Of a stretch of DNA of 55,533 bases, positions 1 to 55,533 are shown in pieces. Both the position numbers and the translations under genes were made by a program. Under the pieces are notes generated by a model. The model searched no databases and was not told the DNA's origin. It saw nothing but the letters and a program-made list of their open reading frames with translations. Source of the stretch: an uncultured Candidatus Saccharibacteria bacterium (GTDB taxonomy: Bacteria; Patescibacteriota; Minisyncoccia; Phycocordibacterales; Zambryskibacteraceae); the NCBI GenBank assembly GCA_964582295.1, contig CAZOQP010000003.1, forward strand, positions 1 to 55,533, written 5' to 3'. The stretch's first letter is position 1; each line of letters opens with the position of its first letter.

Positions 1-4
1 AAAT

Positions 5-49
5 CAGCAGATTTTTATGCGTACTCTTTTCGTCATCACCCCGAGCGAC
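5..49 (-). repeat. 45-nt block identical to 23444-23488; 5' part of a putative structured RNA, truncated by the window edge
   Basis: Exact match cagcagatttttatgcgtactcttttcgtcatcaccccgagcgac at both sites, same orientation, each just downstream of a minus-strand gene. Confidence 0.9.
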
Positions 50-83
50 TGCTGTTTGAAAAATGCCGCTACCCGAACGTTTT

Positions 84-380
84 TTATTTTTTCTCTGCAA
101 CCACCTTCTTATTCCTTCTCGGCTGGGCATTTAGTTTCGTCCCTTCAATAATATTATGAGTGATCAGAAGGTTATTTGCAGTTATGGAAAGCTTTGCACC
201 GTTCGCAATGGCTTTCTTTATGGATTCTGCATCAAAATTCTCCGTACTTTTGCGGGGGTCGTAAGAACCAAGCACCTTCAAATAACGCCCGCTTTTGGTG
301 GAATTCTGCTTGTCCGTAAGCACCAAGCGAAAAGCCGTCTCGTGTTTCCTCCCGACGCGCTGAAGTCTTATCATCAACAT
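84..380 (-). CDS. rpsP: 30S ribosomal protein S16
   Basis: MLMIRLQRVGRK...FRLV...LGSYDP S16 signature. Confidence 0.95.
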   Translation of the reverse strand: MLMIRLQRVGRKHETAFRLVLTDKQNSTKSGRYLKVLGSYDPRKSTENFDAESIKKAIANGAKLSITANNLLITHNIIEGTKLNAQPRRNKKVVAEKK

Positions 381-440
381 AGGGCACTACTCTACCAAAA
401 AAATGGAACATAGCAAGAGCCTCTGTTATAGTGTCCCCAA

Positions 441-2399
441 ATGACAGCGCAAGAAAATCTGACAGGCCCTATTGTGGCGACCGCCCGGGGTGTAGGTTAT
501 TTCAGGAGATTAGATCATCCAGAGGGTGATCTTGAGATAGCACCGGACAGAATGAAGACCGCCCTTCACGGCGATACCGTTTCGGTACGCCCGCTCGGAA
601 CAAAATCCTCGTGGGGAAAGCCGCAAGGTGAAGTGGTTTCAATAACGGAACGCGCCAAAGAGCGTTTCGTCGGAACCATGATGAAGTCAAAAGACGGAAG
701 CTTTCTTTATATGCGCCCAGATGACAAGCGCATGTACAAAGACTTTCTGGTACCAGCTGCCAAAAATATGGATGCGAAAGAGGGCGACAAAGTGCTTCTA
801 AAAATGCTCCCCTGGCAGGACATTACCAAAGGCCCTGAAGGAGAAGTCATCCGCATCATAGGGCGCAAAGGTGAACACAACGCCGAAATGCTCTCCATCG
901 TTCTTGAGTCAGGTTTTGATCCGGATTTCCCATCGGATGTAGAGGCAGAGGCAAAAAAAGTGAAAGAGGATTACGTTGCAAAGGAGCTTCCCGAAACTCT
1001 CGCGGACCCTAAAGCAAAAAACCGCCGCGATTATCGCAATGCCACCACTTTCACTATCGACCCTTTTGATGCAAAAGATTTTGACGACGCCCTTTCTCTC
1101 ATAAAACTCCCGAACGGTAATTTTGAGATAGGTATTCACATCGCCGATGTTTCTCATTTCGTACGAGAAGGCACAAAACTAGACAAAGAAGCGCTCAATC
1201 GCGGCACATCCATATATCTGGTGGATCGCACCATCCCCATGCTTCCCGAGATACTTTCAAACGATCTCTGTTCGCTTAATCCCAATGAGCCGAAATTCGC
1301 TTTCTCCGCTATTTTTGAAATGAATGAAAAAGGAGAAGTACTTTCTCGCTGGTTCGGCAAAACACTCATAGAATCAGACAAACGCTTCACATACGAAGAA
1401 GCCCAGGAAGTTTTGGATAAGAAAGCCGGGCCGCATATTGAAGAACTGAATACCATGAACGCTATCGCTTACAAACTCCGCGAAGAAAAGACCAGGCAAG
1501 GTGCTATTGATTTTGAAAGCGAGGAAATAAAGTTTGAATTGGACGAAGAAGGCCGCCCTATCCGAGTTATTAAAAAGATCCGCAAGGATACTCACAAGCT
1601 GGTGGAAGATTTCATGCTGCTCGCAAACCGCGAAGTGGCGAAATTCGTCTCGGACAAGATAGAGAACAAGCAGAGTGCCGCTATGGTTTACCGCATCCAT
1701 AATCTGCCGGACCCGGAAAAGATAGAGAATCTTTCCGTGTTCTTGAAAGCTCTGGGCTTCACGCTTCACCACACCAACGGCTCTGCGACCGCAAAAGATA
1801 TCCAGAAAGTTCTGCGGGAAGTGGAAGGGAGTTCAAGCGAGGCCCTCATAAAAACTGCTGCTATCCGCAGCATGGCTAAGGCGGTGTATTCCACTAAAAA
1901 CATCGGACACTTTGGCTTAGCATTTGCCTACTACACGCACTTCACTTCCCCTATCCGCCGTTATCCGGACATGGTGGTTCATCGCCTTCTTGAAAATCAT
2001 CTGAACGGGGGAAAGATCGGACAGGATGAATATGCAAAATTCCAGAAAATATGCGACGTCTGCTCGGAGCGCGAAGTGAATGCCGCAGAAGCTGAAAGGA
2101 ATTCCATAAAACTGAAGCAGGTAGAATATATGTCGCGCTACATCGGAGATATTTTTGATGCTACCGTTTCCGGAGTATCAGAGTGGGGCATGTATGTAGA
2201 GGAAGTAAACACCAAATCAGATGGTATGGTGAAATTGAAGGATATGACCGATGATTTTTATGAACTCGACCAGAAAAATTATGCGATTGTCGGCCAAAAA
2301 ACCAAGAAGAAATACACTCTGGGCGACCGCATACGCGTCAAACTAATGGCTGCCGACCCCGACCGCCGCCAGCTTGATTTTGTAGTGGCACAAGAGTAA
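441..2399 (+). CDS. rnr: Ribonuclease R (RNB family exoribonuclease)
   Basis: TIDPFDAKDFDDA, HIADVSHFV, YTHFTSPIRRYPD motifs; C-terminal S1 domain. Confidence 0.95.
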   Translation: MTAQENLTGPIVATARGVGYFRRLDHPEGDLEIAPDRMKTALHGDTVSVRPLGTKSSWGKPQGEVVSITERAKERFVGTMMKSKDGSFLYMRPDDKRMYKDFLVPAAKNMDAKEGDKVLLKMLPWQDITKGPEGEVIRIIGRKGEHNAEMLSIVLESGFDPDFPSDVEAEAKKVKEDYVAKELPETLADPKAKNRRDYRNATTFTIDPFDAKDFDDALSLIKLPNGNFEIGIHIADVSHFVREGTKLDKEALNRGTSIYLVDRTIPMLPEILSNDLCSLNPNEPKFAFSAIFEMNEKGEVLSRWFGKTLIESDKRFTYEEAQEVLDKKAGPHIEELNTMNAIAYKLREEKTRQGAIDFESEEIKFELDEEGRPIRVIKKIRKDTHKLVEDFMLLANREVAKFVSDKIENKQSAAMVYRIHNLPDPEKIENLSVFLKALGFTLHHTNGSATAKDIQKVLREVEGSSSEALIKTAAIRSMAKAVYSTKNIGHFGLAFAYYTHFTSPIRRYPDMVVHRLLENHLNGGKIGQDEYAKFQKICDVCSEREVNAAEAERNSIKLKQVEYMSRYIGDIFDATVSGVSEWGMYVEEVNTKSDGMVKLKDMTDDFYELDQKNYAIVGQKTKKKYTLGDRIRVKLMAADPDRRQLDFVVAQE

Positions 2400-2404
2400 A
2401 GCTC

Positions 2405-4627
2405 CTATTTCGCCACTTCTTCCGCTTCTGCAAAGGCAATGGAGAGAACTTTGGAAACCCCGCCGCCTGCCATAGTAACGCCGTATATAACTCCTGCGCG
2501 GGACATTGTTTCGCGGTTGTGGGTAATGACAATAAGCTGGGAACTTCTCGCGAGACTTTCTATCATATCGCCGTATTTTTTTGAGTTGGCTTCATCGAGT
2601 GCCGCATCGGTTTCGTCCAAAATAATAAAGGGTGGCGGATTTACCTGGGACATTGCAAAAATAAGTGCGATAGATGTGAGTGCCCTCTCACCTCCCGAAA
2701 GCATCATGAGCCCGGATATCTTTTTTCGAGGAAGGGACACCGAAATATCAATGCCTGCTTCTTCCTCTTCTTCTTGCGACTCGGATTCCGTCACGTCACC
2801 TTCCATATCCATTTTGGCCGCACGTTTTTTTATGGTCTTCAATTGAAGCACTGCCTTTCCGCCACCGAAAAGAGTGCCGAAAAATTCTTCAAATGCGGAA
2901 TTGATCTTTTTGAGCCCTTCTGAAAAATCATTTTCCAAGCGTTCTGAAAGATCGGCTATAAGCTCCTCAAGAGAAGCTGCCGACACGGAAAGATCACCAA
3001 TCTCCTTTTCCAAAAATGTGTCGCGCTCGCTCACCTCACTGAATTCCTTTTCAATGTCCGCCGAGCCACCGATACCAGATTCCTCTATGCGTATCTTCAG
3101 GCGCTCAATATCCCTTCGTTTCTCTTCCAATGAATCGGCAGTAAATTTATTGCTGCCTGGGTTTTGTGAAAGCTCTTCAATAAGCGCCTTGCCGACAAGT
3201 GCCCCCACCTCCGCCATATTCCGGGACATCTCATCTCCTCTTAAAGTCATTTCGCGTGCCTGTGCCGCAAGGATTGAAACTCTGGCCTGCAGATCCTTCT
3301 CACGCGAAAGAAGCTCGTACACATCTTTTTCAGCCGTGCGGTTTGATTCTTTTTCTTTTTCTATGGCAAGGGCTGTATCCGTATACCTCTTCCCCGCATT
3401 CTCCTCTTCCTTCTTAAGTTCTACAAGTTTCTTAGAAAGATTCTCTTTTTCTGAAATTATGCGCTTCAATTCATCCGCCGTATTGCCGCTCTCATTGGTT
3501 CCGAAAGCATTCCTGAATTCAGATATTTCTTTTTCTATTTTTTCCGCATGAAAAGAAAGCGTCTCTGCATTTCCTGTTTTAGCAATATTTTTAAGCTCCG
3601 AAATAAGGGATGAGAGCCGGTTCAAAAAAGAAGCAGCGTCATTGTGAGGAATAGCTTTGCCAGTGTGCTCGCCTGCAAGTTTTTTGAAAGCAGACATCTC
3701 CCCTTCCAGACGGCCGAGATCGCGCACTACCACATTTATTTCCTCGCGCATTTTTTCACGTCCCTTTTCCGCTTTATGAAGTTCATCCGTGAGTTCGTGC
3801 ACACGCGAGCTCTGGGAAAGTTTGGCGCGTGCATCTTTGATACCCTTCTCAACCCGTAGTAGTTCTTCCTTAAGCGGAGTTTCTTCGCTCGTGATGCGTG
3901 CTTTTTCCGCCGCTATATTCTTTTTCTCAAAGCCGAAAAACGCTGCTGCTTCTCGTGCAAGTTCGTTCCGAAGCTCCTCTGTGCGTGCCACCTTTTCCAT
4001 CTGCTTTTTCAGGAACTTAAGGTGGGGTGCTATCTCGCGACGCAAACTCTCCACCTGCTTCATATTCTCGCGGGTCTTCTCAAGCTTCCTCTCACTCTCC
4101 TCCTTTTTATATTGGTATGCCTTGAGACCAAGTGCATCCTCTATCATGTCTTTTCGCTCTTTTGGATTGGCAGAAAGTACACGGTCGGCTTCGCCTTGGG
4201 AAATGATGTGGTGCCCCGATGCACCTATATGCGCGGAGGAAAGCAATTCCAGAATGTCCTTCAGGCGCACTTTTGAACCGTTCACGGAATATTCATTCAC
4301 TCCGTCCCTGTAAACAGCGCGCTCAATTGTGACTATATCAAAATCAATAGCAGGAAAAACCCGGCGGGAATTATCAAAAGAAAGCTTGGCCACGGCTTTA
4401 CTAGCACGAGGTGTGTCCTGAGAGCCGTTGAAAATAAGGTCTTCCCCGCGCTTTCCGCGCATAGATTTCATGGACTGCTCCCCCAGGACAAATCGGAAAG
4501 CCTCCGCCACATTGGATTTCCCGGAACCATTAGGTCCTACGATCGCTGATATCGGAGAGCCGAATTCAAGCGAAGACTTCTTCGCAAAAGATTTAAAACC
4601 CGAAAGCTCTATGGCCTTAAGATACAT
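2405..4627 (-). CDS. smc: SMC-family chromosome segregation ATPase, short (~740 aa) form
   Basis: GFKSFA, Walker A GPNGSGKSN, Q-loop IISQG, signature LSGGE, Walker B/D-loop IILDETDAALD, coiled coils; start set at MYLK. Confidence 0.9.
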   Translation of the reverse strand: MYLKAIELSGFKSFAKKSSLEFGSPISAIVGPNGSGKSNVAEAFRFVLGEQSMKSMRGKRGEDLIFNGSQDTPRASKAVAKLSFDNSRRVFPAIDFDIVTIERAVYRDGVNEYSVNGSKVRLKDILELLSSAHIGASGHHIISQGEADRVLSANPKERKDMIEDALGLKAYQYKKEESERKLEKTRENMKQVESLRREIAPHLKFLKKQMEKVARTEELRNELAREAAAFFGFEKKNIAAEKARITSEETPLKEELLRVEKGIKDARAKLSQSSRVHELTDELHKAEKGREKMREEINVVVRDLGRLEGEMSAFKKLAGEHTGKAIPHNDAASFLNRLSSLISELKNIAKTGNAETLSFHAEKIEKEISEFRNAFGTNESGNTADELKRIISEKENLSKKLVELKKEEENAGKRYTDTALAIEKEKESNRTAEKDVYELLSREKDLQARVSILAAQAREMTLRGDEMSRNMAEVGALVGKALIEELSQNPGSNKFTADSLEEKRRDIERLKIRIEESGIGGSADIEKEFSEVSERDTFLEKEIGDLSVSAASLEELIADLSERLENDFSEGLKKINSAFEEFFGTLFGGGKAVLQLKTIKKRAAKMDMEGDVTESESQEEEEEAGIDISVSLPRKKISGLMMLSGGERALTSIALIFAMSQVNPPPFIILDETDAALDEANSKKYGDMIESLARSSQLIVITHNRETMSRAGVIYGVTMAGGGVSKVLSIAFAEAEEVAK

Positions 4628-4654
4628 GAGCAAAATTGTAGCATGCCACTTTGT

Positions 4655-4682
4655 TTGACTTTAACCTGTATGGATGTATAAA
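4655..4682 (+). promoter_or_regulatory. Putative sigma70 promoter for the small ORF at 4718
   Basis: TTGACT-16 nt-TATAAA. Confidence 0.5.
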
Positions 4683-4717
4683 AGAGTAAGAATTCCGCCC
4701 ACCCGGAGGATCTCACC

Positions 4718-4885
4718 ATGTTCGGCTTTGGCGACAGGGAATCGGTATTTGCAATGGTAGCAAAGACGGGTCTCATCACAGTTGCGATCGTCGTGGGAAT
4801 CCCCCTTACCATAGTCACCGGTATTATCATTGGAGGAGGGATCATCCTTGTCTTGGCTTTCACGAGACCCGGACTCCAAAAGTGA
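4718..4885 (+). CDS. Small (55 aa) hydrophobic membrane protein, absent from the ORF track
   Basis: GGAGG RBS, ATG...TGA reading MFGFGDRESVFAMVAKTGLITVAIVVGIPLTIVTGIIIGGGIILVLAFTRPGLQK; upstream promoter and downstream hairpin. Confidence 0.65.
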   Translation: MFGFGDRESVFAMVAKTGLITVAIVVGIPLTIVTGIIIGGGIILVLAFTRPGLQK

Positions 4886-4894
4886 GATGTATCC

Positions 4895-4924
4895 TTAATC
4901 CCGCCATTCATATGGCGGGATTAA
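4895..4924. terminator. Hairpin between convergent genes
   Basis: ttaatcccgcca-ttcata-tggcgggattaa, 12-bp inverted repeat. Confidence 0.7.
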
Positions 4925-4967
4925 TTGTTCTATGTAACTTCCATTTAAGAGCGATCAGTACGGAGTT

Positions 4968-5672
4968 TTATAACCACCCCTTCTCAGCCAACGCTCCCTT
5001 TGCCGCATTCTGCTCCGCCGTCTGCTTTGAATCCCCTTCTCCACTCGCTATCAATTCATCTTTTAAATAAGCCCCAACAGTGAAATGTTTGTTGTGATCA
5101 GGCCCTGTTTCCTTGGTGGTTTTATATGCGGGAGTAATACCGAAATGTTCCTGGGCGAGTGCCTGGAACTTGGATTTTGCATCAATAGCTAATCCTTCCC
5201 GCATTATCATATCTATTTTCGACATCACAAATTTTTCTATAACGCCGCGTGCTGCATCATACCCTCGATCAATATATATGGCGCCAATGACCGCTTCTAT
5301 GGTATTCGCAAGAATGTACTGGCGCGCGCGGCCGAGATCTTTCGCTTCGCCACGGGACAAAAGAAGATATTCCCCCATTTTCATATCAACTGCAATGGAT
5401 GCGAGGGTCTCGGCTTTCACCAGTGCCGAGCGAAGCGATGTTAATTCCCCTTCATCCTTTTCCGGAAAAGTATTGTAAAGATAGTGTGTTACCACAAGCT
5501 CCAGAACCGCATCGCCCAAAAATTCCAGGCGTTCATTGTGCCCCCCGCCGAAATCCTTGTTCTCATTCAAATACGAGCGGTGGGTAAAGGCCTGACGAAG
5601 AAGCTCTTTGTTATTGAAAGAGAGGCCTGCGAGCTTTTCGAAAGAAGCATAGTTGGAAAGACTGTCCGTCAT
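4968..5672 (-). CDS. rnc: Ribonuclease III
   Basis: HNERLEFLGDAVL signature, C-terminal dsRBD. Confidence 0.97.
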   Translation of the reverse strand: MTDSLSNYASFEKLAGLSFNNKELLRQAFTHRSYLNENKDFGGGHNERLEFLGDAVLELVVTHYLYNTFPEKDEGELTSLRSALVKAETLASIAVDMKMGEYLLLSRGEAKDLGRARQYILANTIEAVIGAIYIDRGYDAARGVIEKFVMSKIDMIMREGLAIDAKSKFQALAQEHFGITPAYKTTKETGPDHNKHFTVGAYLKDELIASGEGDSKQTAEQNAAKGALAEKGWL

Positions 5673-5689
5673 AAATTATGAGAGCGATA

Positions 5690-6607
5690 CTAGCTTTTCT
5701 TGAGCTTGGTCGCAAGGGTGGTCACTGCATTGGTCATTATAGGCAGAACATCATCATAAAAATTGAGATCCACAATGTCCGATACTGTGAACCAACGGGC
5801 ATCATCAAGCCCTCCCGAAGATTCAAGTTTCAGAGTTTGAAAATCCGCACGAGCCAGAAAATAGTGCACCCTTTTTCGTAGCTTCCCTTTCTCTGGATGA
5901 TAAGCAATATATTCGTTGAGGCCGAGGTCTTCCTCTATCACGATATCAAGCCCTATCTCTTCTTTTATCTCGCGCTCCGTGCCCGCCTTCACATCTTCTC
6001 CCGCTTCAAGCTTTCCCTTTGAAAGCGTCCAGTGGCCGAACACATCGTGAACAAGCGCCACATAAACTTTCTCTCCATCCACAGCATAAACCACGGCCCC
6101 GCCGAGCTCTTCCAAAGGAATGGCTTTGTCGTCCAAACTATTCTTCTTTCCCTTGAATCCCTTTGGCGACTGCTCGTCCTTGCCCGGCTCGCCAAGCTCC
6201 TTGTAAACCGCACCCAAAACACCGTTCACGAATTTACCTGAAGTTTCTCCGCCGAAAGTTTTCGCAAGCTCTATGGCTTCGTTGATAGCGACTTTCGGAG
6301 GCACCTCTGTCCTGTCTGAAAAAAGAAGTTCGCAGAGGCCGAGACGAAGTACATTCCTGTCCACTCCACTTATTTTATTTATAGGCCAATCGGGGGCAGC
6401 TTTCTCAATGATAGTGTCCAGATCTTTTTTCTTGGAAATGACTTCGCGGGTAAGACTTTCCGCGAAAGAGAGATCCTTCATGCCAGGAGCGAACTCCTCG
6501 GCATTACGCTTCACCACAGCCGAGACATTATCAGTTTTTAACGCATTAAAATCCCACTCAAAAAGAGACTGTAGGACGATAGAGCGTGAAAGGTGTCTAT
6601 TGGCCAT
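5690..6607 (-). CDS. nusB: Transcription antitermination factor NusB fused to a C-terminal NUDIX hydrolase domain
   Basis: DRNVLRLG, VAINEAIELAK, FVNGVLG (NusB); KGKLEAGEDVKAGTEREIKEEIGL (Nudix box). Confidence 0.9.
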   Translation of the reverse strand: MANRHLSRSIVLQSLFEWDFNALKTDNVSAVVKRNAEEFAPGMKDLSFAESLTREVISKKKDLDTIIEKAAPDWPINKISGVDRNVLRLGLCELLFSDRTEVPPKVAINEAIELAKTFGGETSGKFVNGVLGAVYKELGEPGKDEQSPKGFKGKKNSLDDKAIPLEELGGAVVYAVDGEKVYVALVHDVFGHWTLSKGKLEAGEDVKAGTEREIKEEIGLDIVIEEDLGLNEYIAYHPEKGKLRKRVHYFLARADFQTLKLESSGGLDDARWFTVSDIVDLNFYDDVLPIMTNAVTTLATKLKKS

Positions 6608-6666
6608 GATAAAGAACTTTTGTTACTTCCTTATTCTATCCCTTTCCGGGCACACTCGCAAAGTGC

Positions 6667-6891
6667 TTATTTCACAGCTTCGGCTCTTTGTTTGCGGCGA
6701 GCCGCTTTTGCTACTTTCCGGGAAGCTATATCCACAACCACGCGACCGCGATATTTTCCGGTTTTTGGATTGAGGCGATGCCTAAGATGCGTGTTGCCAT
6801 CCGCATCCTTGGAAAGGCGCGGCTTTTTTAGCTTGTGGTGACTTCTCCTGCTACCGGTCTGCCCCCGGTTATGTCTCATTCTTACAACCAT
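6667..6891 (-). CDS. rpmF: 50S ribosomal protein L32 (Cys-free type)
   Basis: Basic 74 aa protein with RRSHHKL, HLRHR, GKYRGRVV. Confidence 0.85.
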   Translation of the reverse strand: MVVRMRHNRGQTGSRRSHHKLKKPRLSKDADGNTHLRHRLNPKTGKYRGRVVVDIASRKVAKAARRKQRAEAVK

Positions 6892-6927
6892 AGCGAACAG
6901 TATACCGATGAAGCAGCTAAAGGCAAA

Positions 6928-7548
6928 TCAGCTTATATTTTTAAGAAAAGTTTTTCTGTGTATTACGCTTAATCCGAAAGTTCTTAAAGCATCAAGGTGG
7001 TCGCGGGTGCCGTATCCTTTGTGTTTTTCAAAAAGATAATCCGGGAATCTTTTAGCCATTCTTTTCATATGCCTGTCGCGGGTAACTTTGGCAAGAATTG
7101 ATGCGAGGGAGATGACAGGTACTTTCTCGTCGCCTTTTATTATTGTCAGCTGGTGCGGGAATTCAGAAGGAGCATGAAGCAGGCCGTCTAGAAAAATGTG
7201 AGAGGTTTTGGCTGGCACCTCAAGGCGCGAAAGACATCGCTTGATGCCTTGCTTCACTGCGCGGGTAATGCCTTTTTTATCTATCACAGTGTTAGAAATA
7301 AGAGATACAGCGAAATCTAGCTCCCCTCTTTTGCGTGCTTCAACAGCAAGAGAGAACCAGAGCTCACGTTCATCGGCACTTAATTGTTTTGAATCTTTTA
7401 TGCCTCGGAAGAAATTCTTTTTAAATTTCAAAGGAAGCCTTACAGCTCCCACTGCGACCGGCCCAGCAAGAGGCCCTCTGCCCGCTTCGTCAATTCCGAT
7501 AACACACTCATGCGGGATGGAAGAGCGGATGCGCGGGTGTTTCTGCAT
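6928..7548 (-). CDS. rnhB: Ribonuclease HII
   Basis: GIDEAGRGPLAGP, DSKQL, IIKGD, ASILAKVTRD, HKGYGT. Confidence 0.97.
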   Translation of the reverse strand: MQKHPRIRSSIPHECVIGIDEAGRGPLAGPVAVGAVRLPLKFKKNFFRGIKDSKQLSADERELWFSLAVEARKRGELDFAVSLISNTVIDKKGITRAVKQGIKRCLSRLEVPAKTSHIFLDGLLHAPSEFPHQLTIIKGDEKVPVISLASILAKVTRDRHMKRMAKRFPDYLFEKHKGYGTRDHLDALRTFGLSVIHRKTFLKNIS

Positions 7549-7572
7549 TTAAAAGTATTGTATCAAAAAGAG

Positions 7573-7610
7573 AAAACGCCGTTTCGCAACAAGTTGCGAA
7601 ACGGCGTTTT
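7573..7610 (-). terminator. Intrinsic terminator (could act on both strands)
   Basis: aaaacgccgtttcgcaac-aa-gttgcgaaacggcgtttt. Confidence 0.75.
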
Positions 7611-7628
7611 AGAGTTATCCCGAACCCC

Positions 7629-7865
7629 TTACCTCATGGCATATGCCAGAGTTGGGCCCCTCCACTCCTCCGCCCTCTTCCTTTCTTCAGGAATACGGGA
7701 GACGATGGAAAGGCAGATGGCGGAGAGAAACCCGACGAAGAGGACTTCCACCCGGTTGGAAGAAAGCAGACCAGGAAAGGAAGCCGCCCCGACGATGAAC
7801 CCGCAGGTTTCCATGGAGAGGGCCATTTTGCAGAGCAAAAGGCCCCACGAAAGAAAGGATTCCAT
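7629..7865 (-). CDS. Small hypothetical membrane protein (~78 aa)
   Basis: GGAGGTG RBS before ATG, hydrophobic segments, own promoter and terminator. Confidence 0.6.
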   Translation of the reverse strand: MESFLSWGLLLCKMALSMETCGFIVGAASFPGLLSSNRVEVLFVGFLSAICLSIVSRIPEERKRAEEWRGPTLAYAMR

Positions 7866-7905
7866 ACGCACCTCCGTGCGCTATAAGTAAGTGCTACTAT
7901 ATTCC

Positions 7906-7934
7906 AGTATAGCATAGCCCACTCTATTTGTCAA
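7906..7934 (-). promoter_or_regulatory. sigma70 promoter
   Basis: TTGACA-17 nt-TATACT with TGn extension. Confidence 0.7.
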
Positions 7935-7981
7935 GGGGCTATTTGGAGCCCTTGTTAAGCCCTGCTACAATGCCCCTACGT

Positions 7982-10900
7982 ATGAGCAAATTCTCCCACC
8001 TCCACGTTCATAGCCACTACTCCCTTCTTCAGGCACTGCCGCAGATACCGGACCTTGTGGCCCGTGCCGCGAAATACGAAATGTCTGCACTCGCTCTCAC
8101 GGATTCCGGAAATATGTACGGAGCAATTGAGTTCTACAAAGAATGCAAAGCACACAATATAAAACCCATCATCGGTATTGATGCGTACAAAGCCATAAGA
8201 GGAAGGAAAGACAAACAAGCTGGAGTGGACGCCGCACGAAGCCGCGTGGTGCTTCTTGCGGAGAATGAGACGGGTTATAAAAATCTGATGCAGATAGTTA
8301 CTAAAAGCCACCTGGAAGGTTTTTATTACAAGCCGCGGGTGGATGACGAACTTCTGGAAACACATCACGAAGGTCTTATCGCCGTAAGCCCCGCACTTGG
8401 CGGCGACATAGGAAAGGCCTTGAGGCGTGGCGACGTGGAGAGAGCAGAGGAAATAACCGCCTGGTATCTAAAAACTTTCGGTGTACATAATTTCTTTCTG
8501 GAGATTACAAAGCATCCGGAACTCCGCGGCCACGATGAGAGCATGGCGGCGCTCGCTGGTTTCGCTAAAAGCAAAGGGGTGCCGATACTCGCGGGCCACG
8601 ACATTTATTATCTGGACCCGGAAGACAAGCCGGCTCGCGACACCATGCTTTCCATTCAGCAGGCACCCGACCGTTTTGACGAAAGTGTCACCGACGAGGA
8701 TGAGGATTTTTCTTTCATCTCGCCCGAGGAGATGGAAAAAAGATTCTCTGATATGCCCGAAGCGCTTGATAACGCCCTTTCGGTTGCAGGGCGCTGCACT
8801 TTAGAGCTTGAACTTGGCAAGTGGGTATTCCCTCACATAGAAGCCAAAAAAAGTTTTGACGAGGACCTTAGGGAAATGGTGTACGAGGGTGCAAAGAAAC
8901 GCGGTATAGAAATAACTCCCGAGATAGAGAAGCGCATCCAGTACGAGCTTGGCATTATCACCGGGAAAAATTTCGCGCCGTATTTCATCGTGGTGGGAGA
9001 CTTGCTTCGTTTCGCTCACGAAAACGGGATATATACAAACATCAGAGGATCGGTTGCCGGTTCAATGGTGACATATCTAGCCGGAATAACCGACCTCAAT
9101 CCTATTGAATACGAACTCCCATTTGAAAGATTTCTGAACCCCGACCGACCATCTGCACCCGATATAGACATGGACTTTGCAGACGACAGACGCGATGAGG
9201 TCATTGAATATGCCCGCAAAAAATACGGAGAGGACAGGGTGGCGCAGATAGGAACTTTCGGAACCATGATGGCGAGAGGCGCCGTGCGCGACGTGGCGCG
9301 TGCCTTAGGTTTCCCCTACGGCAAGGGCGACGAGATAGCCAAGCTCATTCCCATGGGTTCCCAAGGTTTTCCTATGACAATAAAACGCGCCTTTGAAATG
9401 GTGCCGGAACTTCAGGATCTTTATAAGAAAGATGCGGAGGCCGCGCGCACTATTGATATGGCAAAAAAAATAGAAGGATGCGCGCGGCACATCTCCGTCC
9501 ATGCGGCGGGTGTTGTCATTTCTCCGGGGCCCATCACCGATTACACTCCTTTACAGTTTGATACAAAAGGCGAGGAAAAACTCATCACTCAATATGATAT
9601 GTATTCGGTTGAGGATGCCGGCCTTTTGAAATTTGATTTCTTGGGACTTCGCAACCTTTCTATCCTTGCCGATACAGTGGACAGAATACGCGCCATTGAA
9701 GGTAAGATAATAGATCCGCAAACGATACCCCTCAATGACAAAAAAACTTTTACCATGCTTTCGCGTGGCGACACTGAAGGCCTTTTTCAGCTGAACGGCG
9801 ATGCCATGACAAAGTTTTTGATGGAACTCCGCCCCACATCCGTTCACGACATAAACGCAATGGTGGCCCTTTACCGACCGGGCCCCATGCAATTCATTCC
9901 CGATTTCATTAGACGCAAACGCAATCCGGAAATAGTCACTTATCTTGACCCTGCATTGAAACCCATCCTTGAAAGAACGTACGGCATTTTGGTTTATCAG
10001 GACGACCTTCTGATGATCGCAAAAGATATAGCGGGATATTCTTGGGGTGAAGTGGACAAATTCCGCAAAGCTGTGGGAAAGAAAATCCCCGCAGAAATGG
10101 CCGCCCAAAAAGAAAAATTCATCAATGGGTGCGTGGAGCATTCAAAATGGCCCCTTCGCAAAGCCGAAGAATTATGGACATGGATAGAACCCTTCGCGGC
10201 CTACGGCTTCAACAAAGCCCACTCTGCGTCATATGGGCATGTGGCATACCAAACTGCCTATTTCAAAGCCAATTATCCGGCCATATATATGTCAGCAGTT
10301 CTCACTGCTGAATCCGGCGACACAGACACAGTTGCTTTATATATATCAGAGTGCGTGCGCATGAACATTCCTGTGTTGCCTCCGTCCATAAATGAATCTT
10401 TCGCCGGATTCAGCGTCGTGAGGGATCCCCAAGGGAAAGAGTCGGACAAGATACGCTTCGGTCTCACTACCATTAAAAATTTCGGCGAAGGCATAGCCCA
10501 GGCAATAGTCCGTGAAAGAAAGCGCGCCGGCCGCTTCACTTCCCTTTCTGATTTCCTTTCGCGTGTTACGGACAAGAACCTCAATAAAAAATCACTTGAA
10601 TCTTTGATAAAGGCCGGCGCGCTTGATGACTTTGATGAGCGAGGCCATATGCTCGCCAATATAGACACCCTTCTTGATTTTCATAAGGAAAAAATGCACG
10701 CAGGCGACGCACACTCTTCGCTTTTCGGTTCCATGCCTGGGGCAGATGAAGTGAAGCTCTCCTCCGCTCCGCCTGCCTCGGCAGATGAAAAACTTTCTTG
10801 GGAAAAAGATCTTCTCGGCCTCTACATTTCCGGACACCCTCTTGATAAATTCAAGGATAAACTTGAAGCTCGTTCAATGAACATAAAGAAAATCCTTTCA

Positions 10901-11161
10901 GACAGGCCGCGCGAGATGACCATAACTCTGGCAGGCCTCATTGAAGGTTTCCGTGAAGTCGTTACCAAAAAGAACGAACGCATGGCCTTCTTCACTTTAC
11001 GCGATCTGACAGGCGTCATTGAAACAGTAGTTTTTCCTAGCAACTACGAAGCCACAAAAAGCCATCTTATTGCGGACAAACCCGTTATCATTCTTGGCAA
11101 AGTCTCTCTCCGGAACGGCGAGACCTCGCTTATTTTGGATAAAATAAAACCCCTGGCGTAG
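7982..11161 (+). CDS. dnaE: DNA polymerase III alpha subunit
   Basis: PHP HLHVHSHYSLL, RGSVAGS, PDIDMDF, KFDFLGL, YGFNKAH, C-terminal OB fold. Confidence 0.97.
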   Translation: MSKFSHLHVHSHYSLLQALPQIPDLVARAAKYEMSALALTDSGNMYGAIEFYKECKAHNIKPIIGIDAYKAIRGRKDKQAGVDAARSRVVLLAENETGYKNLMQIVTKSHLEGFYYKPRVDDELLETHHEGLIAVSPALGGDIGKALRRGDVERAEEITAWYLKTFGVHNFFLEITKHPELRGHDESMAALAGFAKSKGVPILAGHDIYYLDPEDKPARDTMLSIQQAPDRFDESVTDEDEDFSFISPEEMEKRFSDMPEALDNALSVAGRCTLELELGKWVFPHIEAKKSFDEDLREMVYEGAKKRGIEITPEIEKRIQYELGIITGKNFAPYFIVVGDLLRFAHENGIYTNIRGSVAGSMVTYLAGITDLNPIEYELPFERFLNPDRPSAPDIDMDFADDRRDEVIEYARKKYGEDRVAQIGTFGTMMARGAVRDVARALGFPYGKGDEIAKLIPMGSQGFPMTIKRAFEMVPELQDLYKKDAEAARTIDMAKKIEGCARHISVHAAGVVISPGPITDYTPLQFDTKGEEKLITQYDMYSVEDAGLLKFDFLGLRNLSILADTVDRIRAIEGKIIDPQTIPLNDKKTFTMLSRGDTEGLFQLNGDAMTKFLMELRPTSVHDINAMVALYRPGPMQFIPDFIRRKRNPEIVTYLDPALKPILERTYGILVYQDDLLMIAKDIAGYSWGEVDKFRKAVGKKIPAEMAAQKEKFINGCVEHSKWPLRKAEELWTWIEPFAAYGFNKAHSASYGHVAYQTAYFKANYPAIYMSAVLTAESGDTDTVALYISECVRMNIPVLPPSINESFAGFSVVRDPQGKESDKIRFGLTTIKNFGEGIAQAIVRERKRAGRFTSLSDFLSRVTDKNLNKKSLESLIKAGALDDFDERGHMLANIDTLLDFHKEKMHAGDAHSSLFGSMPGADEVKLSSAPPASADEKLSWEKDLLGLYISGHPLDKFKDKLEARSMNIKKILSDRPREMTITLAGLIEGFREVVTKKNERMAFFTLRDLTGVIETVVFPSNYEATKSHLIADKPVIILGKVSLRNGETSLILDKIKPLA

Positions 11162-11203
11162 CAACACGTAGCCGAAAGCTCAAGAAAGCGCTAAAATAAC
11201 ACC

Positions 11204-12928
11204 GTGGCGGAAAACTCAGAACATATAAGGCATTCATTGGCGCATCTACTGGCAGCGGCTGTGTTGGAGCTTTTTCCTGATACAAAAAATACCATCGGCC
11301 CGGCCATAGAGAACGGTTTTTATTACGATTTTGAATTTTCCTCTCCCCTTCATGATGACGACCTACCGAAAATAGAAGCCAAAATGAAGGAGATATTGCC
11401 TTCGTGGAAAGAATTTTCCGCGCAAGAAGTTTCAGAAAAGGAAGCGAAAGAACATTTTGAAGGTAATCCGTACAAATTGGAGCTTATAGACGAAATAGTT
11501 TCAAAAGGAGAAAAAATTACCCTTTACACTTCCGGAAATTTTACGGACCTCTGCAGGGGGGGGCATGTTCAAAATATGGAAGATGTTGATCCTAATTCAT
11601 TCACTATAGACCGCCTGGCGGGCGCATATTGGCGCGGCGACGAGAAAAATAAAATGTTAACCCGCATATACGGACTGGCTTTTGATACGGAGGCCGGCCT
11701 CAAGGATTATCAGAAAATGCGAGAGGAAGCGGAGAAACGAGACCACCGGAAGCTCGGCCGCGAACTGGGGCTTTTCATGTTCCACGAAACATCTCCCGGC
11801 ATGCCTTATTGGCTGCCAAACGGCCTCATTCTTTACAACGAGCTCGTGAATTATTGGAGAGAGGAGCACACAAAGCTCGGATACAAAGAGATAGCGAGCC
11901 CGCTCGTGAACAAGGCGGAGCTTTGGAAAACATCCGGCCACTGGGATCACTACAAAGACGATATGTTTATCGCCGATATGGGCGAGAATGAAGTGTATGG
12001 AATAAAACCGATGAACTGCCCCAATGCCATGGTAGTTTTCAAATCCATGCAGATAAGCTACAAAGATCTGCCTTTCCGCCTTTCAGACACCGACCGCCTG
12101 CACCGCTATGAAAGATCGGGTGTTTTGAACGGGCTTTTGCGCGTGCGCTCTTTCCAGCAGGACGATTCCCACAATTTCATTTCCGAAGACATGATAGGAA
12201 GCGAATACAGGCACATTTTTGATATATGCGAAAAGTTCTATGCAATATTCGGATTGGATTATTCTTTCCGTCTCGGCACGAGGCCCGAAAGCTTTCTCGG
12301 GGAAAAATCTACATGGGATAAGGCCGAGAAAGTTTTGAAAGAGATACTGGATGCATCTCAAAGGAAATATTCCGTAGCAGAAGGAGATGGAGCTTTTTAC
12401 GGGCCGAAGGTGGACATTATTATGAAAGATTCACTTGGCCGCGAATGGCAAATGGGAACCATCCAGCTTGATTTCCAGCTACCTCAAAGATTTGAGCTTT
12501 ATTACACAGACAAGGATGGCTCGCGAAAAACCCCTGTAGTGGTTCACCGGGTTATATACGGCTCACTAGAGAGATTCATCGGCATTTTAATAGAGCATTG
12601 CGGAGGTGCCTTCCCTCTTTGGCTTTCCCCCGTGCAAGTAAAAATCCTCCCCATAGGAGAAGGACATTTTGAATATTCACGGAAAATCCTTGAGCATCTG
12701 AAAGAAGCCGGAGTTCGCGCAGAACTTGATCTATCAAATGAATCCCTCGGCAAGAAAGTGCGCAACGCAAAAACCGAAAAAATCCCCTATTGGCTCGTGA
12801 TCGGAGACAAAGAAATAGAAGCCAATGCGGTGGGAGTTGAATCCAGAGACCGCGGCCAGCTCGGAGGTAAATCTATTGATGAGTTTACCTCTATTCTCAA
12901 GGAAGAGATAAAAAGTAAAAGTTCATAA
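11204..12928 (+). CDS. thrS: Threonine--tRNA ligase (no N-terminal TGS domain)
   Basis: RHSLAH, DLCRGGH, RDHRKLG, KPMNCP, GAFYGPK, GSLERF. Confidence 0.97.
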   Translation: MAENSEHIRHSLAHLLAAAVLELFPDTKNTIGPAIENGFYYDFEFSSPLHDDDLPKIEAKMKEILPSWKEFSAQEVSEKEAKEHFEGNPYKLELIDEIVSKGEKITLYTSGNFTDLCRGGHVQNMEDVDPNSFTIDRLAGAYWRGDEKNKMLTRIYGLAFDTEAGLKDYQKMREEAEKRDHRKLGRELGLFMFHETSPGMPYWLPNGLILYNELVNYWREEHTKLGYKEIASPLVNKAELWKTSGHWDHYKDDMFIADMGENEVYGIKPMNCPNAMVVFKSMQISYKDLPFRLSDTDRLHRYERSGVLNGLLRVRSFQQDDSHNFISEDMIGSEYRHIFDICEKFYAIFGLDYSFRLGTRPESFLGEKSTWDKAEKVLKEILDASQRKYSVAEGDGAFYGPKVDIIMKDSLGREWQMGTIQLDFQLPQRFELYYTDKDGSRKTPVVVHRVIYGSLERFIGILIEHCGGAFPLWLSPVQVKILPIGEGHFEYSRKILEHLKEAGVRAELDLSNESLGKKVRNAKTEKIPYWLVIGDKEIEANAVGVESRDRGQLGGKSIDEFTSILKEEIKSKSS

Positions 12929-13008
12929 CTTATCTTTACAAAAACCCCTTCTGGCAGTATCTTTTATTACTGGAACCCGTAGTATCCCTCCAACGACAGG
13001 AGAAGGAC

Positions 13009-13230
13009 ATGAGACCTACAGTCGCGCTCGATGAGCAAAGCGTAAGACTCCTTGTGGTACATCTACAAGAAGGAGACGAGGTGGAATTGCGCTTTGGGGC
13101 GTTGACGACCCATACCGTACGTGCCGTGAAATGGTGCGCCGGGGAACAGAGGCAAATGATTCAACTGGAACACGGGACCTGGCACGAAGCCGAGCTCTTT
13201 CAAAAAAAGAGTGGGTCCATAATTTCGTAG
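13009..13230 (+). CDS. Hypothetical protein (73 aa)
   Basis: AGGAG/AGGA RBS, upstream TTTACA-17-TATCTT (12935-12963), downstream hairpin. Confidence 0.6.
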   Translation: MRPTVALDEQSVRLLVVHLQEGDEVELRFGALTTHTVRAVKWCAGEQRQMIQLEHGTWHEAELFQKKSGSIIS

Positions 13231-13238
13231 CGACAAGC

Positions 13239-13265
13239 AAAAGGGCTCCCAACTGGGAGCCCTTC
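13239..13265. terminator. Terminator between convergent genes
   Basis: aagggctccca-ac-tgggagccctt. Confidence 0.7.
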
Positions 13266-13271
13266 AACGTT

Positions 13272-15335
13272 TTATATATCCAAATTCGCGAGCTTGGCGT
13301 TTGATTGAATGAAGGATTTCCTTGCCGGCACATCTGTGCCCATTAAGATGTCAAAAACTTTGTCCGCCTCCTGTGCGTCTTCAACCGCTACCTGTTTCAA
13401 AATTCGGCGAGCAGGATCCATAGTGGTCTCCCATAACTCTCCGGAGTTCATTTCTCCCAAACCTTTGTAGCGCTGTATGGAGATTTTTTGTTTTTTAGAT
13501 TCTACAGCAGTTTTGTCAGTTTCCTCGCTTGTTTCTTCTTCGGACACTTCTTCTCCCACATCAACTACAGGAGCATCTTTTCCTACTATCTTATTTTTCT
13601 CTTCGTCAGAGTATGAGAAAAATATTTCCTTGCCTTTGTTTATCTTGTAAAGGGGCGGCTGGGCAATATACACATAACCACTGTCAATAAGCGGGCGGAA
13701 GAAGCGGTAAAGCAGTGTTAAAAGAAGAGTGCGAATGTGAGCGCCATCAACATCAGCATCTGTTGCAATGATTATTTTGTGGTAACGAAGCTTGGTGATA
13801 TCAAAAGTGTCGCCAATTGCCGTGCCGAGAGCCACTACCAAGTTTTTTATCTGCTCGGAGCCAAGCATGCGGTCAAGTCTTGCTCTTTCAATGTTCAATA
13901 TCTTGCCACGCAAGGGAAGCACTGCCTGAATACGGCGGTCTCTTCCCATTTTGGCCGTGCCGCCGGCTGAATCTCCTTCCACTATGAAAAGCTCCGATTC
14001 CTCTGCAGAAGAGGACTGGCAGTCTGCAAGCTTGCCAGGGAGTGTCATACCTTCCAATGCTCCCTTGCGAAGCACCGAGTCCTTGGCGGCTTTAGCTGCC
14101 TTGCGGGCGCGAAGAGCGAGTATTACCTTGCTTACAATGGCTCGTCCATCTTCCGGATGCTCCTCCAAAAACTCTGAAAACGCATCACCAAAGGCCGTTT
14201 CCACCATTGAGCGCGCCTCAACCGTTCCAAGCTTTGCTTTGGTCTGGCCTTCGAACTGTATGTCGCGAAGCTTCACGGAAATAACTGCAGTAAGACCTTC
14301 CAGCACATCGTCACCTGTAAAATTATCCTCGCTTTCCTTTACGATATTCCCCTTGCGCGCATAAGTGTTAAGTGTGCGGGTCAAAGCTGTTTTGAAGCCG
14401 GTTATATGTGTTCCCCCTTCGCCGTTGTATATGTTGTTCGCAAAAGGCAGGATGCGGGAAGAAATATCGTCCGCATATTGAAGCGCCACTTCCACCGACT
14501 CATATTCGTTCATCGGTTTCTCTATATAAAAAATATTTTTATGTATCGGCTTATGAATGGAATTCTGAAAACGCACAAGGGAAATAAGACCGCCCTCAAA
14601 ATAAAAACCGGTTGAAGGCACATCTAGGTCAAGATCGCGGATATAAAAAACTTCCGTGTCCGGTATCTTGCCGTCCCATTCGCGTGCATCTATAGCATTA
14701 ATGCGAAGTCCTTTCACTAAATATGCCTGCTGGCGCAGATGTTGAACCACCCGCGCGAAATCAAACTGGGTTTCCTGGAAAATAGTCGGGTCAGGAGAAA
14801 AAGTGACGATGGTTCCCTGACCTTTCGAAGCTCCGAGCTTCTTCACGGCCGCTTTTCTTTTACCTCTCTCGTAACTCTGGAAAAATTCCCCTCCGTCGCG
14901 GTGCACCACCACGGACATGTCCGTGGAAAGAGCGTTCACTACGGAGGCACCCACTCCGTGCAAACCACCCGAAACTTTATACCCTTCGCCGCCGAACTTT
15001 CCGCCAGCGTGAAGGGTTGTCATGATAGTTTCCAAAGCGGAAACCTTAGTCTGCTTGTGAGTGTCCACAGGAATACCTCGGCCGTTGTCCGCTATACGCA
15101 CCCGGTTTCCGGGCAAAAATACCACCTCTATTTCATTTGCAAAACCGCCCATGGCTTCATCGCGGCCGTTATCAAATATCTCCCAGATAAGGTGATGAAG
15201 GCCGTCAGGGCCGGTGGTGCCAATATACATACCCGGGCGCTTGCGAACCGGGTCTAGACCCTCAAGGACGGTGATATCCTCCGCGCTGTATGAGCCGTTC
15301 TTTTTGATCTCTTTTTTTGTCTTCTCTTCCGCCAT
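13272..15335 (-). CDS. gyrB: DNA gyrase subunit B (type IIA topoisomerase B subunit)
   Basis: VRKRPGMYIG, DNGRGIP, GGLHGVG, EGDSAGG, PLRGKILN, DADVDG, QRYKGLGEM. Confidence 0.93.
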   Translation of the reverse strand: MAEEKTKKEIKKNGSYSAEDITVLEGLDPVRKRPGMYIGTTGPDGLHHLIWEIFDNGRDEAMGGFANEIEVVFLPGNRVRIADNGRGIPVDTHKQTKVSALETIMTTLHAGGKFGGEGYKVSGGLHGVGASVVNALSTDMSVVVHRDGGEFFQSYERGKRKAAVKKLGASKGQGTIVTFSPDPTIFQETQFDFARVVQHLRQQAYLVKGLRINAIDAREWDGKIPDTEVFYIRDLDLDVPSTGFYFEGGLISLVRFQNSIHKPIHKNIFYIEKPMNEYESVEVALQYADDISSRILPFANNIYNGEGGTHITGFKTALTRTLNTYARKGNIVKESEDNFTGDDVLEGLTAVISVKLRDIQFEGQTKAKLGTVEARSMVETAFGDAFSEFLEEHPEDGRAIVSKVILALRARKAAKAAKDSVLRKGALEGMTLPGKLADCQSSSAEESELFIVEGDSAGGTAKMGRDRRIQAVLPLRGKILNIERARLDRMLGSEQIKNLVVALGTAIGDTFDITKLRYHKIIIATDADVDGAHIRTLLLTLLYRFFRPLIDSGYVYIAQPPLYKINKGKEIFFSYSDEEKNKIVGKDAPVVDVGEEVSEEETSEETDKTAVESKKQKISIQRYKGLGEMNSGELWETTMDPARRILKQVAVEDAQEADKVFDILMGTDVPARKSFIQSNAKLANLDI

Positions 15336-15470
15336 ATAAACAAGAAAGGAGAGGAAATTGACCCTCTGCCAGTCATCCAATTATAGCAAATCCATGGCGA
15401 AAAATAAAGCTTAAATCGGAAAACCTTCACGGCGGAGTGGCCTCTTTTTGGAGAGGCCACAATCGTAGCT

Positions 15471-16049
15471 TTACTGGCTCAAAAATATGGCGAGTTTCCT
15501 CCAGTTTTTCCGGAAGGTATCTATGTCCACGAACCTGTTCTCACCGCCCCCTTCCTTGTCGTAAGGATCATGATAATGGAGGCCTTGGATCTTTTCGCCG
15601 TCTCTCTCAAAACCCGTCACAAGCATGAGGTGCGGCTTGTCTTTTTCTTTCCAGTTCTTTATGCCGGATACAATAACGGGTCTTTCCTCTTCTATCTCTC
15701 GAACGATTTTCAATATGCCCCGTTCAATATGCTCTTTTTCATACGGGCTTACCGCGAATTCTTTTGTGGCAGTCTTCACCTTTACGCTCCTGAACTCTTC
15801 TGCATATGCGCCCACATTATGATTGCGAAGCGTTGCCACAAGACCGAAATGCGTCCACCCGGTGCCGGCAATGTATCCGCCTATAATGGTCTGCCCTTCC
15901 GCCAAAAGATCTATGAGTGCGGCACTCTCCCCGTGAGCAAATTCAATAAACATCTTTACGCACGCCATACCGCACGCTCTCGAAAGCCCCTCCTTGTTTT
16001 GGAACAGGTCTCCTTGCGAAACATACGGAATATCCAAAACTTTTTTCAT
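15471..16049 (-). CDS. C39-like papain-fold cysteine peptidase
   Basis: IPYVSQ, RACGMAC, HLMLVTG, HDP motifs. Confidence 0.8.
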   Translation of the reverse strand: MKKVLDIPYVSQGDLFQNKEGLSRACGMACVKMFIEFAHGESAALIDLLAEGQTIIGGYIAGTGWTHFGLVATLRNHNVGAYAEEFRSVKVKTATKEFAVSPYEKEHIERGILKIVREIEEERPVIVSGIKNWKEKDKPHLMLVTGFERDGEKIQGLHYHDPYDKEGGGENRFVDIDTFRKNWRKLAIFLSQ

Positions 16050-16148
16050 TTTTTTATTATATTTTTAAGGAGTATAACCGCAAAACACCCGCTCTAGATT
16101 TTGATTAAGCTTCGATTGTACCAGTTTTCGGAAGTGAGGGAAAGCTGT

Positions 16149-16724
16149 TCAGTATTTGCCAAGTTCATTGATGAGGTTCTGGGAATTGCGGAGATCTGAC
16201 CGGTCTTTAGGAATCTCAACCACATAGCGGTGTTCCTTAAGATCATCCACTATCCTTCCGTAGCCAACAATATCCCGAAAAGGCATACTACTGTCTAAGT
16301 CTTCTATGACGACCATACCCTTGTAGGATTTCCCTGAAGCATGAAGGATCTTCCCATCACCCATATACATGCCTACGTGGCTCGGTCTTTCCCTCTCCGG
16401 GTCGGTTTGAGAAAAGACGAAATCTCCGAAACGCAGTTCGTTCCTCTCTACCTTTTTAGCAAATGCCCACTTCTCTTTCGCCAAGCTCGGCATCCAAACT
16501 CCGGCAAATGTGTAGAGATAGCTCAACAACGAGGAACAACTAAAAAAATTAGGGGCATCTTCGCGCATAGATGTGTGGAATTTATACTCTTTGCTCAATG
16601 TTTCCGGAATACGAGCCTTTAATGCCGATTCAACCTCAACCTCTTCAAACTTTAAGCCTGATTTTTTGAGCGCATCCTCGCTCACTTCTTTTTTCCCCAG
16701 CCCAACTAGATAGACCCACGCCAT
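16149..16724 (-). CDS. NlpC/P60 (C40) family peptidase
   Basis: FSCSSLLSYLY, GDFVF, SHVGMYMGDGKILHAS. Confidence 0.85.
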   Translation of the reverse strand: MAWVYLVGLGKKEVSEDALKKSGLKFEEVEVESALKARIPETLSKEYKFHTSMREDAPNFFSCSSLLSYLYTFAGVWMPSLAKEKWAFAKKVERNELRFGDFVFSQTDPERERPSHVGMYMGDGKILHASGKSYKGMVVIEDLDSSMPFRDIVGYGRIVDDLKEHRYVVEIPKDRSDLRNSQNLINELGKY

Positions 16725-16728
16725 GACC

Positions 16729-17868
16729 TTACCGAAGTTCGCCCTTAAACTCACTCTTTGTCACTTCTTCGACTCGTGAGTGGATAGCATTCACCTCCTC
16801 GCTCAAAAGTGTTTTCCCGAGGTCGCGATATGTAATGCGAAAAGTGTAGCTTTCCCTGTCGGGGCCAAACTTTTGAACATTTTCATATTTGTCTAGAAGT
16901 TCCACTTGTTCAACCTGATCTCCTCCAATGTCGCGGATGAGATCAAAGTAATCGTTCAGCACAAAGCCCGCAGCTGGCGGACCGACGACAAAAGAAATAT
17001 CACGGATAGCCGGCGGGAATTTAGAGACTTCTTTGTATTTATGCCCTAGGAAAAGCTGCTTCTTCACCCGCGGATCCTCTGACCACAAAAGTCGTATATC
17101 CGGAAGATCCATAGAGGCCATGGCTAGTCGTTCTAGGCCAAAACCGAACGCCCAGCCGTGATACCCCTCCACCCCGAAATTAGCGAGCACTGATTTTCTA
17201 GCCATACCACTACCAAGCATTTCAAACCACCGACCGCCAACCTCTGCTTCCATTTCAAAAGATGGATCAGTATAGGGAAAATTATGATCATAGAAGCGAT
17301 AGTTGATCTTCCCGAAGATGCTTTCCGCAACTTCCGAAAGTGTCTTTTTCAGATCATCTGGGGTGATAGTCACTTTTTCATCGGGCCCGATGTAAAGACC
17401 GCCGAATTGATGGAAAACGTTCATGTGACTACGATCGATCTCATCTTTGCGATAAACCTTGCCATAGCAGATGATGCCGAGCGTCTCCTTGTTTTCAATC
17501 CGCTTCTTTATTTCTGGAAGGTTTAGGTAGTAATACCAAAAGACCGTGTCGTGAGTCCTTAAGACATGAGTATCATCAACATAGTACGTGTCAGAAGGAC
17601 TTCGCGCTGGGTGGCCTGGTGGCATATTGAAAAGATCGAAGAGGATGTTTGTCGGCACGATTTCCGGTATTTCAATAAGATCGAATCCTTTCAAACTCTC
17701 AACAGAAGAGGCATGATCCACAATTTCTTTGAGCGGGCTACCGGAAGTTCTAGAAAGATCAGGCAAATCAAGAAAGCGCTTTATGCGTTCACTTGCCGGA
17801 TCATGCTTCTTGGAGAGTTCCCTCTTGAGAGCCTCTTCCTCTGGGAGCGGTACTGAATAAATGGCCAT
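16729..17868 (-). CDS. pheS: Phenylalanine--tRNA ligase, monomeric organellar-type (alpha catalytic domain plus ferredoxin-fold anticodon-binding domain)
   Basis: HPARSPSDTYY, YRKDEIDRSH, FPYTDPSFE, GWAFGFGLERLAM, then SKFPPAIRDISF...RITYR. Confidence 0.9.
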   Translation of the reverse strand: MAIYSVPLPEEEALKRELSKKHDPASERIKRFLDLPDLSRTSGSPLKEIVDHASSVESLKGFDLIEIPEIVPTNILFDLFNMPPGHPARSPSDTYYVDDTHVLRTHDTVFWYYYLNLPEIKKRIENKETLGIICYGKVYRKDEIDRSHMNVFHQFGGLYIGPDEKVTITPDDLKKTLSEVAESIFGKINYRFYDHNFPYTDPSFEMEAEVGGRWFEMLGSGMARKSVLANFGVEGYHGWAFGFGLERLAMASMDLPDIRLLWSEDPRVKKQLFLGHKYKEVSKFPPAIRDISFVVGPPAAGFVLNDYFDLIRDIGGDQVEQVELLDKYENVQKFGPDRESYTFRITYRDLGKTLLSEEVNAIHSRVEEVTKSEFKGELR

Positions 17869-18036
17869 TCGGCTATTTTACCCTGTCTTTGACCCAAAAT
17901 CTAAAGGATAAAGATTTCTCTCTAATGAGGAATATTTCGTTATCAAGTAGGACAAAAGGTGCTTAGCGAGAAGGTAAGGCACCTTGCCATAACCCGTCTT
18001 TTCTTATACTCTATGTAGCGATCGCCTAGAATCTCT

Positions 18037-19272
18037 ATGGCCTTTTCCGCCCCAGACATAGCACTCTTCACAGGGCTCTTTCTGTCCCTCTTTTTTGAGG
18101 TTTTTCTTGTTATCACCTATTTTGAAAAACGCAGGACCATGAAAGGAGAGGGTGTTTCAGGGTCAGTTGCTTTGCCGTCAGTCACCATCATTGTTCCTTG
18201 CTACAACGAACAAGCGACCGTTTCAAAGACGCTTGATTCCCTTCTGGAGCTTGATTATCCGAAAAACAAGCTCCGCATCATTGCGGTCAACGACGGCTCA
18301 ACAGACGGAACAGCAAAAATCCTGGAGCAATATGCACAAATGCCTCAGGTTTCCGTATATTCAAAGGAGAACGGTGGAAAATACACTGCTCTGAATTTCG
18401 GACTTTCACTCACCACGAGCGACCTCGTGGGGTGCCTGGATTCCGACTCTTTCGTGGAGCCGGGCGCCCTTAGGAATATAGCAACTTATTTTGAGAATCC
18501 TTCTGTGATGGCTGTCACTCCCTCTATTGTGGTGGATAATCCAAAAAACCTTCTTCAGTCCATACAAAAAGTTGAATACGCCTGGGGAGTGTTTCTGCGC
18601 AAAATGCTCTCTTATCTCGGAGCTATGTATGTTACTCCTGGGCCTTTCTCTATTTTCCGCACGGAAGTTTTTACAAAATTGGGCGTATATAAACATGCTC
18701 ATCACACGGAAGATTTTGAGATAGCTCTTCGCATGCAAAGCAATCACTACAAGATAGTGAACGCCCACGAAGCGCGTGTGTACACCACCACCCCTAAGGA
18801 ATATAAAAGTCTTTACAAACAGCGCCTCCGCTGGGTGTACGGGTTCTTAAACAACATCATTGATTACCGCTATATTTTCTTCAAAAAACGCTACGGTAAC
18901 CTCGGCACTTATATTCTCCCCATGGCCGCCTTCTCCGTTTTTTCCGCTCTATACTTTTTCTTCACCTTTATAGCCAAAGCAGTGGAAGGCACCGCCGACG
19001 CCTTGCAGAAAATAGCCACCATCGGTTTTTCATGGCCGTCTCCATCATTTGACTGGTTCTTCCTGAAGACAGATGCCCAGATGTTCCTTGTTGCCGCCAT
19101 CATCGCCCTTTCCGTGTTCATCATTTACATCTCGCGCAAAATGACGGAAGGGAAATTCAGATTTTCCATGGATATCATTTACTTCATGTGCCTTTACGGA
19201 TTTCTGGTACCATGGTGGCTCATGAAGGCGCTCTATGATACTGCCTTCGGAAGGAAAATAAGCTGGAGATAA
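18037..19272 (+). CDS. Processive GT2 glycosyltransferase (PgaC/IcaA-like), membrane-bound
   Basis: IVPCYNE, VNDGSTD, DSD, TED, QRLRW motifs; N- and C-terminal TM helices. Confidence 0.9.
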   Translation: MAFSAPDIALFTGLFLSLFFEVFLVITYFEKRRTMKGEGVSGSVALPSVTIIVPCYNEQATVSKTLDSLLELDYPKNKLRIIAVNDGSTDGTAKILEQYAQMPQVSVYSKENGGKYTALNFGLSLTTSDLVGCLDSDSFVEPGALRNIATYFENPSVMAVTPSIVVDNPKNLLQSIQKVEYAWGVFLRKMLSYLGAMYVTPGPFSIFRTEVFTKLGVYKHAHHTEDFEIALRMQSNHYKIVNAHEARVYTTTPKEYKSLYKQRLRWVYGFLNNIIDYRYIFFKKRYGNLGTYILPMAAFSVFSALYFFFTFIAKAVEGTADALQKIATIGFSWPSPSFDWFFLKTDAQMFLVAAIIALSVFIIYISRKMTEGKFRFSMDIIYFMCLYGFLVPWWLMKALYDTAFGRKISWR

Positions 19273-19274
19273 AA

Positions 19275-19961
19275 ATGAACGAACGTCCCCCCGTAGATTG
19301 GAGGAAATACATATTTGCATTCGTTATCACTTGCGTGATCTTCTTCACGGCCTTTTCACTTGCAAACTCCTTCAACAACAAGCGCGTTGCGGAGCTCCGT
19401 TCCATACAAGACCAGATCGCTCTTAACCTTCTTTCTTCAGAAGTTCAATCTTCCCTTCTTCAGCAATTCTCCTGCAGGCAGGTTGGCACCACCCTTCTTT
19501 CGGAACAGCTGGGGAGCCTGGGAGACAAGCTGGCTTTTGCAGAAGGAACCCGCGGGGCGGATGATCCGGAGGTAGTTAGCTTAAAGAGGAACTACTCGCT
19601 TCTTCAAATAAAGGATTTCCTTTTGATGAACAATATAAATGAGAAGTGCGGTGTAAAGAATGTGTTCATACTTTATTTTTACGGCAAGGAGTGTGATGAC
19701 TGTGAGAAGCAGGGCTTGGTCCTCACCAAGCTCCGCGAGGATTATCCTGCCCTCCGTGTATATTCTTTTGATTACCGCATAGACGTTTCTGCAGTACAGA
19801 CCCTCATTTCCATAAACAAAATAAAAGACGAGCTTCCAGCCCTTCTTATAGACGACAGAGCTTATTACGGATACAAATCCGTGGAAGAGATAGAGAAACT
19901 CATCCCGGAACTGCAAAAACTCAAGAAAGAAACTGCAACTTCTACAGAAGAGACTTCTTAG
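19275..19961 (+). CDS. Membrane-anchored protein with a C-terminal thioredoxin-like CxxC domain
   Basis: N-terminal TM helix, LYFY..ECDDC, LPALLI. Confidence 0.7.
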   Translation: MNERPPVDWRKYIFAFVITCVIFFTAFSLANSFNNKRVAELRSIQDQIALNLLSSEVQSSLLQQFSCRQVGTTLLSEQLGSLGDKLAFAEGTRGADDPEVVSLKRNYSLLQIKDFLLMNNINEKCGVKNVFILYFYGKECDDCEKQGLVLTKLREDYPALRVYSFDYRIDVSAVQTLISINKIKDELPALLIDDRAYYGYKSVEEIEKLIPELQKLKKETATSTEETS

Positions 19962-19962
19962 T

Positions 19963-20038
19963 TGGAGCCACCTCCCGGGCTCGAACCGGGGACCTTTACT
20001 TTACAAAAGTATTGCTCTACCAACTGAGCTAAGGTGGC
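19963..20038 (-). tRNA. tRNA-Thr(UGU)
   Basis: GCCACCTTAGCTCAGTTGGTAGAGC...TT TGT AA...GGTTCGAGCCC...CCA cloverleaf, 76 nt. Confidence 0.95.
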
Positions 20039-20040
20039 TT

Positions 20041-20439
20041 TTATTTTTCTTCTTTATCTTCACTATTTTTAGCTTCCATCTCACGCTTTGCCTCTTCAAT
20101 ATCCCGCAGAAAGGCTGAAACCTTAGGGTTTTCCTTTAATTTCTGCACTCCCCTCGCTCCCTTGCGCAGTTTATCATACGAGTCCCTTAGGCGAGCCGCC
20201 AGTGTCACGATACGGCGGTAAACGATGCGCGGCAAGTCAACTGTCAGGAAATGTGTTGCCTGCTTTTCGGTAGTGCGGAATGCACCAAATATTTTGCCAA
20301 CCGCCCCATGCATTATTTCGTCGAAATGCGAAAAGAGATGGTAAATAGCGCTGCGGCGGCGACGCTTCATTTCATAAAGCTTCACAGAAAGCATACCCGC
20401 CATGGCAATAAGCGAACCATAAAAAACGTAGGTGATCAT
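20041..20439 (-). CDS. Hypothetical protein with an N-terminal TM helix
   Basis: 132 aa ORF directly downstream of tsf. Confidence 0.7.
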   Translation of the reverse strand: MITYVFYGSLIAMAGMLSVKLYEMKRRRRSAIYHLFSHFDEIMHGAVGKIFGAFRTTEKQATHFLTVDLPRIVYRRIVTLAARLRDSYDKLRKGARGVQKLKENPKVSAFLRDIEEAKREMEAKNSEDKEEK

Positions 20440-20454
20440 TTTTATTAAGACGAG

Positions 20455-21039
20455 CTAGTCGCCCGAAGAAAACCTCACGAAGCGCCTTATCTCTGCCCTT
20501 TCGCCGAATTTCTGCACCAAAGAATTCACCAGATCGCGAATAGTTATTTCAGGATTTTTTATGAATGGCTGCTCCAGAAGCACGCGCTCCGCAAAATAGC
20601 TTTTAAGCTTTCCTTCAAGAATTTTCTGCTTAAGATCTTCCGGCTTCCCTTCCGTTTCCGCTTTGAAAACTTCAGCGGCCTTGGATCTTGCTTCATCCGT
20701 CACATCTTCCATTGATAAAAACTCCGGGTTGGTGGCCGCCACGTGCATAGCGATGTCATAAGCTGCTTTTTTGAACTCTTCGTTCTTGGCCACGAAATCG
20801 GTTTCGGCCGAAAGCTCAACTATGGCTCCTATGTTGCCCGATGCATGTATATAAGATTGCACCGCTCCTGCCGCCAGAGTGCGCTCAGATTTTTTGGCAG
20901 CCACATCGGCGCCTCGCTTTTTTAGGATAACCGTGGCCTTTTCCATATCGCCGCCCGCCTCTTCAAGAGCTTTGCGGCATTGCATCACGGAAACTCCGGT
21001 CTTGTCCCTTAATTCTTTTACTTGTTCAGTTGAGATCAT
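20455..21039 (-). CDS. tsf: Elongation factor Ts (short form)
   Basis: VKELRDKTGVSVMQCRKAL, ETDFVAKN, LLEQPFIK. Confidence 0.96.
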   Translation of the reverse strand: MISTEQVKELRDKTGVSVMQCRKALEEAGGDMEKATVILKKRGADVAAKKSERTLAAGAVQSYIHASGNIGAIVELSAETDFVAKNEEFKKAAYDIAMHVAATNPEFLSMEDVTDEARSKAAEVFKAETEGKPEDLKQKILEGKLKSYFAERVLLEQPFIKNPEITIRDLVNSLVQKFGERAEIRRFVRFSSGD

Positions 21040-21048
21040 AAAATCCAC

Positions 21049-21780
21049 TTATGCCGCCTTGGGCTCGCCTGCCGATTCTTTAGCATACTTTCTGCCTTCT
21101 TTGTATGCGTTCGCGATGCGTTCAGTGATGTGGCGGATGCTTGATTCAAGCGCATCATTTCCCGGAATGGGAAAGTTCAGTTTTTTCATATCGCAGTCAG
21201 AGCCCGCAAGCGCCATCACTGGAATATTCAAATTATTGGCTTCCGCAACGGCAATGTGTTCGCGGCGAGGATCAACCACGAAAAGCATGTTTGGAAGGCC
21301 TTTCAATGATGCGATGCCTCCAAACATTTCGCGTAAAGTTTCTATCTCGCGGTCAATAAGCAGGCGCTCCTTTTTAGTGTATTTAACAAGCTCACCTTTT
21401 TCCTTCTGATCGGTGAGACTCTCCAGGCGGGCTATTCTCTTCTTTATTTCGCTCCAGTTAGTAAGAGTGCCTCCGATGAAGCGACCGGCCACAAAAGGAA
21501 GGCCTGCACTTGAAGCGGCATCCCTCACAGCCGCACGTGCCTCGCTCTTTCCGCCTACCATCAAAAGGGTCTGGTTTTTCTCGCCGAGCGCACGTGCAAC
21601 TTCCATTGCCTCATCAAGAAGATTTTTGGTGGTCTCAAGATCAAAAATCTCAACGGTATTTTTTACTCCGAAAATAAAGGCCTTGGCACTAGGGTGTCTG
21701 CGAGAGCGGGCACGGCCGAAATGGACTCCCGCCTTAAAAAGCGTATCCAGGTCCGTAGTAGTTTTGTTGCTGGTTGTCAT
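21049..21780 (-). CDS. rpsB: 30S ribosomal protein S2
   Basis: AGVHFG, GGTLTN, IPGNDA. Confidence 0.96.
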   Translation of the reverse strand: MTTSNKTTTDLDTLFKAGVHFGRARSRRHPSAKAFIFGVKNTVEIFDLETTKNLLDEAMEVARALGEKNQTLLMVGGKSEARAAVRDAASSAGLPFVAGRFIGGTLTNWSEIKKRIARLESLTDQKEKGELVKYTKKERLLIDREIETLREMFGGIASLKGLPNMLFVVDPRREHIAVAEANNLNIPVMALAGSDCDMKKLNFPIPGNDALESSIRHITERIANAYKEGRKYAKESAGEPKAA

Positions 21781-21858
21781 GATTAAAATAAAAATGACCC
21801 CGAAAGAGGTGCCAGCTATACTAGCAAAATCATACAAGCCCTGCAATAGAAGCCATAT

Positions 21859-22848
21859 TTAGTCTTCTGCCCCGTCCGAGGCTTCAAAATTACCTTTTTC
21901 AGCCCTTTCAATGACGGCCTCAAGCACAGGGTCTAGCCCCCCGGCGAATACTGCATTCATGTTGTGCCACGATTCCTTGATGCGGTGGTCGGTTATACGA
22001 TCCTGAAGGAAATTGTAAGTGCGTATCTTCTCCGAGCGGTCGCCAGTGCCAATCTGCGATTTACGGTCGCTTGAAAGTTTTTTCTCCTCCTCCAGTCTCT
22101 GCATTTCTTCAAGCTTGGCCTGAAGTATCATCATGGCCTTCTCGCGGTTGTTCTGCTGGCTTCTTTCGGATGTAGAGCGTACATCAATGCCACTTGGCTT
22201 GTGAACGATACGCACGGCCGTTTCCACTTTGTTGACGTTCTGCCCGCCTGCGCCGCCCGAACGGGAAAATTCTATCTCCAGGTCTGCAGGATTTATCTCC
22301 ACCTTTGATTTCTTTCGCACAGGCAAAATAGCCACCGTTACAGTAGATGTATGCACTCTTCCGGATTTTTCAGTTGCCGGCACCCGCTGTACGCGGTGCA
22401 CTCCGGTTTCGTATCGGAGCATGCGATACACGTCCTTTCCCCGTATCTCAAAAGATGAATCCTTGATGCCGCCAAGGTCCGATACTGCCGCATGAAGAGT
22501 CTTCATTTTCCACCCCTTAATTTCCACATACCTTGCATACATAGAAGAAAGCTCCTCCGCAAAAAGTGCCGCTTCAGCACCGCCCGCACCGGCGCGTATC
22601 TCCAAGATGACCTCATTTGGGAATTCATCTTCGGCCTCTTCCTCTTTGAGGATATCGTCTAAGTGCTTTTTCAATTCTTCCATCTCTTTGCGGATGATTT
22701 TCAGGTCCTCGTCAGCCATTTCCGATAGTGATACATCGCTATCTTTTAGTTCAAGTGCTTCTTTTTCTTTTCTAAGCAAATCCTCATACTGCCCGGCCAT
22801 ATAGGCGGTTTTTGGATTTTCTTTATAACGGGCGAGATCTGGGTCCAT
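21859..22848 (-). CDS. prfA: Peptide chain release factor 1
   Basis: HRVQRVPAT (PxT motif), [20 protein letters not shown]. Confidence 0.95.
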
Positions 22849-22881
22849 GATGTTAACCCTCCTATTGTCGCACGTAGAAAT

Positions 22882-23157
22882 CTATTTCTTGGAGGAGGTC
22901 TTTTTAGCAGAAGCAGCCTTCTGGCGCGCCTTGAATTTCTCCACACGGCCTGCAGTGTCTATAACTTTGTCGTTGCCTGTATAAAAAGGGTGCGAGGCGG
23001 ATGAGATTTCAACAGAAACAAGCGGGTATTCTTTTTTATCCTTCCATGTAGCAGTTTCCTTGGTCTCAACTGTAGAACCAATGAGAAATTCCGTGCCACT
23101 TGAGTTGTCGCGGAAGATGACCTGCCTATAGTTCTTGGGATGTATTTCCTTTTTCAT
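22882..23157 (-). CDS. rpmE: 50S ribosomal protein L31 type B
   Basis: [25 protein letters not shown]. Confidence 0.95.
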
Positions 23158-23197
23158 TGTCGCACTACAATACCAGAAAGCTTTATTTTTGCAAAAT

Positions 23198-23226
23198 GAA
23201 AAGCCCCGGAACCAAGTTCCGGGGCT
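23198..23226 (-). terminator. Intrinsic terminator
   Basis: agccccggaac-caa-gttccggggct followed by a T-run on the minus strand. Confidence 0.75.
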
Positions 23227-23262
23227 AAAACTACTAGCGGTCAATTTGAAGTTTTTCGGGGG

Positions 23263-23284
23263 CTAGTGTATGCGCATACACTAG
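23263..23284. repeat. Perfect palindrome
   Basis: ctagtgtatgcgcatacactag. Confidence 0.8.
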
Positions 23285-23301
23285 AGGAATCCCTATCTTA
23301 C

Positions 23302-23326
23302 TCTACGTAGGACAGTCCTACGTAGA
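23302..23326. repeat. Palindrome related to 50212-50244
   Basis: tctacgtaggac-a-gtcctacgtaga. Confidence 0.85.
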
Positions 23327-23334
23327 TTTTGCCT

Positions 23335-23490
23335 AAGACCCGGGGCACGCCCCCTGCCCGCCATTGCCTGCGGCATCAGGCGCTGGCAGGCGGGCGGCGC
23401 GAGGGAACCGTTGCTGAATGGTTACATTCAGACGGTGAGCAAGCAGCAGATTTTTATGCGTACTCTTTTCGTCATCACCCCGAGCGACCT
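23335..23490 (-). ncRNA. Putative structured non-coding RNA (GGTGATGACG family) with an inserted GC-rich hairpin repeat
   Basis: Closing stem GCTCGGGGTG/TGCCCCGGGT, internal hairpins, 45-nt identity with 5-49, terminator downstream. Confidence 0.5.
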
Positions 23491-24867
23491 TTATATACTC
23501 CTCAAAAAATCAATATTCTCCTGGAATTGTGCAGCTTTCACCAGAACTTGGTTACCATAAAAAGTGTTCGCAGGTTTTTTGTTGTCACAGGCGCGGCCGG
23601 AGTAGTAGCGGCAGGAAGCATTGCGCTCCGCTGTGTATGTGCCTCCTGCCGCACCCAAGTCTTTAAGATAAATAGCGGTTGCAATAATGGCATGCTGTGC
23701 GTTCCACGGATTAGGCTCTTTCACTCCGACCGCGCTCGCAATGCGTGTTCTGAAAATCTCCCAAGTGGAAGGAATGAATTGCGACGGCCCCATAGCACCT
23801 CCGAAACCACGTCCCACCACATACACAGCTCCAAGCGGACAGGAAACCGGTGTCATAGACCACTCCCTCCCGACTGCGCTCGTTATCCTCTGAAAAGGCA
23901 CGGTATCGCGCGGCGCTTTCATCACTTGCTGGAAGGGATTACCAGTGTTCTTCCCCACCCCATCTCCTGTATCCAAATTTTTCACATAACAAGACCCCAC
24001 ATTTTTCCCGAGGTCCGATTCCTGCGAAAGGATGGCAAGAATAAGAGCCGCGCGCACGCCAGTTTTCTGCGAAGCAACGTTGGCATATTCAAGCGCGGTT
24101 CCGAAAGGAATACCTTCTGAATCTCTCAATCCGAAAAGTGCTGCACGGATCTGCTCTGCTTTTGCCTGCTTTTGCGCAAGGAAAGAATCCTGCACGGCTT
24201 TAGTTTGATCTACCACCGCCAAGAGCTGTTTTTTCTCGGCTTCGTTTTTGGCCACTTCTTTTTTCTTGGTCTCTATCACATATTTCGCATCCTCTTCCTG
24301 GTCTTTTTTCTGGGCTAGCGCCTGCTTTTCTTTTTCAGTTTCAGCTTTGGCTTCCCTTATGGAAAAGAAGAGCACCTGCAGATCTTTCTGTATAGCAGAG
24401 AAAGAATCAAAATCTGCGAAAAAATCAGAGAAGTCCTCATCCGAAAGAACGGCTTCCGCAAGGCTATATGAATCAAGCTCCCGTGTGCGCCTTATAAGTT
24501 CTGCCAAAGAAACCCTTCCCCTTTCAATTCGCGTATTGAGGGTGTTTATTTTCTGGGTTTTCTGGTTTATCTCTCCCGAAATGGTTTTGATAGTGAGATT
24601 TTTCTGCCTCAAAACGGCTTCCGCTTGGTTTATCTGCGCCGTGAGGAGGGAGATGTCTCCTGTTATGGTTTTCTGCTGCTGCTTCAGACCGTCTATGGTT
24701 TTCTCTACTTCTTCTATTTCACGGAGTGTCTGGTCGTATTCGGCCTGAAGAGCCGCTCTTTCGGAAGGTGAAAGCTCTTGCGCAAAAAGTTCCCCCGTAG
24801 GCGCCAAAGCCCCCAAAATGACACCCAATATCAAAAAAACAGATATGAGCGCACGAAAAATACTCAT
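23491..24867 (-). CDS. Secreted coiled-coil protein with a C-terminal lytic transglycosylase-like (lysozyme-fold) domain
   Basis: Signal peptide, long PcsB/CwlO-like coiled coil, ILSQESDLG, GAMGPSQFIPSTW, NPWN. Confidence 0.85.
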   Translation of the reverse strand: MSIFRALISVFLILGVILGALAPTGELFAQELSPSERAALQAEYDQTLREIEEVEKTIDGLKQQQKTITGDISLLTAQINQAEAVLRQKNLTIKTISGEINQKTQKINTLNTRIERGRVSLAELIRRTRELDSYSLAEAVLSDEDFSDFFADFDSFSAIQKDLQVLFFSIREAKAETEKEKQALAQKKDQEEDAKYVIETKKKEVAKNEAEKKQLLAVVDQTKAVQDSFLAQKQAKAEQIRAALFGLRDSEGIPFGTALEYANVASQKTGVRAALILAILSQESDLGKNVGSCYVKNLDTGDGVGKNTGNPFQQVMKAPRDTVPFQRITSAVGREWSMTPVSCPLGAVYVVGRGFGGAMGPSQFIPSTWEIFRTRIASAVGVKEPNPWNAQHAIIATAIYLKDLGAAGGTYTAERNASCRYYSGRACDNKKPANTFYGNQVLVKAAQFQENIDFLRSI

Positions 24868-24892
24868 GTGCACCTATTATACCAAAACGAGC

Positions 24893-25561
24893 TTATTTAG
24901 CTTCTTTAACTTCAGGAGCTTCTGCCCCTTCTGCTGCCTCTCCTTCACCCTCTGCAGCTTCCTTGCCCTTCTTCTCTACTTCAATTGCAGTGAGGTCAAC
25001 AGGTACTTCCTCCTTTTCTTCCTTAGGTGCCTGTACTGAAGCCACAACATCTTCAGGATTATCCAGGAACTTCACGCCTTTTACTTCAGGAATGTCTTTT
25101 ATGGTCACAGTATTACCAACTTCAGCGAGGTGCGAAATATCAACAGTAAGATTTGACGGCAGATTAGCCGGTTCTGCTTCTACATTCACTTCATGCATCA
25201 CTTTAACAACCAAGAAACCTGCTTTGATAGCCGGCGCTTCGCCTATGAATTCAAGTGGTACAGAAACTTGCATGGTTTGGCCTTTTTCAAAGGCGTAAAA
25301 GTCGGCATGACGGGGATTGCCGGTGATAGGATCGAAATCAATATCGTGAATAAGAGTGTCCACGTCGCCTCCTGGAGTTTTGAGGGTCACCACGGTGGAT
25401 TCTCCGGCTTTTTCAAAGACCTTTTTGAATTCCGTGTAAGGAACCGAAATGGAGGTGGAGGCGGTCTTTTTTCCATAATAAACAGCGGGAATAAAGCCCT
25501 TCTTTCGGAGGTCCATGGCCTTTTCGGCAGATGTTCTTTCTTTTGCAGATAAGCTCAACAT
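24893..25561 (-). CDS. rplY: 50S ribosomal protein L25 (Ctc type)
   Basis: LRKKGFIPAVYYG, HADFY, VPLEFIGE, acidic tail. Confidence 0.95.
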   Translation of the reverse strand: MLSLSAKERTSAEKAMDLRKKGFIPAVYYGKKTASTSISVPYTEFKKVFEKAGESTVVTLKTPGGDVDTLIHDIDFDPITGNPRHADFYAFEKGQTMQVSVPLEFIGEAPAIKAGFLVVKVMHEVNVEAEPANLPSNLTVDISHLAEVGNTVTIKDIPEVKGVKFLDNPEDVVASVQAPKEEKEEVPVDLTAIEVEKKGKEAAEGEGEAAEGAEAPEVKEAK

Positions 25562-25598
25562 AGACAGGTGATTATAGTAAAAATGCCAAAAAAGGCAA

Positions 25599-27254
25599 CT
25601 ACTCGGATGTAATGTGGCTCTTTAGATATTCAATGCTGCCCCCCACTTGTCCTGAGCTTGTCGAAGGGACCTTTTTGCCGGGATTGAAAATATTCTGCGG
25701 GTCAAAGATTTTTTTCACTTGTTCAAATAATTCAAGTATTTGAGGAGAGTACATATATGAAAGGAAAGGAGTACGCACAATGCCGTCGTTATGCTCTGCG
25801 GTGATAGAGCCGCCGAACTCTTTTACCAGAGAATATACTTCTTCGGATACTGGGACGATTATTTCACGCGTACGCTTATCTCGGAAATCCATAAGCGGTA
25901 TGACATGGAAATTGCCATTTCCCGCGTGTCCTGCAATGGTATAGAGAAGTTTATGTTTATCTAAAATAGCGCGGAGACGCGGCAGGAATTCAGGCATCTG
26001 TTCTGGCCGCACCGCTACATCATCTATAAAAGGTGCGGTGCGGCGGCCCTTTGAGTGCTTCCGCAAAAGATTAAAACTTTCGCGCCTGATGGTCAGATAT
26101 TTTTCTTCTTCATGTACCGAATGCGTGAGGCGCATTGCAGGGTGAAAACGTGCCAGAGATTTTTTCACTCTTTCCGCCCGTGCATTTATTTCCACTTCAT
26201 CGTCACCCGTGAATTCTGCCAGAAGCACGAGCTTCGGGAATGCCCCACTCAAAGCCATCCACATTTCAGGGATGAATGAGAATATAGTGGCCAGAAAATT
26301 CTTGGCGCCCATGGCCCGGGCCAGATCCGGTATAAAGCGGGCAGCAAATTTTAGAGTTGAATCATCGTACGATTCCAGAGTTTCCGGATTTTCTTTGAGT
26401 ATCTCGTTTATTATCTCTCCCGTATTTTTAAGGTCCTTCAGGAATATCACAAGCATCTCTGAACGCGAAGGCAGCCGGACCAGACCTATCTCTGCCTCCG
26501 TAACAATGCCGAGCGACCCTTGGGAACCTGTCACAAGACGCGTAAGGTCAAACAAACCGTCGTGCTCCACATTCCACAAATAATATCCGGCGGAATTCTT
26601 TGAAACTTTCGGCCTGGCATTTTCTATTATTTCTTTATTATTCTCCAAAAGTGCGTGAATATTTCTGTACACATCTCCCTCAATATCATTCTGCTTTTTC
26701 TTCTCTTCCAGTTCTGTTGGCGTAAGCGGCTTCACTTCCCTTTCCACTCCATCGGCAAAAACCATTTTAAGACGCCTCACATACTTCTCCATTTTTCCGT
26801 ATTTTAGGGTTTTCTCACCGCCTGAATTATTGCCTATCATTCCGCCCAAAGCGCACAGATTCTTGGAGGCGGTAAAACAGGGCAGAATAAGGCCTTTTTC
26901 AAGTGTTTTCTTTTCAAAATCCCTGTAAAAAACTCCCGGCTCCGTGAGAATGGAATCCTCCATTACCTCGCCCACTTTATTCATATATTTCGTAACATCC
27001 GCGATTATGGATTCATTGAGAGACCCGCCGGACATGCACGAGCCAGCCGCCCTTACAGCAATTGATAGAGACGCATCACCTTTTTTTTGTTCGCCCACCC
27101 ATTTCACCAGAACCTGCAGATCTTCCGAACTTTCAGGAAAAACCACCACTCGCGGCTTCACTCTGAAAATACTCGCATCTTTTGAATATAAGGCGAGTGT
27201 TTTCTCGTCATTCATCACCTCTCCCTTAAAAAACTTTTTTATCTCTTCTATCAT
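25599..27254 (-). CDS. FAD-binding oxidoreductase (GlcD/D-lactate dehydrogenase family)
   Basis: RAAGSCMSGGS, GGMIGNNSGG, GHAGNGNFH, ITAEHNDG, FDPQNIFNPGK. Confidence 0.9.
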   Translation of the reverse strand: MIEEIKKFFKGEVMNDEKTLALYSKDASIFRVKPRVVVFPESSEDLQVLVKWVGEQKKGDASLSIAVRAAGSCMSGGSLNESIIADVTKYMNKVGEVMEDSILTEPGVFYRDFEKKTLEKGLILPCFTASKNLCALGGMIGNNSGGEKTLKYGKMEKYVRRLKMVFADGVEREVKPLTPTELEEKKKQNDIEGDVYRNIHALLENNKEIIENARPKVSKNSAGYYLWNVEHDGLFDLTRLVTGSQGSLGIVTEAEIGLVRLPSRSEMLVIFLKDLKNTGEIINEILKENPETLESYDDSTLKFAARFIPDLARAMGAKNFLATIFSFIPEMWMALSGAFPKLVLLAEFTGDDEVEINARAERVKKSLARFHPAMRLTHSVHEEEKYLTIRRESFNLLRKHSKGRRTAPFIDDVAVRPEQMPEFLPRLRAILDKHKLLYTIAGHAGNGNFHVIPLMDFRDKRTREIIVPVSEEVYSLVKEFGGSITAEHNDGIVRTPFLSYMYSPQILELFEQVKKIFDPQNIFNPGKKVPSTSSGQVGGSIEYLKSHITSE

Positions 27255-27267
27255 ATTGATATTTGTG

Positions 27268-27299
27268 ACATTCCAACATTCTTGAGAATGTTGGAATGT
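27268..27299. repeat. Palindromic repeat (ccaacattct core), related to 29227-29260
   Basis: acattccaacattct-tg-agaatgttggaatgt. Confidence 0.8.
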
Positions 27300-27312
27300 T
27301 GTAAGTGAAAAA

Positions 27313-28173
27313 TCAGAGTTTGTTGAAAAGTTTTAATTTGGCCGTCACGAGCTTTTTCATTTCTTCCACCCCCTCTGCCATGAATTTATACGGCGCGAGC
27401 TCGTCTGAACTCATGCCTTTTTCTATGCCTTTTTTATAAGCCATTCTCAACTCTGTGTTTATGTGAACGATACAGATACCGGCATCTATTGCAGCCACAA
27501 CATCTTCGTCACTATTGCCCGATGCTCCGTGAAGCACCAATGGCACACTCACCGCCCCAGAAATCTCCTTTATGCGGGCAATATTCAGTTTCGGCTCACC
27601 TGTAGAGACTAATCCATGAATATTTCCGACCGATGGCGCGAAAAGATCCACACATGTTTCCTCCACGAATTTCTGCGCATCTTCTACAGTCGTCTGGGTT
27701 TTTTCCGAAACCCCGTCCGGTATCTCATCCCTTATGAGAGAACCGGAGCCGATAAAACCCAATTCTCCTTCCACTAAAATTTCTAACCCGCCAGCTGGTG
27801 GGTGTTCTTTCGCATACTTCACAACTTCCTTTGTCATCATTACGTTCTCTGAAAATGGTTTTTCCGCGCCATCTATGATTACCGCATCAAACTTGTTATC
27901 AATAGCTTCCCGCGATGCTTCCACAGAATAAGTGTGATCGGCATTTAAAAACACCGGTAAACCTTTTTCCTTGACCGTCATTACCAGAGCCCTTATTTCC
28001 GCAACACCGAGGAAGCTTCTCTCCTTTTCCGAAACCCCGATTATGACCGGCACACCTAGCTCAGTCGCGCTTTCTACCACCGCCTTGAAACCCTCTGAAT
28101 CCGAAACATTAAAATGCCCTATGGCCACCTTTTTCTCCCCTGCCTCCGCAATAGCTTCCCTTAATGTTTTCAT
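27313..28173 (-). CDS. fba: Class II fructose-bisphosphate aldolase
   Basis: LNADH, VEGELG, VGNIHG, LVLHGASG, INTELR. Confidence 0.93.
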   Translation of the reverse strand: MKTLREAIAEAGEKKVAIGHFNVSDSEGFKAVVESATELGVPVIIGVSEKERSFLGVAEIRALVMTVKEKGLPVFLNADHTYSVEASREAIDNKFDAVIIDGAEKPFSENVMMTKEVVKYAKEHPPAGGLEILVEGELGFIGSGSLIRDEIPDGVSEKTQTTVEDAQKFVEETCVDLFAPSVGNIHGLVSTGEPKLNIARIKEISGAVSVPLVLHGASGNSDEDVVAAIDAGICIVHINTELRMAYKKGIEKGMSSDELAPYKFMAEGVEEMKKLVTAKLKLFNKL

Positions 28174-28213
28174 TTCCACTTATTTTATCACGTCTAACTG
28201 CTATAATTCCGGT

Positions 28214-29215
28214 ATGTCCTTTCTCAAAAAGTCCTTTGATTTTGTAGCTATTGGCGACATAACAACGGACGCATTCATCCGCCTCAAGGAAGCGAATGTT
28301 AACTGCGATATAAACGAAGAACACTGCACTATTTCTATGAAATTCGGGGACAAAATACCCTACGAATCCGTGACGGTAGTGAGTGCTGTTGGAAATGCCC
28401 CAAATGCATCGGTCGCAGCAGCACGGCTCGGCATTCCATCGGCACTGGTTTCCAATATGGGTAATGATGAGAATGGTAAAAAGTGCCTGGATTCTTTGAC
28501 GGAAAATAAGGTTGATACGCGGTTTGTTTCTGTGCATAAGGGAAGGGAAACTAACTATCACTATGCTCTGTGGTATGAACACGACCGCACCATTCTAGTG
28601 AAGCATCAGGAGTATGAGTATCGCTTGCCGGATATAGGCGCACCAAAGTGGATATATCTTTCTTCTCTTGGTGCATCCACACATGAGTATCACAAAGAAA
28701 TATCCGAGTATCTGAAAACTCATCCGGAAGTAAAGCTCGCATTCCAACCCGGCACATTTCAGATATCTCTCGGGACAGAGGTGCTCAAAGATATTTATGC
28801 GCGCACCGAAGTATTTGTTTCAAATATTGAAGAAGCAGAAAGAATATTGAATGTTAAAACTCTCGGAACGACAGAACTTATAAAACACATCCACGGACTG
28901 GGGCCAAAAATAGTAATTCTCACGGACGGCCCGAAAGGTGCCTATGCATCCGACGGCAGTTCTTCTATTTTCATGCCTGTTTATCCTCAAAAACCTGCCT
29001 TTGAGCGCACAGGTGCAGGAGATGCTTTCGCATCTACTTTTGTATCAGCTATGATTCTGGGGAAAGATATTCCAACAGCGCTTCAATGGGCATCCACCAA
29101 CTCAATGTCTGTAGTCCAGGAAATAGGAGCTCAAAAAGGCCTTCTTTCTCAAAAGGAGATAGAAAAATATTTAGCCAAAGCCCCCTCCGATTTCAAAGCA
29201 CAAAAAATAAGCTAG
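28214..29215 (+). CDS. PfkB-family carbohydrate kinase
   Basis: GNAPNASV, NIEEA, TDGPKG, RTGAGDAF; start set at MSFLKK after a TATAAT box. Confidence 0.92.
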   Translation: MSFLKKSFDFVAIGDITTDAFIRLKEANVNCDINEEHCTISMKFGDKIPYESVTVVSAVGNAPNASVAAARLGIPSALVSNMGNDENGKKCLDSLTENKVDTRFVSVHKGRETNYHYALWYEHDRTILVKHQEYEYRLPDIGAPKWIYLSSLGASTHEYHKEISEYLKTHPEVKLAFQPGTFQISLGTEVLKDIYARTEVFVSNIEEAERILNVKTLGTTELIKHIHGLGPKIVILTDGPKGAYASDGSSSIFMPVYPQKPAFERTGAGDAFASTFVSAMILGKDIPTALQWASTNSMSVVQEIGAQKGLLSQKEIEKYLAKAPSDFKAQKIS

Positions 29216-29226
29216 CTCCCCTCAAT

Positions 29227-29260
29227 AACACACCAACATTCTCAAGTATGTTGGTGTGTT
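29227..29260. repeat. Palindromic repeat, possible terminator between convergent genes
   Basis: aacacaccaacat-tctcaagt-atgttggtgtgtt. Confidence 0.75.
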
Positions 29261-29261
29261 G

Positions 29262-30242
29262 CTACCTATTTAAAACTTTCTCTACTGCTGAAATGATATC
29301 TTTTTCGCCCATTCCATAGTGTTCTATAAGTTCTGCGGGTGTTCCGGATTGGCCGAATTTGTCGTTCACACCTACGAATTCTATCGGTACAGGAAAATTC
29401 TTTGCCAATACTTCTGCAACGGCCGAGCCCATTCCTCCGTGTATCTGATGCTCTTCTACTGTTACTATCTTCCCTGATTTTTTGGCGAGAGCGACGACCG
29501 CCTCCTCATCTATCGGCTTTATAGTTGCTAAATTCATAACGGTCACATCAATCCCTTTTTCAGAGAGTGTTTTTGCTGCCAATAATGCTTTGTGTAAAAG
29601 TGCGCCTGTTGCGATTATTCCCGCAACGGGTTTTTTGGGATCCCAAAAAATCTCCGCCCTGCCTATTTCAAAAGGGGTCTTTTCTGTCGTGATAACAGGA
29701 GTCTTTTCACGCGCAAGCCGGATATAAACCGGAGTTTTAGTCTTTGCTGCGGCGATAGTCGCCTTACGCGCTTCTGTAGCATCGCATGGAGAAATGACCG
29801 TCATATTCGGAATGACACGCATAATAGCTATATCTTCAACCGCCTGGTGAGTTCCTCCATCCGGACCGACGGAAATACCAGCATGAGACCCTGCAATCTT
29901 CACTGGCCTGTCGTTGTAAGCGATGGTCGTTCTTATTTGCTCCCAATTGCGGCCGGGAGAAAACATGGCGTACGAAGTGATGAAAGGGATTTTGCCTGCG
30001 GCCGCCATTCCGGATGCAACACCCGCTAAGTTCTGCTCGGCAACACCTATTTCAACGAACCTTTCGGGGAATTTTTCCTTGAAATAAAGCGCTTGTGCAG
30101 ATTCTGTGAGGTCGGCACATAAAACAACTACATTTTTATCCTGCTCCCCCGCTTTGGCCAACCCCTCTCCAAATCCTTTTCGGATAGGAATTTGCTCTAC
30201 GTCGGCATCAAATATTTTTTTGTTTAAGGTTTTATTAATCAT
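29262..30242 (-). CDS. Transketolase, C-terminal subunit
   Basis: GVAEQN, GPDGGTHQ, YIRLAR, VEEH. Confidence 0.93.
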   Translation of the reverse strand: MINKTLNKKIFDADVEQIPIRKGFGEGLAKAGEQDKNVVVLCADLTESAQALYFKEKFPERFVEIGVAEQNLAGVASGMAAAGKIPFITSYAMFSPGRNWEQIRTTIAYNDRPVKIAGSHAGISVGPDGGTHQAVEDIAIMRVIPNMTVISPCDATEARKATIAAAKTKTPVYIRLAREKTPVITTEKTPFEIGRAEIFWDPKKPVAGIIATGALLHKALLAAKTLSEKGIDVTVMNLATIKPIDEEAVVALAKKSGKIVTVEEHQIHGGMGSAVAEVLAKNFPVPIEFVGVNDKFGQSGTPAELIEHYGMGEKDIISAVEKVLNR

Positions 30243-30841
30243 CTATTTGTTCCTGACCATGCATTATCCCACCATTCAGAGGGTCGGGTTGTATATATGA
30301 CCTTTGCTATTCTTTTTGCTGATTCAAGTTTGAGTTTTTTTATCTGGGCTTCGGGTTCGCTACCATCAGGTCCATGTAGCCATGCTTTAGCCTCCTGATT
30401 TCCTTGCCATTCATATTCCCGCAATAATAATATCTGATCTAGTATGTCCGCATCTTTTGCCACAAGTGCTTCCTTACTTTCTCTTTTATGATATTCAGCA
30501 ATTACGTCAGAAAGTTCGGGGTACGGTAAATTATGAAATTGATCTTTGATTATTTCATCTTCAAAAATTTTCACGTATCTCTTATGAACCCAATTATGAT
30601 CACCTGACCGGGATTCAGGTAAGTCATGAAAAAGACACATTAAGAGAACTTTGTATGGATCAGCATTCTCTTCTTTAGCCAAAAGCCATCCCGTCAACGC
30701 TACACGATATGAATGGGAAGCAATATTGTCCGAAGTGTCATCAGTTAAGAGTACTTGCCGATGTATACGTATAAGTTTCCTCAATGTTCCTATTTCAAAA
30801 AGAAGATTAGCTATTTTTTTTTCTTTGGATATTTCACTCAT
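30239..30841 (-). CDS. HD-domain hydrolase (YfbR/5'-deoxynucleotidase-like)
   Basis: IASHSYRV, LFHDLPESRSGD, KDADILD. Confidence 0.88.
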   Translation of the reverse strand: MSEISKEKKIANLLFEIGTLRKLIRIHRQVLLTDDTSDNIASHSYRVALTGWLLAKEENADPYKVLLMCLFHDLPESRSGDHNWVHKRYVKIFEDEIIKDQFHNLPYPELSDVIAEYHKRESKEALVAKDADILDQILLLREYEWQGNQEAKAWLHGPDGSEPEAQIKKLKLESAKRIAKVIYTTRPSEWWDNAWSGTNR

Positions 30842-30842
30842 A

Positions 30843-31709
30843 TTAATCATTGTGATAGCCGGATATTTTTCCGCCCAATGAGCGAAGTTCCTGAAGAGCT
30901 ATTGTTCCCTCTTCAGGTGAAGGCGGCTTGCCGTGCCAACGGTAATCCCTCTCAAACTCTTTCACTCCTTTACCTGGAATAGTGTGTGCGATTATCATAG
31001 TGGGTTTTTCAAAAATAGCTTTTGCTTCTTCAAGTGCATCATTGATATCTTCAAAATTATGCCCGTCAACCTCAATGACATGCCAGTTCCATGCTTTCCA
31101 TTTATCAGAAAGAGATTCAAGAGGCATGACGTCCTCCGTGAAGCCGCTTATTTGTATATTATTGCGGTCAATAATACCTACAAGATTGTTCAATCTCTCT
31201 TTTCCGGCGAGCATACCAGCTTCCCACGTGGCTCCGCATTGCATCTCCCCATCAGACATCAAACACACTACGCGTGACGCACTTTTATCCATTTTAAGGG
31301 CTAGGGCCATCCCCACCGCCTGGGAAAGACCCGCTCCCAAAGGCCCGGAGGATGTCTCGAGCATTGAAAGATACTCGCGGTGGGGATGGCCCTGCAGACG
31401 AGAGCCGAATTTTCGCAAAGTTTTCAATTCAGACACCGGAAAATATCCTGCATGAGCGAGAGTTGAATAATAAACAGGGCAAATATGGCCGTTTGAAAGC
31501 ACAAGGCGGTCTCTTTCCGGCCACTGGGGATTTTTCGGATCGTGTTTAAGAGCATGAAAAAACAGAAGTGTGAAAATATCCGCCATGCCCAAGGGGCCTG
31601 CCGTGTGGCCGGACTTTGCCTCAACCAGCATTTCAATAATGGACTGACGAATATCATTCGCCTTTACCATCAACTCGCTCTTTTTATTGTCGTCAAGGAG
31701 TCTTTCCAT
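30843..31709 (-). CDS. Transketolase, N-terminal subunit
   Basis: SGHTAG, DRLVLSNGH, LQGHP, SDGEMQCG, HTIPGKG. Confidence 0.93.
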   Translation of the reverse strand: MERLLDDNKKSELMVKANDIRQSIIEMLVEAKSGHTAGPLGMADIFTLLFFHALKHDPKNPQWPERDRLVLSNGHICPVYYSTLAHAGYFPVSELKTLRKFGSRLQGHPHREYLSMLETSSGPLGAGLSQAVGMALALKMDKSASRVVCLMSDGEMQCGATWEAGMLAGKERLNNLVGIIDRNNIQISGFTEDVMPLESLSDKWKAWNWHVIEVDGHNFEDINDALEEAKAIFEKPTMIIAHTIPGKGVKEFERDYRWHGKPPSPEEGTIALQELRSLGGKISGYHND

Positions 31710-31725
31710 TAAGGAAATTATATCA

Positions 31726-32442
31726 CTAGGACACCAGATTTTTCAGATGTTCGTATTCGCCTTCCGGGTCGGACGAGCTCCATATCGCAGAGCCGATTAC
31801 AAGGCGGTTCACTCCAGCTTCAATAAGCGGCTCTACGTATTCCTCTCTTACTCCTCCATCAACGGAAATAACCATTTCAGGAAAAAGTTCCCGGCATTTC
31901 CTGACCTTTTCTATCGTCCCTTGTGCGAACGGCTCCCCTTGCGCCCCTACGTCCTTTATTCCCATGATCTCTATGCAATCCAGATATTCAATGTATTTTT
32001 GTATATCCTCTATCGGAGTTTCAAAACCCACGGCAAGCCCTAGTTCAACCGTCAGTGGCTCCGGCATATTGTATTTATTCTTGAATTCCCTTAAAAAAAC
32101 TTCTCTCTCATTGTTATCTACAAAAGACCCGTAATGAACAATTATTCGTGACGCTCCCGCCGTTACAAAAGTGTCTGCCAGTGCCCGAGGATTTTTAACC
32201 ATCAGGTCAAATTCAAAGGAAACATCTTCCCACTGCGGAAGTGTAGCTTCTTCGTGAACGAGGGCGGCAAGATCTTTATCGGCAAGAGAGAGGAAGGGCC
32301 AGGTTTTCTGCGTCCCATATTCCCCATCAACGATATCCAGCTGTATCCACGGCGCAACTTCTGAAACAGCAGCCACTTTCCTTGTAATATCCTCGTAAGA
32401 GGTTGAAAGAATGGCTGGAATTATTTCAACAGGCCTATGCAT
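31726..32442 (-). CDS. rpe: Ribulose-phosphate 3-epimerase (divergent)
   Basis: IIPAIL, QLDIVDG, DLMV, SVDGGV, VIGSAI. Confidence 0.85.
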   Translation of the reverse strand: MHRPVEIIPAILSTSYEDITRKVAAVSEVAPWIQLDIVDGEYGTQKTWPFLSLADKDLAALVHEEATLPQWEDVSFEFDLMVKNPRALADTFVTAGASRIIVHYGSFVDNNEREVFLREFKNKYNMPEPLTVELGLAVGFETPIEDIQKYIEYLDCIEIMGIKDVGAQGEPFAQGTIEKVRKCRELFPEMVISVDGGVREEYVEPLIEAGVNRLVIGSAIWSSSDPEGEYEHLKNLVS

Positions 32443-32905
32443 TGAAAGTATCTATTTTTGCAATACGCCGAATATGCCTTTCTTCATTAGAAAAAGGGGT
32501 GTTTAGCCACCTCATAACCACTTCTATAGCATCATCTACAGAAACAAAGCGTGCACCGATGGAAAGCACGTTCGCGTCATTATCCTGTCTGGAGAGTGAG
32601 ATGATATCGGCCTCTCCGGCAATAATTGTTGCCGGAGCATAAAAAACAGCTGCCCGGACGTGGGGAAAACGGTTGCAAACCATTGCTTCTCCTTGTCCGG
32701 AACCACCTATGACAATACCTTTTGCTCCCTCGGGATCTTTGTATATCTCCCGGGCCACTTTTGATACGAAATCCGGATAATCGTCATTCTCGTTGTACTC
32801 CTTATCTCCGCAATCGTTCACTTCATGGCCGTTTTCTTGAAGCACAGCCATTATCTTCTCTTTATGAGAAATACCCGCATGGTCACTGGCGATAAAAATA
32901 CGCAT
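32435..32905 (-). CDS. rpiB: Ribose-5-phosphate isomerase B
   Basis: IASDHAG, DDYPD, GGSGQGE, NDANVL, RHIRRI. Confidence 0.92.
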   Translation of the reverse strand: MRIFIASDHAGISHKEKIMAVLQENGHEVNDCGDKEYNENDDYPDFVSKVAREIYKDPEGAKGIVIGGSGQGEAMVCNRFPHVRAAVFYAPATIIAGEADIISLSRQDNDANVLSIGARFVSVDDAIEVVMRWLNTPFSNEERHIRRIAKIDTFNA

Positions 32906-33933
32906 TAGAGATTTTTCCCGGCACCCAGAACATGAAGCATGAGAGTGTGAGCATACCCCATTTCGTTGTCGTACCAGGCAAGGACTTTCACTAGATTGCC
33001 GTCAACGACGCGGGTGAAAGAGAGATCTGCAATAGCTCCGTACGAAGAGCCGACGATATCAGAGGATACGAGTTCCTCTTCTGTGACGGAAAATATTTTG
33101 TTCCACCTTTCGCTTTCAGCAGCTTTTTTAAGTGCCGCATTCACTTCAGGGGCACTTGTCTCTGTTTTGGCAATGAATGTAACGTCAACAATAGAGCCCG
33201 CAATAACGGGTACGCGCATGGAAATACCGTCAAATTTATCCTGGAGCTTCGGAAATGCTTTGGTAACGGCAATAGCCGCACCTGTTGAAGATGGCACAAT
33301 ATTGTGAGCGGCAGCCCGCCCTTCACGAAAACCTTTTTTTGAAGGACTATCCACAAGCGCTTGGGTAGCAGTGTAGCCGTGCACTGTGTTAAGAACCGCT
33401 TTTTCTATACCTATTGCTTCGTCTAATATTGCCATTAGAGGCGATGCCGCATTCGTAGTGCAGGAAGCGTTTGAAGTAATGACGCAGCCGGAAAATTGTT
33501 CCTCATTAACACCCAAAAGAACTGTCGCGCCTGCAACACCCATAGGTTCATCGTTCATTGGTGCCGTTACCACTACTCTTTTAGCTCCGGCATCAAGGTG
33601 CGCTTTTGATTTTTCATAGCTTGTGAAGAGGCCAGTTGATTCCACTACTACATCTATATTCATATCTTTCCACGGGAGGTTCGCTGGCTCTTTTTCCGAA
33701 ATGAAAGCCACCTCTGTTCCATCTATTAAAAGTTTTGCCCTGTCCCCCAAAACAGAGACTGGGAAGGGTGTTTTTCCGTACACAGAATCATACTGCAGAA
33801 GATAAGCGATATTTTCTATGTCGCCTAAATCGTTCACAGCCACCAGCTCTATTTCCTTATGATCGCGGGAAAGTTTTATAAAAGCTCTTCCGATACGGCC
33901 TGCGCCGTTCACAGCTACTCTAATTTTTGCCAT
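32905..33933 (-). CDS. gap: Type I glyceraldehyde-3-phosphate dehydrogenase
   Basis: NGAGRIGR, SNASCTTN, AWYDNE. Confidence 0.96.
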   Translation of the reverse strand: MAKIRVAVNGAGRIGRAFIKLSRDHKEIELVAVNDLGDIENIAYLLQYDSVYGKTPFPVSVLGDRAKLLIDGTEVAFISEKEPANLPWKDMNIDVVVESTGLFTSYEKSKAHLDAGAKRVVVTAPMNDEPMGVAGATVLLGVNEEQFSGCVITSNASCTTNAASPLMAILDEAIGIEKAVLNTVHGYTATQALVDSPSKKGFREGRAAAHNIVPSSTGAAIAVTKAFPKLQDKFDGISMRVPVIAGSIVDVTFIAKTETSAPEVNAALKKAAESERWNKIFSVTEEELVSSDIVGSSYGAIADLSFTRVVDGNLVKVLAWYDNEMGYAHTLMLHVLGAGKNL

Positions 33934-33955
33934 GGATTAATTATAACCTACAAAA

Positions 33956-34972
33956 TTAGGCCACTGTGGGTTCCTCTTTTGTTTCTTTTTTGGCACCACT
34001 CGCATGAGCATCCACCTCGTAGCTCGTATTCTGCTGTTCAAAGAAATTCACGAGCTCAAAGACGTCCGTGGCCGCCGTCATCCATTTGGCGGGGTTAGTA
34101 ACACTGTAGTGTTTGGGAAGGCCGAGTTCTTCCAAGCGCCTGTCCGCCACATATTGCACATATTGGTTCACATAATCGGCATTGAGGCCGAGTATTCCGT
34201 TCGGGAACAGGTCGCGGTTGTATTCCACTTCAAGATCCACTCCTTCTATCACAATGTCACGTATCTCACGGGCAAATTCAGGCGTCAAAAGTTCCGGATT
34301 TTCTTCCAAGATATTCAAGACCAGATTCATTCCGAATTTGAGGTGAAGGGATTCGTCGCGAAGCACCCAGTTGATCATAGAGCCGAAGTTGCGAAGCATG
34401 TTCCTCTGGCGGAAAGAAAGGGCCACCATGAAGCCGGAATAGAACCAAACTCCTTCCATGACTATGTTGGTCGCCACAAGATTGCGCAGGAAATCTTTTT
34501 TACCTTCTACTGATTCAATATCAAGATTATCGTCTGTCATGCGCTTCATGTATTTGGTGATGTAGTCCTCCTTTTTCTGCATGGAAGGCACTTGAAGGTG
34601 GAGATCAAAGATGTGTTCGCGGTTGAACGGGAAAGTTTCAAGTACGTATTCAAAGGCCACGCAGTGATTAGCCTCTTCCCACATCTGTTTTGCCAGATAC
34701 AAGTGACACTCTGGAGATTTAAGATACGGATATATTCCGAGAGCAATAGAGCGGTTCACAATAAGCTCGGCCGGATTGAAAAATGCCATCAGGAATTTCA
34801 CCGCATGCTTTTCATCTTCTGTCATTTTCGCCCAGTCATCCAGGTCTTCCTTGAGAGTGATCTCGTGCGGAAACCAAGTGTTCCTCACGGCCTGCTGATA
34901 AAGATCATACGCCCATTGATAGCGTATGGGATGGAGGCTCATATCGTCCGGGCTGGCTTTTCCGACAAGCAT
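33956..34972 (-). CDS. nrdB: Ribonucleotide reductase beta subunit, class Ic (R2c)-like
   Basis: FFNPAELIV, EEANHCVAF, EGVWFYSGF, RDESLH, NFFEQ. Confidence 0.92.
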   Translation of the reverse strand: MLVGKASPDDMSLHPIRYQWAYDLYQQAVRNTWFPHEITLKEDLDDWAKMTEDEKHAVKFLMAFFNPAELIVNRSIALGIYPYLKSPECHLYLAKQMWEEANHCVAFEYVLETFPFNREHIFDLHLQVPSMQKKEDYITKYMKRMTDDNLDIESVEGKKDFLRNLVATNIVMEGVWFYSGFMVALSFRQRNMLRNFGSMINWVLRDESLHLKFGMNLVLNILEENPELLTPEFAREIRDIVIEGVDLEVEYNRDLFPNGILGLNADYVNQYVQYVADRRLEELGLPKHYSVTNPAKWMTAATDVFELVNFFEQQNTSYEVDAHASGAKKETKEEPTVA

Positions 34973-35024
34973 GGTGAAAAAAGTTAAATATTAAGAAGCG
35001 AACGTATTTTCTATCAAAAAAGAA

Positions 35025-37835
35025 CTATTGGCAACTATCGCAAATAAGGGTTTCGTCGTCCGCTGGATTGTCAAAGGCGCCTGAAGATACCGAAGGAGCG
35101 GATGGAGCCCTAGGCGCCGCCTCGCCTGCGGGACGAGGAACAGAGACTTCCCTATTGAAATTGTTGTTCAAGAGGTGCAACGAGCCGAAACCCCTCCCCC
35201 CAGATGCGGTTGAGGGTTTTTCAGCAACAACCACAGCAGGAGCACGAGCAACTACGACTGGAGCGGCCGCTTCCATCGCGGGGACATTCTCAAGCATACC
35301 GTGAAATATAACATCCGTGACCGCGGCAAAACCTTTGGGCTTAATTGCCTCAATTGGAGCACTTGCTAGCACGGGAGTCTCTACAAATGAAGGAATGGGC
35401 TTTGTAGCGACCGTATCAGCACTCAAACCATCCGCGGTAGTGATCTCAGGCGCCGCGACAGTTATCGCCCCAAATCCGCGCTTGCCTATTTTATGACCCT
35501 TATTCACTGACACAGTTGATTGCTCTGCAGTGTGGCGCGGCATCATGTGGAGATAATAAGTTGACTTCAGTCCTTTTTCCCAGGCAGTTGAATAAAGCTT
35601 CATCATTTCGTCCAAATCCCGCGATTCAAGATAAATATTTCTGGAAAGCGCCTGGTCAACCCATTTCTGCGCTCGTGCCGCAACTTCTATGTATGCATAA
35701 GGCGATGTAGTGAAAGAAGTTTTATACACCTCCTTTACATATCCGGGGATTTTTTCTATGGATGAAATATCTCCCTGATTCGCGACTATCTCCTCGCGCA
35801 CCTCCTCCCAGATACCCATATTCTTAAGATCCTTCACCAAATTGTGATTGAGATCCAAATACTTCCCAGATATCTTGTTGCGTGAGAAAACTTGTGCAAA
35901 GCGCGCGTCAATACCGGGAACAGTGCCCGCGACAAGCCCAATGTTCGCATTGGGCGCAACGGCCATCAAAGTGGCATTCCTCATTCCCTTCTTCACTTTG
36001 GCACGCAGAAGATCCCAATCCAAACCCTTGTGTTTTGATTCTTTGGAAATAGCTATCGGGATGCCGCGTTCCTCTTCAAGAACGGCAAGTGTATCAACAG
36101 GCACCATCCCCTGCGACCAACGTGAGCCGGCGAAATGCGTATACGGACCGCGCACCTCTGCAAGGTTAGCGCTCTCGTCTATCGCCATGTATGAAATGAA
36201 TTCAAATATCCTGTCTGCAAAATCCCATGCGTGAGGACTATCGTAAGCCATACCAAGCTGTTCCAAAATATCCGCAAACCCCATAACACCAAGACCAATC
36301 GCTCTGTTCTCCTGATCTGATTTCTTGGCTTCCGCGATAGGAAGATCGTTTATATCTATAAGGTTGTCTAACTGCCTCACTGCCAGACGCACCGAGTCTT
36401 CAAGGCGGCTCCAGTTGACCTCTCGGTTATGAACGTGGGCTGCAAGATTCAAAGATGCCAAATTGCACACAGCCACATTGTCTTTGTCCTGCGGCAGGCA
36501 AATCTCCGTGCACAAATTGGACATATGGATAGTGCCTGTATTGTTGTTCAAAGCACGCAGATTGATAGTGTCCTTCCATGTCTGCCATGGGTGGGAGGTG
36601 GTCTGGAGGGAAACGAGCATTTGGCGGAAAAGCTCCCGGGCAGGAACTTTTTTCCACATTTTAAGCTCCCCTTTCTTGGCCTTTTCCGTATATTCCGCAT
36701 ACCGCTTGGAAAAAGCGCGCCCGTAAAGCTCATTTAAGTCTTTTACTTCAGACGGATCGAAAAGATACCACTCTTCGTTGTTTCTCACCCTCTTCATGAA
36801 TTCATCCGAAATGTAGGCCGCGGTGTTGGCAGTTCTCATGCGCAGGTAGTCGTCTCCAGCGTTGTGCTTCCAGTCTAAGAAATCCGGAAAATCAATGTGC
36901 CAGTTCTCCATGTAAAAACACAGGGCTCCTTTTTTCTTTCCACCACGGACAATAGCCCTGATAGCTGTATCTATTATTTTTGCGAACGGTGCAGGACCTG
37001 AGGAAACTCCGCCAGTAGACTTAAGGGGCGAGCCGGAAGCACGAAGCTTTGTGATAGAAGCCCCTATGCCACCAGAACCTTTTGAAAGAAGCATCACGTC
37101 CGCGACAGATTTTGCGATATGCCCCATATCGTCGTGTATCTCCATAAGAAAGCAGTTTGAAAGAGCGGGGCGTGAAGTGCCGGAACCAAGATTGGTGGAA
37201 CCGCCAGCAATATATTCAAGTCGCGACATCTTGTTGTAAAAACGGATGGCCCATGCAGTTGGATCTTCTTCGTTGTATGAAAGACCCATTGCAACGCGCA
37301 TGAAAAAGAATTGCGGAGTTTCTGTGTAGTGTTGTGAATTATCTTTCAAAAGATATCTGTTCGCGAGAGTGGAAAGACCTGCGTATTGGAAAAGTTCGTC
37401 GCGGTCAATGTCGAGCGCTTGTGAAAGCGCTTCAAGATTGAAATTATCTGCCATGCGCGCATCAAGCCGTCCGTCTTCAACTCCTGTGATTATAAATTTA
37501 GAGAATGAATCAGAGTGAAGGCACTTCAGAGTTTCTTTTTCGTTGTCATATTTACCGAGCACGCGGCGGTAAATAACTTTTCTGAAAAGACGAGTGGCTA
37601 TTTTGTCGTACTCAATGTCATTGACGATGTTCTGCACCGCTGCATTGATGGTGGCGATGTCCATTTCCTCCGTGGTAATGCCGTCGTACACAGTGAGGCG
37701 CGTATCGGTTGCCACTTGCACCACTTTTCCCACCGGATCGGTAAGACCATAAGTTACCCTTTCTATGGAGCGGTTGATAGCATCTGCGTTGAAAGGTACT
37801 TTTTCGCCGTTGGCTTTTGTAACGTAAGTGGTCAT
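35025..37835 (-). CDS. nrdA: Class I ribonucleotide reductase alpha subunit with N-terminal ATP cone
   Basis: VTKANG cone, LSNCF, SNLCTEI, VCNLASLNL, APNA, KSTYY, C-terminal CDSC. Confidence 0.95.
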   Translation of the reverse strand: MTTYVTKANGEKVPFNADAINRSIERVTYGLTDPVGKVVQVATDTRLTVYDGITTEEMDIATINAAVQNIVNDIEYDKIATRLFRKVIYRRVLGKYDNEKETLKCLHSDSFSKFIITGVEDGRLDARMADNFNLEALSQALDIDRDELFQYAGLSTLANRYLLKDNSQHYTETPQFFFMRVAMGLSYNEEDPTAWAIRFYNKMSRLEYIAGGSTNLGSGTSRPALSNCFLMEIHDDMGHIAKSVADVMLLSKGSGGIGASITKLRASGSPLKSTGGVSSGPAPFAKIIDTAIRAIVRGGKKKGALCFYMENWHIDFPDFLDWKHNAGDDYLRMRTANTAAYISDEFMKRVRNNEEWYLFDPSEVKDLNELYGRAFSKRYAEYTEKAKKGELKMWKKVPARELFRQMLVSLQTTSHPWQTWKDTINLRALNNNTGTIHMSNLCTEICLPQDKDNVAVCNLASLNLAAHVHNREVNWSRLEDSVRLAVRQLDNLIDINDLPIAEAKKSDQENRAIGLGVMGFADILEQLGMAYDSPHAWDFADRIFEFISYMAIDESANLAEVRGPYTHFAGSRWSQGMVPVDTLAVLEEERGIPIAISKESKHKGLDWDLLRAKVKKGMRNATLMAVAPNANIGLVAGTVPGIDARFAQVFSRNKISGKYLDLNHNLVKDLKNMGIWEEVREEIVANQGDISSIEKIPGYVKEVYKTSFTTSPYAYIEVAARAQKWVDQALSRNIYLESRDLDEMMKLYSTAWEKGLKSTYYLHMMPRHTAEQSTVSVNKGHKIGKRGFGAITVAAPEITTADGLSADTVATKPIPSFVETPVLASAPIEAIKPKGFAAVTDVIFHGMLENVPAMEAAAPVVVARAPAVVVAEKPSTASGGRGFGSLHLLNNNFNREVSVPRPAGEAAPRAPSAPSVSSGAFDNPADDETLICDSCQ

Positions 37836-37988
37836 AACTTAATTAAGGATATTTTACTTTTTTTGAGCTACAAACCTACTGTGGATTACACGAAAATCCC
37901 CGCTTCAAAATAGAAAAAGGGAGCAGTCAACCTAAAACATCCGGATGAGCTTACGGCGGCTATACAGAAGAACATCTGGATGACGTTT

Positions 37989-38432
37989 TTACCTCACAAG
38001 CACATTTCCTAAAATTATTCCCTCTCTTTTTATGCTTCCAGCCGGCAATTCCAGCACAAAACGGGCAGGAGAGGTCGGCATAAAGATTTCCGGGTAAGTT
38101 TCAGGGAGTACATCCTCTTTCATATATATAAGAGTACCGTCCTCAGCGAACCAAAGAATATCCAAAGAGAAATTCATATCCTTCATCCATATAGCCCATT
38201 TGTCGTCTCTTTCAAAAACCATGAGGAGCCCCTGATCCTCATCAAGAGATATGGCGCCTGAAAGTCCGCGCTCTCGACTTTCAGGAGTTTCTGCTATAAA
38301 CACATTGAATTTGGCACTACCTACTTGTATAGGTGTATTAAAAGGGAATGTTGATGCACGAAAATAAGATACAAACGAAATAGATATGGCTGCTAAAAGA
38401 ATTATTCCGATAAAAATTTTCTTTGAGCTCAT
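37989..38432 (-). CDS. DUF192 family protein
   Basis: AETPESRERGL, WMKDMNFSLDI, VLELPAG. Confidence 0.88.
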   Translation of the reverse strand: MSSKKIFIGIILLAAISISFVSYFRASTFPFNTPIQVGSAKFNVFIAETPESRERGLSGAISLDEDQGLLMVFERDDKWAIWMKDMNFSLDILWFAEDGTLIYMKEDVLPETYPEIFMPTSPARFVLELPAGSIKREGIILGNVLVR

Positions 38433-38524
38433 GCATTAATAATATCGCATTTATAAAACATATTTGACAAAATATCTGGAGAAGAGCATAAAGGGTGCAG
38501 AACCTTTCACATGCGAGGATGCAT

Positions 38525-38956
38525 ATGATAGCGAGTGCAATGGCAGAGCGGCTGAAGAGTCTCTTTGTAAGAACATTCTCAATGGGACTTCCCTTAGAAC
38601 ATTTCATAGAGGGACCTCCCGTGATCACCGAACGTTTCCTGACAATAGCTACTATGCGATATTGCATTGTGGCAAATGTCGGGATCGCGGTGGACAGTAA
38701 AAAGAAGACGTACTTTTTCATACCGACAGAAAGAGCGGTGAGATGGCTTGAGGAGTACGGTTTCTCGATAGGTCCCCTGCTCGAGGAACATGTATCGATG
38801 GCGGTCAGATCAGAATTTGTCCGCCCTCTCGAAGCTCATGGAAGCGGACCACTTCTTACCATTCCGGTATTTTTTCAGGACAGATCGGAATATGAGGAAG
38901 TGATCCAATTTCTGCTCCGGGAACATACGAGAATTCATCACCTGAACGACAGATGA
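38525..38956 (+). CDS. Hypothetical protein
   Basis: GAGGA RBS before ATG 38525, TTGACA at 38464, followed by a terminator; start uncertain. Confidence 0.6.
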   Translation: MIASAMAERLKSLFVRTFSMGLPLEHFIEGPPVITERFLTIATMRYCIVANVGIAVDSKKKTYFFIPTERAVRWLEEYGFSIGPLLEEHVSMAVRSEFVRPLEAHGSGPLLTIPVFFQDRSEYEEVIQFLLREHTRIHHLNDR

Positions 38957-38959
38957 ACA

Positions 38960-39009
38960 AAAAGGCGTCTCCCACCCGTGCACAGATGCACAGGTGGGAG
39001 ACGCCTTTT
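38960..39009. terminator. Bidirectional terminator
   Basis: aaaaggcgtctcccacc...ggtgggagacgcctttt. Confidence 0.8.
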
Positions 39010-39010
39010 C

Positions 39011-39403
39011 CTATTCTTTTTTAAAATCCAAACAAACGGAATTAATGCAGTATCTCTTACCTGTATCCGTAGGCCCGTCCTCAAAAACATGACCGAGGTG
39101 GGATTTACATCGTTTGCATCTCACTTCAGTTCTTTTCATTCCATGTGAATCGTCCTCCATAAGCTCTACATGTTCCAAATTTGCCGGTTCATCAAAAGAA
39201 GGCCAGCCCGTGCCCGATTCAAACTTAGCATCCGATGAGAAAAGCTCCGCTCCGCAGATCCGGCAACGGTACATTCCCTTCTCTTTATTATGTAAAAGCT
39301 CACCCGTGCCTGGCGCTTCAGTACTTCCACCCCGAGCTACTGCATAAACTTCTTCAGGGAGCTCCTGTTTTAGCTCTTCTTCACTCTTTTTGAATTCATT
39401 CAT
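39011..39403 (-). CDS. msrB: Peptide-methionine (R)-S-oxide reductase
   Basis: KFESGTGWPSF, HLGHVFEDGP, RYCINS, two CxxC. Confidence 0.96.
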   Translation of the reverse strand: MNEFKKSEEELKQELPEEVYAVARGGSTEAPGTGELLHNKEKGMYRCRICGAELFSSDAKFESGTGWPSFDEPANLEHVELMEDDSHGMKRTEVRCKRCKSHLGHVFEDGPTDTGKRYCINSVCLDFKKE

Positions 39404-39417
39404 GGAAACATTTTAGC

Positions 39418-39460
39418 AAAACAAAAGGGCGCACGCGTTACGCGTGCGCCCTTTTGTTTT
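39418..39460 (-). terminator. Intrinsic terminator
   Basis: aaaacaaaagggcgcacgcgt-t-acgcgtgcgcccttttgtttt. Confidence 0.8.
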
Positions 39461-39468
39461 GGGTGGTA

Positions 39469-39759
39469 TTAGTATCCACCGCGACCGTAACCGTTGCCAC
39501 CCTCACGAGGAGCTTTCGGCTGTGCCTCCTTGACGGAGATCTTGCGGCCTTCAAAGTCGGAATCATTAAGAGTTTCGATTGCTTTCACAGCTTCCTCATC
39601 GGATGCCATTTCAACGAAACCAAAACCTTTAGACCGGCCGGTCATGCGATCAATAATGATCGCAACAGACTCAACCGTTCCCGCCTGAGCGAAGTGCGCA
39701 CGAAGCGCATCTTCAGAAGAGGTGTAAGGAATTCCGCCCACAAACAATTTCTTTGCCAT
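39469..39759 (-). CDS. RRM-domain RNA-binding protein with a Gly-rich tail
   Basis: KLFVGGI (RNP2), KGFGFVEM (RNP1). Confidence 0.95.
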   Translation of the reverse strand: MAKKLFVGGIPYTSSEDALRAHFAQAGTVESVAIIIDRMTGRSKGFGFVEMASDEEAVKAIETLNDSDFEGRKISVKEAQPKAPREGGNGYGRGGY

Positions 39760-39848
39760 TTTTCAATTTACACGAGCGAATAAAAGTACGAAGCACCTTC
39801 TGCACACATGTAAATCACGCTGCGTAAAGGCAAATTCTGTACCCCCCC

Positions 39849-39877
39849 ATTATACACCCACGCCCCTGAAAAGTCAA
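39849..39877 (-). promoter_or_regulatory. sigma70 promoter for the RRM gene
   Basis: TTGACT-17 nt-TATAAT. Confidence 0.7.
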
Positions 39878-39960
39878 GCTAGAGATGAATATGGCTCAAC
39901 AGGGGCCATATAAAACTATTATAATTTCCTCAATTCAAAACATTTATAAATGTATATAAA

Positions 39961-40410
39961 TTACTGCTTTCTTTCGTAAGTTCCTATAAGTTCTGCTTCT
40001 TCAACGATATGCTCATCTATCATAGCTTTTAGAGCACCAGCTTCTGATCCTGACGGCAGTGAGAGCGTGGCATCCAACGCATATAATTTGAATGAATAAT
40101 GGTGTATTCCCTCCTGTGGACAAGGACCTCCATAACCCGTCTTTTTGAAGCTTGTCTCCCCTTCCACTGCACCTTCTGGCATATGATCATCTCCTATTAC
40201 TTTTGTATGAGGATCTATATTCCAAAGCGTCCAATGTGTCCACGTGCCACTCGGTGAATCTGGATCTTCCATAATAAGTGCGAGGCTTTTCGCCTCGCTT
40301 GGGACACCTGAAATATGGAGTTCTGGATTAATATCCTCCCCGCTGCATGTGTAGCGTGGAGGAATAGAAGTGTTGTGTTCAAAAACCGGACTGGTGATTT
40401 TCATACCCAT
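39961..40410 (-). CDS. YbhB/YbcL family (PEBP/RKIP-like) protein
   Basis: EDPDSPSGTWTHW, GYGGPCP, HHYSFKLYALD. Confidence 0.93.
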   Translation of the reverse strand: MGMKITSPVFEHNTSIPPRYTCSGEDINPELHISGVPSEAKSLALIMEDPDSPSGTWTHWTLWNIDPHTKVIGDDHMPEGAVEGETSFKKTGYGGPCPQEGIHHYSFKLYALDATLSLPSGSEAGALKAMIDEHIVEEAELIGTYERKQ

Positions 40411-40449
40411 ACAGACGAGTCACTACCACCAATGATTACAAACCTTTCT

Positions 40450-40478
40450 TGGCGGGGTGCCTCGGGCTAGAACCGTGG
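40450..40478 (-). pseudogene. Degenerate tRNA 3'-end fragment (possible att remnant)
   Basis: Minus strand CCACGG-TTCTAGC-CCGAGG-CACCCCGCCA: T-arm-like hairpin and CCA end. Confidence 0.4.
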
Positions 40479-40552
40479 TCGGTCAAGCCCAGATTGACGG
40501 AATCAACCTATTTTACACTACTCTCCCGACGTCGCTCGTGCTCGTCTAGAAA

Positions 40553-40726
40553 CTAATTTTTTAAGTAATCAATCAATAGAATCAAGGGAGGTACGTACAT
40601 TACTAATAAAAGAATGATGTAAACAGTAATATTCTCTCCATTTTCAAGTTTTTCTCTAAGCCCATTGTAAAAGATGCCGAGTATAATTATATGAACTATG
40701 ATGCCGACAATTACTAAAGGATCCAT
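40553..40726 (-). CDS. Small AT-rich membrane protein
   Basis: Two hydrophobic segments; start uncertain. Confidence 0.55.
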   Translation of the reverse strand: MDPLVIVGIIVHIIILGIFYNGLREKLENGENITVYIILLLVMYVPPLILLIDYLKN

Positions 40727-40745
40727 ATTCTTAAAGTAGATTACT

Positions 40746-40994
40746 TTATAAAACACCCCTTACATTTGGAGTCACTTTTTCATATTTCTCCTTATCTTCA
40801 GAATCTAGTTCTAGCAAAGATTTGAGTTGTTCTTGAGTCAATAGTGATTCACGGTTCATTTTCAGTGCGTGATTATATTCCGTACTCCAAGTTTGAATTT
40901 TCTTTTCATTCTCAATCATCTTTTGAAGATATTTTATATGAAAATAAAGAAACCCAGAAAGTGCTAGCAGTAAAATTATAATTACTATTTCCAT
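40746..40994 (-). CDS. Small AT-rich protein with an N-terminal TM helix
   Basis: 82 aa ORF MEIVIIILLLALSG... Confidence 0.6.
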   Translation of the reverse strand: MEIVIIILLLALSGFLYFHIKYLQKMIENEKKIQTWSTEYNHALKMNRESLLTQEQLKSLLELDSEDKEKYEKVTPNVRGVL

Positions 40995-41082
40995 ATTAAT
41001 ATTATACTTTAATTTGCATTAGACTCTATATACTTAATCCTAAATAACCCACGCACCTCGTGCGGGATAACCTATCACGATT

Positions 41083-41170
41083 TGGCGGAGGCGGAGAGAT
41101 TCGAACTCTCGGTGGTTTTACCCACACACGCTTTCCAAGCGTGCGCACTAGACCGCTATGCGACGCCTCC
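41083..41170 (-). tRNA. tRNA-Ser(GGA)
   Basis: GGAGGCGTCGCATAGCGGTCTAGTGC...CACGC-TTGGAAA-GCGTG, long variable arm, GTTCGAATC, CCA. Confidence 0.95.
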
Positions 41171-41190
41171 GTTGTCCAACTAATCTATCA

Positions 41191-42111
41191 TTATTTGAGC
41201 TTTTCTAATAATTCTCTTTCTTCAAATTCAACTAGTGCTTTTATGCGCTCCTCTACCGGTGGATGGGTCATGAATAAATGAGCGATGCCTTTGCGGGCTT
41301 GGGCTCCAAAAGGATTGGCGATAAAAAGATGGGCAGTCGCATTTGAGGCATGAGCGAGGGGCTTCGAAGAAGAATGGATTTTTACCAGAGCATTCGCAAG
41401 TCCTTGAGGATATCGGGTGAGAAGAGCACCCGTAGCATCCGCCAGAAATTCTCTCTTGCGGGAAATGGCCAGCTGAATGAGAGTTGCTGCAATAGGAGCA
41501 AGAATGAGCGCTATCACACTCAAAAGAGCGAACACTCCCCCATGACCCCTATTATCACTGCCACGTCCGCCGAACATCATTGAGCGCATGAAAAAATCTG
41601 AAGCTATCGCGATAAGCCCAGCCAAAACCACAGCTACCGTGCCTATCAAAGTGTCGCGATTGCCTATGTGGGACATTTCGTGAGCGATAACTCCTTCAAG
41701 TTCCGATTTTTCTAAAATCTGCCGAAGTCCGGATGTAACAGCGATAGCTCCGTGTGCAGGATCTCGCCCCGTGGCAAAAGCATTGGGCGACGGATCGTCT
41801 ATCATATAAAGCCGCGGCATAGGAAGGCCTGCGGAGATGGCAAGATTTTCCGTGATATTCCACAGCTCCGGATCTTCACTTTTTGAAAGTGGCTTCGCGC
41901 GGGTCATGGAAAGGGCGAGCTTGTCTGAATTCCAATAAGAATAAATATTCGCAAATACGGCAATAGCAACTGCTATATAAAGAATGAAAGAGTTTCCGTA
42001 CCACCACGATATTGCGTAGCCAAGAGCAATCACCAGAACAAGGAAAACGCTCATCAGTGCCCAGGTGCGGGCGATATTGCTGTCTCTATGTGCATAAAGA
42101 TTTTCTCCCAT
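41191..42111 (-). CDS. htpX: Zinc metalloprotease HtpX (M48)
   Basis: PNAFATG, AHEMSH, SRKREFLAD, THPP. Confidence 0.95.
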   Translation of the reverse strand: MGENLYAHRDSNIARTWALMSVFLVLVIALGYAISWWYGNSFILYIAVAIAVFANIYSYWNSDKLALSMTRAKPLSKSEDPELWNITENLAISAGLPMPRLYMIDDPSPNAFATGRDPAHGAIAVTSGLRQILEKSELEGVIAHEMSHIGNRDTLIGTVAVVLAGLIAIASDFFMRSMMFGGRGSDNRGHGGVFALLSVIALILAPIAATLIQLAISRKREFLADATGALLTRYPQGLANALVKIHSSSKPLAHASNATAHLFIANPFGAQARKGIAHLFMTHPPVEERIKALVEFEERELLEKLK

Positions 42112-42154
42112 ATAAATAGAGGACGAATGACTAAAGCGTATAATTCAATACCTC

Positions 42155-42709
42155 TTAAAATTTCACGGACACGGGTTTAGCTTCCTCTGTACTCTCAAGC
42201 TCAAAGAAATCCATACGGGAGAAACCGAGCATTCCTGCTACAAGATTGCCAGGAAAAGACTCAATTGAAATATTTAAATCACGCACATTCGTATTGTAGA
42301 AACGTCTGGAGGCCTGCACCTTGTTTTCCGTATCTGAAAGCTCTCGCTGAAGTTCTAAGAAATTTGTATTGGCTTTGAGGTCAGGATAATTCTCTGCCAC
42401 CGCAAAAAGAGATTTGAGAGCACCGGAAAGCATATTCTCCGCCTGGCCTGCTTCGGCAGCACCGCCCGCAGACATAGCTGCAGTCCTCGCAACTGTAACC
42501 TTTTCAAGTAATTCCCTCTCGTGCGTAGCGTATCCCTTTACCGTTTCCACAAGATTGGGGATGAGGTCATATCGGCGTTTGAGCTGAACAGAGATATCTG
42601 CCCACGCTTCTTTGGCGCGGTTCTTGAGCCGCACGAGCTTGTTGAAAATACCTATAACCCAAAGCACCAAAACCCCGAGAACAACTAAAAGAATTGTAGT
42701 GATATTCAT
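42155..42709 (-). CDS. lemA: LemA family protein
   Basis: QLKRRYDLIPNLV, AENYPDLKA, RRFYN. Confidence 0.95.
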   Translation of the reverse strand: MNITTILLVVLGVLVLWVIGIFNKLVRLKNRAKEAWADISVQLKRRYDLIPNLVETVKGYATHERELLEKVTVARTAAMSAGGAAEAGQAENMLSGALKSLFAVAENYPDLKANTNFLELQRELSDTENKVQASRRFYNTNVRDLNISIESFPGNLVAGMLGFSRMDFFELESTEEAKPVSVKF

Positions 42710-42727
42710 ATAGGTATTATACAGCTT

Positions 42728-44401
<1,674 letters not shown>

Positions 44402-44433
44402 TTATTGATTTATAACGAATAGCTGATAAAAAA

Positions 44434-44766
44434 TTATTTAAGAACGGCGAGAATGTCTGTCTCGCGGACAAGTACGTATTCCTCACCATCATGCTTCACT
44501 ATATCGCCCCAAGAGTAAAGAACTTTTTGTCCTGGCTTTACGGAGACCGCGACAAGCTTACCTTCCTCGGTTCTGCCGGGGCCTACAGCCACCACGCGCC
44601 CTACTTTTCCGCCCTTATCTTCTTTTACACTTTCCGGCAGGTATATCCCCGCGTCGGTTTTTCGGCTGCCCGTTTCCGCATCTTCCGGCTTCACCAGCAC
44701 CCTGTCCTGAAGGGGTGAAATGTTCACGGATTTCTCTGGGTTGGTTTTCACTTTAGGTTTTGCCAT
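44434..44766 (-). CDS. groS: Co-chaperonin GroES
   Basis: PLQDRVLV, GIYLP, VVAVGPG, DILAV. Confidence 0.95.
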   Translation of the reverse strand: MAKPKVKTNPEKSVNISPLQDRVLVKPEDAETGSRKTDAGIYLPESVKEDKGGKVGRVVAVGPGRTEEGKLVAVSVKPGQKVLYSWGDIVKHDGEEYVLVRETDILAVLK

Positions 44767-44824
44767 AGGGTTGAAATTTTTAAGGTGCGCTCATCTTATA
44801 TAAGAGTTAGAAAATATGCAAAAG

Positions 44825-44858
44825 AAAAGGTCCGGCACCACTTCGGTGTCCGGACCTT
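44825..44858 (-). terminator. Intrinsic terminator
   Basis: aaggtccggcacc...ggtgtccggacctt, with a T-run on the minus strand. Confidence 0.7.
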
Positions 44859-44879
44859 GTCCCATTTCTACTTCGCGGG

Positions 44880-45755
44880 TCAGGCAGCTTTTCTGGCTTT
44901 GCCGCCTTTCTTCTTGCTCTGACCCTTCTTCTCCTTCTTCGCGATAGGCAGGGCGCCTTTCGCGACATACCGGCGGACTTTGCGACGCTTGGATGGCGCC
45001 GGAGTCAGCACTTCCTTGACGGTTTTCGCCGCGATGTCCGACCTTGCAGTCTCGATCGCCTCGAAAAGCGTTGAATAGCGGCTATAGAGCAAACCGAGAT
45101 CTCCCTTGCGTGCCACCGCGCCGCGGAACATGTTCATAGCATCACTCACGCCGCGGCTGTGCGGCTCGAAGTAGGAGCTCTCCCTGAGAGATACCACTAC
45201 TTCGTACGCCCCCTTTGATGCCTGCTCCGAAAGGAAGAATCCTGTCATCGCATGCCGAAGGGTGTTCACGGCGATCGTCGCGGACTTCGCTCCATCACGG
45301 AGCATTTTGGTCGTGACCACCTCTTCCCTGTAGCATTTAAGCGAAAGCAGGTTGAGGTTTTCCGACACGTCGAGAATCTTGTCCGGTACTTCGAAGGACA
45401 GGATTTTCTCGGCGCGATCGAGTTCCTTCTCCAGAAGCTGCCGCATCATGTCGAATTCCTTTTTGATTTTCGGAAATTCGACGAGAAAGGCCTTGATGCC
45501 GTTCTCGATCATGCGCGACGCCGAAGCGAGCTCGGTGGCGAGGTAGTTGAGCCGTCCCGGGTTTGACTTTCCCGGCTCACGCTCAACCCACACGAGAGCA
45601 CGCTCGACAACCTGCTTCAGTGCGACGGCGCGAGAGCCCAGAGAGAAGCCTGCCGTGCCAAGCGCCCGGGAAATGATTCCCAGGAATCTCTGCACCGCCG
45701 ACTTGAACTCCGTTTCCTTTTGCACCACCTGCTCGGGAGCCATGGTTTTCTGCAT
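44880..45755 (-). CDS. Hypothetical helical protein with a Lys/Arg-rich C-terminal tail
   Basis: 291 aa ORF, AGGAG RBS, consensus promoter and terminator. Confidence 0.75.
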   Translation of the reverse strand: MQKTMAPEQVVQKETEFKSAVQRFLGIISRALGTAGFSLGSRAVALKQVVERALVWVEREPGKSNPGRLNYLATELASASRMIENGIKAFLVEFPKIKKEFDMMRQLLEKELDRAEKILSFEVPDKILDVSENLNLLSLKCYREEVVTTKMLRDGAKSATIAVNTLRHAMTGFFLSEQASKGAYEVVVSLRESSYFEPHSRGVSDAMNMFRGAVARKGDLGLLYSRYSTLFEAIETARSDIAAKTVKEVLTPAPSKRRKVRRYVAKGALPIAKKEKKGQSKKKGGKARKAA

Positions 45756-45826
45756 GCTGTCTCCTGTGGGTTTGGGGCTTATAGCCCCGTGAGAAAAAAT
45801 GGGATGTTACTGTACTACTATCTACT

Positions 45827-45854
45827 ATTATACACATATATGCTGATTTGTCAA
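45827..45854 (-). promoter_or_regulatory. Consensus sigma70 promoter
   Basis: TTGACA-16 nt-TATAAT with TGn extension. Confidence 0.75.
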
Positions 45855-45878
45855 GTATGAAATACAATTGGGTGTGGT

Positions 45879-45918
45879 GCCCCACAAAAATGGCTTAATA
45901 TAGCCATTTTTGTGGGGC
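45879..45918. repeat. 17-bp perfect inverted repeat between divergent genes
   Basis: gccccacaaaaatggct-taatat-agccatttttgtggggc. Confidence 0.8.
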
Positions 45919-45958
45919 GGGCTTCCAAAAAAGCAGGGGTTGAGCTATCCTAGCCCTT

Positions 45959-46183
45959 ATGTCATCAATATTACCCATTGTTCAGCTTGTTCTCGCAGGG
46001 CTTCTCATAGCGGGTGTCCTTTTACAGCGCTCAGATGCATCCCTTGGTTCCGCCTTCGGCCAGGACACTTTCGGCGGCGTAAAATATGAGAAGCGCGGCC
46101 TTGAAAAAATGATCTTCATCGGCACCATTGTGGTCGCTATTCTTTTCGCCCTCTCCGCTTTCGCGGCCCTCTTCATCAACTAA
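45959..46183 (+). CDS. secG: Preprotein translocase subunit SecG
   Basis: Two TM helices, VLLQ...LGSAFG...RGLEK. Confidence 0.9.
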   Translation: MSSILPIVQLVLAGLLIAGVLLQRSDASLGSAFGQDTFGGVKYEKRGLEKMIFIGTIVVAILFALSAFAALFIN

Positions 46184-46219
46184 ATTTTCCTGTCTCACAC
46201 GGGCGCCTGCTACCAAAGT

Positions 46220-48043
46220 ATGAAAGAACATTCAAATCATTCTCCCGAGCCATCTATATTTCGCTACATTGAAGCGATGGTCAAAAAAATCCTGGATGGT
46301 TCTCTTTTCCGTCGTCTGCATTTCCTCAACCGCCGTATTCATATGCCGGGTCACATGGGCATCCTCCGCGCGGCAAAACTTTTTTCCGTAACGGAGCGCA
46401 TCGTGTTTTTCATTCTCGCCTGCCTCATGATAATTTCAGCGGGAGTTCTCACCTTACGTGCGAACGGAGCATTTCTAGTAGGAGTTCCCTCTCACGGAGG
46501 CACACTCCGTGAAGGGATCATTGGCACACCGCGCTTCATAAATCCGGTGCTTGCAATAAGCGACACCGACAAAGACATAACTGCCTTGGTTTTCTCGGGA
46601 CTCTTGAGACCTAAAATAGGCGGCGGATATGAGAACAACCTCGCAAGCTCATACGAACTATCGGAAGACGGTAAAACATACACTGTTCGTTTGGACCCAG
46701 GCGCCAGATTCCACGACAACACATTCGTAACAGCAGACGACGTGGTATTCACGGTAGAGAAAATCAAGGATCCTATGCTCAAAAGCCCGAGGCGTGGGGA
46801 CTGGGAAGGCGTTAGCGTTGAAAGATCAGACGAACGCACCGTTTTATTCCACCTGAAGAAACCATACGCTCCTTTTCTTGAGAACCTCACTCTGGGTATT
46901 CTGCCGAAGAGCATCTGGAGCAAAGTGAGCATAGATGAATTCCCGTGGAGCGAATTCAATCTTCAGGCAATAGGCAGCGGCCCGTATAAAGTGGAGAAGA
47001 TTACCCGCAATTCTGGTGGCATCCCCTCTGAGATTACTCTCCGCTCATTTGAAGAATATGTGAGAGGTGAACCCTATATATCCAGAATAAAAACTATTTT
47101 TTATCCAAACGAGAACAAAGCGGTCTCGGCGCTCATCGGAGGCGACGTTGAATCCTTGGGCGGGGTTTCATTCGGAACCGCAGAGATACTGGCACGGCGC
47201 GGCTTCCATATTGAGACAGCTATACTCCCGCGTGTATTTGCACTCTTCTTTAATCAGAACCACCAGAAGGTATTGGCAGACAAGAATGTGCGCCAGGCCC
47301 TGGCCATGGCAGTGCCGCGTGAAAAAATAGTCTCTGAAAGTCTTTTGGGATACGCCATACCCGTTGACGGCCCCTTGCCTGAAATGGCTGAAAATATTTC
47401 GTATGAAAACCGCTTAACGGACGCGGCAGCACTTTTGGATAAAGCCGGATATGTGCTCACAGGTTCTTCAACAGTAAGGGCTAAAACCACCGGCACCGGC
47501 AAAAATAAAGTTTCTACCCCTCTTTCATTCACCATCGCCACAGCAGACACCCCCGACCTCACTGCGGCTGCGGAAAAACTTGCGGAAGGATACCGTGCAC
47601 TCGGTGTTGACGTAAGTGTGCGCGTATATGAATCAGGCGATCTTCAGCAAAATATCATACGCAGCCGTGAATATGACGCCCTGCTTTTCGGAGAAGTGGT
47701 CGGGCGCGAGCGCGACCTTTTCCCTTTCTGGCATTCATCCGAACGTTTTGATCCCGGACTCAACATTGCTTTGTATGCCAACAGCGCGGCCGACAAGCTT
47801 CTTGACAAATTGCGGTCAGAAAGCGATACTTTGGAACAACAGGAAATTCTCGCTTCGCTCCGTAAAGAATTTACAGCAGACGCACCGGCAGCATTCATCT
47901 TTGCCCCGAAATACGTCTATGTAGTGCCGGAGAGACTAAAGAGAGTCGCCCTAGAGTCTGTCAATCATGGCTCGGAGAGATTTGCAGGAGTGAGAGAGTG
48001 GTATATAGACACCAACACAGTATGGAAACTTTTCGCTAACTGA
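46220..48043 (+). CDS. Peptide ABC transporter substrate-binding protein (family 5)
   Basis: GGTLREG, FHD..VTADDVVFT, IGSGPY, VRQALAMA. Confidence 0.9.
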   Translation: MKEHSNHSPEPSIFRYIEAMVKKILDGSLFRRLHFLNRRIHMPGHMGILRAAKLFSVTERIVFFILACLMIISAGVLTLRANGAFLVGVPSHGGTLREGIIGTPRFINPVLAISDTDKDITALVFSGLLRPKIGGGYENNLASSYELSEDGKTYTVRLDPGARFHDNTFVTADDVVFTVEKIKDPMLKSPRRGDWEGVSVERSDERTVLFHLKKPYAPFLENLTLGILPKSIWSKVSIDEFPWSEFNLQAIGSGPYKVEKITRNSGGIPSEITLRSFEEYVRGEPYISRIKTIFYPNENKAVSALIGGDVESLGGVSFGTAEILARRGFHIETAILPRVFALFFNQNHQKVLADKNVRQALAMAVPREKIVSESLLGYAIPVDGPLPEMAENISYENRLTDAAALLDKAGYVLTGSSTVRAKTTGTGKNKVSTPLSFTIATADTPDLTAAAEKLAEGYRALGVDVSVRVYESGDLQQNIIRSREYDALLFGEVVGRERDLFPFWHSSERFDPGLNIALYANSAADKLLDKLRSESDTLEQQEILASLRKEFTADAPAAFIFAPKYVYVVPERLKRVALESVNHGSERFAGVREWYIDTNTVWKLFAN

Positions 48044-48098
48044 TTCGACCTCAATTAACATTTTGCATTTATTCGCACGTTCGATCTAATCAGTAATC

Positions 48099-50051
48099 AT
48101 GGAACCACAATCACAAGGAGCGGGAGGAACACCCCGCAGCAATTCGGGAGCACCGCGCACCCCGCGTTTTCGCCGCGCATACAACTCATCAAGGGGTGCC
48201 CCTGCGGCATCAGCACCTTCTTCAGCTCCGGGCCATAGGCCGCCCGCTGGCGCCCCTGCCCGATCAAAATCTTTTTCCCGTCGCCCCCAGCGCGGCCGCA
48301 GCTTCCGCCCGGCGCTCCCTAAAGAGGGCTTCACTCTCCCCCGCCTGCCGCGTGATGAAAAGAAATACGACGTTATTCCACCAATAGGTGATGCCATTCG
48401 CATCGTGCCTTTGGGCGGCGTTGAAGAAGTGGGCCGTAATATGACAGCTATTGAATATAAAGACGACATCATCATCGTGGACGCCGGTTTCCAATTCAAA
48501 GAGGAAGACACCCCGGGCGTTGATTACATATTGCCGAACACCACATATCTTGAAGAGAGAAAAGAAAAGATACGTGCACTCTTCCTCACTCACGGTCACC
48601 TAGACCACATAGGCGGCATTCCTTATATGATAGACCGCCTCGGCTACCCCACCATCTACACACGCCAGTTCGGTGCCATTATGGTTGAAAAGCGCCAGGA
48701 GGAATTCCCCCACCTTAAGAAACTGGATATAAAAGTAATTGAAGGCAACGAAGCCATCACCTTGGGATCACTCCGGGTGAAAACTTTCCCTATTTCTCAC
48801 ACCATCCCCGATTCAATGGGAATTGTTATTGAAACACCTTTCGGCAACATCGTTTTCATTGAGGACGTGCGCGTGGACAATGTGAAAGGCGTACCAACGG
48901 AAGAAGAAGTGGAGCAATACAAGCGCTTCAAGGATATGGATGTGCTTCTTCTCACCATGGACTCAACCTCAATTGAAAAGCCGGGCTTTTCTCTTTCGGA
49001 GAATGTGGTCATAGAAAACCTTCAGAGATTCATCAGGGAAGCACCTAGCCGCCTTATCATCAGCACTTTCGCAAGCCAGGTGGAGCGCATCATGGCAATT
49101 ATCAAAGCCGCGGAGGACTCCAATAAAAAGATAATAGTAGAAGGCAGGAGCATGAAAACCAATCTGGACATCATCCGCCACCTGAAACTTATAGACGTGA
49201 AGAACATTATTCCTTTGGAGGATATAGATAATTATCCGCCGGACAGGATAGTGATGCTTGCAACAGGCGCACAGGGCGAAGAATTCGCAGCTCTCATGAG
49301 AATTGCCAACAAGACCCACAAGAAAGTTCAGCTGAAATCCACCGACACAGTGCTTCTTTCTTCTTCCATAGTGCCAAGCAACTACAACTCTGTCATAAAG
49401 CTTAAGGACAATCTTTACCGCTCGGGTGCGAAGATAGTCACTTATATGGATTCCGACATTCACGCATCAGGCCACGGCAACCGCGATGAACTGAAGTGGA
49501 TACATAACCAGATGAAATACCGCTTCTTCATGCCGGTTCACGGAAACCACTACATGCTTCGCCAGCACGCGGAACTTGCATACACACTCGGAGTGGCAAA
49601 AGAAAACGTAGTGATACCCGACAACGGCTCAATAATAGAGATAAGAGACGAAGGAAAAACCATTACAGTACTAAAAGAGAAAGCTCCATCTGAAGATGTG
49701 ATGGTTGACGGATTCTCCATCGGAGGGGTGCAGGAAGTGGTAATGAGGGACAGGAAAACACTCGCCGAGGATGGCATCTTTGTTATCGTGGCGACCATTA
49801 ATGTGAAGACCGGCAAACTCAGAAAATCACCGGACATCATTTCACGTGGATTCGTATATTTGCGTGAATCACAGGACCTTCTCAATCAGACCCGCCTCGT
49901 CATAAAAAGAGCGATAGAGCGCTCGACCCAGGGAATAAGCCCTGTTAACTTTGACTATGTCAAAGATACCGTCACCGAAGAAGTCTCGCGTTTCCTCTTC
50001 CAGAAAACCGCCAAGAAACCGATTGTGATACCTGTGGTGTTGGGTATATAA
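48099..50051 (+). CDS. rnj: Ribonuclease J with a long basic N-terminal extension
   Basis: PLGGVEEVGRN, THGHLDHIGG, HTIPDS, FASQVER, HASGHG, PVHG. Confidence 0.95.
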   Translation: MEPQSQGAGGTPRSNSGAPRTPRFRRAYNSSRGAPAASAPSSAPGHRPPAGAPARSKSFSRRPQRGRSFRPALPKEGFTLPRLPRDEKKYDVIPPIGDAIRIVPLGGVEEVGRNMTAIEYKDDIIIVDAGFQFKEEDTPGVDYILPNTTYLEERKEKIRALFLTHGHLDHIGGIPYMIDRLGYPTIYTRQFGAIMVEKRQEEFPHLKKLDIKVIEGNEAITLGSLRVKTFPISHTIPDSMGIVIETPFGNIVFIEDVRVDNVKGVPTEEEVEQYKRFKDMDVLLLTMDSTSIEKPGFSLSENVVIENLQRFIREAPSRLIISTFASQVERIMAIIKAAEDSNKKIIVEGRSMKTNLDIIRHLKLIDVKNIIPLEDIDNYPPDRIVMLATGAQGEEFAALMRIANKTHKKVQLKSTDTVLLSSSIVPSNYNSVIKLKDNLYRSGAKIVTYMDSDIHASGHGNRDELKWIHNQMKYRFFMPVHGNHYMLRQHAELAYTLGVAKENVVIPDNGSIIEIRDEGKTITVLKEKAPSEDVMVDGFSIGGVQEVVMRDRKTLAEDGIFVIVATINVKTGKLRKSPDIISRGFVYLRESQDLLNQTRLVIKRAIERSTQGISPVNFDYVKDTVTEEVSRFLFQKTAKKPIVIPVVLGI

Positions 50052-50060
50052 ACTCCGCTC

Positions 50061-50186
50061 GCCGTGCCTTTCGGCGTACACGCATAACCCTGGCCAGCGC
50101 CAGGGTTTGCTGTTACTCGGCTCGCCAGTTTGCTTACGCAAACACCATGCTGGCTTCGCCTCCGCACGTACGGCGAAAGGCACGGC
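50061..50186. repeat. Multi-hairpin element with a 13-bp terminal inverted repeat (REP/MITE-like)
   Basis: gccgtgcctttcg ... cgaaaggcacggc enclosing two inner hairpins. Confidence 0.65.
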
Positions 50187-50211
50187 TCGCTCCAAAGTTA
50201 AGCGACAACGA

Positions 50212-50244
50212 AAAATCTCCGTAGGACTGTCCTACGGAGATTTT
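50212..50244. repeat. Palindrome related to 23302-23326
   Basis: aaaatctccgtaggac-t-gtcctacggagatttt. Confidence 0.85.
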
Positions 50245-50450
50245 GATTAGGTGATGACGCCAGAGCGGAATAGCTAGTGATTGCTAAGCTTCAACACCAC
50301 CCCGCCAAACAGGAGCCCGGCGGCAACAACGTGTAAACAACAAACGAGTAAAGCCGGCTTTTCTTTTATTCCCGCCCAAAAATCCAGGCCGATAAAAATA
50401 AAAGCTAAGCAGAGGACTGTGTTTCCGTACATTGTATGCCCCGAGCAGAG
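50245..50450 (+). ncRNA. Putative ~200-nt rod-shaped ncRNA (6S-like; GGTGATGACG family)
   Basis: Nested pairings GCGGAA/TTCCGT, TGCTAAGCTT/AAGCTAAGCA, AGCCCGGC/GCCGGCT around a central open region; GGAGCC and CCCGCC motifs. Confidence 0.5.
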
Positions 50451-50568
50451 CCCGTTTTGAGTGTTTGCTTCTTTGGATATTACATACCCACTCCCTTATC
50501 CTGTCAAATGAGAGATAGGTGGGCATAAAAGAGTAGCACCTGGAAGCTAAGAGCTATAAGCTATATCC

Positions 50569-51735
50569 ATGCGTCTTATCTCCCGGCTTCATTCAAAAGG
50601 TCTTCTTTCTCGCAATAAAAGATTCATCCCTGTTTACGCTGCCGCATTCCTTGTATCCCTCCACTACGCACTGGTTATTTATGTAAATTCCTCTTACCTC
50701 GGTACTTTCTTCTCATCTTTTGAAACAGCAGTTCTTTTCGGCCTGGGCGCCACTTTATTTTTAATAACTCTCCTTTCGGCGGAAAGTATACTTTCCACCT
50801 TTCCTGTCTCTCGTCTTTTTATTGGAACTATCATCGCTGAGGTGGCAGCCGTGTGGCTTCTCATGGGGAGTTTCTCACCATCCCTTGTCGCCGTCGGCTT
50901 CATTCTTCACCAGGGTGCTTTGGGCTTCCTTGTATATCTTCTGGATATTTTTCTTGAGCGGGAGATAAGAGATGAAGGCACTACCGGGGAGAAGCGCGGC
51001 ATTTTCCTCACCTTCTCCAATTTAGCTTTCGTGTTTGCACCCGTATTCGCCGGATTCATGATAGACCGCGCCGGCTTTTCTAGTCTTTATACCGTTTCGC
51101 TTGTCATCATCCTTCTTCTTTTACCTTTCCACTGGAGTTCGCGCATTAGAGCCCACACTATTCCCCGCCCGCACCACAAATTAAGCCCGGATCTTCGTCT
51201 GGGCACTTTTTTAAGTTTTCTTCTTCAATTCTTCTATGGATGGATGGTTGTTTGGAGCCCCATCTATCTCATCTCCGTAATGGGTTTTTCCTGGAGCATT
51301 GTCGGCGTAATGTTCTCTATCGCGCTCCTGCCCTTCATTCTTTTTGAATTACCTTTGGGAGAGCTAGCAGATCATATGTTCGGGGAAAAAGAGATCATAG
51401 CTATAGGATTTTTTATATCGGCTCTTGCACTTATATCCATAAGCGCTATCCATGTCGCCTCCTTTGTAGGGTTAACTCTCGCCCTTTTCATGACTAGGAC
51501 AGGTGCAGCGGCAATAGAAGTGGGAAGTGAATCTTACTTCTTCAAGCACGTTTCGGGGCATGACGCAGGCACTATCGGGCTTTTCCGCACCATGCGCCCG
51601 ATTTCCATGATGGTGGCACCCCTCGCGGGAGCATTGGCTATTTACGCCGTGGGCTTTCGCTCCTCTTTCATTATCCTGGCCGCCATTATGGCCGCCGGCT
51701 CATTCGTAGCTTTGCGCCTCAAAGATACTAAATAA
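50569..51735 (+). CDS. MFS transporter
   Basis: ~12 hydrophobic segments, GELADHMFGEK loop motif. Confidence 0.88.
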   Translation: MRLISRLHSKGLLSRNKRFIPVYAAAFLVSLHYALVIYVNSSYLGTFFSSFETAVLFGLGATLFLITLLSAESILSTFPVSRLFIGTIIAEVAAVWLLMGSFSPSLVAVGFILHQGALGFLVYLLDIFLEREIRDEGTTGEKRGIFLTFSNLAFVFAPVFAGFMIDRAGFSSLYTVSLVIILLLLPFHWSSRIRAHTIPRPHHKLSPDLRLGTFLSFLLQFFYGWMVVWSPIYLISVMGFSWSIVGVMFSIALLPFILFELPLGELADHMFGEKEIIAIGFFISALALISISAIHVASFVGLTLALFMTRTGAAAIEVGSESYFFKHVSGHDAGTIGLFRTMRPISMMVAPLAGALAIYAVGFRSSFIILAAIMAAGSFVALRLKDTK

Positions 51736-51760
51736 AATAAGTAATTTTAAAGTTGGATTT

Positions 51761-52318
51761 TTACTCCGCGGGAATGTAATTAACGGGTATCACCACTTCT
51801 TCGTCGCGAGCAGGATCGCCTGAAGGATTATCTTTCTTCAATACGAAAAACAAAGTGCCTCCTGCAGTTCCTTCCGGTACATCTATACTCCCTTCAAATG
51901 GCACGAATTCTGTCGTCATCCACTCCCCCTGCGCTTGAGCTGGCACTATCGCGATCACGCTCCCTGTAGCACTTCGGAGTTCCACAGGAAAAGATGCCTC
52001 AAAATACCATGTGCCTCTCGCCTGTCCGGAAAAAGAAATTACAGGCCCCACGCTTGCTCCGGGTGTCGGGAAAAATACGCGCACTTTTTCATTTGTAATA
52101 CTGCCTGAAGGCGTCCCCACATCTTCAGTGAATACGTTGCCGGAAGCATCGCGACAGCGGCGCGGAAAGGATTCTTCCACTGGAAATCCTGCTTCCGCAC
52201 ACGAAAGAAAAGACGTCACGGGTGCTTCACCGCGTTTCTTCAAAGCATTGAGCGATGCGAAAGAGCCGGCAATGAAAAGAAGGACTATTAAAAACACGAA
52301 TGCGCCGGTGTACTTCAT
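51761..52318 (-). CDS. Exported protein with a Gmad2 immunoglobulin-like domain
   Basis: SFLSCAEAGFPVEESFPRRC, GQARGTWYFEASFPV, KDNPSG. Confidence 0.8.
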   Translation of the reverse strand: MKYTGAFVFLIVLLFIAGSFASLNALKKRGEAPVTSFLSCAEAGFPVEESFPRRCRDASGNVFTEDVGTPSGSITNEKVRVFFPTPGASVGPVISFSGQARGTWYFEASFPVELRSATGSVIAIVPAQAQGEWMTTEFVPFEGSIDVPEGTAGGTLFFVLKKDNPSGDPARDEEVVIPVNYIPAE

Positions 52319-52325
52319 GTGTAAT

Positions 52326-53471
52326 TTATTGACGATTATTGGAAATAAGACGAACGTTCTGCAGCTTTTCAAGCGCCACCCTTATCATACATCCCACAGA
52401 CATGAGGAATATGGCAGCCCGTACAACGATACCTAGAACAGGTATAGAGCCGAGCGCCATAATTACGACGCATCCCAAAAGAATAGCTTTCCATGAAACA
52501 AGATCGTTCTTTTTCATCCATATCTTAAGGGTCGTCCCCACAAGAATAGGCATGAAAGCCACGGCCGCGATGACGAAGATGATACTCAAAGCGATCACCG
52601 CAAAAGCGATAGGAAGACCGATGACGGTCATGAAAAGGAGTAGTACGGAAATGGGCGCACCTATCAGGAAAAGGAAGCCGGCCAAAATATTCTGCCATGG
52701 GTTTCCCCTCGCACGGCGCGAAAGCAGGGTCATTCCTTCCTTGCCTATAGCGTAAAGGATCATGGACGATACAAAGAGGGCTATGAAATTAACAGTGAGC
52801 CACGAGCTCCATATAAAGGAGAGCGTATTCTGGCTCGGTCGATTTATGTTGGCCTCAGTAAAGGTAGTCGCCCCCGTTATGACAGCGTTCGGATCAATAA
52901 CGGCTTCACGTACGGATTTATACGAAAGAGAACCGGTGATACGGGTATTCGGACCTATGCGCAGGCGGTTCGTTAACACTTCCACATTTCCTGCAACCGG
53001 ACCATTTATGAAAACTTCAGCTGCTGAAATGCGAAGATTACCGGCAACCGGTGCTGAAATAGAAACATTATTTCCCGCGAGCATGGCGTCTCCCGCAACA
53101 GTCGTGCCGTCAACCACACGAATGGTATTTCCCACCACAGACAGATCTCCTCCAACCACGCTAGCTGTCACTACATTGAATCCCGCAAGCCGCAAATCCC
53201 CCCCCACGGTAGCAACGATATTTAAAGTGCCACCTAAAAGAAAAGCATCTTCGCTTATCTTATTGTTCACAAAAACATTTCCTCCAGCACCCAAAACGTC
53301 TCCCTCCACGTTCCCTATAAGAGTAAATTGCTGGCCTGCAGCATACAGATTTTCGAGGATATCAGACCCTTTTGGGATCATATAGCTCTTGTCCCACTCT
53401 ATGACAGCAGCATGAGCACTAGCTATATATAAAAGCGAGGCGAGTAGCAAAATCGAGAGGAGGGGTTTCAT
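52326..53471 (-). CDS. Secreted/membrane protein with a beta-helical (bactofilin-like) repeat domain and C-terminal TM helices
   Basis: Signal peptide, repeated V.GD/GN units, about 5 C-terminal TMs; start uncertain. Confidence 0.8.
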   Translation of the reverse strand: MKPLLSILLLASLLYIASAHAAVIEWDKSYMIPKGSDILENLYAAGQQFTLIGNVEGDVLGAGGNVFVNNKISEDAFLLGGTLNIVATVGGDLRLAGFNVVTASVVGGDLSVVGNTIRVVDGTTVAGDAMLAGNNVSISAPVAGNLRISAAEVFINGPVAGNVEVLTNRLRIGPNTRITGSLSYKSVREAVIDPNAVITGATTFTEANINRPSQNTLSFIWSSWLTVNFIALFVSSMILYAIGKEGMTLLSRRARGNPWQNILAGFLFLIGAPISVLLLFMTVIGLPIAFAVIALSIIFVIAAVAFMPILVGTTLKIWMKKNDLVSWKAILLGCVVIMALGSIPVLGIVVRAAIFLMSVGCMIRVALEKLQNVRLISNNRQ

Positions 53472-53590
53472 TTGAGCCATTATACACCTCATCCTTCAAT
53501 AGTTGAGCTTGTTTGGATGAGTAAACTTAATGGCTAATTTTAAAATCGCTAGACAAGTAAACTCAGCTTATTTAAAATGCTTGTCGTTAC

Positions 53591-54460
53591 ATGAAACATA
53601 GCAGAAAGAGCGCCCGTATTGCGCTTGTTTTAATTGCGTTTTTTTTCATCACCGTTCCAGCCATAGGATGGATAGCGTCTTCAATATCCCCCAATTCTTC
53701 CCTACCAGCTGAAATTGAGAACTATACTGTTTCGGCATCCGCCCAGGAGGAACCATCCATACCAGACACATTCACTACGACGGCCACGGAGGAGATTTCT
53801 GTCACATCTGAAATTTCTTCTGATGCTGATACTGAAGAGCTTGTTTCAACTGAAGAGGTAAAGCCAACTCCTGAGCCGGAGCCTGCTACTGCGACCACTG
53901 TAGAGCTGGAGGTTAAAAAGGAAGTCACTCCGGCCGTAAAAACAGCCCCCGCCCAGATAGCCCCCAAGCAGGCACCTGTTGCTCCAAAAAAGACCACACT
54001 TGCGGTTGTTGCAAACCCCGCCACTCCGGTACGTGTATCCATTCCATCCATCAGTCTCAATTCTCCGGTAGTGGGTGTAGGCCAGAATGAGAAAGGAGAA
54101 ATGGATGTGCCAGGCGGCAAAACAAATAACGTCGGCTGGTACAAATATGGAACCGTTCCGGGCAATCCGGGAAGTGCGGTTTTAGATGCTCACGTCTTCG
54201 CAGCTTTCTCCGAACTTAAATACGTGAAGAAAGGAAGCGATATTTATGTAACGACAGCAGACGGTATGAAGCTCCACTTTGTTGTCTCCCATGTGCAAAC
54301 CTACGCATTGAGCGACTTGTCCCCTGAAACTCTTTTCGCACCATCAGGAGAGCGCCTTCTTAATCTTATAACCTGCGCCGGCTCCCCTACTGCCGACGGC
54401 TCCACATACACTCACCGTCTTGTGGTGTACACCAAATTCGTTGGCGCCGAAGTGGCATAA
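53591..54460 (+). CDS. Class F sortase with an N-terminal anchor and long Thr/Glu/Pro/Ala linker
   Basis: VGWY, PGNPGSAVLDAH, LNLITC, HRLVV. Confidence 0.9.
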   Translation: MKHSRKSARIALVLIAFFFITVPAIGWIASSISPNSSLPAEIENYTVSASAQEEPSIPDTFTTTATEEISVTSEISSDADTEELVSTEEVKPTPEPEPATATTVELEVKKEVTPAVKTAPAQIAPKQAPVAPKKTTLAVVANPATPVRVSIPSISLNSPVVGVGQNEKGEMDVPGGKTNNVGWYKYGTVPGNPGSAVLDAHVFAAFSELKYVKKGSDIYVTTADGMKLHFVVSHVQTYALSDLSPETLFAPSGERLLNLITCAGSPTADGSTYTHRLVVYTKFVGAEVA

Positions 54461-54474
54461 GCCATTTTATTCTC

Positions 54475-54786
54475 CTACCAGACCTTATAAATTTCTCTTG
54501 AGCCGGAGACGTACATCTCGTTCATATCTTTGAACTTTGCCATCATTTGCGGGTTCTTAGATTCCTCCTCCATCTGCTTTTTGCCGTCTTCTTCATATAC
54601 AGCAAGATTCTCGTGGGTGGAAACCATAATGACTCTGTGAAATTGCCCCGTCATGTCAGTCATAACATAAATACCCCCACCTTTTCCGGTTTCTTTACTC
54701 GTCATATCCGCCCACTCCTTAAAGAGCCTCGCCAACTTGCTCGCATTGCCCGGCTTGCAAACGAAAATATTGTGTACGATTATCAT
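54475..54786 (-). CDS. Hypothetical protein (NIPSNAP/dimeric alpha-beta barrel-like)
   Basis: FVCKPG, MTDMTGQF, GSREIY pattern. Confidence 0.7.
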   Translation of the reverse strand: MIIVHNIFVCKPGNASKLARLFKEWADMTSKETGKGGGIYVMTDMTGQFHRVIMVSTHENLAVYEEDGKKQMEEESKNPQMMAKFKDMNEMYVSGSREIYKVW

Positions 54787-54862
54787 TTTTATTTATTTAG
54801 AGATTAATAAAGCCACTATATCAAACGTATAGTGGACAAGATAATTTCAGACTGGGTAAAAA

Positions 54863-55006
54863 CTATTTAGAAGACTTTTTCTTCTTACGCACAGGGTTCA
54901 TTCTTGCGTTCTTTACGGCGCCCTCCATCCTCGGCGGTGTAGTGAGATGTTTCTCCTTACGCAGTATCTCCTTTTTATCTATTGTATTTTTATCGTTATT
55001 TATCAC
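54863..55006 (-). CDS. Possible small basic protein (47 aa), absent from the ORF track
   Basis: GTG...TAG reading MINNDKNTIDKKEILRKEKHLTTPPRMEGAVKNARMNPVRKKKKSSK; fills the gap between two minus-strand genes. Confidence 0.4.
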   Translation of the reverse strand: MINNDKNTIDKKEILRKEKHLTTPPRMEGAVKNARMNPVRKKKKSSK

Positions 55007-55043
55007 TCCTACATATGACGTAAAACTTCCCTAATTTTAACTT

Positions 55044-55511
55044 TTATTTATGCCGTCTCTCGGCAAGTTTGATAAAAAGCTCTTGGGTTTCAGTAGAAAA
55101 TCCATTTCTGTAATCATGTAAAAACAAATCTCTAACCTCAAGTTGGTAAAGTTTAAGATTTGACAGCTTATCTATCTCAATCCACATCGATTCATACACC
55201 TGATCCCCACTTTTCATCTGCTCAAACTCCCCAGAATCTTCCCTCAGTTTTGGTTCACCTGATAAATATTCACAGAGATAAAAGAAGCTTTCCTCTCCCG
55301 TGTCCCAGGTGATGTGATAGGCAAGTTTTCCGGGTACAACTTTTACTGTAGTCTCCTCATCTATCTCGCGAACAGCAGTCTGATCTGGGGTTTCACCTTC
55401 CTCCTGCCCTCCACCAGGAAATACCCAATACTCATCCCCCTTGTTGATTCGGTGCATGACCAAAACTTTATTGTCCTTAATAACTATTCCTGCTGAGCGG
55501 TTTCGGTTCAT
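55044..55511 (-). CDS. NUDIX hydrolase
   Basis: FPGGGQEEGETPDQTAVREIDEET Nudix box. Confidence 0.93.
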   Translation of the reverse strand: MNRNRSAGIVIKDNKVLVMHRINKGDEYWVFPGGGQEEGETPDQTAVREIDEETTVKVVPGKLAYHITWDTGEESFFYLCEYLSGEPKLREDSGEFEQMKSGDQVYESMWIEIDKLSNLKLYQLEVRDLFLHDYRNGFSTETQELFIKLAERRHK

Positions 55512-55533
55512 TTGGTTATTTTATTCGGGCTGC

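Follow-up and report, generated by a model that had tools for sequence, protein, structure and literature searches.

The window analysed here is a stretch of 55,533 nucleotides that begins with the first base of contig C3, within a genome (G000) of 567,816 bases assembled into seven contigs. On its minus strand a peptidoglycan-hydrolase-like gene (23491-24873) is followed by rpmE (start codon 23157-23155), and the spacer between the two holds the repeat that is the subject of this analysis (Table 1). A preliminary description had placed a structured element here, had pointed out that its first 45 nt recur at the start of the window, and had proposed a dispersed family, read either as a multicopy non-coding RNA loosely recalling 6S RNA or as a non-autonomous structured element. 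The 45-nt identity is real: on the minus strand, positions 5-49 and 23446-23490 agree at 45 of 45 nt. The element is likewise multicopy, with ten places in the genome matching its 5' part in a sequence search, and this, together with the fact that the 3' arm missing from the window-start copy opens contig C7, rules out an artefact of the contig end. Within the window, GGTGATGACG occurs three times against an expectation of 0.06. Searching the whole window against Rfam at the gathering threshold returned two tRNAs only, and when the E-value was relaxed up to 10 the rpmE-side copy, as well as a canonical copy with its neighbouring repeat, gave chance-level matches only; ARAGORN did not find a tmRNA. 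The family, which we call family A, is real and structured, and uncatalogued in the sense of having no Rfam match.

Table 1. Positions of the repeat modules and signals in the window, with what each one represents.
Feature	Position	Strand	Remarks
Canonical family A copy, 5' part	1..48	-	TCGCTC at 48-43, closing-stem 5' arm and beginning of the hairpin with the UGCU loop; truncated at the contig start
Outer 20-nt stem, 5' arm	54..73	-	encloses the window-start copy; complement on contig C7; rpsP stop at 86-84
Intrinsic terminator	23193..23226	-	closes a 3' UTR of ~300 nt, just ahead of the rpmE promoter and gene
Hairpin E	23301..23330	not assigned	palindromic repeat at 9 genome loci; GTAG...CTAC; two-way terminator-like
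Module D	23332..23355	-	separate repeat at 5 genome loci; gives the 3' half of the closing stem first proposed
GC-rich hairpin in place of P3 and 3' arm	23356..23395	-	unique to this copy
Remnant, 5' side of the conserved 16-mer (P3)	23396..23406	-	sequence replaced after the first 10 letters of the 16-mer
Extra hairpin inserted in the junction	23407..23436	-	otherwise only in the sister copy, C2:175617-175747
P2 5' arm and CUGCUG loop	23435..23462	-	P2 3' arm deleted; pairs marked as broken in the model alignment
Closing-stem (P1) 5' arm	23463..23481	-	same as in canonical copies; 3' partner missing at this locus
TCGCTC bracket hexamer	23482..23487	-	3 nt past the hydrolase gene's stop codon, TAA at 23493-23491
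Claimed third copy, not a family member	50250..50450	+	10-mer only; unique in the genome

The canonical unit of family A is about 106 nt long and runs from a TCGCTC hexamer through one arm of a perfect 19-bp closing stem (P1) into a three-way junction, then through the other arm to a second TCGCTC; its two ends read TCGCTCGGGG and CCCCTCGCTC. Two hairpins extend from the junction. P2 has 10 bp, a bulged U and the loop UGCU; P3 has 4 bp and the loop CGUC, and lies within a 16-mer that is nearly invariant, CTCGCGCCGTCGCGCT. The predicted folding energy of a canonical copy is -50 kcal/mol (z = -8.1). A small peptide was considered and rejected, as the longest frame opened by the ATG in the 5' arm has just 10 codons. 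There are twelve members in the genome (568 kb), comprising six intact copies that score 80.4 bits, three diverged copies found by our own covariance model, one copy split between contigs C3 and C7, and two degenerate copies. They stand singly rather than in tandem, dispersed behind housekeeping genes (rpsP, rpmG, mreB). Six of the copies are 97-100% identical from hexamer to hexamer, this identity stops exactly at TCGCTC, and the sequences on either side are unrelated; the unit has recently been multiplied as a block in this genome.

The copy at the start of the window, which amounts to half of a canonical unit, is a true member of the family, and its position explains where the contig ends. 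As C7:1-60 carries the 3' arm of this copy together with the complement of its outer-stem arm, contigs C3 and C7 must abut, the assembly having broken inside the copy with the loss of some 25 nt of repeat between the two. Family A repeats thus break assembly and represent a practical source of gaps.

The copy ahead of rpmE (23332-23487) is of a different kind and keeps only the 5' third of the unit. When the genome is searched with the 19-nt arm, the reverse complement follows about 70 nt after the 5' arms, and the rpmE-side copy is the sole exception, being the one of nine such arms to have no partner. That partner, which for this 5' arm is CTCTTTTCGTCATCACCCC elsewhere in the family, is missing from the locus and has taken the 3' TCGCTC with it, leaving only the 5' hexamer at 23487-23482. 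Beyond the unique hairpin that occupies the place of the 3' arm, module D and then hairpin E follow. A sister copy at C2:175650-175747 is 96% identical over 98 nt, and the first ~100 nt are common to the two. Against R1, our covariance model of the family core, and with filters off, the rpmE-side copy scores 19.4 bits compared with 60-85 bits, or 30-85 bits at the widest, for real members, with P2 broken and P3 missing. Despite this failure of the core, its complete identity to canonical copies over 45 nt and its similarity to the sister mark it as a derivative of family A, and we are confident both that this family of dispersed hairpin repeats is real and that the stretch is one of its degenerate members.

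Part of the secondary structure that had been proposed for this copy is upheld. Its minimum-energy fold (-78.9 kcal/mol, z = -3.9) contains both of the hairpins named at the outset, ACCGTCTGAATG/CATTCAGCAACGGT and CGCGCC/GGCGTG. The pairing of GAGUA with UGCUC, suggested as a loop pseudoknot, is present in the same fold as an ordinary nested helix. A closing helix does form, as had been supposed; however, the particular pairing put forward for it, GCTCGGGGTG with TGCCCCGGGT, is peculiar to this rearranged copy, and since its 3' half is module D we regard it as an accident of the mosaic. The terminator scan places an intrinsic terminator at 23226-23202, where one had been expected 3' of the copy. 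Taken together, the rpmE-side copy is probably an inert relic that is passively transcribed within the 3' UTR of the hydrolase gene.

The third copy, previously placed at 50245-50450, does not belong to the family. It shares only a 10-mer (50250-50259), R1 finds nothing there, and the segment 50250-50570 has no other copy in the genome. The opposite strand at this locus carries a hydrophobic open reading frame of 52 aa (50274-50432, minus strand), which reads like a two-helix membrane peptide and is followed by hairpin E; a search of 25 relatives did not find it. The 200 nt ahead of the locus are made up of other repeats, namely a long hairpin directly past the stop codon of the RNase J gene and another hairpin E (50207-50245). 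The long hairpin (50056-50200) is nested and begins 4 nt past that stop, and a copy of it with 84% identity lies at C2:175437-175609, adjoining the sister of the rpmE-side copy. Its inner hairpin is flanked by letters as in P2 of family A, a weak likeness to which R1 gives 15.3 bits, and the long hairpin may be a distant relative of the family.

The two smaller modules recur in their own right. Hairpin E is a palindrome of about 30 nt with A- and T-runs on its flanks, found in the window both next to module D and ahead of the third locus, and it resembles a REP of the GTAG type as well as a two-way terminator. Module D reads GGGGCGTGCCCCGGGTCTTAG, and at three of its five loci it is preceded by a different hairpin, also bracketed by TCGCTC, which begins 3-6 nt past a stop codon.

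The structure of family A is conserved well beyond this genome. It had been anticipated that a genuine family would have covarying stems, and strong Watson-Crick covariation is indeed seen both in the core and in alignments within the genus. Across 50 distinct core sequences 98.7% of the cells are paired and 13 of the 14 pairs show double changes; none of 500 shuffled alignments was as good, and a slid control was also far off. The in-genus alignment (A5), which includes the closing stem, covers 38 pairs, 24 of them with double changes, and has 91.4% of its cells paired, with a covariation score that 0 of 500 shuffles reached. The UGCU and CGUC loops, the bulged U and the letters of the junction are near-constant across copies, so that the interior core is the conserved part of the unit and the terminal repeats are the variable part. 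A constant core combined with stems that change freely across the class points to a specific machinery that recognises it, and such near-invariant loops are equally expected of a functional RNA. The distribution of mismatches bears on the nature of the pairing. G-U pairs account for just 4 of the 687 paired cells in the core stems, and the closing-stem mismatches in 49 elements consist of 9 sense G.U, 16 sense A.C and 24 transversions. These mismatches show no preference for wobble on either strand, which is as expected if the pairing is in DNA or the copies are recent, and not as expected of an RNA helix under selection.

Family A is widespread among the closest relatives and patchy further out. 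A search at the DNA level detected it in 11 of 41 relatives, the present genome counted. With R1, which models a core of 70 nt and was built from 16 sequences, 73 of 86 genomes of the same family are positive, including 53 of the 62 with a completeness of 90% or more, and representing 17 of 17 genera, with 1-16 copies per positive genome and many of the matches at contig ends. One of the 73 positives is an unpublished genome (G051), whose locus (L050) is also one row of alignment A3 and one of the 49 elements; none of our claims rests on it alone. In a sample of the class the distribution becomes patchy, with 20 of 151 genomes positive (the present one included) and up to 19 copies in a genome, and one genome of a different family gives an R1 score of 75 bits, a level otherwise typical of the genus itself. 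A pattern scan of one genome per species listed 80 of at least 120 matches, and 22 of those listed score at least 44 bits. Eighteen of these 22 listed matches come from records titled Patescibacteria, Parcubacteria, Paceibacterota, Nomurabacteria, Minisyncoccia or Saccharibacteria, the other four are titled just "bacterium", and named taxa outside the CPR do not occur among them. Thirteen pattern matches on viral contigs reached at best 26 bits with R1 and provide no convincing phage carrier, and an exact 36-mer from the canonical 5' part had no matches in metagenome contigs. A full-text literature search turned up no account of repeats of this kind from Patescibacteria or Parcubacteria.

The main rival to the mobile-DNA reading proposed below is that family A is a cis-acting RNA element of 3' UTRs and operon spacers, its long perfect stem and its conserved loops being recognised in the mRNA and serving, for instance, as a site for RNase III or other processing, as a 3'-end stabiliser or as a binding site for an RNA-binding protein, with mobility being just the route by which it was delivered. 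The placement of the copies speaks for this. The counts of strand and distance that follow use our own crude longest-ORF calls. Copies within the genus start 1-5 nt past a same-strand stop codon. The motif TCGCT[CT] lies 1-5 nt past the stop in 11 of 605 ORFs of the genome, where a hairpin module nearly always follows, and occurs elsewhere within the first 40 nt after the stop in just seven more. Among 49 elements from many genomes, 29 lie on the same strand as the upstream ORF, 17 lie on the opposite strand, and for three no upstream ORF was called. The distance from the end of the ORF to the copy is 15 nt or less in 19 of the 29 that share its strand. Two further genomes (G147 and G184) contribute 32 copies, divided into 19 same-strand and 13 opposite, and the pooled figures (48 same-strand, 30 opposite, n = 78 with a called upstream ORF) amount to a modest sense bias. 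Conserved loops and a conserved junction held by covarying stems would suit an RNA ligand, and the rpmE-side copy does lie within a long 3' UTR closed by a real terminator. However, the 30 opposite-strand copies sit poorly with a function in the transcript, more so as many of those in G147 are antisense at a fixed distance past the stop codon, inside an outer palindrome whose ends supply TAG in both directions. The scarcity of G-U pairs and the absence of a wobble preference in the closing stem also weigh against it, as do the lack of a U-tract after canonical copies, the differing presence of the element at the same genes in sister genomes and the 13 of 86 related genomes that have none. We judge a cis-acting RNA to be unlikely, although it is the likeliest of the alternatives. 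If the unit does act in RNA, a lineage about which little is understood would carry a 3'-UTR element that is widespread within it.

Comparison of the same sites between genomes reveals considerable turnover. The spacer between rpsP and the gene for a KH protein holds family A inside an outer stem in the present genome (G000) and a diverged family A with different stem arms, again between TCGCTC hexamers, in G004. In G002 the same TCGCTC is followed by a different hairpin, G003 has a hairpin whose loop contains TCGCTC, and G001 has a plain terminator; in G005 the gene order of the region is different. The spacer between the hydrolase gene and rpmE is empty in G005, at 55 nt, and in G001-G004 contains an unrelated non-coding insert of ~430 nt with its own promoter-like and terminator-like signals. 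At the mreB and comM sites the content differs in every genome compared. Copy number and location vary between close relatives, and a copy is often found nested within the loop of another hairpin repeat.

This turnover also counts against a second alternative, in which family A is a non-selfish host DNA site, a folded or palindromic target for a protein involved in chromosome organisation, replication or repair. There is precedent for such a role, since IHF and gyrase bind BIMEs in E. coli, and strict Watson-Crick covariation with invariant loop letters, occurrence in both orientations and wide retention in very small genomes would all be expected of it. Yet copy numbers range from 0 to 19 among relatives, with the element missing altogether from 13 of 86 genomes, positions are not conserved, and a burst of identical copies is the mark of a spreading element rather than of a fixed set of sites, so that we consider this reading very unlikely.

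The remaining alternative, a free-standing small RNA gene family of the 6S kind or another, draws on the stable folds of both the rpmE-side and the canonical copy and on the terminator downstream of the former, but is highly improbable: neither copy has a promoter-like site on the element strand, an element beginning 3 nt past a stop codon leaves no room for one, the family is multicopy in both orientations with 30 of 78 copies antisense and G-U pairs near-absent, and the rpmE-side copy lacks the conserved core. The suggested likeness to 6S RNA fares no better, as Rfam gives no match to 6S or any other family at E-values up to 10, the central region is a multi-hairpin junction rather than a bubble resembling an open promoter, and twelve copies in one genome contrast with a single-copy gene.

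We propose instead that family A is DNA that moves. The burst of identical copies with sharp ends, the patchy but wide spread, the turnover of copies and sites, the occurrence in both orientations and the Watson-Crick covariation are together best fitted by a mobile DNA hairpin, and the "non-autonomous structured element" of the preliminary description is upheld to the extent that this is a multicopy, structure-conserving family outside Rfam. In the mechanism that we envisage, the unit would fold as single-stranded DNA, an enzyme acting in trans would recognise the conserved loops and junction, and insertion would take place 3' of a TCGCTC hexamer, following the logic of IS200/IS605 and REP-RAYT elements; copies would then be carried passively in 3' UTRs with no promoter of their own. 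The choice of target is suggested by the left-flank TCGCTC being repeated at the right end and by the reuse of this hexamer by different hairpin modules, although TCGCTC may be either a target or an end of the element itself. The account as a whole, that the rpmE-side stretch is a decayed and rearranged copy of a dispersed palindromic repeat and that its family is non-autonomous mobile DNA of the REP or MITE kind, appears probable to us, whereas for the narrower proposition that family A is selfish DNA moved via a single-stranded hairpin we see the chances as about even. Against the mobile reading, the tight placement behind stop codons could also be compatible with a role at the RNA level. 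If the repeats are mobile, they could be used to follow genome dynamics and horizontal exchange among Patescibacteria that have not been cultivated, and they would be a source of false "structured RNA" calls in RNA-motif screens.

Single-stranded transposition is expected to leave a replication-strand bias. Sense copies lie on the leading strand, as defined by GC skew, in 10 of 12 cases in the present genome, which is suggestive, but the distribution in G147 and G184 (19 leading versus 13 lagging) did not reproduce this, a point against such a mechanism.

Candidates for the moving enzyme are at hand in the form of Y1 (HUH) transposase genes of the REP-associated type, which are found in the present genome and in 61 of 86 related ones, with up to nine per genome. 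The two copies here (C5:18253-18930 and C1:64143-64796; L257 and L258) encode Y1/RAYT-like proteins of about 220 aa that pass the Pfam threshold, and in NCBIfam they match best the model for REP-associated tyrosine transposase, at 44-46 bits, below the cut-off of 80. Both genes are bracketed by a hairpin or direct repeat of their own, different in each case and not family A, and among the matches listed for the 86 related genomes, with coordinates compared by eye, family A was never found next to a Y1 gene. The Y1 transposase as mover is accordingly unsupported: it is present in 54 of 73 genomes with family A and in 7 of 13 without, and G008 has 13 copies of the repeat with no Y1 match.

Comparison with established systems places family A closest to bacterial MITEs and to REP/BIME/REPIN-RAYT elements. 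Bacterial MITEs of a similar kind include Correia/CREE, RUP and ERIC. Family A resembles such elements in its length of about 100 nt, its perfect 19-bp terminal inverted repeats, the direct repeats at its ends, the absence of an ORF, its bursts of identical copies and its co-transcription with neighbouring genes. It differs in being flanked by a constant TCGCTC rather than by a variable target duplication, and in having a conserved interior and variable termini, which is the reverse of the typical MITE arrangement. A parent insertion sequence with the same ends was not found in the genome, a search with the 19-mer at up to three mismatches yielding short copies only. The non-autonomous derivatives of IS200/IS605 (PATEs) carry their hairpins in subterminal positions and lack a long terminal inverted repeat; what they share with family A is a fixed short left-flank sequence repeated at the right end, which fits target-specific insertion without true duplication, and the recognition of imperfect hairpins that contain a bulge or mismatch.

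Two DNA sites of other kinds were considered and rejected. Integron attC sites have the core motifs R''/R', RYYYAAC and GTTRRRY, and belong to cassette arrays with an integrase nearby; the ends of family A lack these motifs, and the copies are dispersed behind housekeeping genes. The letters CGCATAA resemble the XerC arm of dif, and beyond them the rest misfits a dif/Xer-like site.

REPs, as described in PMC3733652, are simple hairpins of 20-40 nt with one end tagged GTAG or CGTC, often in more than 100 copies. Elements of the REP/BIME/REPIN-RAYT group and family A have in common that they are intergenic, non-coding hairpins of varying copy number which form mosaics with other repeats and are hypothesised to move as single-stranded DNA (PMC3733652), and RAYT-like genes occur in the same genomes as family A. 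Measured against that description of REPs (PMC3733652), however, family A is larger, at ~106 nt, has a three-way junction, is present in at most 19 copies in any one genome and is untagged at its ends, CGUC here forming a loop; and unlike in REPIN-RAYT systems, it does not flank the RAYT-like genes. Rickettsia palindromic elements, named in PMC3733652, are another instance of palindromic repeats that persist in reduced genomes, but they are known for in-frame insertion into genes, of which family A provides one doubtful case, an ORF that runs through a copy. TIGR arrays, as defined in PMC12045711, consist of tandem units in which an edge repeat, a spacer of 9 nt, a loop repeat and a second spacer follow one another, and adjoin a gene with a Nop domain (TIGR-Tas); by this definition (PMC12045711) the single and dispersed copies of family A do not qualify. 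A box C/D motif or K-turn based on GUGAUGA was also discarded, as that segment is fully paired in the canonical closing stem and has other letters in relatives.

A more far-reaching interpretation, which we offer tentatively and rate as possible rather than likely, is that family A and its TCGCTC-bracketed sister modules represent an unrecognised kind of mobile element of ultra-small bacteria. Such an element would be a gene-less DNA hairpin whose three-way-junction tip is recognised by machinery encoded elsewhere, possibly a host enzyme, and whose insertion would be precise almost to the nucleotide, either just past a stop codon or within the loop of an existing hairpin. If this were true, genomes of about 0.5 Mb would be accumulating stacks of nested hairpins, and the 75-bit core in a distant family would reflect horizontal spread, for which no phage carrier has been seen so far. 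Genomes this small are expected to have shed their repeats. Here, by contrast, some twelve copies of one hairpin family and several sister modules fill the scarce non-coding bases behind essential genes.

Other hairpins of the same genomes show related features. Two copies of family A in G000 adjoin an imperfect palindrome of about 200 nt, "family B" (C1:53565-53770 and C2:40560-40770; L011 and L022), whose variable outer stem is of the same kind and ends in TTTTTCAMAC, and in G005 (L023) a family A unit sits in the tip of a palindrome of the family B type. Hairpins past rpsP (L070) and mreB (L075) in G003, and likewise at L061, have a near-identical tip of ~28 nt on wholly different stems. 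Finally, the ~430-nt insert upstream of rpmE in G001-G004 (L061, L062, L063, L065) is conserved, with a promoter of TTGACA/TATAAT type and a terminator-like end; it has no Rfam match and no DNA match in G000, and looks like an uncatalogued structured RNA gene.
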